This document shows, piece after piece, positions 1 to 37,431 of a DNA stretch of 37,431 nucleotides. The stretch covers positions 1 through 37,431 of the IMG/VR virus record IMGVR_UViG_3300002091_000013, one strand, 5' to 3'. Under the pieces are notes generated by a model. The model worked only from the letters and a program-made list of their open reading frames with translations, had not been told where the DNA came from and searched no databases. The position numbers and the translations under genes were made by a program. The stretch is from a virus. The number at the start of each line of letters is the position of its first letter. Position 1 is the first letter of the stretch.

Positions 1-101
1 CAACAACAAGTCGCTGTTGGAAAGCTCGAATCAATGCTAGGCCAATTACAACGACAACTGCAAACTTCCATGAAGAAAACAGGCAAGATGGGTGGCGAAG
101 T
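1..101. repeat. Terminal overlap copy 1 (identical to 37331..37431); circular or terminally redundant contig
   Basis: Direct reading: caacaacaagtcgctgttgg...ggtggcgaagt occurs at both ends without mismatch. Confidence 0.95.
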
Positions 102-198
102 ACCTAAGTTTGCTGATGAAGATATGGTTGTGGTAGAAGGACCTAACGGTGAAGAAACGATGACTTATGCCCAAGCTAAGGCTCTAGGAGCAGAATAA
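1..198 (+). CDS. 3' end of the junction-spanning virion protein gene (continuation of 36416..37431)
   Basis: Frame 1 is open from base 1 to TAA at 196-198. The frame matches the ORF that runs off the right end. The stop overlaps the next ATG (TAATG). Confidence 0.7.
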   Translation, partial: QQQVAVGKLESMLGQLQRQLQTSMKKTGKMGGEVPKFADEDMVVVEGPNGEETMTYAQAKALGAE

Positions 199-1400
199 TG
201 GCCGGATATAAAATCAAAGGTTTGGCACAGCCAGCTGGCGGTGGCGGAGGCTATAGAATTAAAGGTGCTGCGCCACAGCAAGACATGCCAGAACAACAGA
301 TGCAAGAACAGCCACAAGGAGTTGGGAGCATTCCTGATGACTTCGTAGATATGCTTAGCAATCTGATGATGGCAGGTGGCGAGAAGGCTATGAAACTACC
401 TGATGAATTTTCAGAAGCTGGGAAACAGTTCGCGGAACATCCATTTAAAACACCTCCCCGTGCCGCCCAAAATATCTTGTCTAGTGTATTGGAAGGTGGG
501 AAACAACTTTATAACCTACCTTTGAATATTAATACTTATTTAGGTGGAAAAGGCGTTCCCGTATTTAAACAAACAATGGGATTAGCTAATAAACTTAAGA
601 TTGGTGACACCGGACTAGAGAAAGCTGTGCTTGGTGAAGAGCAACCAGGTGATCAACTGTTTAAAGATATTGGAACTGTAGGATCATTGTTTGCTGGACC
701 TGAAATGGTAGGCGCTAAACTGCCAGCAGTGACAGCCAAGGGAATTACCAAATCTATTTCAGCTACGAAAGCCGCTAGAAAAGCTACAGCAGCAAAAGAT
801 TACAGTTCATTATTTGAAAGAGCAGGTGAAGCAGGGATAACACATGCGAAACCACCAAAGTCAGTGACTGCCTCTGAAAATCATATTGTTGAACACTCTG
901 AGCCAAGGTTTCATGAATCATTACAAACTTATATTGAAAACCCAACAGTAGAGAACGCGCATTGGGCACAGAGTGAACTTGGAGCGTTAGAACGTCACCT
1001 TGACAGCATTTCTAAAAAGAATGGACTAACGCCCTCACAGATTAAGACATTCAAAGCGGTTCAACAAGCACGAAAAGGCATTAAAGAGTCAATGTTTTCT
1101 AAACAGGCTATGGGTGCCAATCCAAAATTGGGGAAAGAATATGATCAATTGGCTCAGAAATATAAAGAGGAAGTGGTTCCCTATACCAGCTTAGAGGATA
1201 TTCATCAGTTTGAAGCGGGAAAGATGAGACCAAAAACTGTTGTGAAGAACTTGCAGCGTGATGAAGAGTTCATGACAAAACTTGCTAAAGACTATCCAGG
1301 CTTAAAATTACATACACCAGCAGCTAAGAAAGTCATGTGGGGACTCATGGGACTTATGGGGTATGATGAGGTTAAAAAGCTATTGAGAGAACTCAAGTAG
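198..1400 (+). CDS. Hypothetical virion protein (possible internal/ejection protein), 400 aa
   Basis: Long ORF coupled by TAATG to the upstream gene. N-terminal Gly run (PAGGGGGY). It lies between the tail-tube-like genes and the fibre genes. Function is inferred from position only. Confidence 0.6.
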   Translation: MAGYKIKGLAQPAGGGGGYRIKGAAPQQDMPEQQMQEQPQGVGSIPDDFVDMLSNLMMAGGEKAMKLPDEFSEAGKQFAEHPFKTPPRAAQNILSSVLEGGKQLYNLPLNINTYLGGKGVPVFKQTMGLANKLKIGDTGLEKAVLGEEQPGDQLFKDIGTVGSLFAGPEMVGAKLPAVTAKGITKSISATKAARKATAAKDYSSLFERAGEAGITHAKPPKSVTASENHIVEHSEPRFHESLQTYIENPTVENAHWAQSELGALERHLDSISKKNGLTPSQIKTFKAVQQARKGIKESMFSKQAMGANPKLGKEYDQLAQKYKEEVVPYTSLEDIHQFEAGKMRPKTVVKNLQRDEEFMTKLAKDYPGLKLHTPAAKKVMWGLMGLMGYDEVKKLLRELK

Positions 1401-1412
1401 CACAGGAATCAT

Positions 1413-1437
1413 CTACTAATTTGAAAATTATTAGTAG
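1413..1437. other. AT-rich inverted repeat CTACTAAT/ATTAGTAG downstream of the 400-aa gene
   Basis: 8-bp perfect stem (1413-1420 / 1430-1437) with a 9-nt loop in the 179-nt gap before the fibre gene. Confidence 0.3.
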
Positions 1438-1579
1438 TATAAGAAATTGCATTAACATAAAGGTTCTCCTGGTTAAGTAGTTGACCATTATAACAGGAGA
1501 TGAATAAAAAACAAGCATTAGCTGATACTCATGAAAAAGTATAGAATAAGCTAATTGCTCGACATGAGGACGTGAGTAG

Positions 1580-3223
1580 ATGAGTCTTACACGAGGCGTA
1601 AATCCCATATGGTGGATTCCTGATTTAGTCGGCAATCCCATGGATGATTCGTATTATTTATTCGTGCTCTCGAACACGATCCCATATCTTCCATTAACGG
1701 TTTACCATGACTCTGCGGGATCTATTCCATGGAGCAATCCGATAGAAGTACTAGCTAATGGTACGATGCCTGTTGATATTTATTGGGATGAAGATACAGT
1801 TTATCGTCTAGAATGGCGCAATGGACCAACTCAAGCAGATACATTGACCTATTTGGTTGAGAACTACATGCCTGGAGAAGGCGGTGGAAGTGGCCCAACA
1901 ACTAATTCAGCTAACAATACAACTAACCAGATTACTAACCCACAGTTCTCCCAAGTTAATTTCACTGGAACGTTTACATCGACCCTTGATACGTTGACTA
2001 ATATCGCACCTGGTTGGGATATTGTTACTACTGGTAGTGGCCCTGGCTCTATTTCGGTAACTCAGTTAGAAGTTTTGGGTGATTCAGGTGACTCTACTAA
2101 CCCATCATACGCTCTTCAGATTATGAGTTCTGGCTGGGAAACCGTAGGAATTCAGCAAACATTTGAAGATAATGGCGCACTCTGGGCTTCTGGATTAGAT
2201 GATATTTCTGGTGTGGCACTGCAAATTAGTGCTTATAACTCATCAGGAACAGCACCCCCATTAACTGGTGTAATTAGTTATACCGGTACTGATGCGCCTG
2301 GACCTACAACAATATTCACAGAAGCATCTATTAATGCGGCTCCTAATTCATATGGCGGCGCGGCTGCGTTGCCAGTTTCAACAAATACATCAGCACCAGC
2401 TTCAGCAGCTACTTCGGTATCGTTCTATTGGACATCGAATAACACAGTTGTAGTGACAAGTGCGCAATTGATTGGTCAACAAGGCGAGGATATTGCCCAG
2501 GTTCTTTATCAACAAGAGAGTATAGAGCGCCAGATTGATCATTTCTACCACTTGGCTTATCCGATTGTGCCAGTCGGTACGATTATTGACTTTGGTGGGT
2601 TTGGATTATTAGATCACTACACATTATGTGATGGAAGTGCGATTAGCCGAACTACGTTTAGTTTGCTATTTAATGTGCTTACTACCACTGAAACTGTGAG
2701 TTTGACATCTACTGTTAATACATTCACGGTCATCTCATCCACTCAATATCATATTGGTATGGCTATTGAGGGAACGGGTATTCCAGCGGCAACTACTATA
2801 TCAGGGATTACTGGCACAACGATCACAATGTCAGCAGCTGCGACAGTGACGGCGGCTTCATCTGTTCGGTTCTTTGCTTGGGGTGCTGGAGACGGTTCTA
2901 CTACATTTAATACTCCTAACCTAGCAGATTATGTAACTGCTGGAGCTGGGGGAACTTTATTTGGGGCGAATAATAATGCAGTTGGTCTGAAAGGTGGTTC
3001 TTCTACTCATGCTATTACAATTGCTGAGATGCCTGCTCATACTCATCCAGGAAGTACGGCAAGAAGTAATTCAGGTTCCCCAGGTGGTTCCGCATCTTTA
3101 TATGGATCTTCTGCAGGACCCAACCAAAATTTAGCAATTGATGTAGCCTCTCAAGGTAGCGGAACAGCATCTACAATTGTTCAGCAAACAGCATTGGTGA
3201 GAAAATTCATCCGATACGAATAA
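1580..3223 (+). CDS. Tail fibre protein with C-terminal phage tail-collar-type domain
   Basis: RBS GAGGA upstream. C-terminal motifs LCDGSAISRTTFSLLF ... GDGSTTFNTPNL ... GGSSTHAITIAEMPAHTHPG match the tail-collar signature (Y/F-x-x-LF, GDG-x-TTF-x-xP-L, P-x-H-x-H). Confidence 0.85.
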   Translation: MSLTRGVNPIWWIPDLVGNPMDDSYYLFVLSNTIPYLPLTVYHDSAGSIPWSNPIEVLANGTMPVDIYWDEDTVYRLEWRNGPTQADTLTYLVENYMPGEGGGSGPTTNSANNTTNQITNPQFSQVNFTGTFTSTLDTLTNIAPGWDIVTTGSGPGSISVTQLEVLGDSGDSTNPSYALQIMSSGWETVGIQQTFEDNGALWASGLDDISGVALQISAYNSSGTAPPLTGVISYTGTDAPGPTTIFTEASINAAPNSYGGAAALPVSTNTSAPASAATSVSFYWTSNNTVVVTSAQLIGQQGEDIAQVLYQQESIERQIDHFYHLAYPIVPVGTIIDFGGFGLLDHYTLCDGSAISRTTFSLLFNVLTTTETVSLTSTVNTFTVISSTQYHIGMAIEGTGIPAATTISGITGTTITMSAAATVTAASSVRFFAWGAGDGSTTFNTPNLADYVTAGAGGTLFGANNNAVGLKGGSSTHAITIAEMPAHTHPGSTARSNSGSPGGSASLYGSSAGPNQNLAIDVASQGSGTASTIVQQTALVRKFIRYE

Positions 3224-3236
3224 TAGGAGTTTAGAC

Positions 3237-3587
3237 ATGGTTACTTCATATACTAGTAGTTTTGATAAAACGATTGCATTTACCGAAGTTAGCTTCCCAT
3301 TCCATTTGACTGCAAATGTAATAACTACAATTACATTGCCTGGAACTCAGGTTAATAAGTATGTGCTTACATTTGGTGTGAGCAGCAACTCAAATGTGTT
3401 TATTGGATATCAAGTTACCCCCGTAGTTCCAGCTGGCGATACTGCGCCTGAAACAGCTCGCGAAGAGTACATGATTCCAGGAATGCAACGTTATGCCTTC
3501 GGGGGTAATGTGATATCATTAATATCACCAGACACAGTGGCTTATGGTAGCGTAACTGCTCGTGCGATTCCAAATCCAAGGACTTAA
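3237..3587 (+). CDS. Hypothetical fibre-cluster protein, 116 aa
   Basis: ORF tightly packed between fibre genes with RBS AGGAG upstream. Confidence 0.55.
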   Translation: MVTSYTSSFDKTIAFTEVSFPFHLTANVITTITLPGTQVNKYVLTFGVSSNSNVFIGYQVTPVVPAGDTAPETAREEYMIPGMQRYAFGGNVISLISPDTVAYGSVTARAIPNPRT

Positions 3588-3589
3588 TC

Positions 3590-4189
3590 ATGGTGAATGT
3601 CGTCAAGTTTAGTGAGTTCACAAATGGTGGTGATCTTGCCAACAATGAAATAACAGTTGGTCTAGGTGGATCTGCGCCTTACTATAATGCTTACTATAAC
3701 AATCCATGGACTTTTCTAGCGCCTGGGACGACTGCCGAAAGACCCGCCATTGCTGCGTCCATGTATTACAGATTGCGTCTTAATACCAGTTTAGAAGTTT
3801 ATGAGTATTACGATCCGATTCAAGCCGACTGGGTTCAAGTAGTAACTAGCAATCAATTCGATTGGATTGTAGTAACCACGACGCCTTATCAAATGATTGG
3901 TGAACAAGGTTATATTGCCAATGGCGGAAGTCTTATTCAATTAGCACTACCAGTAGTTTCAGATGTTGGCGATGTGATTGCCGTAGTTGGAGAAGGTGCT
4001 GGCGGATGGCAAATAACTCAAGGTGCTGGTCAAAGCATTAAGGTATCTCCTGTATCAACTTCTGTTGGCACATTAGGGAGCTTAGCTTCCACATCTCAAT
4101 ACGACTCTATAGAACTAATTTGTATTACATCCAATCTGACTTGGACAACACGCGGAAGCCCACAAAGCCTTGGCCTGACTATTATATAA
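3590..4189 (+). CDS. Fibre/adaptor-like protein with C-terminal GAGGW domain, 199 aa
   Basis: C-terminus VGDVIAVVGEGAGGWQITQGAGQSIK...YDSIELICI...W is paralogous to the C-terminus of the 35314..35763 product. Confidence 0.6.
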   Translation: MVNVVKFSEFTNGGDLANNEITVGLGGSAPYYNAYYNNPWTFLAPGTTAERPAIAASMYYRLRLNTSLEVYEYYDPIQADWVQVVTSNQFDWIVVTTTPYQMIGEQGYIANGGSLIQLALPVVSDVGDVIAVVGEGAGGWQITQGAGQSIKVSPVSTSVGTLGSLASTSQYDSIELICITSNLTWTTRGSPQSLGLTII

Positions 4190-4198
4190 GGGTGAAAT

Positions 4199-7100
4199 GT
4201 GACTACTATAAATGCAGTTGGTACATCATTATCCGGACAAACCGGGACAGGTGCTTTTGCGGGCTCCGTTAGTCCTACTTTAACTACACCAATTATTGCT
4301 CGAATTAATGATGCCAGTGGAAATGCCCAGTTAAACTTTACTTCAGAGCCATCTGCTGTAAATTATGTAAACATTTATAACACTTCAACTGGTAATGGGT
4401 TAGCCATAAATGCTCTCGGCGCTGATACTAATATCGGCATTGCATTAGGTGCAAAAGGTACTGGTGTAGTTGCTTTAGATACACAAGCATTAACTAACCA
4501 ATATCAATTTACATCCGGAACATCATTTGTTCATACATCGGTATTTAATTTCCCTGTTACCGCTTTAACTAGAACTTACACATGGCCTGATGCTGATGGA
4601 ACTGTTGCCTTAGCGAGCTCACCTTTATCTGGTTATGTTTTATTGTCCCCAAGTGGGAACCAAACAATTACAGATCATGATTTATATTTATCATTAGGGT
4701 CATTTCATTCTGGATCCCCCGCCGGTGGTGTTAACGGAAATTTTACAGCTTATCCCACAACTGCAAATAGTGGTTTTATAGAAATAATTGCAAATACCAA
4801 CTCGTCCGGAAACTTTGGAGTTGTCATTTTACCCACAGGTTCAATTGCACAGACACAAACATTATCAATTCCAGACGCAGGACAAGCTTCATCAACATTC
4901 ATCCTAAGCACATCTGGCTCAGGCCAAACAATTGGGGGTGGATTAACTGTTAATGGAGGATTAACTCTCGGGACCCCTTTAGCTCCAACCAGCGGAGGAA
5001 CAGGAACAGCAACAGCACCAAGTGCGGGTCAGATTCCAATTGGTAATAATGGGGGAACTTATACGCCGGCAGCGATTAATTCCGGAACCAATATTACAGT
5101 TGCGAATGGCTCTGCTTCAATAACTGTAAATTTATCTGGTGTAATTTCCCCTACATTAGGGGGAACAGGCGTAAATAATGGTTCTAATACGCTGACCTTA
5201 GCCGGAACTTTGGCTACAAGTGGTGCGTTTGCGTCAGTATTTACAATGACAGGCGCTACAAATGTTACATTTCCAACTAGTGGCACGTTGGCAACTACCG
5301 CCGGAACTGTCAGTTCAGTTTCAGGAACATTAAATCGTATTACGTCCACCGGTGGCACTACTCCTGTTATAGACATATCCGCAAGTTATGTTGGCCAATC
5401 TTCCATTACAACTCTTGGAACAATCACAACAGGAGTATGGCAAGGAACATTAGTTAGTCCAATTTATGGCGGAACAGGGGTTAACAATGGCTCTAATACA
5501 TTAACTTTGGCTGGAACATTGGCAACAAGTGGCGCATTTGCATCTGTATTTACTATGACGGGTGCCACAAATGTCACATTCCCAACATCAGGAACACTTG
5601 CTACGACTGCTACAGCCTCCGGTATCGTAAATTCCGGATTACAAAACCAATTAACTTGGTATGCTGCTAGCGGCACTACTGTAAGCGGATTGGCTACGGC
5701 TAACAATGGATTGCTGGTTACTTCATCCGGTGGCGTTCCCAGTATTGGCAATGCTATTGGCGCTGATATCACCGTCAGTGGTGCTACAGTTGGTTTAGGT
5801 GGAAGCGCTGTCACAACCAATTTGGCTGTAGGCGTTTCAGCATTGGCGGCTAATACTAGCGGCGTACATAACCATGCATTTGGTTATCAAGCAATGCAGG
5901 CTATGCAAACTGGTAACAATAACACTGCTGTAGGGTATTTAGCCTTAAATGCTAATACAAACGGTACAGGTAACGTTGCAATAGGTAGATTGGCGTTACA
6001 AGCTGGCGTAAGCGGTAGTAACAACGTTGCGGTTGGTTCTGGCACCATGAATAGTGCCAGCTTTAACTCATCACAGAATAATGCGCTTGGCACAGGTGTA
6101 TTGGCCTCATTGACTACTGGTAATACCAATACATCAATGGGTAACAATAGCTGCCCTCTAATCACAACAGGAAATAACAATACTGTCTATGGTGCAAGTG
6201 CTGGTGGTATATTGGTTGGTGGTTCTGACAATACTCTCCTAGGAACAGGGGCCACTACTGATAGTGCATCGTGTTCCGGTGCTATAGCCATTGGTGAAGG
6301 TGCTACTGCTACGATTGCTACTGGTGTCACTTCTGCTGATGCAGGCCCAGGGATTGCAATTGGATCATCTAGTTTTCCAGTCGGTTTTAGAGGTAATGGA
6401 ACTATTTACCCAAGCTCTTCAGGTGCAGGATTTTGGCGAGCTAAGATAAACGGAACGCAATACTTTATCCCACTATTTGCCGATTCATCTACTTCAAGTG
6501 GTGCTGTATTATTAAATCCTGCTGCCGCACAAACTATAGCTACTTATCCATTGAATCTTCCAGGTAGTGTTTATAGCCCTGCCATTTTAGATTCAAATGG
6601 CGCGAATATGCTGACTTTTGTTACATCCGCATCAGCCGTTAATTATTTTAATATGTATAATTCTCCGGCTGGTAGCGGATTAATTTTTCAAGCGTTAGGT
6701 GCTAGTACAGACATTAACGTTGGAATTTATTCTAAAGGCGCTGGGACAATAAGTCTTAATGCATTAGGCTCTACTAACCAAATCCAATTTACTACTGGCG
6801 GCGGTGGTGTTCATACATCATTGTTTAATTTCCCCGCAACATCAGCATCGAGAACTTATACTTATCCAGATGCTACGGGAACTATGCTTATCTCAGGAAC
6901 CGCGATTAATTCGGTTCCAAGCATTACATTTAGTTCAACATCAGGAATTATAGGAACCACAACGAATGACAGTGCTGCGGCTGGAAGTGTTGGTGAAGAA
7001 GTGCAAAGCATTGTAACACGTGCTTCTGGTGGCGTAAGTTTGACCAACGCAACGTCTGCGGATATCACAAGCATTAGCTTAACAGCTGGTGATTGGGATG

Positions 7101-7384
7101 TCTGGGGAAATATTGGAGTAAGCGGGAATGGCGCAACAACAGTTGTGTATGTCTATGGATGGATAAGTTCAACCTCCGCTTCTACCCCAGATGCCGCATA
7201 TCAAACACAGTGGTCTCAAGCTATTGGAACAGCAATTTTTAGCGCTGGTAATATTGGGTTCCCAGTTCCTGGTCGAAGATTTAGTTTATCAGGAACAACA
7301 ACAATATATTTATCAGTAAATAGCCAGTTCGCGGTTTCAACTGAATTCGCATTTGGTGGCATTTACGCCAGACGAAGACGTTAA
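4199..7384 (+). CDS. Large modular tail fibre/spike-like protein, 1061 aa, GTG start
   Basis: Gly/Thr/Ser/Ala-rich ORF with RBS AAGGGTG before the GTG. It contains internal repeats and duplicated modules (see findings). Confidence 0.85.
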   Translation: MTTINAVGTSLSGQTGTGAFAGSVSPTLTTPIIARINDASGNAQLNFTSEPSAVNYVNIYNTSTGNGLAINALGADTNIGIALGAKGTGVVALDTQALTNQYQFTSGTSFVHTSVFNFPVTALTRTYTWPDADGTVALASSPLSGYVLLSPSGNQTITDHDLYLSLGSFHSGSPAGGVNGNFTAYPTTANSGFIEIIANTNSSGNFGVVILPTGSIAQTQTLSIPDAGQASSTFILSTSGSGQTIGGGLTVNGGLTLGTPLAPTSGGTGTATAPSAGQIPIGNNGGTYTPAAINSGTNITVANGSASITVNLSGVISPTLGGTGVNNGSNTLTLAGTLATSGAFASVFTMTGATNVTFPTSGTLATTAGTVSSVSGTLNRITSTGGTTPVIDISASYVGQSSITTLGTITTGVWQGTLVSPIYGGTGVNNGSNTLTLAGTLATSGAFASVFTMTGATNVTFPTSGTLATTATASGIVNSGLQNQLTWYAASGTTVSGLATANNGLLVTSSGGVPSIGNAIGADITVSGATVGLGGSAVTTNLAVGVSALAANTSGVHNHAFGYQAMQAMQTGNNNTAVGYLALNANTNGTGNVAIGRLALQAGVSGSNNVAVGSGTMNSASFNSSQNNALGTGVLASLTTGNTNTSMGNNSCPLITTGNNNTVYGASAGGILVGGSDNTLLGTGATTDSASCSGAIAIGEGATATIATGVTSADAGPGIAIGSSSFPVGFRGNGTIYPSSSGAGFWRAKINGTQYFIPLFADSSTSSGAVLLNPAAAQTIATYPLNLPGSVYSPAILDSNGANMLTFVTSASAVNYFNMYNSPAGSGLIFQALGASTDINVGIYSKGAGTISLNALGSTNQIQFTTGGGGVHTSLFNFPATSASRTYTYPDATGTMLISGTAINSVPSITFSSTSGIIGTTTNDSAAAGSVGEEVQSIVTRASGGVSLTNATSADITSISLTAGDWDVWGNIGVSGNGATTVVYVYGWISSTSASTPDAAYQTQWSQAIGTAIFSAGNIGFPVPGRRFSLSGTTTIYLSVNSQFAVSTEFAFGGIYARRRR
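5159..5302 (+). repeat. Copy 1 of the 48-aa perfect protein repeat GGTGVNNGSNTLTLAGTLATSGAFASVFTMTGATNVTFPTSGTLATTA
   Basis: Hand translation in the frame of the 4199 gene. Confidence 0.95.
5468..5611 (+). repeat. Copy 2 of the 48-aa perfect protein repeat (synonymously recoded)
   Basis: Same 48 aa located 309 nt downstream. 31 of 48 codons differ from copy 1 and all differences are synonymous. Confidence 0.95.
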
Positions 7385-7404
7385 CCATTTATTCGGAGAT
7401 CAAT

Positions 7405-7584
7405 ATGGCAGAAAAATGGATTCAAAAAATAGGAATGAAAAAAGGCGCTTTACACAAAGAACTTGGCGTTGCTGAAGGGAAAAAGATTCCAGCAAAGAAG
7501 CTGGCAAAAGCTACTAAAGCCCCTGGAAAAGAGGGTCAGAGAGCTAGATTGGCCGAGACTTTAAAATCCTTTCATAGAGGATAA
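7405..7584 (+). CDS. Small basic protein, 59 aa (KGALHKELGV..GKKIP..L.KA motif, DUF3008-like)
   Basis: Not in the ORF track (below cutoff). Runs from ATG at 7405 to TAA at 7582-7584. Product is MAEKWIQKIGMKKGALHKELGVAEGKKIPAKKLAKATKAPGKEGQRARLAETLKSFHRG. Confidence 0.6.
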   Translation: MAEKWIQKIGMKKGALHKELGVAEGKKIPAKKLAKATKAPGKEGQRARLAETLKSFHRG

Positions 7585-7586
7585 TC

Positions 7587-7802
7587 ATGAAAAAATATGA
7601 AGCTCCTATGAGTGCAATGCAAAAGAAAGAATGGATTAAATCTGTAGGTCAGGTAGACAACCGATCTAAGAAAAATGATGTCAAAAAGAAAGGTCCTATA
7701 TCTGTTCGAAAACCTCCTGCTGGAGAAAAACTTAATCCTAAAGCAGTTAGAGATTATGATAAGGTCATTACCAAGAAACTCAATAAAGATGACAGGGGAT
7801 AA
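7587..7802 (+). CDS. Lysine-rich small protein, 71 aa
   Basis: ORF preceded by GAGGATAATCATG. Highly basic. Confidence 0.55.
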   Translation: MKKYEAPMSAMQKKEWIKSVGQVDNRSKKNDVKKKGPISVRKPPAGEKLNPKAVRDYDKVITKKLNKDDRG

Positions 7803-7804
7803 TA

Positions 7805-7924
7805 ATGAAAGACAAACCAAAAATGGGCATGAACAAAAAACCTAAAGCAGCTGAAAAAGCCATGGATAAAAAGCAAGATATGAAGCTCTTGAAAAAGAAA
7901 GTTAAGAAAGATTGCATGAAATAA
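7805..7924 (+). CDS. Lysine-rich micro-protein, 39 aa
   Basis: Not in the ORF track. Preceded by GGGGATAATAATG. Product is MKDKPKMGMNKKPKAAEKAMDKKQDMKLLKKKVKKDCMK. Confidence 0.45.
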   Translation: MKDKPKMGMNKKPKAAEKAMDKKQDMKLLKKKVKKDCMK

Positions 7925-7938
7925 CTAAGGGGATAATC

Positions 7939-8178
7939 ATGGGCAACAAAAGTGATTTGATTGGTGGCTCTGGTTCTCTTCCGAATAGCTTTGGTAGAAA
8001 ACAAGTAAAGGAATCATTCAGTCTTAATGAGAAGAAGGATGTACCGCTGTACATGCGGCGCTCAGCATATGATAATATGAAAGAAATTGTAGGTGGTGAG
8101 TTCAAGGGTTCACCCGTTCAGCATAATGATCGGGTTATGAAAAATAAGTCGGATTATACTCAACGAGGTGATAAATAA
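7939..8178 (+). CDS. Small hypothetical protein, 79 aa
   Basis: Internal Met of track ORF 7912..8178, chosen because GGGGATAATCATG supplies an RBS. The stop overlaps the next start. Confidence 0.5.
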   Translation: MGNKSDLIGGSGSLPNSFGRKQVKESFSLNEKKDVPLYMRRSAYDNMKEIVGGEFKGSPVQHNDRVMKNKSDYTQRGDK

Positions 8179-9341
8179 TGGCTATTATAAGTGCAAGTCG
8201 TGACTGGGGTACTACTGGTCCAAATATCGTTCGAATCACTGCTACTAACACATTAGCTGAAATGGCGGCTTCTGGTTATGTGACTACTCAAGCTGATGAA
8301 TTAGCAGCTTTGAATAGCGGAACATGGGAATGGGTAGTTGGTGATTTAATCGCTGCTGCGGCATCTGATGGTTCTGAGTTTTTCCGTTTTGATGGTGATG
8401 ATTTCACTACTTTCATTCAATTGCCTGGTGGTAATGGTGAAGTAACATTACCCGTAGTTGCAAATGACTTTGTAGTATTTGATGGCACATTAGGTGCTTT
8501 GAAAGACTTAGGGTTTTCTGCTTCTGATGCTAGTAAAACACGCGTAGTAATGGCCGGTTCTGCGGTTCAGGTTGGCTATATTGCTCACTTCGTAGATACT
8601 GCTGGTACTATTGATGATACTGCTGGTGCGGTTATCAACGCTGGTAATATCCAAGCTGGTTTAAGTGGTACTGCTGGTACTTTGATATCTTTCCCTGCTA
8701 CTGCTGCTAACGGTTCTTTGATCGTAGCTGCTGTAAATGCTGGTGGTGCTTTCAATACTACAATCAGTAACGCTGCGTCTGTTGGCCAATCTCAGGTAAT
8801 TTCTATTCCTGATTCTGGTGCTTCAACTGCTAACTTCATCCTGTCTAAACTGACTGGTACACAACATATTACTGTTGGCGCTTTTGGTGTAGATGCTGGA
8901 GCTATCTCAAGTGGCTTGTCTACTGGCGGATTTGTTGGTTTAATTACAGCATTCCCAACTACTGCTACTTCTGGCTCTATCGCTTTACGCGGTGCGGTCA
9001 ACGGTACTGGTAACTTTGGTACTATCATTAGCAATGCTACTACACAAGCACAAGCACAAGTAATCACTGTGCCTGATGTTGGAGCTGCTACTGGTGCGTT
9101 CGTTGTTACTCCTACAGCGTTCGTTATGAAATCTGTAGCTGGTGCCGCTGCTGCCGGTGGTGCTGCTGCTCAATCATTCACTGATGCCTTCTGTACTTCA
9201 GGAAGCAACGTGATTGGTAACTGGAACACACAAGCAAATGCTGTATCTGTACTTAAAATCGTACCAGGTAACGGTTCATTTGTTGTAACAAGCTCAGGTG
9301 ATGCCGGAGTGGGTACTTTCAACTACATAATTACTAAGTAA
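8178..9341 (+). CDS. Fibre-like structural protein, 387 aa, probably abundant
   Basis: Contains two tandem ~55-aa modules (FPATAANGSLIVAAVNAGGAFNTTISNA..VISIPDSGASTANFIL and FPTTATSGSIALRGAVNGTGNFGTIISNA..VITVPDVGAATGAFVV). One copy of this module also occurs in the 4199 gene. GCT/GGT/ACT-biased codons resemble the capsid gene. A strong terminator follows. Confidence 0.75.
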   Translation: MAIISASRDWGTTGPNIVRITATNTLAEMAASGYVTTQADELAALNSGTWEWVVGDLIAAAASDGSEFFRFDGDDFTTFIQLPGGNGEVTLPVVANDFVVFDGTLGALKDLGFSASDASKTRVVMAGSAVQVGYIAHFVDTAGTIDDTAGAVINAGNIQAGLSGTAGTLISFPATAANGSLIVAAVNAGGAFNTTISNAASVGQSQVISIPDSGASTANFILSKLTGTQHITVGAFGVDAGAISSGLSTGGFVGLITAFPTTATSGSIALRGAVNGTGNFGTIISNATTQAQAQVITVPDVGAATGAFVVTPTAFVMKSVAGAAAAGGAAAQSFTDAFCTSGSNVIGNWNTQANAVSVLKIVPGNGSFVVTSSGDAGVGTFNYIITK

Positions 9342-9362
9342 TGTGAGTTGAATTTCAATGGT

Positions 9363-9397
9363 AAGTGCCCTATCTAAAGAATAGGGCACTTTATTTT
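9363..9397 (+). terminator. Rho-independent terminator
   Basis: AGTGCCCTA (9364-9372) pairs with TAGGGCACT (9382-9390) across a 9-nt loop, followed by TTATTTT. Confidence 0.8.
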
Positions 9398-9410
9398 ATG
9401 GAGATAGGAA

Positions 9411-9629
9411 ATGCTTGCAGATTTAAAAGGTCGTGTTGAAACTATTGAAAAAGCAATTGGTGAGTTAGTTGCCAACCATAGAGATTTGTTAGTAAGATTG
9501 GATGAAGCTAAATATCTTTTAGACTTCTTCACCAAGGCTGCTGAGATAGTAGCGCCTGATAGTGCGGTGACGGAAATTCTGGAAGCAGGGCAGACATTAA
9601 TCGAGAATGTACAAGAACCCCAGGCTTGA
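9411..9629 (+). CDS. Hypothetical protein, 72 aa, predicted helical, no TM segment
   Basis: RBS GGAG upstream. Lies immediately before the endolysin gene. No hydrophobic stretch, so not called a holin. Confidence 0.5.
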   Translation: MLADLKGRVETIEKAIGELVANHRDLLVRLDEAKYLLDFFTKAAEIVAPDSAVTEILEAGQTLIENVQEPQA

Positions 9630-10032
9630 ACAGAAGATTGAAGCACACGAAGGCAAGAAACGATTTGTCTATTTAGACTCATTGAAAATTGCCACCATTG
9701 GTATTGGGCGTGCTATTGCGCCTGGTACTAATGGTCTATCGGATGATGAATGTTATTATCTATTGAGAAATGACATTGATAGGGTTTATCAATCTTTAAA
9801 AGATTATGATTGGTTCAGCAAACAGAATGATGTTATCCAAGGCGTCTTAATAGAACTTGGATTTAATATCGGTATTAATGGATTATTAGCATTTAAAAAG
9901 ATGATCGCAGCTCTCCAGAAGGATGACTACGATACCGCATCTAAAGAAATGTTAGATAGCAAATGGGCTTCTCAGGTAGGCAATACTCGAAGCACCGATA
10001 TGGCGGATAGGATGAGGCTAGGAAGATATTGA
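9607..10032 (+). CDS. Endolysin, GH24 (T4-type) lysozyme
   Basis: EAHEGKKRFVYLDSLKIATIGIGR carries the E-x8-D-x5-T catalytic signature and the TIGIG motif of phage lysozymes. Confidence 0.85.
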   Translation: MYKNPRLEQKIEAHEGKKRFVYLDSLKIATIGIGRAIAPGTNGLSDDECYYLLRNDIDRVYQSLKDYDWFSKQNDVIQGVLIELGFNIGINGLLAFKKMIAALQKDDYDTASKEMLDSKWASQVGNTRSTDMADRMRLGRY

Positions 10033-10391
10033 AAGTCGGCGAAGAAACCATTATTCAAATTCAAATCGTACAACAATTACGTAAGTACAAAATACCACAC
10101 TATCATTTCGTTAATGAAGGCAAAAGAACGCCACAGAATGCTAGTTTATTAAAGAAAATGGGGATGACAAGCGGGGTTCATGACTTATTTATGCCTCGTG
10201 GAAATCAAACTTTCAAAGGATTGTGGCTAGAAATTAAAACTTTGAAGGGTAAAGTGCTGCCAACACAGCTACAATTCGCAAATGACATGATTCAAGAAGG
10301 CTATGCGGCTTATATTACGTACGGTTATGATGAAAGTCTTAGTATCATTAAGAGCTTTTACAGTATTAGGGATCAAACAACTTCCGTTTAA
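10029..10391 (+). CDS. VRR-NUC domain nuclease, TTG start
   Basis: GVHDLFM...GLWLEIKTLKGKVLPTQLQF fits a PD-(D/E)xK core (D ... E-x-K) followed by the Q motif typical of VRR-NUC. Confidence 0.7.
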   Translation: MKVGEETIIQIQIVQQLRKYKIPHYHFVNEGKRTPQNASLLKKMGMTSGVHDLFMPRGNQTFKGLWLEIKTLKGKVLPTQLQFANDMIQEGYAAYITYGYDESLSIIKSFYSIRDQTTSV

Positions 10392-12081
10392 TTTGTAAAA
10401 TATGCTGTTCGTTGTGTACACATTCAATAACGCGTGGAACAATCATATCATTTTGATCAAACAATCCTCGAATATAATCTATATCCTGAATATGAGCATA
10501 ATGTTCATAACTATCATCAAAATGTTTCTTGATGAAATTACCATAGAAGACATTTGATGCCCGATCATTTGAGATGTAATAGCTTTCATAAATACTGTGG
10601 GGAAGACCACTGACTGGATGATATGCTTTATACTCAATTTGAACGAACGGATAACCTCGGTCATGAATCTTCCAATTCATTGTAGCCACAGTAAACGGAA
10701 TCTCTAGCGGCTTAATCTTCTCGAGCTTGGCATTTGGGTCAATAAGCTCATAGGCACAATTACGACAATGACGTGATGTAATATCATTCTCTGTTTGGCA
10801 GCCAGGGCATTCTTTCCATTCAAAGAAGTGATCGCATCGCTTATTATCAACGACACCTCGGCAACGTCTGGCGGTTACTTTGTTTAAGGTATTACAGGTA
10901 TAACAGGGAATGCAATAATTTGGGTCACCCTCAGCCATTCGTTTCTGTGCTTCGTTGATTATAGGGTTGTCAATGTCACCGTGGCGGTCGATGTTTCCGG
11001 AATAATCAAGGATGAGGGCCTGCTCCTTTCCTGGGGACAGGCGCAAGACTCGTCCGATCCCTTGAATGTAGAGGATGAGAGACTCTGTAGGGCGACACCA
11101 AACGCAAATATCGTAAGCAGGAACATCGATACCAACCATAAGGCAATTAACACTAATAAGATATTTAATGCTACCGTTCTGAGCCTCCATAAGAATCTTT
11201 TGACGCTCATCATGGGGCGTATCTCCTGTAATAATTGCAGCTTCACCTTGTGGTAACGCTCTTAAACATTCATCGCAATGCTTAACGGTAGCCGCAAAGA
11301 TAAAAGCACCATGATGCTTCCCTTTCTCGCGAACTTCAACTACCTCGCGCATGATTTCGCCCGTGAGTCGTTCGTTCTGTGAAAGGGCTTGCTCTAAATC
11401 CTTATGTCGAAATTTTCCAGTATTTTCGACATGAACATCGGTAAAGTCGATGGCATCAACATATGTTATTCCATAAGATGGCTTTGTTAGATATCCCTGT
11501 TCAATGAGCCATGGAGCAGTAATAGTGGAAACTGCTTCTTTAAAGAACTGTTCTTCACCGACTATGTAATCGCCTTTACCTCGGTATGGTGTTCCGGTCA
11601 AACCTACGATACGATAATTATAACCATCTGTTTGAGCCTTCAAACGATAATGCAACCAAATTCTCATAAACATCGAGGAGTTATCATGTGGGCTAACATT
11701 GTGCGCTTCATCAATAACTATCAGATTAAATGGTTGCCGGCTGATCTCACTTTCCTTGCTGATACCTTTGCAAATGGAATGTGGGCTAGCGAATATCACC
11801 AGTTCTTTATAGGACTTGGATTTCAACCCAGCACAGTAAATACCGCAGTTTCCACCTTGGAGCTTATACGTATCGGCATTTTGCTTTACCAAAGAACTAT
11901 TGAGCGTGAGGCAGAGAACCCGATAGTCATAGCGCTCGAGCCAGAGAAGAAGCTCGGCGATGATAACGCTCTTCCCCCCACCGACAGAGATGTTAAGTAG
12001 AAGGGGTTCGATCGTGGCTTTGAGCCTCTTCTTTAAATTGTCTAATGCTTCTTGCTGATATGGCCTAAGTATTTTGGTCAT
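10366..12081 (-). CDS. SF2 DEAH-box DNA helicase with C-terminal zinc-ribbon region
   Basis: Motif I VGGGKS, motif II VIDEAHNV, motif III GLTGTPYRG, motif VI QGIGRVLR. CxxC clusters follow (CIPCYTC..., CPGCQ...CRNC). Confidence 0.9.
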   Translation of the reverse strand: MTKILRPYQQEALDNLKKRLKATIEPLLLNISVGGGKSVIIAELLLWLERYDYRVLCLTLNSSLVKQNADTYKLQGGNCGIYCAGLKSKSYKELVIFASPHSICKGISKESEISRQPFNLIVIDEAHNVSPHDNSSMFMRIWLHYRLKAQTDGYNYRIVGLTGTPYRGKGDYIVGEEQFFKEAVSTITAPWLIEQGYLTKPSYGITYVDAIDFTDVHVENTGKFRHKDLEQALSQNERLTGEIMREVVEVREKGKHHGAFIFAATVKHCDECLRALPQGEAAIITGDTPHDERQKILMEAQNGSIKYLISVNCLMVGIDVPAYDICVWCRPTESLILYIQGIGRVLRLSPGKEQALILDYSGNIDRHGDIDNPIINEAQKRMAEGDPNYCIPCYTCNTLNKVTARRCRGVVDNKRCDHFFEWKECPGCQTENDITSRHCRNCAYELIDPNAKLEKIKPLEIPFTVATMNWKIHDRGYPFVQIEYKAYHPVSGLPHSIYESYYISNDRASNVFYGNFIKKHFDDSYEHYAHIQDIDYIRGLFDQNDMIVPRVIECVHNEQHILQIKRKLFDP

Positions 12082-12263
12082 CTATGCCCGCTATTAGAGT
12101 CACGAACACCTTGCTGAATACCCAATTGATATTGGTTTCTTAACTCCATAGCAAGCCCCATCAAATTGGTTATTTTATCTTTGGTGTTGGCATTAATTAT
12201 ATCTTCCGCAGTCTTATACCAATATGACCAATCATCTTTTGCTGGCAGTTTCTCATCGGTCAC
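12078..12263 (-). CDS. Hypothetical protein, 61 aa
   Basis: ORF with 4-nt overlaps to both neighbours. Confidence 0.5.
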   Translation of the reverse strand: MTDEKLPAKDDWSYWYKTAEDIINANTKDKITNLMGLAMELRNQYQLGIQQGVRDSNSGHR

Positions 12264-12460
12264 TCAACATCTCCATACTTTAAACTATTACGTAACACAT
12301 CAAGGACCCATTGGTAACCCATGATCTCACCAGCATAGCGACCTTGTTCAAAACGATTAAGCTCACTCAATCTTTCGGCGAGCAGCTCCAAAGTACAATG
12401 CTTTTCTTCGGCAATCACATCACGTAATTCTTCAAATGTTTTTACAGTCCCACAATACAT
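12260..12460 (-). CDS. Hypothetical protein, 66 aa
   Basis: ORF in the operon with a 4-nt overlap to the downstream gene. Confidence 0.5.
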   Translation of the reverse strand: MYCGTVKTFEELRDVIAEEKHCTLELLAERLSELNRFEQGRYAGEIMGYQWVLDVLRNSLKYGDVE

Positions 12461-12467
12461 AGATCAC

Positions 12468-12773
12468 CTACCCATATTTGGCTTGAAACTCTTCCTCGGT
12501 AACTTCTATTGTATCGCCTAAACGCCTAACGTAAATACCACTTCCACATGAGTCATCAGGATATGGAGGGGTGTGGAACCATGTTTGAATGGCAGCCATC
12601 CAATCAGCTCGACAGCGCTTACAAACTCTTAACGTATAATATTTCGCGGGTACATCCGGGGTATATTGAATCTCAAATGGAACTTCCAGTTCATTCATTT
12701 CATAAAAGCATCTCATCCACAGCGTTCTTCGGTCTTCATCCACTTCTTTGCAACGCACGCACTCTTCCATCAT
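12468..12773 (-). CDS. Hypothetical Cys-pair protein, 101 aa
   Basis: CVRC ... CKRC suggests a zinc-binding fold. 4-nt overlap with the upstream gene. Confidence 0.5.
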   Translation of the reverse strand: MMEECVRCKEVDEDRRTLWMRCFYEMNELEVPFEIQYTPDVPAKYYTLRVCKRCRADWMAAIQTWFHTPPYPDDSCGSGIYVRRLGDTIEVTEEEFQAKYG

Positions 12774-13078
12774 CTGTCCTTTAAATTATTTATAGCATCT
12801 TTGTATTTATTCAGAACTTTATCGCCTGCTTCTTTAACTTCCGCGGCTGACGCATAGTTAAAAGGTTTTGAATATTGTAGTGAGAGATAAAGAAACTCTT
12901 CTACTTTTTTCAGCCGGTCATCTAAATCGAGAATGCGCATGTGATCTTGGAAATGATTCTTGGCATCTTCATAATCACGTGTTAGTCGGCGCCAATGAAA
13001 GCGCGCCGCAAAAACAATCATGGAAGCTCCGAAGAAACCGCCTAGAACACCAGCGAAAATACAATCAACTTCGTTCAT
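12770..13078 (-). CDS. Membrane-anchored hypothetical protein, 102 aa
   Basis: Internal Met of track ORF 12770..13129, chosen because GGAGG lies 6 nt upstream. N-terminal hydrophobic segment CIFAGVLGGFFGASMIVFAA. Confidence 0.5.
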   Translation of the reverse strand: MNEVDCIFAGVLGGFFGASMIVFAARFHWRRLTRDYEDAKNHFQDHMRILDLDDRLKKVEEFLYLSLQYSKPFNYASAAEVKEAGDKVLNKYKDAINNLKDR

Positions 13079-13751
13079 CTTTGGCCTCCGAGTGACAAAT
13101 CTTCTTATATTTGCAACGTTGGCACGCATAATACCAAGGAGAATTGTTAATTTTATCGGGTGCTTCTTCCATTTTAGATATCATTTGGGCCTTGGATTTT
13201 AGCTCATGATAGAAAATATCATCGTATTTTACCCATTCCATACGCCAATCGCTGTTATTTTTGTTAATTACACAAAATAACGTGTCTTTTAATCCTTTCA
13301 TGCCCATGTAAGATTGCACTTGCGCATAGTAAACAGGTGACCAAACTTTCACACCACCTTCTTCCTTGGCGTACTTCTCAAAACGCTCAGCCTTGGCGGT
13401 TTTAATCTCTAAAACCACAGGCAATGACTCACCTATGTAGAGCAAACCATCCATATGACCACGAAATAATTCTATATCTTCATCAACACAGAACAAATAA
13501 TCATTGTCACTACATGGCGTATCAACTCTAAATCCAGCTGAAATAATGTAATCGATCACCATTCCTTCTAAACGGCGACCGATTTCCATTGTTCTCTCTT
13601 CCTGTGCCGTCAATGCCATTCCTTCTATGGCATGATAATCATACCAAATAGCACGAGTACAGGTTTTGCCGATGCCACTGGCGCCAATGTAGCGCCGTGG
13701 TTCGTGCTTTAATTGCAAAATCGCTTCATCTACTAATTTAGCTAAATCCAT
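13065..13751 (-). CDS. Cas4/RecB-like PD-(D/E)xK exonuclease with Fe-S cysteines
   Basis: HMDGLLY ... VLEIKT ... YYAQVQSY form the nuclease core. One N-terminal Cys (GKTCTRA) plus C-terminal C-x2-C-x5-C (CQRCKYKKIC) match Cas4-type 4Fe-4S ligands. Confidence 0.75.
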   Translation of the reverse strand: MDLAKLVDEAILQLKHEPRRYIGASGIGKTCTRAIWYDYHAIEGMALTAQEERTMEIGRRLEGMVIDYIISAGFRVDTPCSDNDYLFCVDEDIELFRGHMDGLLYIGESLPVVLEIKTAKAERFEKYAKEEGGVKVWSPVYYAQVQSYMGMKGLKDTLFCVINKNNSDWRMEWVKYDDIFYHELKSKAQMISKMEEAPDKINNSPWYYACQRCKYKKICHSEAKDERS

Positions 13752-13764
13752 TTATCACCTCTGA

Positions 13765-14286
13765 TCAGAAAGGCACGTCGTCTAAATCTAGACTGGGAGT
13801 ACCGGGAGTTTTATTACGACTTAATGCTGAATCAAATAGGCCTTCTGGAGCATAAGAAGATTCGTGGACTTCTTCTAGTGAATTACGTTTCTTGCCGTCT
13901 TTACCAACATACATTCCGATTTTAATCGTACACAAAGAACCTTGCATTGGTGCCAAATCGGCATTAGTAGGTGCGTTGCTATGTGTTGGTTGATGACTAC
14001 ATAATTTGTATATACGCATTAACATATTCTTTGCTTTTTCAGCTCGTTCGGGATCTTTATCAAAAGCGAATATATTCTGGAATATTTGTCGATTCTTAAA
14101 ATCACCATCGGCTATCTTCCACTTAACTTGATAACGTGGATCAAATCCATCATTTTCAGATAACTCAAATGACTGAATCATAGCAACTGCTATCGTGCCA
14201 TCTGGAATGGGAGTAAATCCGCCACTAAAAGAATCTTCAGCGCTACCTGTTAATGTTTTACCTGCTTGACCTTGCCAAAACGACAT
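13765..14286 (-). CDS. DUF669-type SSB-like protein
   Basis: Acidic C-terminal tail DLDDVPF resembles the SSB tip (DDDIPF). Its position between a Sak4-type ATPase and a nuclease is typical of DUF669 proteins. Confidence 0.6.
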   Translation of the reverse strand: MSFWQGQAGKTLTGSAEDSFSGGFTPIPDGTIAVAMIQSFELSENDGFDPRYQVKWKIADGDFKNRQIFQNIFAFDKDPERAEKAKNMLMRIYKLCSHQPTHSNAPTNADLAPMQGSLCTIKIGMYVGKDGKKRNSLEEVHESSYAPEGLFDSALSRNKTPGTPSLDLDDVPF

Positions 14287-14296
14287 AATTTAACTC

Positions 14297-14602
14297 CTAA
14301 TGTGAATATAATTGTACTAAATAAGACTGAATGGCATGTTTCCCTAACTCTGAGACAAGATTCATATAGTAATTGTCGCGTTGTTCTTTGTTAGGGATTT
14401 CCATACCTTTCACCATGTTGATCAAGATGGTGTTCATCATCGTTGAGCAAATAGTTCCGTAATACTCGGCAGCGTGATTCTCAAGAATATCGTGATCTAC
14501 AACCTTAGAATCTTCTTGGATAACTTTTAGCAATTTCATACAAGTTTCATGCGCTGACTTAAAAACAGGATTTTGCATGAACTCATCACTCACCTTTATC
14601 AT
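14297..14602 (-). CDS. Hypothetical protein, 101 aa
   Basis: ORF in the operon, overlapping the upstream gene end. Confidence 0.5.
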   Translation of the reverse strand: MIKVSDEFMQNPVFKSAHETCMKLLKVIQEDSKVVDHDILENHAAEYYGTICSTMMNTILINMVKGMEIPNKEQRDNYYMNLVSELGKHAIQSYLVQLYSH

Positions 14603-15365
14603 TCTTCAATCCTTTGTAAAATGGGATATATTTAGCTAATGAATCGAAGTTCATAGGGATAGAAGCAGGCATATTAAACCTGTTCTTGCTCACGTGAACG
14701 TCATTCATACCAGCCGAAATAACTCGGTCTTCTGTGCTTTTAACAATCGTTCTACCAGAATCAGTTTCAAGCGTATGAGACTTAAGCTTGCAATAAAGTA
14801 CCGCATCAACGTCATCGATGTAAACGATTCGAGATTTATCGGAGTTCATGACAATCGACAAAATGTCATAGTCTTCAGCTTCTGGTGATTTGAATTTCTT
14901 GATCTCAAGATGTGAAATATAGATAACAGTCACCCCACGTTCTTTAAACTTATCAAATTGAGATTTCAGTGCGCGATGCAAACTAGCAGCTTTCTCAAAA
15001 CCAGCACCATAACCACCAAAAGCTTGTGCTATCGTTTTTGCTGGCTGCTTATCTTTGCCAGGAGGGCTTTGTTCAATGGTATATTCAACTATCAACGCAT
15101 CAAGCTTACTAATACTATCGATTACAAGCGTTCTAAATGGCAATTCCTCTAGTGCTAATAACGCCTTCACGTTATCCCACATCTCAATGAACTTATGAAC
15201 AATAGGCAGCGCTTGAATGCCTGGTAGCTCATTGTCTTCAGTTAATAGGAATAAGGGATCGGGGAACTGGCTAGCTAAGGTTGATTTTCCAATACCAGGA
15301 CGACCATAAATAGTTATCCTTGGTGCCCGTGACACCGTTGTAAATACGCTATCTAATACACTCAT
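14586..15365 (-). CDS. Sak4-like RecA-fold ATPase (AAA_24 type)
   Basis: Walker A YGRPGIGKST and Walker B-like LVIDSI. Start moved to the Met giving an ATGA overlap with the HNH stop. Confidence 0.8.
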   Translation of the reverse strand: MSVLDSVFTTVSRAPRITIYGRPGIGKSTLASQFPDPLFLLTEDNELPGIQALPIVHKFIEMWDNVKALLALEELPFRTLVIDSISKLDALIVEYTIEQSPPGKDKQPAKTIAQAFGGYGAGFEKAASLHRALKSQFDKFKERGVTVIYISHLEIKKFKSPEAEDYDILSIVMNSDKSRIVYIDDVDAVLYCKLKSHTLETDSGRTIVKSTEDRVISAGMNDVHVSKNRFNMPASIPMNFDSLAKYIPFYKGLKNDKGE

Positions 15366-15841
15366 GATACATGCTTCCAATTTCGACCATGTTTAATATT
15401 ACCAATCATTGGCCTCGTTACTTTATACATATCAGCAATTTTGTACATGCTAATTCCTTTTGCCAACATCCCTTTAATTTCTATCACTTGAGTTTCATTT
15501 AATTTAGCCTGATTATTCAATTCACCACGAAACACAGGAGGTTTTTTCATTCTTCCTTTCTTCCGTGCGTCAATAAGATTTTCAAGTTGAGTTCCAATTG
15601 ACAAATGAGAAGGAGCTAAACACAAGGGATTGTCACAAGAGTGAATCACGCACAGCCCAGTAGGAATTGCGCCAACAAATAACTCATACGAGTATCTATG
15701 GGCCTTAATGGTTTGGCTTCCAAATCTTGAAAATTGACCATAGCCAGCAGTTGTTAGGCTATTGCCAATCCAATTCATACATCCATTCTCATTGGGTAAT
15801 GAGACTTTTGCGTAAAATCTATTTTTTATATAATCCCTCAT
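15362..15841 (-). CDS. HNH homing endonuclease
   Basis: GCMNWIG...GYGQF...KAHRYSYE...VIHSCDNPLCLAPSHLSIGTQLEN is the HNH_3 pattern. A C-terminal helix-turn-helix-like tail follows. Confidence 0.85.
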   Translation of the reverse strand: MRDYIKNRFYAKVSLPNENGCMNWIGNSLTTAGYGQFSRFGSQTIKAHRYSYELFVGAIPTGLCVIHSCDNPLCLAPSHLSIGTQLENLIDARKKGRMKKPPVFRGELNNQAKLNETQVIEIKGMLAKGISMYKIADMYKVTRPMIGNIKHGRNWKHVS

Positions 15842-15966
15842 ATAACTCCTTGTATTTCTAATACGGCCATATCTCCATTGTAATAAGGATATGGGTCGTC
15901 ATCAGGTAACTCTGGCTGCGTAGCACAGCCAGAGAGTATTAAACATATTAATAACAATTTACGCAT
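15838..15966 (-). CDS. Micro-lipoprotein, 42 aa (not in ORF track)
   Basis: Product MRKLLLICLILSGCATQPELPDDDPYPYYNGDMAVLEIQGVI has lipobox LSGC. Its start overlaps the upstream stop (ATGCGTAA) and its stop overlaps the HNH start (ATGA). Confidence 0.6.
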   Translation of the reverse strand: MRKLLLICLILSGCATQPELPDDDPYPYYNGDMAVLEIQGVI

Positions 15967-16405
15967 TGGCCTCGATGCTCACATAAGGTTTGGCAGGAGT
16001 TTTGACAATGAATTGCTGAACTAACCCCTTATCGTCGTCTGAACCATATTTTTCAACGTCTTTAAGGAGTTTATTATTAATGGACAGAGAAATCTTCTCT
16101 ACGACAGGATTAAATTCATGACGTAAAATACATTTAACAATTTCATATTCTTCTTTGTTGACGGATATATTATAATCTGTTTTGATTTTAAACTTATATT
16201 TGCCCACGACATGTTGTTTTAAGCCTTCATGGCTCATGTCAGTCATAATATATTTGCCTTCATCATCGGTTATGAACTTGGCTCTGCCCATCGCTTCAAT
16301 TAACTGACGCTCTAGCTTCGCTTTGATATCGACTAATTCAGCAATTTGATAGTTTACTAGATTTATAGTCTTCAATGTATCTTCAATAGTATGTTGGTTT
16401 TCCAT
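15959..16405 (-). CDS. Hypothetical coiled-coil protein, 148 aa (possibly Gp157-like by position)
   Basis: First gene of the leftward operon with RBS AAGAGG. The Gp157 suggestion rests only on synteny with Sak4 modules. Confidence 0.55.
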   Translation of the reverse strand: MENQHTIEDTLKTINLVNYQIAELVDIKAKLERQLIEAMGRAKFITDDEGKYIMTDMSHEGLKQHVVGKYKFKIKTDYNISVNKEEYEIVKCILRHEFNPVVEKISLSINNKLLKDVEKYGSDDDKGLVQQFIVKTPAKPYVSIEANA

Positions 16406-16463
16406 TTATAACCTCTTTCGTTTTGTTATCAACTTCGTCGGTATTGACGTACAGATAGTATAT

Positions 16464-16485
16464 GGTCAATTTGTTGACCGGTCAA
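16464..16485. promoter_or_regulatory. Palindromic operator GGTCAA-TTTG-TTGACC-GGTCAA
   Basis: GGTCAA (16464-69) and TTGACC (16474-79) are inverted repeats. TTGACCGGTCAA (16474-85) is a perfect 12-bp palindrome. Confidence 0.6.
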
Positions 16486-16502
16486 GTAGTTTATGTTAAA
16501 TT
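16474..16502 (+). promoter_or_regulatory. Sigma70-like rightward early promoter
   Basis: TTGACC, 17-nt spacer, TAAATT. RBS GAGGTG and the ATG at 16519 follow. Confidence 0.55.
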
Positions 16503-16518
16503 ATTGCTGAGGTGAAAT

Positions 16519-16725
16519 ATGACAATAGAAGAAGTTTATAACTTTTTTGGCAGTGCTCGTGGCATGGAACGCAAGATTGGTATCAGTCATGCGTCTATGA
16601 AAAATTGGCGCGACCGAGGTTACATTCCAATAGAAACCCAGGTAAGAATCCAGCTGTTAACAGAAGAAGCGTTAAAAGCGGATTTGTCGCATTGTAATAA
16701 GGTAGATGAAGCTAACAGCAGATGA
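16519..16725 (+). CDS. Cro/YdaS-like HTH DNA-binding protein
   Basis: RKIGISHASMKNWRDRGYIP is a helix-turn-helix followed by the W..rg.iP motif typical of the Cro/YdaS family. First gene of the rightward early operon. Confidence 0.65.
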   Translation: MTIEEVYNFFGSARGMERKIGISHASMKNWRDRGYIPIETQVRIQLLTEEALKADLSHCNKVDEANSR

Positions 16726-16918
16726 AAAGGAAGAGCTAGCGCAGTTAAGAAAGAGTGCGGCGAAGTTTATGACAGACCCATTGGACAAGGCTTTCTTTGA
16801 ATTGGAAACAATCTTAGAAAGACCAGTGGGTCATCGAGTTGATGAGGTTATGCCTTATAATGCGTTTAGAGTTTTAGCGCGGGCATTGATTGAGTTGAAA
16901 AGGAGTTTGGGTAAATGA
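16706..16918 (+). CDS. Hypothetical protein, 70 aa
   Basis: ORF overlapping both neighbours. Confidence 0.45.
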   Translation: MKLTADEKEELAQLRKSAAKFMTDPLDKAFFELETILERPVGHRVDEVMPYNAFRVLARALIELKRSLGK

Positions 16919-17160
16919 GAGAACATAATATTGTCTGCGATAACTGTAGGGTAGAGATTTGTCCAGGCAATAACTTTATTAGTATTGGAACTGCGTATCA
17001 GGACGGATTTGAAATAAGAAGTGTATTTGCTGGTGAAGACGCTCACTTTTGTAATAAACAATGCTTGGTTGAATATATTAGTAGATGTAAGTTAGACCCA
17101 ACATCGCCAATGGCGGCATGTTGTTCATGTCACGCAGGGGGCTATGATGAATGTAAGTAA
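16915..17160 (+). CDS. Cys-rich hypothetical protein, 81 aa (FCS/TRASH-like zinc motif)
   Basis: CDNC ... HFCNKQC. Confidence 0.5.
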   Translation: MREHNIVCDNCRVEICPGNNFISIGTAYQDGFEIRSVFAGEDAHFCNKQCLVEYISRCKLDPTSPMAACCSCHAGGYDECK

Positions 17161-17416
17161 GATTGTAACAATAAGTTTATGTACGTTATTTATAACAGCT
17201 TGTGGTGATAATCCATTTAATGATGATACTCCACTCAATGATAATGACTATGCGATGATTAGAATTGAAATGGATAGATGTAGTCACATTACTAAAGAGG
17301 GTTCTTGGACTGCAAATATGCGATGGTCTCCTAAGATGTCATGTCTTGAGCATCTAAAGCATCGTATAATTCACACGGGTAAGGCGAGTGCGGAGGCATT
17401 AGAACATGATATTTAA
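17144..17416 (+). CDS. Putative lipoprotein, 90 aa
   Basis: Signal peptide MMNVSKIVTISLCTLFITAC with lipobox ITAC. Confidence 0.6.
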   Translation: MMNVSKIVTISLCTLFITACGDNPFNDDTPLNDNDYAMIRIEMDRCSHITKEGSWTANMRWSPKMSCLEHLKHRIIHTGKASAEALEHDI

Positions 17417-17543
17417 GAAGTTTATTTGCTGGTTACGAGGGCATGAATTTGTATTAAATTCCAATCAATTATTTACAAGTGTGGCTTGCTGCCGAAGATG
17501 CAAAAAATCTTTGGATAATACTGACGAACATGAGCATTTATAA
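17406..17543 (+). CDS. Small Cys protein, 45 aa (DUF1660-like; not in ORF track)
   Basis: Product is MIFKKFICWLRGHEFVLNSNQLFTSVACCRRCKKSLDNTDEHEHL. Its stop overlaps the next ATG (TAATG). Confidence 0.45.
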   Translation: MIFKKFICWLRGHEFVLNSNQLFTSVACCRRCKKSLDNTDEHEHL

Positions 17544-17797
17544 TGGAAAAACGAGAATTATTGGATGAATTAAAAAGTTCTTTTGAGTTTGCAGATGCAA
17601 TCTTGGGATTGGCTGAAGATAGCGAGCCTATTAGATGTTTGGCTTATGCTGTGGCTGAGAAATTAGGGCAGTTAATTGCCGAATTAGAAGCTGAACCTAA
17701 GCAATATGTTATAAGAAAAGATTCGCTTACAGAAGAGCAATGGGCCGCAATTAAAGAAAGTTTCAAGTGCGCGAGTACTAAACATGACGCACTTTAG
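17543..17797 (+). CDS. Hypothetical protein, 84 aa
   Basis: ORF in a tightly coupled series. Confidence 0.5.
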   Translation: MEKRELLDELKSSFEFADAILGLAEDSEPIRCLAYAVAEKLGQLIAELEAEPKQYVIRKDSLTEEQWAAIKESFKCASTKHDAL

Positions 17798-17972
17798 TAT
17801 AGACGAACTGCAGAAATTAATGTTCTGTGTAGCATCTCATATCGATAATAAAGGTGATCCAGTTTATCCTGAATTGGTGGCTAAGCTGCGTCATCTTTTG
17901 AAACCGGACAGCATGACGCAAAAACAAATAGATTATTACAATTTATTGGATAAAGTTAATGGACGAGCGTGA
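17784..17972 (+). CDS. Hypothetical protein, 62 aa
   Basis: ORF in a tightly coupled series. Confidence 0.45.
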   Translation: MTHFSIDELQKLMFCVASHIDNKGDPVYPELVAKLRHLLKPDSMTQKQIDYYNLLDKVNGRA

Positions 17973-18147
17973 AGGTGAAGTGTGGGGATTTAACTACGGA
18001 AGTATGTACGCGTTAAAACTTAATTGTATTGGGCTGTTAAAGATGAGTCACAAGTATGGAATGGGTGCTACTTATCCTACTAAGCGTGATGCTTTAAATG
18101 CTTTGTCAGCCAGATTAAAACAACTTATGGATGAAGAAGATGAATAA
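17959..18147 (+). CDS. Hypothetical protein, 62 aa
   Basis: ORF in a tightly coupled series. Confidence 0.45.
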   Translation: MDEREGEVWGFNYGSMYALKLNCIGLLKMSHKYGMGATYPTKRDALNALSARLKQLMDEEDE

Positions 18148-18322
18148 AATTAAATTACTACAAAAGTTAATTTGGATGGAAGGCAGTATTAATAGTCTGC
18201 TTTTCGTTGCAAACGATCAGGGACTACATGACGCGTTGGATTGCATTTACGAAAGACTACTAGACATTATTAAGGAGTTAAATTTTGAAGAAACCAACGT
18301 CGCAGAAGCCGCCGAATTTTAA
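18131..18322 (+). CDS. Hypothetical protein, 63 aa
   Basis: ORF in a tightly coupled series. Confidence 0.45.
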   Translation: MKKMNKIKLLQKLIWMEGSINSLLFVANDQGLHDALDCIYERLLDIIKELNFEETNVAEAAEF

Positions 18323-18467
18323 AACAGAAGATGGCAGATGGTATTTAGTTCGTTGTTATGAATGCGAACCAGAACGAGGCACTGAGAACTATGCCGCAGC
18401 AGTTTCTAGCGGAATTTGTTACAGATGTGGGCATGATGTTAATAAAAAGGATGTTCTAACATCTTGA
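18285..18467 (+). CDS. Zinc-ribbon hypothetical protein, 60 aa
   Basis: CYEC ... CYRC. Confidence 0.45.
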   Translation: MKKPTSQKPPNFKTEDGRWYLVRCYECEPERGTENYAAAVSSGICYRCGHDVNKKDVLTS

Positions 18468-18496
18468 TTTAATAACTTTTTACCCTCAGAATGAAA

Positions 18497-18529
18497 AGCT
18501 TAGTCAGTACGTCTAATACTGACTAAGCT
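18497..18529. other. Perfect 13-bp inverted repeat AGCTTAGTCAGTA / TACTGACTAAGCT
   Basis: Stem 18497-18509 / 18517-18529 with 7-nt loop CGTCTAA. No T-tract follows. Confidence 0.5.
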
Positions 18530-18791
18530 ATGGGCGTAGCCCTTGGCTATTTACACCTATTACAAGTAGGCGAAATATGCTGTTATTTTATCCATAATAT
18601 CTCGCCATTGCAAATTTATTTCACGTCTTTTAGAAGAGGGATTTTTATCATGCGGAAATTATTTATTCGTCAATCACTGAATCACGCACCGGGTTATAAT
18701 CTTCGGTGGCATATTGAACGCGTCAAAATGATGGAGGAGATGTGGGAGACAGTTTGTGCTCATGTTAGAGTTAGATAGCTGTAAAACGGAC

Positions 18792-18814
18792 GGGGGTTTT
18801 TAAGCCCCCATTTT
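18792..18814 (+). terminator. Possible terminator/attenuator hairpin before the primase gene
   Basis: GGGGG (18792-96) pairs with CCCCC (18805-09), then ATTTT. Confidence 0.35.
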
Positions 18815-18844
18815 AACTTAAAAAGTGAAGAAGGATTTTGCCCT

Positions 18845-20653
18845 ATGAGCATAGCACAAGTGACAAATATTCAACAAGATTTAAGCAAATTATTCGGCGA
18901 AAACCAAGGTTATTGGGAGTATAGGGACAAAAATAATAACTTTTTATGTTACACAGTCAGGAAAACAAGCAAAGAAACGGGTAAAAAATATTTTATTCCT
19001 TTTATTTATGAGAACAACAAATGGTTATCTGAGTTTTTTAAAGACATAAAAGGGGAAACCATTAAAGAGCGGCCTATTTATAATGTGAAAGAGCTTTATG
19101 ATCGGCCGGATTGCCCTGTTTTGTTAGTTGAGGGAGAGAAAACGGCTGATGCCGGTAAATATTTTTTCCCGGAAATGGTCTGTGTTACTTGGCTTGGAGG
19201 GTCTGGAAAGGCGAAAAATGCTGAGTTTTATCATTTGGAAGGCAGAACAGTATATTTTATTCCAGATAACGATGAATCAGGATATAAGGCGGCTGATGTA
19301 ATTATTGATCGCTTATTAAAACTAAATATTGAACTTCATTTTGTTGATATAAAGCAACTTGGTGTCCCGGAAAATTGGGATATAGCTGATTTATACGATG
19401 ATTACGGGACTATTGGCGTCGAAGATGTTCTGATGACAGTTCGGGATTGCCCTCAATACACATTACCCGTTGCCGAATTTGATGGTTCTTCTTATCCTGA
19501 TATGAGCGATGCCACTAAACCAAAGCCATTAGATACGGCTGCTAATTTAAAACATATGTTGGATTTTTATAAAATAAATACTAGATGGAATATGATGGCT
19601 CGAATTAGGGAAATTACAATCCCTGGAACTCAGTTCTATATGGAAGAACGAGATAACGCAGCTTTACATCATATTACCGACATGGCAATTACCCATAATT
19701 TACCATCCAAGCGTGTGGATAAGCATTTAGATGCTATAAGCTGGGATAATACCTACCATCCGGTTAGGGATTGGATATTAAGCGCCCCACTTTCAGACCA
19801 TGAAATTTTTGATAAATTTTTAACGACAATCAAAACGACTAATGATGACTTATCATTCATTTTACTTCGAAGATGGTTAATTTCAGCCATCTGCGCTGTA
19901 TTTACTGAGTCAGGTTTCTGTGCTCAAGGCGTTCTAGTTATACAAGGAGAGCCAAACACTCATAAATCCTCTTTCGTAATGTCGCTTGCACCTCAAGAAA
20001 TGCGAGCCATAAAAGGAGGGTTATCCTTAGATCCCTCTAAGAAAGACGACATATTCACATCAGCTGAATATTGGATAGCTGAGCTTGGAGAGCTAGACGC
20101 AACATTCCGCAAAGCAGACATCGCACGCCTTAAATCGCATATCACCAATGATATTGACGATGTTCGTAGACCACACGCCGTGCGCAATAGCCGCATGATG
20201 AGAAGAACCGTATATGCCGCAACAGTCAATGAGGCCCGTTTCTTGGTCGATAAGACAGGTAACAGACGTTGGTGGACCATTAGCGTCACAGAGCCCATAC
20301 AAACACGTCACGGGCTTAATATGCAACAGCTATGGCGTTATGTGTATGAGCTTTACTTGAAGGGCGAATCACCCTTCCTAACGCGCGAGGAAATGGAACA
20401 ACTGAATGAAATGAACAAAGAGTATGAGTTCCTAGATCCATTCGAAGAAAAACTAGAAACTCATTTTGATTGGGAATGGCCAGATAGATTGTGGATGAAC
20501 TCCTCAGAAGTACTTCAACGTATAGGATATGACAAACCTACTACTAACGATTGTACTCGCATGGGAACACTACTGACTAAGATGAAAATACAGAAAGGAA
20601 CCGGAAGGAAACATCGACATTATTTCATGCCTATCTTCCTTCCGCCGCGGTAA
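18845..20653 (+). CDS. DNA primase/helicase-like replication protein (Toprim + VirE/P-loop domains)
   Basis: Toprim motifs VLLVEGEKTADAG and YFIPDNDESGYKAA. C-terminal VirE-like region with P-loop-like IQGEPNTHKSSF and RRWW motif. Confidence 0.85.
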   Translation: MSIAQVTNIQQDLSKLFGENQGYWEYRDKNNNFLCYTVRKTSKETGKKYFIPFIYENNKWLSEFFKDIKGETIKERPIYNVKELYDRPDCPVLLVEGEKTADAGKYFFPEMVCVTWLGGSGKAKNAEFYHLEGRTVYFIPDNDESGYKAADVIIDRLLKLNIELHFVDIKQLGVPENWDIADLYDDYGTIGVEDVLMTVRDCPQYTLPVAEFDGSSYPDMSDATKPKPLDTAANLKHMLDFYKINTRWNMMARIREITIPGTQFYMEERDNAALHHITDMAITHNLPSKRVDKHLDAISWDNTYHPVRDWILSAPLSDHEIFDKFLTTIKTTNDDLSFILLRRWLISAICAVFTESGFCAQGVLVIQGEPNTHKSSFVMSLAPQEMRAIKGGLSLDPSKKDDIFTSAEYWIAELGELDATFRKADIARLKSHITNDIDDVRRPHAVRNSRMMRRTVYAATVNEARFLVDKTGNRRWWTISVTEPIQTRHGLNMQQLWRYVYELYLKGESPFLTREEMEQLNEMNKEYEFLDPFEEKLETHFDWEWPDRLWMNSSEVLQRIGYDKPTTNDCTRMGTLLTKMKIQKGTGRKHRHYFMPIFLPPR

Positions 20654-20752
20654 CGCCTAGGCGTTACGCCTGGTTACGCCTCATTTTGGTAGGCGTAACC
20701 GACATAGACCATACTGGGTATGGTTCCGTTACGCCGTTACGCCTGTTACTCC
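20650..20752. repeat. Left iteron array (GTTACGCC orientation)
   Basis: GTAACGCC at 20650. GTTACGCC at 20663, 20673, 20728 and 20736. GTTACTCC at 20745. One inverted GGCGTAAC at 20692. GTAACGCCTAGGCGTTAC (20650-20667) is a perfect palindrome. Confidence 0.85.
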
Positions 20753-20757
20753 TATTT

Positions 20758-20790
20758 ATAATAATAATAATAATAATAATAATATATATA
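20758..20790. repeat. (ATA)9 trinucleotide microsatellite followed by a TA run
   Basis: ataataataataataataataataatatatata read directly. Confidence 0.95.
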
Positions 20791-20826
20791 GAGACACGTG
20801 AAATACGCGTATAGTACAAAAAAATA

Positions 20827-20936
20827 GGCGTAACATCGTAACGGCGTAACCAAATCGTCTACAACCCGCTCCAGCACTGACTTGTTACGCGTTACGGGGC
20901 GTAACATAGGCGTAACATATTTGGTATAGGCGTAAC
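20827..20936. repeat. Right iteron array (GGCGTAAC orientation)
   Basis: GGCGTAAC at 20827, 20843, 20898, 20909 and 20929. Partial CGTAAC at 20837. Two degenerate forward copies, GTTACGCG at 20884 and GTTACGGG at 20891. Confidence 0.85.
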
Positions 20937-20973
20937 CGAAATTAAGTTGTTTAATTAGAGTGAAGGAGAGAAA

Positions 20974-21267
20974 ATGGACACAAAGTATAAGATAGTTCAA
21001 TTGTTGCCTGTTACGGATGTTTGGATTAGATTTAAAGAGGACACTGGCGAAGATTATTATGACAAGGCCATTGCGTTAGCATTAATTGAATATCACATGC
21101 CATCTATTGGATTATGCCAAGGATTAACATATTTATGTCGTGCTGAAGTTGAAACGCTGGAAGTTGGCGGCATTCAGCAAACTCAGGACATTTTCTTTGA
21201 ATGGGAACTGCCAGAGGAGTTAAAGCGTGACTTGGGAGGAGTTCGTAAAGGAAGTTGCGGAGTTTAG
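20974..21267 (+). CDS. Hypothetical protein, 97 aa
   Basis: RBS GAAGGAGAG upstream of the ATG. Confidence 0.55.
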   Translation: MDTKYKIVQLLPVTDVWIRFKEDTGEDYYDKAIALALIEYHMPSIGLCQGLTYLCRAEVETLEVGGIQQTQDIFFEWELPEELKRDLGGVRKGSCGV

Positions 21268-21523
21268 AGGAATAGTACTATTAAGCTTTGATATGGATTG
21301 GTTGGGTAGGTTGCTACCCAACATTCCCTATAATCTTCGTGATAAGACCCTGATTACATACATTGACGTATGGTCTAGTGCAATGTCAGAATGTGACAAG
21401 CCAATTCAGGCTATGAATGTAGGTAGACGCGCTGCTAATATTTATTTAAGAGAGTTAATTGATGAAAGGAATAGTAAAGTTTTACAACACGGAAAAGGGA
21501 TATGGGTTCATCAAGGCGAATAA
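21227..21523 (+). CDS. Hypothetical protein, 98 aa, GTG start
   Basis: GAGGAG lies 7 nt upstream of the GTG. The 3' end overlaps the csp gene by 65 nt. Confidence 0.45.
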   Translation: MTWEEFVKEVAEFRGIVLLSFDMDWLGRLLPNIPYNLRDKTLITYIDVWSSAMSECDKPIQAMNVGRRAANIYLRELIDERNSKVLQHGKGIWVHQGE

Positions 21524-21659
21524 CATTGATTACTTTGTTCATATTAGAGATATTAAAAATATGGCGCCTAATGGTTCGTTAATAGCGGGTCAGAGTGTGG
21601 ATTTTGAAGCTCAAGAGAACGCCAAAGGTAAAACCGCTAAGAATGTACAAGTCATATGA
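21459..21659 (+). CDS. Cold-shock domain protein (CspA family)
   Basis: KGIVKFYNTEKGYGFIKANNIDYFVHIRDI contains the RNP1-like KGYGFI and RNP2-like YFVHI motifs. The 66-aa size is typical. Confidence 0.85.
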   Translation: MMKGIVKFYNTEKGYGFIKANNIDYFVHIRDIKNMAPNGSLIAGQSVDFEAQENAKGKTAKNVQVI

Positions 21660-21922
21660 CAGAGACTATCCTAGAAGAGGCTGAGCATATTGTTGGAGGC
21701 GACAGACGCAAAGAGTACGGTGATGTCCGAGTTAGCTTTATGCGGATTGCGGATATGTGGTCGGGTTATCTTGGATATCAAATCACCGTTTCAGATGTAG
21801 CTCATATGATGATCTTGATGAAGGTGTCACGTAATGCAAAGAACTTTAAGCGTGACAACCTCGTGGACATATGTGGTTACGCACGCTGTGCAGAAATGTT
21901 ACTCGAAGGTCTTCCTGATTAA
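21656..21922 (+). CDS. Hypothetical protein, 88 aa (DUF6378-like)
   Basis: GGDRRKEYGD...F..IADMWS.YLG...T..DVAHMMILMKVSR pattern, as seen in many phage small proteins. Confidence 0.55.
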   Translation: MTETILEEAEHIVGGDRRKEYGDVRVSFMRIADMWSGYLGYQITVSDVAHMMILMKVSRNAKNFKRDNLVDICGYARCAEMLLEGLPD

Positions 21923-22099
21923 CTTGTAGATGATGTTTGTCTTAGGTTTTACTTCTTTCTTTGGATGATCGATAAGTATTTTGTCTGGCGCACAGATAGC
22001 AAGCCGTACTTTGTCGCCTTGATAACTTAATACTTCAATAATAATCTCTTCCCCGTTAATGAATATACGCTCATGCGGGCGTCTCGTTAAAATCAGCAC
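21899..22099 (-). CDS. csrA: CsrA/RsmA-family RNA-binding protein homologue, GTG start
   Basis: MLILTRRPHERIFINGEEIIIEVLSYQGDKVRLAICAPDKILIDHPKK aligns with E. coli CsrA ([46 protein letters not shown]). GGAGGAG lies 9 nt upstream of the GTG. Confidence 0.8.
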   Translation of the reverse strand: MLILTRRPHERIFINGEEIIIEVLSYQGDKVRLAICAPDKILIDHPKKEVKPKTNIIYKLIRKTFE

Positions 22100-22220
22100 C
22101 TAACCACTCCTCCGTGTATTTATAGTCCTCAGCATGTTCATCTTCATATGCTTGTTTTAGTTCCCTCTGTTCAGCTTCTATTTCGTCTTCGTCACCGTGT
22201 AAATTGTCGTATCTACCCAC
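22071..22220 (-). CDS. Possible acidic micro-protein, 49 aa, GTG start (not in ORF track)
   Basis: Fills the 113-nt gap upstream of csrA, with GGGAG 7 nt before the GTG. It overlaps the csrA start by 29 nt. Weak support. Confidence 0.3.
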   Translation of the reverse strand: MGRYDNLHGDEDEIEAEQRELKQAYEDEHAEDYKYTEEWLGADFNETPA

Positions 22221-22389
22221 CTATTTTCTCCCAATTCATAATAGTAGCTTCTAATTCTCTTAATTCACTTCTCATTTCTCGACTGAAATTATGTAATCCG
22301 TCTTCATAAGATGCCGTCATTTCTGCTCCTTCACACCACTGTTGCATTAATTCTAATTTAATTTGCAAATACGATTTAAACTCATCCAT
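22213..22389 (-). CDS. Hypothetical protein, 58 aa
   Basis: Internal Met of track ORF 22213..22458, giving an ATGGATGA overlap with the upstream stop. Confidence 0.5.
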   Translation of the reverse strand: MDEFKSYLQIKLELMQQWCEGAEMTASYEDGLHNFSREMRSELRELEATIMNWEKIGG

Positions 22390-22570
22390 TTTGAGCGCAC
22401 CCCATGCCGTGAATACAACCCAACCCAAAAAACAGTACTGCGACTTCATGTAAGTCAAGGTTGTTTTGGTCGTAAGTTCGCAGGAATTCTTCCCATTTAT
22501 TTTGGAAGAACTTTGACCGAGTAACCTCTTGTAAAAATTCTTCTGTGTGTGCGTCTGTCCATTGTTTCAT
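22382..22570 (-). CDS. Hypothetical protein, 62 aa
   Basis: Internal Met of track ORF 22382..22597, giving an ATGA overlap with the upstream stop. Confidence 0.5.
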   Translation of the reverse strand: MKQWTDAHTEEFLQEVTRSKFFQNKWEEFLRTYDQNNLDLHEVAVLFFGLGCIHGMGCAQNG

Positions 22571-23148
22571 CTGTAGAATTCTCCGCATTTCTTGCATTTC
22601 TCATGCCATGGCCCATTAGCGCCACCTGTTGTGTAGCCTATACAATCGCTCTCATGCTCACAGGCGGCCAGAAGTTCTACCCAATAAAATATTTGTGCTT
22701 CAATTAGTGCGTTCCGCGATTCGTAAAGCTGTTCTTCCATCCACCAACTGCCGTCATCCCCATCAAGATATGTTTCATCGGATGACATATCTATGTCACA
22801 TATCACTAATGAATGTGGTTCGTACTCGTCATTATTTAAGCGCCAAACCGTTTGACCAACTTTGTATTTTGACTTTGGGTGCTTGGCTTCGTATAACTTA
22901 GCTAACAAAGAATCTAAGTTAAAGTATTGACCGCCTGTTTTGTGTATATTGTTTAACAAATGGTAGGCGCAAGCGTAGGCTCCTTCAATCATTCTGATTT
23001 CTGTTGATAATGAATGATTGGTTTTATGTGCCAAGTCATATGCTTCTTCTAATTTATCAAATTCAATCATCCTAATGTCCTCACAACTACACCAATTGTA
23101 ATCAGCACCACAACAACTGTTGCGCACACCGTCATTATATTTAGACAT
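22567..23148 (-). CDS. Hypothetical Cys-rich protein, 193 aa
   Basis: Largest ORF of the early leftward operon. N-terminal CC..C.C and C-terminal C..C clusters. Confidence 0.6.
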   Translation of the reverse strand: MSKYNDGVRNSCCGADYNWCSCEDIRMIEFDKLEEAYDLAHKTNHSLSTEIRMIEGAYACAYHLLNNIHKTGGQYFNLDSLLAKLYEAKHPKSKYKVGQTVWRLNNDEYEPHSLVICDIDMSSDETYLDGDDGSWWMEEQLYESRNALIEAQIFYWVELLAACEHESDCIGYTTGGANGPWHEKCKKCGEFYR

Positions 23149-23155
23149 ACTTCAA

Positions 23156-23434
23156 TCATAATTCCCCCTGCTTGAGACGGCATTTAATGGCTAGCGCATC
23201 TGTTAATTCTTGGACTAAGTTATTTAATTCGTCTGGCGGTAAATCCATTCGGTAACCGTTGTTATATTTATCTAAGACATTTAGTAGTGTTTCTTTAATG
23301 CTGAAACCATTACATATAATGTCCATTGGAAACTGGGATGGATCATAAAATGTAAATTGTTGGCTTTGAGGACTATTCCATGCTTCAAGATAGTCTTTTG
23401 GTGGTAGCGATAAATCCTCAGGTATGTCATTCAT
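23156..23434 (-). CDS. Hypothetical protein, 92 aa
   Basis: ORF with a 4-nt overlap to the upstream gene. Confidence 0.5.
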   Translation of the reverse strand: MNDIPEDLSLPPKDYLEAWNSPQSQQFTFYDPSQFPMDIICNGFSIKETLLNVLDKYNNGYRMDLPPDELNNLVQELTDALAIKCRLKQGEL

Positions 23435-23730
23435 TCCAACACCTTCGCTAAGTCTTTAATTGCTTTCTGAATGAGAAACTTTGCATCATCTAGTGACGCC
23501 ATTTGTACTCGCGTGTTCCAAAATTCTATGGCTTTCTCGATGCTGTCGGAAGATGATGAATAGGGGCAGCACGTGCAATTAGCACAACGTATTTTGTACC
23601 ACCACTCATATAGGATATCGAATGAGTCACCCTCATCATTTACATAGGGTCCACAAAATGGACATGGCAACACTCTCGGATCACCGCCCTTAATATAATC
23701 TATGTGCTGTAACTTATTATGTCTGGCCAT
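23431..23730 (-). CDS. lar: Lar-family (restriction-alleviation-like) zinc-ribbon protein, 99 aa
   Basis: LPCPFCG ... IRCANCTC ... SIEKAIEFWNTR matches the Lar family pattern (CPFCG ... C..C ... A...WN.R). Start set at the Met that overlaps the upstream TAA (TAATG). Confidence 0.65.
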   Translation of the reverse strand: MARHNKLQHIDYIKGGDPRVLPCPFCGPYVNDEGDSFDILYEWWYKIRCANCTCCPYSSSSDSIEKAIEFWNTRVQMASLDDAKFLIQKAIKDLAKVLE

Positions 23731-23810
23731 TAGTAATGCGCTCCACAATAAGTTTGGGTACAAGCCGCTAATAAGCACACCGCTATTACTATTAAAATTA
23801 ATTTATTCAT
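23730..23810 (-). CDS. Possible 26-aa lipobox micro-peptide (not in ORF track)
   Basis: Product MNKLILIVIAVCLLAACTQTYCGAHY has lipobox LAAC. GAGG lies 5 nt upstream. TAATG couples it to lar. Confidence 0.4.
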   Translation of the reverse strand: MNKLILIVIAVCLLAACTQTYCGAHY

Positions 23811-23812
23811 AT

Positions 23813-23959
23813 CTACCTCGTCCACATCGCATGTAATGCCATTGAGAATATCACTACCATGGCCATCTTTATGCCCAATGCCCATCCAATATAGCCACTC
23901 ATAGCGCCGGACATAATTGGTTCACTGTTTCTAATTGCCCATCTGATTAGCTTTTTCAT
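23813..23959 (-). CDS. Small membrane protein, 48 aa (not in ORF track)
   Basis: Product is MKKLIRWAIRNSEPIMSGAMSGYIGWALGIKMAMVVIFSMALHAMWTR. ATGA overlap with the upstream gene. One hydrophobic segment. Confidence 0.5.
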   Translation of the reverse strand: MKKLIRWAIRNSEPIMSGAMSGYIGWALGIKMAMVVIFSMALHAMWTR

Positions 23960-32532: not shown

Positions 32533-32793
32533 ATGAACACTGATTCACAAGTTTTATATCTAGGTCGATTCGTTTCACGTGAATACTTTTGTGCGTTTGT
32601 TTATAACAGCACAGGACAGAAGCTTGTCAAAAGTTATGATGAATTTAGTACGCTTATATCCAGTGGGGTTTGGTTTGCTGAACAGAAGGACATCCCAGAG
32701 CCTAAAGTTGACAAAGAATCTGAAGAAGTTGACAAAGTAATTCAGATGGAGCCCAAGCGGAGACGTAAATGTCAGAGCCAACAACAACAGTAA
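32533..32793 (+). CDS. Hypothetical protein, 86 aa
   Basis: Internal Met of track ORF 32476..32793, with RBS GAGAGG. The upstream part of the track ORF is the hairpin region. Confidence 0.5.
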   Translation: MNTDSQVLYLGRFVSREYFCAFVYNSTGQKLVKSYDEFSTLISSGVWFAEQKDIPEPKVDKESEEVDKVIQMEPKRRRKCQSQQQQ

Positions 32794-33500
32794 GACAGTT
32801 TATTGCGGATGCTTATCAGCTTATTAGTGCTAACTCTCCCAATACAACTTTACCAGGAAGAACCCAGACGCAAGGCTTGAAGATCATAAATGTTCTTCTC
32901 AGCCAGTACAGCGCGAATGGTCTCATGATTACTGTTGAAAAACAGGTGGATTACACGATAGGCATTGGCCAACAGTTCGTGACATTCGGCTCACCTGACT
33001 ATACACCTACCCCAGATATTACATCCGAAGGTAGATTAGCCTTACTTTACAATGCGTGGCTAACATTGGATGGGGTTACGTACCCATTGATTGACGAAAA
33101 ACGTACAGAATTTTATTCAAGCTATAAATATGAACCGCTTTCTGGACTTCCCAGATATATTGTTGTTGTGCCCCAAACAAATCTGACAACTTGCCAGATA
33201 TTCCCATCACCCAGCCAGGTGTACGAATTGTCTTTTTATGGCAAGTTTCAGTTGTTTAAGCTCACACTAAACGATGACTTATCTGAGTTGCCAACTTATT
33301 ATGAGCTTTTCTTCCAGTACGCTACGGCTAAATACTTAGCTTATTCCACAGGTAGAGCCTCAGCATGGACAGAAGAACTCGAAGCTACATACCGTGAATT
33401 GCAGCAAGATGTAGTAGCTGTAACACCCATGAATCTAGACATTAACATCAACCAAGAAAGCTGGTTGAACGGTGCTTGGCGCGTTAGAGCGGGGATATAA
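32769..33500 (+). CDS. Virion protein, 243 aa (possible adaptor or tail-tubular-A-like, by position)
   Basis: Synteny only: capsid gene, then a small gene, then a ~240-aa gene, then a ~600-aa gene. Confidence 0.5.
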   Translation: MSEPTTTVRQFIADAYQLISANSPNTTLPGRTQTQGLKIINVLLSQYSANGLMITVEKQVDYTIGIGQQFVTFGSPDYTPTPDITSEGRLALLYNAWLTLDGVTYPLIDEKRTEFYSSYKYEPLSGLPRYIVVVPQTNLTTCQIFPSPSQVYELSFYGKFQLFKLTLNDDLSELPTYYELFFQYATAKYLAYSTGRASAWTEELEATYRELQQDVVAVTPMNLDININQESWLNGAWRVRAGI

Positions 33501-33502
33501 CT

Positions 33503-35314
33503 ATGCCCGTAAAAGAGTTGCCTATATTTACCTACTACGACGTACAGCGATTCAAACAATTCAGTCCGCAAGATTGCGCGAACTGGTATTTGGTTAGTGC
33601 GCCTACAGGTAAACGAAAGATGGCAATGTACCCATGTATGGGTAGGAAGCACATTCAGAACGTTAATGGCATCAATGTATTAAACTTTGACGTACAACCA
33701 CGCCGAATATATAAGTCTATCGACTTTATGTATGTCATCGTATCAAGCACAGTTTATAAGGTTAATAGCACTTTTACAGCTATCCCATTGGTTAATGCTG
33801 ACTTCACGCAAGATGCTGGGTTTTTGTCATTTGATTATCTGCCACTGGTTCAAGCTGCTGGAAGTACCTCGCAAACGCAAGCTGTATTTGTTGGGATATC
33901 AGATGGCGTACATTTCTATATCATCAATGAGAATGACAATAGCTTTACAACAATTACTGATCCAAATACTCCAGCTAACCCAAGAGTAGTTAAAGCATTT
34001 GGGAATAGATTTGCGGTTTCTAGTGCCAATAGTACTGAATTTCGTTTAACACAGATTAACTGTTATGACACAGTAACGGCAGGATTTAATGCGGCAACTT
34101 TATTTACGGTTCCAGGCCAAGGCGGAAAAGCGGTCTTTGCTCAGGAAAACGGTATCATCAAACAGATGGTCGTCCTCCACAATACGCTTTATATCTTCTC
34201 GGATTTTGAGTGTGGCATTTGGTCTAACATTCCAAGTACAACCGCCTCAAACACAAGTGCTTCTTCGGCCAGCATATTCCCATGGAAGAAAAATACATCC
34301 TTAAACTGGGATTATGGGATTGCTGATCCTGATTCAATCGACGTAGATTTCGGTCGCATGTGCTGGCTCGCTCAGAATAGGAATGGATTAGTCCAGTTCA
34401 TGACATCTGATGGACAAATGCCTAAGCCTATCTCTACGCAAGCGATCAATGTTCTATTACAGCGCACAGCAAACGCAGGCTTAGCAAATCAATTCTTATT
34501 AAATGCGTTTGGCTTCATGTATCAGTACGAAGATACTATTTTTTATCGCGTATCTTCTGGCGTTCCTGCTGAGAATGGTGAATTGTTATATGATTCTGCT
34601 GGCTGTATCGAATATAACTTTGATACGGGGACATGGGAACGTTGTATTGAAGTTGATGGAGATAGAAACATCATTCAAGATCATGTTTTCTTCGCGCAAA
34701 AGCATATTGTTACGGCTATTGGGCAAGCTAGTCTGTATGAAATGGCTGGGAACATTTACATTAATGAGATTCGTAACCCAGATCAGACCAATCCATTGGC
34801 AACCGACGCATTTATTGCTTATCCAATGCGATATGAACTGACCACATCCATAATATCAGAGGAATTTTATCAAGAATTTAAGACAAACTGGGTGCAAATC
34901 GACTTTGTTTGGGGTGAGCAAACCTTCATTAACAGTGATGCTCCCTTTACTAATACTGTATTTATCGTTACGCAAGAATCAACAGATGCCAATCCAATCT
35001 ACGTGGTCGCAGAAGATGGCGTTACGTTTGTTATTGCTGAGAATGGCAATACTCCAGTGCTTGATGAAACTACTTACAATGCGTTATTTAAACCACATAT
35101 TGAACTATTTGTCTCCGATGACGGCGGTATTACGTTCTATACTGTCGATAATCTTGAATTTAGTCAGTTAGGAGTCTACTCCTGGCGTATGAGATGGTAT
35201 CAATGCGGGCTGTCTCGGAATAGGGTTTATAACTTGGTGTGTGTGAGCCCTTCTCCTATTGTGGTACTCGGTGCTATCCATGAAACAGATGTGGTCAGTG
35301 GAGGAGCATATTAA
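33503..35314 (+). CDS. Virion protein, 603 aa (possible tail-tubular-B/nozzle-like, by position)
   Basis: Synteny only. Confidence 0.5.
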   Translation: MPVKELPIFTYYDVQRFKQFSPQDCANWYLVSAPTGKRKMAMYPCMGRKHIQNVNGINVLNFDVQPRRIYKSIDFMYVIVSSTVYKVNSTFTAIPLVNADFTQDAGFLSFDYLPLVQAAGSTSQTQAVFVGISDGVHFYIINENDNSFTTITDPNTPANPRVVKAFGNRFAVSSANSTEFRLTQINCYDTVTAGFNAATLFTVPGQGGKAVFAQENGIIKQMVVLHNTLYIFSDFECGIWSNIPSTTASNTSASSASIFPWKKNTSLNWDYGIADPDSIDVDFGRMCWLAQNRNGLVQFMTSDGQMPKPISTQAINVLLQRTANAGLANQFLLNAFGFMYQYEDTIFYRVSSGVPAENGELLYDSAGCIEYNFDTGTWERCIEVDGDRNIIQDHVFFAQKHIVTAIGQASLYEMAGNIYINEIRNPDQTNPLATDAFIAYPMRYELTTSIISEEFYQEFKTNWVQIDFVWGEQTFINSDAPFTNTVFIVTQESTDANPIYVVAEDGVTFVIAENGNTPVLDETTYNALFKPHIELFVSDDGGITFYTVDNLEFSQLGVYSWRMRWYQCGLSRNRVYNLVCVSPSPIVVLGAIHETDVVSGGAY

Positions 35315-35763
35315 TGTTGTTTCTTGAGCGTATTGATGGAGTGCCGTTAGCGGGGAACGACGACCTAACCTTTGAAATTCAACGGTGGATGGTACTTCTT
35401 GTTGACACACTAAACACCATATTAGAAACAATTGAACCATTGTTGATCGATCCTATAGTCGTTACTGATACGAGCCAAGATGTACAGTCAAACACAAAAT
35501 ATATACCAACTAATGCTGCTTTAACATCTTTCCAACTTCCAGATACTTGTGAAGTAGGGGATGTGGTTGAAATAGTAGGCCAAGGCGCAGGCGGTTGGAG
35601 TTTACTCGTAGGAACGGGTCAAACAATTAAATTGGCGGCTTCGAGTGCTGCGGTAAGCATCGCATCAGCCGAGCGTTATGACGCTATTTCGATTACTTGC
35701 GTCGTACAAGATACAACGTGGGTCGTTACAAGTTATGTATCGACTGGTTTAGTTATAACGTGA
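35314..35763 (+). CDS. Virion protein, 149 aa, with GAGGW C-terminal domain
   Basis: VGDVVEIVGQGAGGWSLLVGTGQTIK...YDAISITCV...W is paralogous to the C-terminus of the 3590..4189 product. Confidence 0.6.
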   Translation: MLFLERIDGVPLAGNDDLTFEIQRWMVLLVDTLNTILETIEPLLIDPIVVTDTSQDVQSNTKYIPTNAALTSFQLPDTCEVGDVVEIVGQGAGGWSLLVGTGQTIKLAASSAAVSIASAERYDAISITCVVQDTTWVVTSYVSTGLVIT

Positions 35764-35771
35764 GGTGAATT

Positions 35772-36413
35772 ATGAGCTGGTTATCACAATTGTTCCATCC
35801 AGGTCGTGGTTACGACAAAGCAAAACAAGACACGCAAGATGCTTATAATAAAGCTAACGGTCGCCTAGATACTTATTCTCAGGGTGGTGCCGATGCTAAT
35901 GATAAGTTGAATAAGCTATTCGAAGCGCTGTCTAACCCAGGAAAATTAACAGATGAATGGGGAAAAGGCTACAAAGAGAGCGACTATGCTAAGCAGTTAG
36001 GTCAAAGCTCTATTGATAAAGGCTTAAATGCTGCCGGCAGTATGGGTTTAATGGGCTCTAGTGCTGCTTTAAATAATATCCAAGAAGAAGGTTCGGATAT
36101 CGTAGCTAAAGACCGACAAAGTTATATGAATGACATGATGACTAAGTATTTGGCTAGCCTAGGTATTGCTACGAATCAATTCAATACAGGCGCTGATGCT
36201 GCCGGAAAACAATCACAAAATGATATGACCCAAGGTACAACTAACGCAAACCTGGACTTCGGTAAATATAACTCTGGTCCCAATATGATTACCGGCGGCA
36301 TGTCTGCAATAATGAAACTGATTGAGTCTCTTACTGGTGGCGGTGGCGGCGGCGGCAAAAATGGTAACTACGGTGGCGGCATGTATGTTCCACCAAGTGG
36401 CGGAGGGTATTAA
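35772..36413 (+). CDS. Hypothetical virion protein, 213 aa, with Gly-rich C-terminus
   Basis: Ends in TGGGGGGGKNGNYGGGMYVPPSGGGY. Function unknown. Confidence 0.55.
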   Translation: MSWLSQLFHPGRGYDKAKQDTQDAYNKANGRLDTYSQGGADANDKLNKLFEALSNPGKLTDEWGKGYKESDYAKQLGQSSIDKGLNAAGSMGLMGSSAALNNIQEEGSDIVAKDRQSYMNDMMTKYLASLGIATNQFNTGADAAGKQSQNDMTQGTTNANLDFGKYNSGPNMITGGMSAIMKLIESLTGGGGGGGKNGNYGGGMYVPPSGGGY

Positions 36414-36415
36414 TC

Positions 36416-37431
36416 ATGGGAATTAGCGGATTGATTCCTCAAACCAAGATGCCTATTGATAACTTCAATAATCAGTTTGAGCAGTTAATGCAACAAATAG
36501 CTCGTCATCGCCAAACGAATAACCAAGAGCGTCAACTTGAAGATACAGCCAAGTTCCACGCCCAAGATTTGGCTTTACGGCAAGCTGCCGGTAGACGTGC
36601 CGAACAGCAGATGGACCCAATGTACAAAGTCAATCAACTGAAAGCCATGATGAAAGGTTTGCAGGATATGGCTAATGGAACTACCCCAGATGAAAATAAT
36701 GCCCCACAAGATAGCGGGAACATGGGGAACCAGGGAACAGCTGCTCCAGGAATGCCTCCATTAGCACCTGATAACAGTGGTAATCCAGGTGTTTCAGCTG
36801 AAGGCCCTGGATTTATACCAGAAGGACAAAGCCCATTTGTAGGTCGTGCTGGTTATAAGCCACCGAAAAAGGGAACACATCCCATGGATCAAGAAGTCAT
36901 GCCCGGCATTACCTTAGAAGATGTTGCTCGTCATGCGTTTGGATTGCCTGCTAAGTCTACAAAAGAAACGCCAGAACAAAGACAAGCACGTGATATCGAA
37001 ACGAATCAAGCGAAACTAGAACAGAAAGCCGCGTATGATCAACAACAAGCCGAACAAAAGGAAGTTAAAGCAGTTGAGAAAGATATCCCAACGCTCCATG
37101 AATCTATCAAAGGCGTACAGGATTTACTGAAGATTGCTAAGGAAAACCCTGATATGTTTGGCCATGGTTTTATGCCTGATCGCTACGCCAAAACTAGCAA
37201 GAACAAGAACTTCGGTACTTGGCAGAACTTAATTGCTGACAGAATTGCAGGCCTTGAGTCTAAACTATCATCGCGCGGTAACATCGTAGCACTGAAGATG
37301 GCATCTCAATTGAAACCGAGTCATGCTGATCAACAACAAGTCGCTGTTGGAAAGCTCGAATCAATGCTAGGCCAATTACAACGACAACTGCAAACTTCCA
37401 TGAAGAAAACAGGCAAGATGGGTGGCGAAGT
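36416..37431 (+). CDS. Junction-spanning virion protein gene (5' part; total 370 aa when joined to 1..198)
   Basis: ATG at 36416 right after the upstream TAA. The frame is open to the window end and continuous with 1..198 through the 101-bp overlap. Confidence 0.65.
   Translation, partial: MGISGLIPQTKMPIDNFNNQFEQLMQQIARHRQTNNQERQLEDTAKFHAQDLALRQAAGRRAEQQMDPMYKVNQLKAMMKGLQDMANGTTPDENNAPQDSGNMGNQGTAAPGMPPLAPDNSGNPGVSAEGPGFIPEGQSPFVGRAGYKPPKKGTHPMDQEVMPGITLEDVARHAFGLPAKSTKETPEQRQARDIETNQAKLEQKAAYDQQQAEQKEVKAVEKDIPTLHESIKGVQDLLKIAKENPDMFGHGFMPDRYAKTSKNKNFGTWQNLIADRIAGLESKLSSRGNIVALKMASQLKPSHADQQQVAVGKLESMLGQLQRQLQTSMKKTGKMGGE
37331..37431. repeat. Terminal overlap copy 2 (identical to 1..101)
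   Basis: Same 101 bases as 1..101. Confidence 0.95.

Follow-up and report, generated by a model that had tools for sequence, protein, structure and literature searches.

Identical protein, scrambled codons: two copies of a putative connector module in the tail-fibre gene of an uncultured P22-like phage

What keeps 48 amino acids identical at two places in one gene when the codons that specify them are scrambled? The question is raised by a 37,431-nucleotide stretch of viral DNA (IMG/VR record IMGVR_UViG_3300002091_000013; hereafter 'the window', meaning the whole stretch that was analysed), in which GGTGVNNGSNTLTLAGTLATSGAFASVFTMTGATNVTFPTSGTLATTA is the translation of both positions 5159-5302 and positions 5468-5611. 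A preliminary description, made from the letters alone, had noticed this pair and had offered three readings of it, namely extreme purifying selection on the segment, selection to lower the DNA identity of the copies, and acquisition of the second copy from a diverged relative.

The repeat pair and the gene that holds it

Both copies are read in the same frame of the open reading frame (ORF) at 4199-7384, with a start-to-start spacing of 309 nt (103 codons). The real repeat unit is 103 amino acids long, comprising the 48-residue module and a 55-residue spacer. The features referred to in this study are listed below in the order in which they occur, all of them on the plus strand.

4199-7384, plus strand: tail-fibre gene of 1061 amino acids with a GTG start, holding both copies (from the ORF list, PHROG matches and homologues)
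4304-4630, plus strand: first copy of Module A (residues 36-144), an ordinary diverged internal duplicate given for contrast, 49% amino acid identity to residues 796-904
5069-5158, plus strand: upstream module of type U0 (AAINSGTNITVANGSASITVNLSGVISPTL), adjoining copy 1 and also found before this peptide in L081 and L182
5159-5302, plus strand: copy 1 of the 48-residue conserved connector module (from translation)
5303-5467, plus strand: 55-residue spacer module (GTVSS...NRITSTGGTTPVIDISASYVGQSSITTLGTI.TGVWQG...), second half of the 103-residue unit, conserved across phages
5468-5611, plus strand: copy 2 of the 48-residue conserved connector module (from translation)
5531-5611, plus strand: 3' end of copy 2 (fibre codons 445-471), where 15 of 81 nt differ from L102, marking a recombination patch
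5612-5766, plus strand: downstream module of type D1 (TASGIVNSGLQNQLTWYAASGTTVSGLATA...), which follows the peptide in L182 and L184
6584-6910, plus strand: second copy of Module A (residues 796-904), 49% amino acid identity to residues 36-144

Translation confirms that the same 48 residues are encoded twice, 103 codons apart, and the codon comparison given in the preliminary description proved exact. The copies differ in 31 of 48 codons and in 35 of 144 nt (75.7% DNA identity), and 100% of these differences are synonymous, including the CTG/TTA switch at codon 12, AGT/TCA at codon 41 and TTG/CTT at codon 44. Third codon positions account for 31 of the nucleotide differences, first positions for three and second positions for one; 20 are transitions and 15 are transversions, and all four bases are involved. 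The protein identity is sharply bounded, giving way to ISPTL versus VSPIY upstream and to GTVSS versus TASGI downstream, and an identity over 48 residues cannot have arisen by chance. At the DNA level, the longest run shared by the two copies is 8 nt. As had been predicted, DNA-level repeat finders underrate this repeat: a DNA repeat finder and Tandem Repeats Finder both miss the pair.

A complete phage genome, ~37.3 kb long and with a terminal overlap of 101 nt, makes up the window. Its genes include those for a P22-like portal and coat protein, a collar-domain tail protein, a lysozyme, a helicase and a VapE-like primase. The phage is an uncultured, P22-like phage whose kinship to cultured phages is distant (coat protein identity ≤29%). 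The fibre gene comes after the tail genes, that for the collar-domain tail protein included, and its PHROG matches to tail fibre and virion structural families lie outside the repeat. The fibre protein has 2306 homologues, many of them on phage contigs of 35-43 kb; searches of GenBank phages, using Megablast with the fibre gene and tblastn with the repeat region, returned no match, to which the low-complexity filter may contribute. Because the genomes in which the module is found belong mainly to Bacteroidota (Sediminibacterium, Chitinophagaceae, Larkinella, Aquirufa, Pedobacter), this distribution suggests that the host is probably a member of that phylum.

Two copies of ~100-150 nt tied to a phage tail-fibre gene also resemble the repeat pair of a diversity-generating retroelement. 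In such a pair, the mismatches are confined to the adenines of one copy and a reverse transcriptase is encoded nearby. We rejected this candidate on the grounds that the differences fall on all four bases and are all synonymous, and that both copies are in frame within one ORF. No Pfam match to a reverse transcriptase was found in the ten large ORFs of the window, nor was a reverse transcriptase found in the gene lists of the fetched relatives.

Synonymous divergence at the level of independent codon choice

How far apart should two copies be if they share a protein and nothing else? As a null model, codons for the 48 residues were drawn independently twice, using the codon usage either of the large ORFs of the genome or of the fibre gene minus the repeats. 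With these two usage sets, 31.7 ± 3.2 or 29.6 ± 3.2 differing codons are expected (31 observed), together with 36.5 or 33.9 differing nucleotides (35 observed), and the probability of at least the observed divergence under independent codon draws is 0.40-0.69. The longest shared run, at 8 nt, compares with an expectation of 11.7-12.9 nt and is not significantly short (P = 0.13-0.24). At four-fold sites, 24 of 32 positions differ (0.75), the saturation level computed from the codon-usage table of the genome being ~0.69. The two copies are thus no more similar in DNA than an identical protein written with random codons.

Because the count of differing codons equals the expectation for independent draws, we conclude that the synonymous sites are saturated and not over-dispersed. 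The amino acids have stayed fixed while the synonymous sites drifted to full saturation, which makes the copies old relatives in terms of DNA. The codon usage of both copies is typical of the genome; a foreign origin of either copy on the basis of codon usage was accordingly rejected, as both look native. Module A of the same protein provides a contrast: its two copies, at 49% amino acid identity and with 72% DNA identity over a 76-nt core, show what ordinary decay looks like in this fibre gene.

A widespread fibre module with interchangeable neighbours

The module is carried by 109 of the 120 best homologues of the fibre, in 1-11 copies each that often stand ~103-104 residues apart. When 1.84 billion representatives were searched with a profile of the unit, 6921 representative clusters were matched at E ≤ 1e-3; at the stricter threshold of E ≤ 1e-10 the number was 3577. 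A single protein has as many as 24 matched stretches. For the repeat region, Pfam gave no match even at E ≤ 1, NCBIfam no model at E ≤ 0.01, and PHROG none at E ≤ 0.001, with one weak match (phrog_21751, E = 0.005); PDB sequences gave no match to the repeat, whether searched with the single protein or with a profile. When the 48-mer by itself was used in a protein search, the output was limited to two short matches without relevance. The exact peptide is rare, since its fully degenerate back-translation had 0 matches in JGI metagenome contigs and 1 match in IMG/VR, which is the contig L081/L103. Among 195 copies of the module, a sample limited to copies within 16 differences of the window peptide, 185 distinct peptides are found and the median number of amino acid differences between copies is 9-11; because exact identity is so rare in this sample, the window pair represents the extreme tail of the family. 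Within the module, covariation links positions 17 and 27 (odds ratio 17, P = 3e-5, without correction for phylogeny). The 55-residue spacer is conserved across phages too, with 6-15 of its 55 residues differing and its four-fold sites saturated, and it is the commonest neighbour of the module, both downstream and upstream. The variant of the module seen in the window is documented by a handful of lineages.

Four unrelated phage contigs encode the window peptide with 0-1 replacements and 27-39 synonymous nucleotide differences, as follows.

L081/L103: 0 amino acid differences; 27 nt from copy 1, 30 nt from copy 2
L182: 1 amino acid difference; 30 nt from copy 1, 29 nt from copy 2
L183: 1 amino acid difference; 36 nt from copy 1, 39 nt from copy 2
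L184: 1 amino acid difference; 36 nt from copy 1, 31 nt from copy 2

Because unrelated contigs show the same pattern, the combination of a conserved protein and scrambled codons belongs to this variant across phages and not to the window genome. Over six lineages, pairwise four-fold differences are 0.56-0.84, that is, saturated, and three replacements have occurred in total. From these counts we roughly estimate ω at ~0.01 or less for the window's variant, with a star tree assumed and a minimum of ~1.1 substitutions per four-fold site set for the lowest pair. Extreme purifying selection, as the preliminary description had suggested, is thereby supported. The constraint is not uniformly extreme, since young duplicates in relatives give an ω of ~0.06-0.2 (again a rough estimate, from pair counts). 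Ordinary divergence between the copies of homologous fibres, which that description had named as evidence against its view, is indeed seen in L184, whose two copies are 11 amino acids apart. Between the two copies of the window, 0.66 of synonymous codons differ, compared to a between-phage mean of 0.68. Copies within the genome are hence no more similar in DNA than copies between genomes, and the window lineage shows no sign of concerted evolution. The exact identity of the pair is a tail event that needs no within-genome mechanism.

The neighbours of the module vary. Flanks of 15 upstream and 24 downstream types combine in many ways across 194 copies of the family; for the window's variant alone, two upstream and four downstream types form six combinations (U0-M-D0, U1-M-D1, U0-M-D3, U0-M-D1, U1-M-D0 and U1-M-D4). 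The fibre of L182 has the order U0-module-D1, which is the window's fibre minus the 103-codon unit, and its single copy aligns upstream with the context of copy 1 and downstream with the context of copy 2. L184 has the same two-unit architecture as the window, its first copy being a different variant.

Homology at the DNA level breaks off at the same places. The blastn blocks shared with L081, L182, L183 and L184 start or end within a few nucleotides of the module edges: homology with L081 is limited to window positions 5069-5310, and a block shared with L182 runs from the first base of copy 2 to nucleotide 1568 of the gene. In gene coordinates, breakpoints at module edges lie at nt 961 (L183, L184), 1106 and 1270 (L182), 1112 (L081) and 1413 (L102). 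The last of these phages, L102, is a sister of the window phage, with 90-98% DNA identity over aligned blocks. Over codons 142-444 the two fibres differ at 2 of 909 nt, and copy 1 of L102 shows zero differences from copy 1 of the window. In the patch at 5531-5611 that directly follows, 15 of 81 nt differ (Fisher P = 1.6e-15), with 10 synonymous and two non-synonymous codon changes, and the homology of the two fibres stops exactly at 5611, the last base of copy 2, after which L102 carries a different module. A near-identical donor for the 3' half of copy 2 and the downstream module was not found among 260 fetched loci, the best match being 75%. These comparisons show that the 48-mer connects fibre modules that can be interchanged, that purifying selection on it is very strong, and that homology between phages breaks off at its edges or in its interior.

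Origin of the two-copy arrangement

We consider it probable that this modular fibre contains a 48-residue connector (shaft) module twice, that the protein is under strong purifying selection, and that recombination between fibres is the likeliest way in which the two copies came to stand in one gene. The protein would be a modular phage tail fibre, probably trimeric, in which the connector sits between interchangeable neighbour modules. Purifying selection, at the ω estimated above, would fix the amino acids and let the synonymous sites drift to saturation, and recombination between the fibres of different phages, at or within the module, would have joined the copies, as opposed to a recent duplication followed by recoding. 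We infer that the module is constrained because it serves structurally as a joint, probably in a trimeric shaft, and has to accommodate many partners. Because the copies are old members of a strongly conserved module common to thousands of fibres, the scrambled codons would reflect long-standing selection on the protein and not deliberate recoding. The earlier proposal that the second copy was acquired from a diverged relative is plausible in this respect, as it fits the mosaic structure of the gene.

The copies might instead descend from an ancient duplication in place in this fibre lineage, followed by purifying selection alone and with neither copy imported. Tandem units of 103 residues are common, the 309-nt spacing is also found in L022-L026, L102, L119, L123 and L184, recent in-place duplications are known in relatives, and both copies have native codon usage. 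We nevertheless regard such an origin as unlikely. Each copy is nearer in DNA to the copies of other phages (27-30 nt) than to its partner (35 nt), distances which at saturation have little power to tell shuffling from ancient duplication in place; the upstream module of copy 1 is common to L081 and L182 and the downstream module of copy 2 to L182 and L184; L184, despite its identical architecture, has a different variant as its first copy; and L102 shows ongoing recombination inside copy 2. We infer that the copies were assembled by shuffling. Even less probable, and close to negligible, is co-adaptation within the fibre, whereby the copies must match because they bind the same partner or pack against each other, and selection homogenises the protein. 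Copies are clearly different in most multi-copy fibres, differing by two residues in the sister phage L102 and by 11 in L184, where the architecture is the same. Pairs with ≤2 amino acid differences do make up 10% of within-protein pairs versus 0.9% of between-protein pairs, but this excess is explained by recent duplications of low synonymous divergence (L043, L185, L186); the covariation of positions 17 and 27 also speaks for co-adaptation.

A duplication might also have been followed by selection for synonymous changes, so that the 144-nt copies can no longer recombine or slip and thereby delete the 103-codon unit. This is the selection to lower DNA identity of the preliminary description, and we find it unsupported and improbable. 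It is true that homologous recombination usually requires identical runs longer than the 8 nt that the copies share at most, and that the pair is invisible to DNA repeat finders. However, the differing codons are as many as neutral saturation would produce, without any excess, and the longest shared run is not significantly short. Copies in different genomes, which are under no such pressure, are equally diverged with 0-1 amino acid changes. When the fraction of synonymous codons that differ was compared over 293 copies from 261 sources, pairs within a gene were less diverged (mean 0.51) than pairs between phages (0.68), and pairs spaced by 309 nt were no more diverged than between-phage pairs (Mann-Whitney P = 0.61); a slight excess of Nei-Gojobori pS in the 309-nt-spaced pairs disappeared in the larger, matched comparison. 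Furthermore, L185 and L186 keep protein-identical copies only 2-3 nt apart within one gene, so neighbours that are nearly identical in DNA are tolerated, and the supposedly harmful deletion product occurs in nature, since the predicted fibre gene on the natural phage contig L182 is the window fibre minus the 103-codon unit. In a weaker form, two-unit fibres may persist longer once their copies have diverged in DNA. This form can be joined with the connector role: two-unit fibres would be stable in the long term only if their connector copies were already synonymously scrambled, codon divergence acting as a second-order stabiliser of repeat number, and the connector would be held at an ω of ~0.01 by the need for compatibility with dozens of exchangeable neighbours. 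Though unlikely, this joint reading would, if true, make the connector a universal adaptor at the protein level, through which recombination without long DNA homology yields working fibres.

The system closest in function to the proposed connector is, by analogy, the shuffling at conserved motifs of T-even adhesins. According to a passage of PMC12032242, the His boxes of gp37 and the glycine-rich motifs (GRMs) of gp38 are proposed hotspots of module shuffling (Tetart et al., 1998; Trojet et al., 2011, both as cited there). As in that account, conserved motifs alternate with variable or interchangeable segments in the module and its flanks, and blocks of homology between phages start and stop at the conserved module. 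The module has no sequence homology to His boxes, GRMs or curated fibre repeats, is longer (48 residues, or 103 with the spacer), and lies in a shaft-like part of the fibre of a P22-like phage, probably of Bacteroidota, and not in a monomeric tip adhesin. Its copies are, moreover, synonymously saturated, so that long DNA homology is not available for the proposed exchange at the module.

A second parallel is found in polyubiquitin and histone H4, for which the case has been made that purifying selection, as opposed to homogenisation, keeps the proteins identical despite large synonymous divergence (Nei et al., 2000, discussed in a passage of PMC10457151). To the extent of that discussion, the window pair is alike in having 0 of 48 amino acids but 31 of 48 codons differing, and in being conserved between genomes to the same degree as within the genome (the fractions of differing synonymous codons being 0.68 and 0.66), with no concerted evolution. 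As in ubiquitin, the number of units varies by recombination between repeats, as is seen when L182 is compared with the window. The difference lies in the unit itself: it is no core cellular protein, and its 48 residues belong to a phage receptor-binding fibre, a class of proteins that normally evolves fast.

Taken together with the null model, these comparisons leave an identical protein with scrambled codons fully explicable by purifying selection on a conserved fibre module, and no special recoding mechanism is needed. New here are only a widespread family of fibre repeats, so far uncurated, and clear evidence of its role at module junctions. The module (48 residues, or 103 with its spacer) behaves as a universal joint between interchangeable fibre modules in phages probably of Bacteroidota. 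It is a candidate new domain family, a marker for tracing module exchange among uncultured phages, and a natural candidate splice point for engineering chimeric fibres.

The structure of the region was predicted for residues 262-500 with AlphaFold2 as a monomer, using an alignment of 46 sequences. The resulting model is of low quality (pLDDT 64.8, pTM 0.34); its best-scoring parts are the module segments (~80), but these make no tertiary contacts, and a Foldseek search of the model against the PDB gave only meaningless matches. In its sequence, the 48-mer has four alternating strand-like segments with glycine turns between them.

Two antisense ORFs, at 5059-5376 and 5464-5820, overlap the repeat region. 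Saturation of the synonymous sites in the sense frame makes constraint on these ORFs unlikely.

Repeated modules and mosaicism within the fibre

Besides the two copies of the 48-residue connector, the 1061-residue tail-fibre protein contains a longer module in duplicate:
4304-4630: 109-residue module, first copy, fibre residues 36-144
6584-6910: 109-residue module, second copy, fibre residues 796-904

Both lie within the fibre gene and share 49% amino acid identity; this pair is an ordinary diverged internal duplicate. A further module, at fibre residues about 143-228, sits upstream in the fibres of both the window phage and its sister phage L102, and in L102 a second copy of it lies immediately 3' of connector copy 2 (L102 11417-11673 and window 4625-4881 are 76% identical). 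L102 is a case of one fibre re-using its own module.

A second mosaic patch relative to L102 was observed at codons 79-141 (window 4433-4621), in the N-terminal part of the fibre. Because its codon differences (11 non-synonymous and 24 synonymous across 63 codons) are crowded between flanks that are near-identical in the two phages, the comparison suggests another recombination tract.

Short-period repeats and antisense reading frames

Downstream of the connector copies, the fibre contains a run of short repeats:
5750-6360: NTAVG/NVAIG-like repeats, period roughly 17 residues, fibre residues about 520-720

These residues match phrog_6002, annotated as ‘virion structural protein’, and look like a beta-helix or head-repeat region.

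Two long antisense open reading frames each overlap a connector copy:
5059-5376, minus strand: 105 aa
5464-5820, minus strand: 118 aa

Since synonymous sites of the sense frame are saturated, both are probably a by-product of that Gly/Thr/Ala-rich frame.

Genome ends, neighbouring gene and distribution of the connector

The first and last 101 nt of the window (1-101 and 37331-37431) are identical, and the window therefore holds the whole genome of the phage, about 37.3 kb long, which was either assembled as a circle or has terminal redundancy.

The genome contigs carrying the connector (L187-L260) are binned to very different phyla, mostly Bacteroidota, with others in Saccharibacteria, Acidobacteriota, Alphaproteobacteria and even archaeal metagenome-assembled genomes. 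Some are probably mis-binned phage contigs, and the phyla of the bins may not be those of the hosts.

In L182, a related phage contig with a single-unit fibre, a small gene directly downstream of the fibre gene (4797-5003) carries an Acb2/Tad1 hairpin domain, a match to a family of anti-defence sponge proteins.

Follow-up and report, generated by a model that had tools for sequence, protein, structure and literature searches.

A probable replication origin with opposed iteron arrays downstream of a primase-helicase gene in an uncultured phage

Introduction

SaPI Rep1 is an initiator helicase whose iterons lie directly downstream of its own gene, where they flank an AT-rich centre, and initiators of this kind rely on a winged-helix domain at the C-terminus and are believed to load themselves as two hexamers (PMC9371898). 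A comparable gene order is found in the PICIs, in which pri and rep, sometimes fused, are followed by ori, and the pri-rep-ori module found in Gram-negative PICIs, for example EcCICFT073, has been found by experiment to be sufficient for plasmid replication (PMC6092414). In P4 the alpha protein combines a DnaG-type primase, an SF3 helicase and, at the C-terminus, a DNA-binding domain of the winged-helix type within a single polypeptide (PMC2777425), and ORF904 of pRN1 joins a prim/pol domain to an SF3 helicase and a winged helix (PMC2777425; PMC4234260).

Here we analyse a non-coding element of an uncultured phage, carried on the IMG/VR record IMGVR_UViG_3300002091_000013; the whole stretch of DNA analysed, 37,431 nt (37.4 kb) in length, is referred to below as the window. 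The element directly follows a gene for a primase-helicase, and the locus is very probably a new case of the SaPI/PICI/P4-like arrangement of a primase-helicase with a downstream origin, a known design and not a new kind. A search of the literature found no report on origins downstream of primase, or on iterons together with VapE in phage; an origin downstream of a primase gene is reported for a Streptococcus thermophilus phage, but it forms no part of the evidence below.

Results

The carrier of the element is a complete, circularly assembled phage genome of 37.3 kb, whose genes include those for portal, major capsid, terminase and tail; phage satellites have no virion genes, and the genome is not a PICI. 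Compared at the DNA level with deposited phage genomes, the region had no match, and a scan of IMG/VR with the single protein recovered no relative. Scanning IMG/VR, metagenomes and genomes with a profile yielded mostly distant relatives, at most 45% identical with the exception of L085, and a search for the host through genome contigs gave nothing closer than 38% identity; the host is probably not a Firmicute. The genes on both sides of the element are co-directional within one operon, and because GC skew follows gene orientation it is uninformative on the origin. Nothing was detected when the window was scanned for Rfam families and tRNAs, and no DNA polymerase gene was found among the scanned open reading frames (ORFs) of the window.

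The gene preceding the element encodes a 602-aa protein (Table 1), of which residues ~1-200 are a DnaG-type TOPRIM primase and residues ~230-530 a VapE-type SF3 helicase, while residues ~531-602 (nt ~20435-20650) are predicted from the structural model to form a winged-helix C-terminal domain. The protein matches Pfam PF05272 (VapE; E = 2.3e-41) and also DUF6371; the VEGEKTA and PDxD motifs of the TOPRIM primase are invariant, and the match to dnaG TIGR01391 is weak. A profile search gave 7PDS, SaPI1 Rep1, as the sole PDB sequence match (E = 5.6e-39), and the same structure was the best Foldseek match of the full-length AF2 model (pLDDT 89), with E = 5e-19 and TM 0.64-0.66 across ~460 aligned columns. 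SaPI1 Rep1 is the closest solved relative of the 602-aa protein, and by its PF05272, 7PDS profile and Foldseek matches the presumed initiator belongs to the SF3 (Rep1/VapE-like) helicases, which together with MCM-like helicases supply the hexameric initiators of SaPI/PICI-type replicons. Further Foldseek matches were NrS-1, poxvirus D5/E5, SaPI5 PriRep5 and papillomavirus E1, and the N-terminus of the model matched DnaG catalytic cores. The C-terminal domain is modelled with an H-E-H-H-E-E topology at pLDDT ~90. Used alone in Foldseek it gave nothing significant (best E = 0.28), the top matches being nearly all winged-helix DNA binders, and its profile found among PDB sequences only a non-significant match to Mbp1 (E = 0.2).

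Exact copies of GTTACGCC, counted on either strand, number 10 in the 37.4-kb window as against 0.57 ± 0.77 expected from 100 dinucleotide-preserving shuffles (shuffle maximum 3), and all ten are confined to the 274 nt at 20663-20936. When up to two mismatches to the 9-mer GTTACGCCT are allowed, 15 sites fall within 20650-20936, a density of 15 per 350 nt compared with a window-wide mean of 1.1, and no second density peak of such sites (≤2 mismatches) occurs elsewhere in the 37.4-kb window. The strand bias of the sites flips across the AT tract, from 6 (+) and 2 (-) on the left to 5-6 (-) and 1 (+) on the right; SaPI/PICI-type origins are characterised by two or more iterons at each flank of the AT-rich region, in opposed orientation. 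The first iteron begins at 20650 and includes the TAA (20651-20653) that terminates ORF 18845-20653, in agreement with the initial annotation, which had placed the start of the repeats inside the primase stop codon. Its count of about 7 repeats in the left arm is likewise correct; of the about 6 that it had placed in 20827-20936, five are exact and the sixth is a degenerate copy.

The two sets of iterons are separated by a 38-nt run of A and T only, within which the (ATA)9 repeat reported earlier was found (Table 1); the second-longest such run in the window measures 18 nt. At the 30-, 40-, 60- and 80-nt scales no duplex segment in the window is less stable than this tract (z = 4.3-5.4), and all relatives have TA/ATA-rich tracts at the corresponding position. 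In its single-stranded form the element has strong hairpin/cruciform potential (z = -6.8). The suggestion that the (ATA)n repeat varies in length was not borne out, the AT tracts being identical in all three pairs of separately assembled contigs, a comparison of assemblies only in which two of the pairs come from demonstrably different samples.

From the primase-helicase stop to the next ATG (20974) there are 320 nt of non-coding DNA; the mechanical ORFs inside this gap are not conserved in relatives. The left outer group recurs in the relatives with the stop codon within or beside the first iteron, and the triple tandem array that follows it is found at matching alignment columns in 10 of 11 aligned origins, L173 having two copies. 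This inner left array points toward the AT tract and the inner right array is oriented opposite to it; two 22-nt stretches, 20726-20747 and 20823-20844, form an inverted repeat with 86% complementarity. The small ORF at the right boundary is not conserved, and the downstream gene varies among relatives.

Two elements of this layout stay constant while the iterons change. The first is formed by the spacer dyads ACC..CCAG/CTGG..GGT at 20708-20724 and 20859-20879: the left-spacer dyad is part of this conserved element, CTACAACCCGCTCCAGCACTG in the right spacer is homologous to it as the reverse complement, and L170, which has a different iteron, is identical in the stretch matching CTACAACCCGCTCCAGCACTG. 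RNAalifold predicted no pairs when a consensus hairpin was sought in these dyads, and a hairpin role was dropped in favour of sequence conservation alone. The second constant element is asymmetric, consisting of ACGCGTAG and an A-run to the right of the AT tract only (20805-20824). In the window it takes the form of ACGCGTATAG with an A7 run, again on the right side only, and L166, L168, L169 and L170 show a similar (G)CGCGTAG(A/G)G with an A-run at this position, with a looser likeness in L001.

Table 1. Features of the primase-helicase gene and the downstream non-coding element, in window coordinates.
Feature	Position	Strand	Details
Primase-helicase gene, 602 aa	18845..20653	+	
Left outer iteron group	20650..20699		20650-20658 (+, GTAACGCCT), 20659-20667 (-), 20663-20671 (+), 20673-20681 (+), 20691-20699 (-)
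Left spacer	20700..20727		dyad ACCATAC-TGG-GTATGGT at 20708-20724
Inner left array	20728..20753	+	3 tandem iterons (20728, 20736, 20745), 8-9-nt spacing
A/T-only tract, 38 nt	20753..20790		(ATA)9 at 20758-20784 + TATATAT; proposed DNA-unwinding element
Mixed central segment	20791..20825		ACGCGTATAG 20805-20814, A7 run 20818-20824
Inner right array	20826..20850	-	iterons 20826-20834, 20842-20850; degenerate ATCGTAAC 20835-20842 between
Right spacer	20851..20883		CTACAACCCGCTCCAGCACTG at 20859-20879
Right outer iteron group	20884..20936		20884-20892 (+, 1 mismatch), 20897-20905 (-), 20908-20916 (-), 20928-20936 (-)
Left iterons	20650 (1 mismatch), 20663, 20673, 20728, 20736, 20745 (1 mismatch)	+	
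Left iterons	20659 (1 mismatch), 20691	-	
Right iterons	20826, 20842, 20897, 20908, 20928	-	also degenerate ATCGTAAC at 20835
Right iteron	20884 (1 mismatch)	+	
RBS and small ORF	RBS 20963-20968; ORF 20974-21267	+	RBS AAGGAG; right boundary of non-coding element

The initial annotation had counted an absence of the iterons from syntenic relatives among the outcomes that would speak against its origin reading, and they are present: the element, its position and its layout are retained in all nine distinct syntenic relatives (12 loci), which are 39-73% identical at the protein level and have it in a gap of 265-325 nt. The iteron word itself is lineage-specific (GTTACGCCT, GTGACACCT, GTGTAACCT and GTGAGYGAT are examples), with six words among 10 distinct genomes, namely the window and its nine relatives, as would be expected if a phage-encoded protein of evolving specificity reads the iterons. 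The primase-helicase gene is the only one that consistently adjoins the element, its upstream and downstream neighbours varying among relatives. Neither a DnaA box (≤1 mismatch) nor an IHF consensus was found in 12 origins, which fits independence from the host initiator.

Comparison of these genomes suggests that iteron divergence tracks the C-terminal domain and not the helicase core, a relationship that is a correlation. P0008 illustrates it: the helicase core is 73-74% identical to that of the window's group, and the C-terminal domain, the recognition helix DLKRMGDIL and the iteron all match the GTGAGYGAT group. Among 12 genomes, iteron distance was associated with distance in the C-terminal domain (Mantel r = 0.34, p = 0.014) and not with that in the helicase core (r = -0.03), and the association with the C-terminal domain reached r = 0.60 (p = 0.0005) in a partial Mantel test controlling for the core, figures to be read with the sample of only 12 genomes, related to each other, and the liberal nature of partial Mantel tests in mind. 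P0002, P0036 and P0054 have GTGACACCT in common yet carry dissimilar recognition helices, so that no simple residue-to-base code applies.

Beyond the syntenic relatives, 136 loci of related helicases were surveyed, and at least 6 copies of an 8-mer were present within 400 nt past the stop in 21% of them, compared with 0.7% of control windows (n = 1107). Repeat clusters are therefore ~30-fold enriched directly after related helicase genes, and distant loci also show the flip in orientation around the AT maximum. The closest phage in culture is Burkholderia phage Mica (35% identity), in which no gap follows the primase-helicase gene, so the arrangement with an iteron-bearing gap is not universal.

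Discussion

We consider it very probable that 20650-20936 is a phage replication origin of the 'self-loading initiator helicase' type. The case is built on a layout that is kept in relatives, on iteron words that are specific to lineages and on a neighbouring protein homologous to Rep1, and every computational test that could have told against an origin came out in its favour.

According to the mechanism that we propose, the 602-aa protein would bind the 8-9-bp iterons (consensus GTTACGCCT) via its predicted C-terminal winged-helix domain, and its SF3 helicase would load as a double ring. The AT tract would be the first part of the element to melt, after which each SF3 ring may encircle one strand and travel outward. 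The N-terminal TOPRIM primase domain would then make the first primers, with a host polymerase following.

The constancy of some elements beside changing iterons allows a bolder proposal, which we regard as doubtful and offer tentatively, that the origin contains two codes: the iterons would be a fast-evolving address for the C-terminal domain, and the constant elements would be start or loading signals for the core. DnaG-type primases recognise trinucleotides such as CTG, and the constant elements could possibly be priming sites for the TOPRIM domain, or else a site for a host factor; we know of no description of such constant elements for SaPI/PICI origins. Were this proposal true, the clade would represent a natural series for specificity switching with the initiation machinery left undisturbed.

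A different division of labour, in which the element is an origin but a separate phage or host initiator reads the iterons and the primase-helicase is recruited afterwards, much as lambda O/P recruit DnaB, strikes us as improbable. Several small uncharacterised ORFs in the same early operon might supply such a protein, the C-terminal winged-helix fold is without statistical confirmation, and genomes with the same iteron may differ in the recognition helix. However, it is the primase-helicase alone that consistently adjoins the element among relatives, iteron divergence follows the C-terminal domain of this very protein, and its solved homologue Rep1 itself binds iterons (PMC9371898). A reader encoded by the host, moreover, would not explain word changes among close relatives.

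That the primase-helicase binds the element as an auxiliary cis-acting enhancer like P4 crr, with initiation taking place elsewhere, is in our estimation very unlikely. P4 itself shows that adjacency alone is no proof of a start site, since its cluster of ten octamer repeats, located 46 nt past the alpha stop, is crr, with ori at a distance of 4.5 kb (crr 4291-4590 and ori 9086-9809 in NC_001609). The present window, by contrast, holds no second cluster, whether judged by exact copies or by the density of sites with ≤2 mismatches, and its most meltable tract sits at the centre of the element, a feature that is not obvious in the crr sequence. The protein, too, is homologous to SaPI Rep1 and not detectably to P4 alpha (BLASTP best E = 0.39; hhalign probability <1%, E = 0.086), the DNA-binding domain of which is represented by PDB 1KA8.

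It is likewise very unlikely that the element lacks a replication role and serves transcriptional control, as an array of operators for a repressor or activator of the small genes downstream, or else packaging or partition. Repeats of short words in either orientation are a trait of operator arrays too, and of certain pac and par sites, and weak promoter-like matches lie inside the AT tract, but those matches are at shuffle level (4 against 2.6 ± 1.6) with no terminator found, the flanking genes are co-directional in one operon, an Sf6-type small terminase gene, in or near which pac sites usually lie, is found ~3.5 kb downstream of the element in relatives, no ParB-like gene was seen, and ~15 sites in two inverted sets around a melting tract beside a Rep1 homologue are the signature of an origin.

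With the element taken as an origin served by the adjoining primase-helicase, a probable origin and a probable initiator are located for a lineage of uncultured phage without a DNA match among deposited phage genomes, and the satellite-type 'rep then ori' module would also be in use by complete phages. In contigs of viral and metagenomic origin the module is common beside genes for VapE-type helicases, which suggests a simple rule for origin annotation. One layout combined with six iteron words also provides material for the evolution of initiator-origin specificity, for replicon compatibility and for the design of orthogonal replicons. The current understanding of such systems is not overturned by these findings on a phage origin.

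Among known systems, the classical origins of iteron plasmids and of the lambda type, at which RepA or the O protein works with DnaA/DnaB loading by the host, were considered and set aside: their iterons are ~17-22 bp long, share one orientation and have DnaA boxes or sites for host factors close by, whereas here the iterons are 8-9 bp, form inverted sets and are accompanied by neither a DnaA box nor an IHF consensus. Papillomavirus E1, which is among the structural matches of the 602-aa protein, and SV40 large T are SF3 helicases that act as two hexamers on inverted short repeats beside an AT-rich stretch; these are proteins of eukaryotic viruses, their origin-binding domain is N-terminal to the helicase and of a different fold, and they have no primase domain. 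The archaeal plasmid pRN1 resembles the locus in that its multifunctional primase-helicase ends in a winged helix, the fold predicted for the C-terminus here, and in that an essential non-coding region is found directly downstream of the gene, but its primase is of the prim/pol and not the TOPRIM fold, no iteron arrays have been described for it and it comes from another domain of life.

P4, which the initial annotation had named as the analogous case, is loosely alike: primase, SF3 helicase and a predicted C-terminal DNA-binding domain are united in one protein, as in alpha, and octamer repeats in both orientations cluster just 3' of the gene. P4 nevertheless requires two separated cis elements, ori and crr, where the window has one cluster, and in view of this and the lack of detectable homology the SaPI/PICI module is the closer counterpart. 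PICIs, which carry an integrase and a master repressor, are satellites in an integrated state, whereas the module described here is part of a phage early operon, and the likeness to EcCICFT073 is one of description.

The SaPI1 system comes closest. Its Rep1 is a homologous VapE-type SF3 helicase (profile E 5.6e-39, Foldseek E 5e-19), although SaPI is a satellite and the carrier here a complete phage. The SaPI1 primase is a separate protein, whereas here a DnaG-type TOPRIM primase is fused to the helicase, as a primase also is in SaPI5 PriRep5, and SaPI iterons measure 5-6 nt in place of the 8-9 nt found here. In both, the sequence directly 3' of the helicase gene carries opposed iterons around an AT-rich centre, written in a word specific to the element.

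Results

The candidate origin (20650-20936) begins within the primase-helicase gene, the TAA stop codon of ORF 18845-20653 falling inside the first iteron copy at 20650, and continues into a non-coding gap of 320 nt (20654-20973) that ends at the next ATG (20974). When both strands are counted, GTTACGCC occurs ten times across the 37,431-nt window, with all ten exact copies lying in 20663-20936; dinucleotide-preserving shuffles gave 0.57 +/- 0.77 copies and a maximum of 3. Sites with up to two mismatches to GTTACGCCT form a single peak in a 350-nt sliding count, at the element itself, where the count reaches 15 (window-wide mean 1.1). Their orientation is mostly plus to the left of the A/T-only tract and minus to its right, and the tract is the least stable duplex of the window at the 30-, 40-, 60- and 80-nt scales (z = 4.3-5.4, nearest-neighbour energies). 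The initial annotation had described these repeats and the AT tract accurately. Elsewhere, a pair of one-mismatch iterons in a tail/structural gene is probably a chance occurrence, since such copies are frequent window-wide (16.6 expected).

Features of the candidate origin and of other regions of the window
Feature	Position	Strand	Description
One-mismatch iteron pair	5992-6012	-	GTAACGCC (5992) and CTTACGCC (6005), 13 nt apart, in 1061-aa gene
Cas4-like exonuclease gene	13065-13751
Sak4-like gene	14586-15380
HNH endonuclease ORF	15362-15841	-	PF13392, E 1.5e-8
Left-spacer dyad-like element	20708-20724		ACCATAC-TGG-GTATGGT
A/T-only run	20753-20790		38 nt, longest in the window; runner-up 18 nt
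(ATA)9	20758-20784		inside the A/T-only run
ACGCGTATAG and A7 run	20805-20824		only right of the AT tract
Right-spacer dyad-like element	20859-20879		CTACAACCCGCTCCAGCACTG; reverse complement homologous to left element
Cold-shock-domain gene	21459-21659	+	PF00313, E 2e-16
DUF6378 gene	21656-21922	+
CsrA-family ORF	21899-22099	-	66 aa; PF02599, E 1e-12

Relatives of the primase-helicase grade downward in similarity within a large protein collection, and the loci (L numbers) of those at 73, 67, 63, 62, 56, 53, 53, 51, 47 and 39% identity were compared, L085 (69% identity) being added from a metagenome scan. In every locus that reaches past the gene, the stop codon is directly followed by a gap of 265-325 nt (gene calling in L169 set an ORF across its right half), and the order of parts is common to them. 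An outer group of two or three copies is followed by a single inverted one; beyond a spacer of some 27 nt come tandem copies spaced 8-9 nt apart (two in L173, three elsewhere). Next are the TA/ATA-rich tract, a set of two or three copies in reversed orientation, a second spacer of some 30 nt and a mixed final group of iterons. The iterons, whose absence from syntenic relatives would by the initial annotation have told against its origin reading, are kept as a layout in all these loci, though the word varies: GTTACGCCT in the window, GTGACACCT in L001/L002, L085, L171/L172 and L173, GTGACACT(T/G) in L003, GTGTAACCT in L004, GTGAGTGAT in L166, and GTGAGCGAT / GTGAGTGAT in L167-L170. Within each genome all of the roughly 12-15 copies have altered together at unchanged positions, as would be expected of sites read by a phage-encoded protein. 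L165 (logan:SRR21686416_214341), a contig of 25 kb from a relative with 63% identity, stops 22 nt past the primase-helicase stop codon, exactly where the repeat/AT element would start, which suggests that the element breaks short-read assemblies.

Other parts of the element behave differently. The dyad-like elements of the spacers (ACC..CCAG/CTGG..GGT), one per arm, stay similar across genomes with differing iterons (alignment A4); RNAalifold found no conserved hairpin in them. About half of the genomes carry a ACGCGTAG-like motif and, after it, an A-run on the right-hand side of the AT tract only, and (G)CGCGTAGRG plus an A-run, similar to the motif at this position in the window, is present in L166, L168, L169 and L170 and loosely in L001. 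Because this motif is on one side only, the centre of the origin is asymmetric. The spacer dyads and the ACGCGTAG-like motif are the basis for proposing that two codes may be superimposed here, one in fast-changing iterons and one in elements that remain constant while the iterons change. Length variation of (ATA)n, which the initial annotation thought likely, is mildly disfavoured, as the AT tracts were identical within all three pairs of assemblies (rather than reads) compared, namely the window and L255, L001 and L002, and L171 and L172, the latter two pairs each coming from differing samples.

Repeat clusters of any one 8-mer were also sought among 136 distinct loci with a located stop codon, encoding helicase relatives at 23-73% identity on viral, metagenomic and genomic contigs. 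Of the downstream windows, 42% had a single 8-mer four or more times in the 400 nt that follow the stop codon, against 1.5% of 1107 control windows from the same loci; for six or more copies the figures were 21% and 0.7%. In 15 distant examples the copies start at or slightly before the stop codon, and most of the 15 also show an AT-rich maximum 90-200 nt downstream together with a switch of the predominant copy strand along the element. Burkholderia phage Mica is an exception, having no gap after its primase-helicase gene.

In the 602-aa primase-helicase, PF05272 identifies a VapE-like domain (E 2.3e-41) and DUF6371 matches at the N-terminus; the dnaG model matches weakly. The TOPRIM motifs VEGEKTA and PDxD show no variation across 67 relatives. 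Searched against solved structures, the family profile had one match, 7PDS (E 5.6e-39, residues 270-526), which is SaPI1 Rep1 according to the structure's source paper. The same structure is the best match of the full-length AlphaFold2 model (mean pLDDT 89; E 5e-19, TM 0.64-0.66 on the target, ~460 aligned columns), followed by NrS-1, poxvirus D5/E5, ASFV PrimPol, SaPI5 PriRep5, papillomavirus E1 and MCM, and the N-terminus of the model matches DnaG catalytic cores. Residues ~531-602 are predicted (pLDDT ~90) to run helix-strand-helix-helix-strand-strand, the winged-helix order. A structural search with this C-terminal domain alone gave nothing significant (best E 0.28), its top matches being nearly all winged-helix DNA binders, plasmid Rep initiators included; a winged-helix fold is likely, not proven.

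The primase-helicase gene is the sole constant neighbour of the element, the flanking genes varying among relatives. In Mantel tests on 12 genomes, Hamming distances between iterons were correlated with distances between C-terminal domains (r = 0.34, p = 0.014; r = 0.60, p = 0.0005 with the helicase core controlled for) and not with helicase-core distances (r = -0.03). P0008, the protein of L166, is the informative case. Its helicase core shares 73-74% identity with the window's group, compared with 57-59% for the P0016/17/25 group; in the last 70 residues of the protein the pattern is reversed (40-52% and 53-60%, respectively), and both its recognition-helix sequence DLKRMGDIL and the iteron of its locus are those of the GTGAGYGAT group. 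Tracking of the C-terminal domain by the iterons is supportive, not decisive, evidence for the primase-helicase as reader, because it comes from a small set of related genomes. Three GTGACACCT genomes have differing recognition helices, so there is no simple recognition code.

Positions 1-101 recur exactly at 37331-37431, which makes the window a circularly closed assembly; the phage genome it represents is complete and measures ~37,330 bp. It encodes portal, major capsid, large terminase and tail proteins, together with an SF2 helicase, a Cas4-like exonuclease and a Sak4-like annealing protein; no DNA polymerase gene was found among the ORFs scanned. The HNH ORF amid the recombination genes may be a mobile homing endonuclease. 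The element sits within a rightward early operon; a scan showed no terminator there, and promoter-like sequences were no commoner than in shuffles; Rfam and tRNA scans of the window gave no matches. Just downstream are the cold-shock-domain and DUF6378 genes, kept in several relatives, and the CsrA-family ORF specifies a global RNA-binding regulator with a homologue at the equivalent position in most relatives, so that phage-encoded CsrA looks like a conserved trait of the clade. A DNA search of the region against deposited phage genomes found no match, and the nearest cultured phage protein to the primase-helicase is that of Burkholderia phage Mica (35% identity).

Discussion

The proposal of the initial annotation that 20650-20936 is a replication origin is well supported computationally by the layout, composition and homology of the candidate origin system and by its relatives, and we consider it likely that the element is an origin read by the adjacent primase-helicase. 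On the model of the homologous SaPI system, the protein would dock through its C-terminal domains onto the oppositely oriented inner triplets and two helicase rings would form, one each side of the A/T-only tract. The tract would then open, the rings would travel outward on single strands, and the fused primase would begin synthesis, to be extended by host polymerase. Neither a DnaA box nor an IHF consensus was present in any of the 12 origins scanned.

Phage P4, the analogue named initially, is only a loose one. The domains of P4 alpha are ordered as in the primase-helicase (PMC2777425). Sequence homology between the two proteins is not detectable, and the gene-adjacent cluster of P4 is crr, not ori. 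In the P4 record (L256, NC_001609) crr (4291-4590, ten type-1 octamers) starts 46 nt past the alpha stop codon whereas ori is annotated 4.5 kb away, so that the gene-adjacent cluster of P4 is an auxiliary element rather than the origin; P4 thus keeps crr and ori apart, while the window has one repeat cluster only.

The rep-ori replicon of SaPIs and PICIs is matched by the element in each sequence-level feature. SaPI Reps are initiators whose C-terminal winged-helix domain recognises iterons and which probably self-load as two hexamers; in their origins the rep ORF is directly followed by 6-12 iterons, half on each side of an AT-rich centre with at least two per side in opposite directions (PMC9371898), and a PICI pri-rep-ori module replicates a plasmid (PMC6092414). 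The carrier is a satellite in those systems, whereas the window's element is not satellite-borne. The element is a further example of this already known type of replicon.
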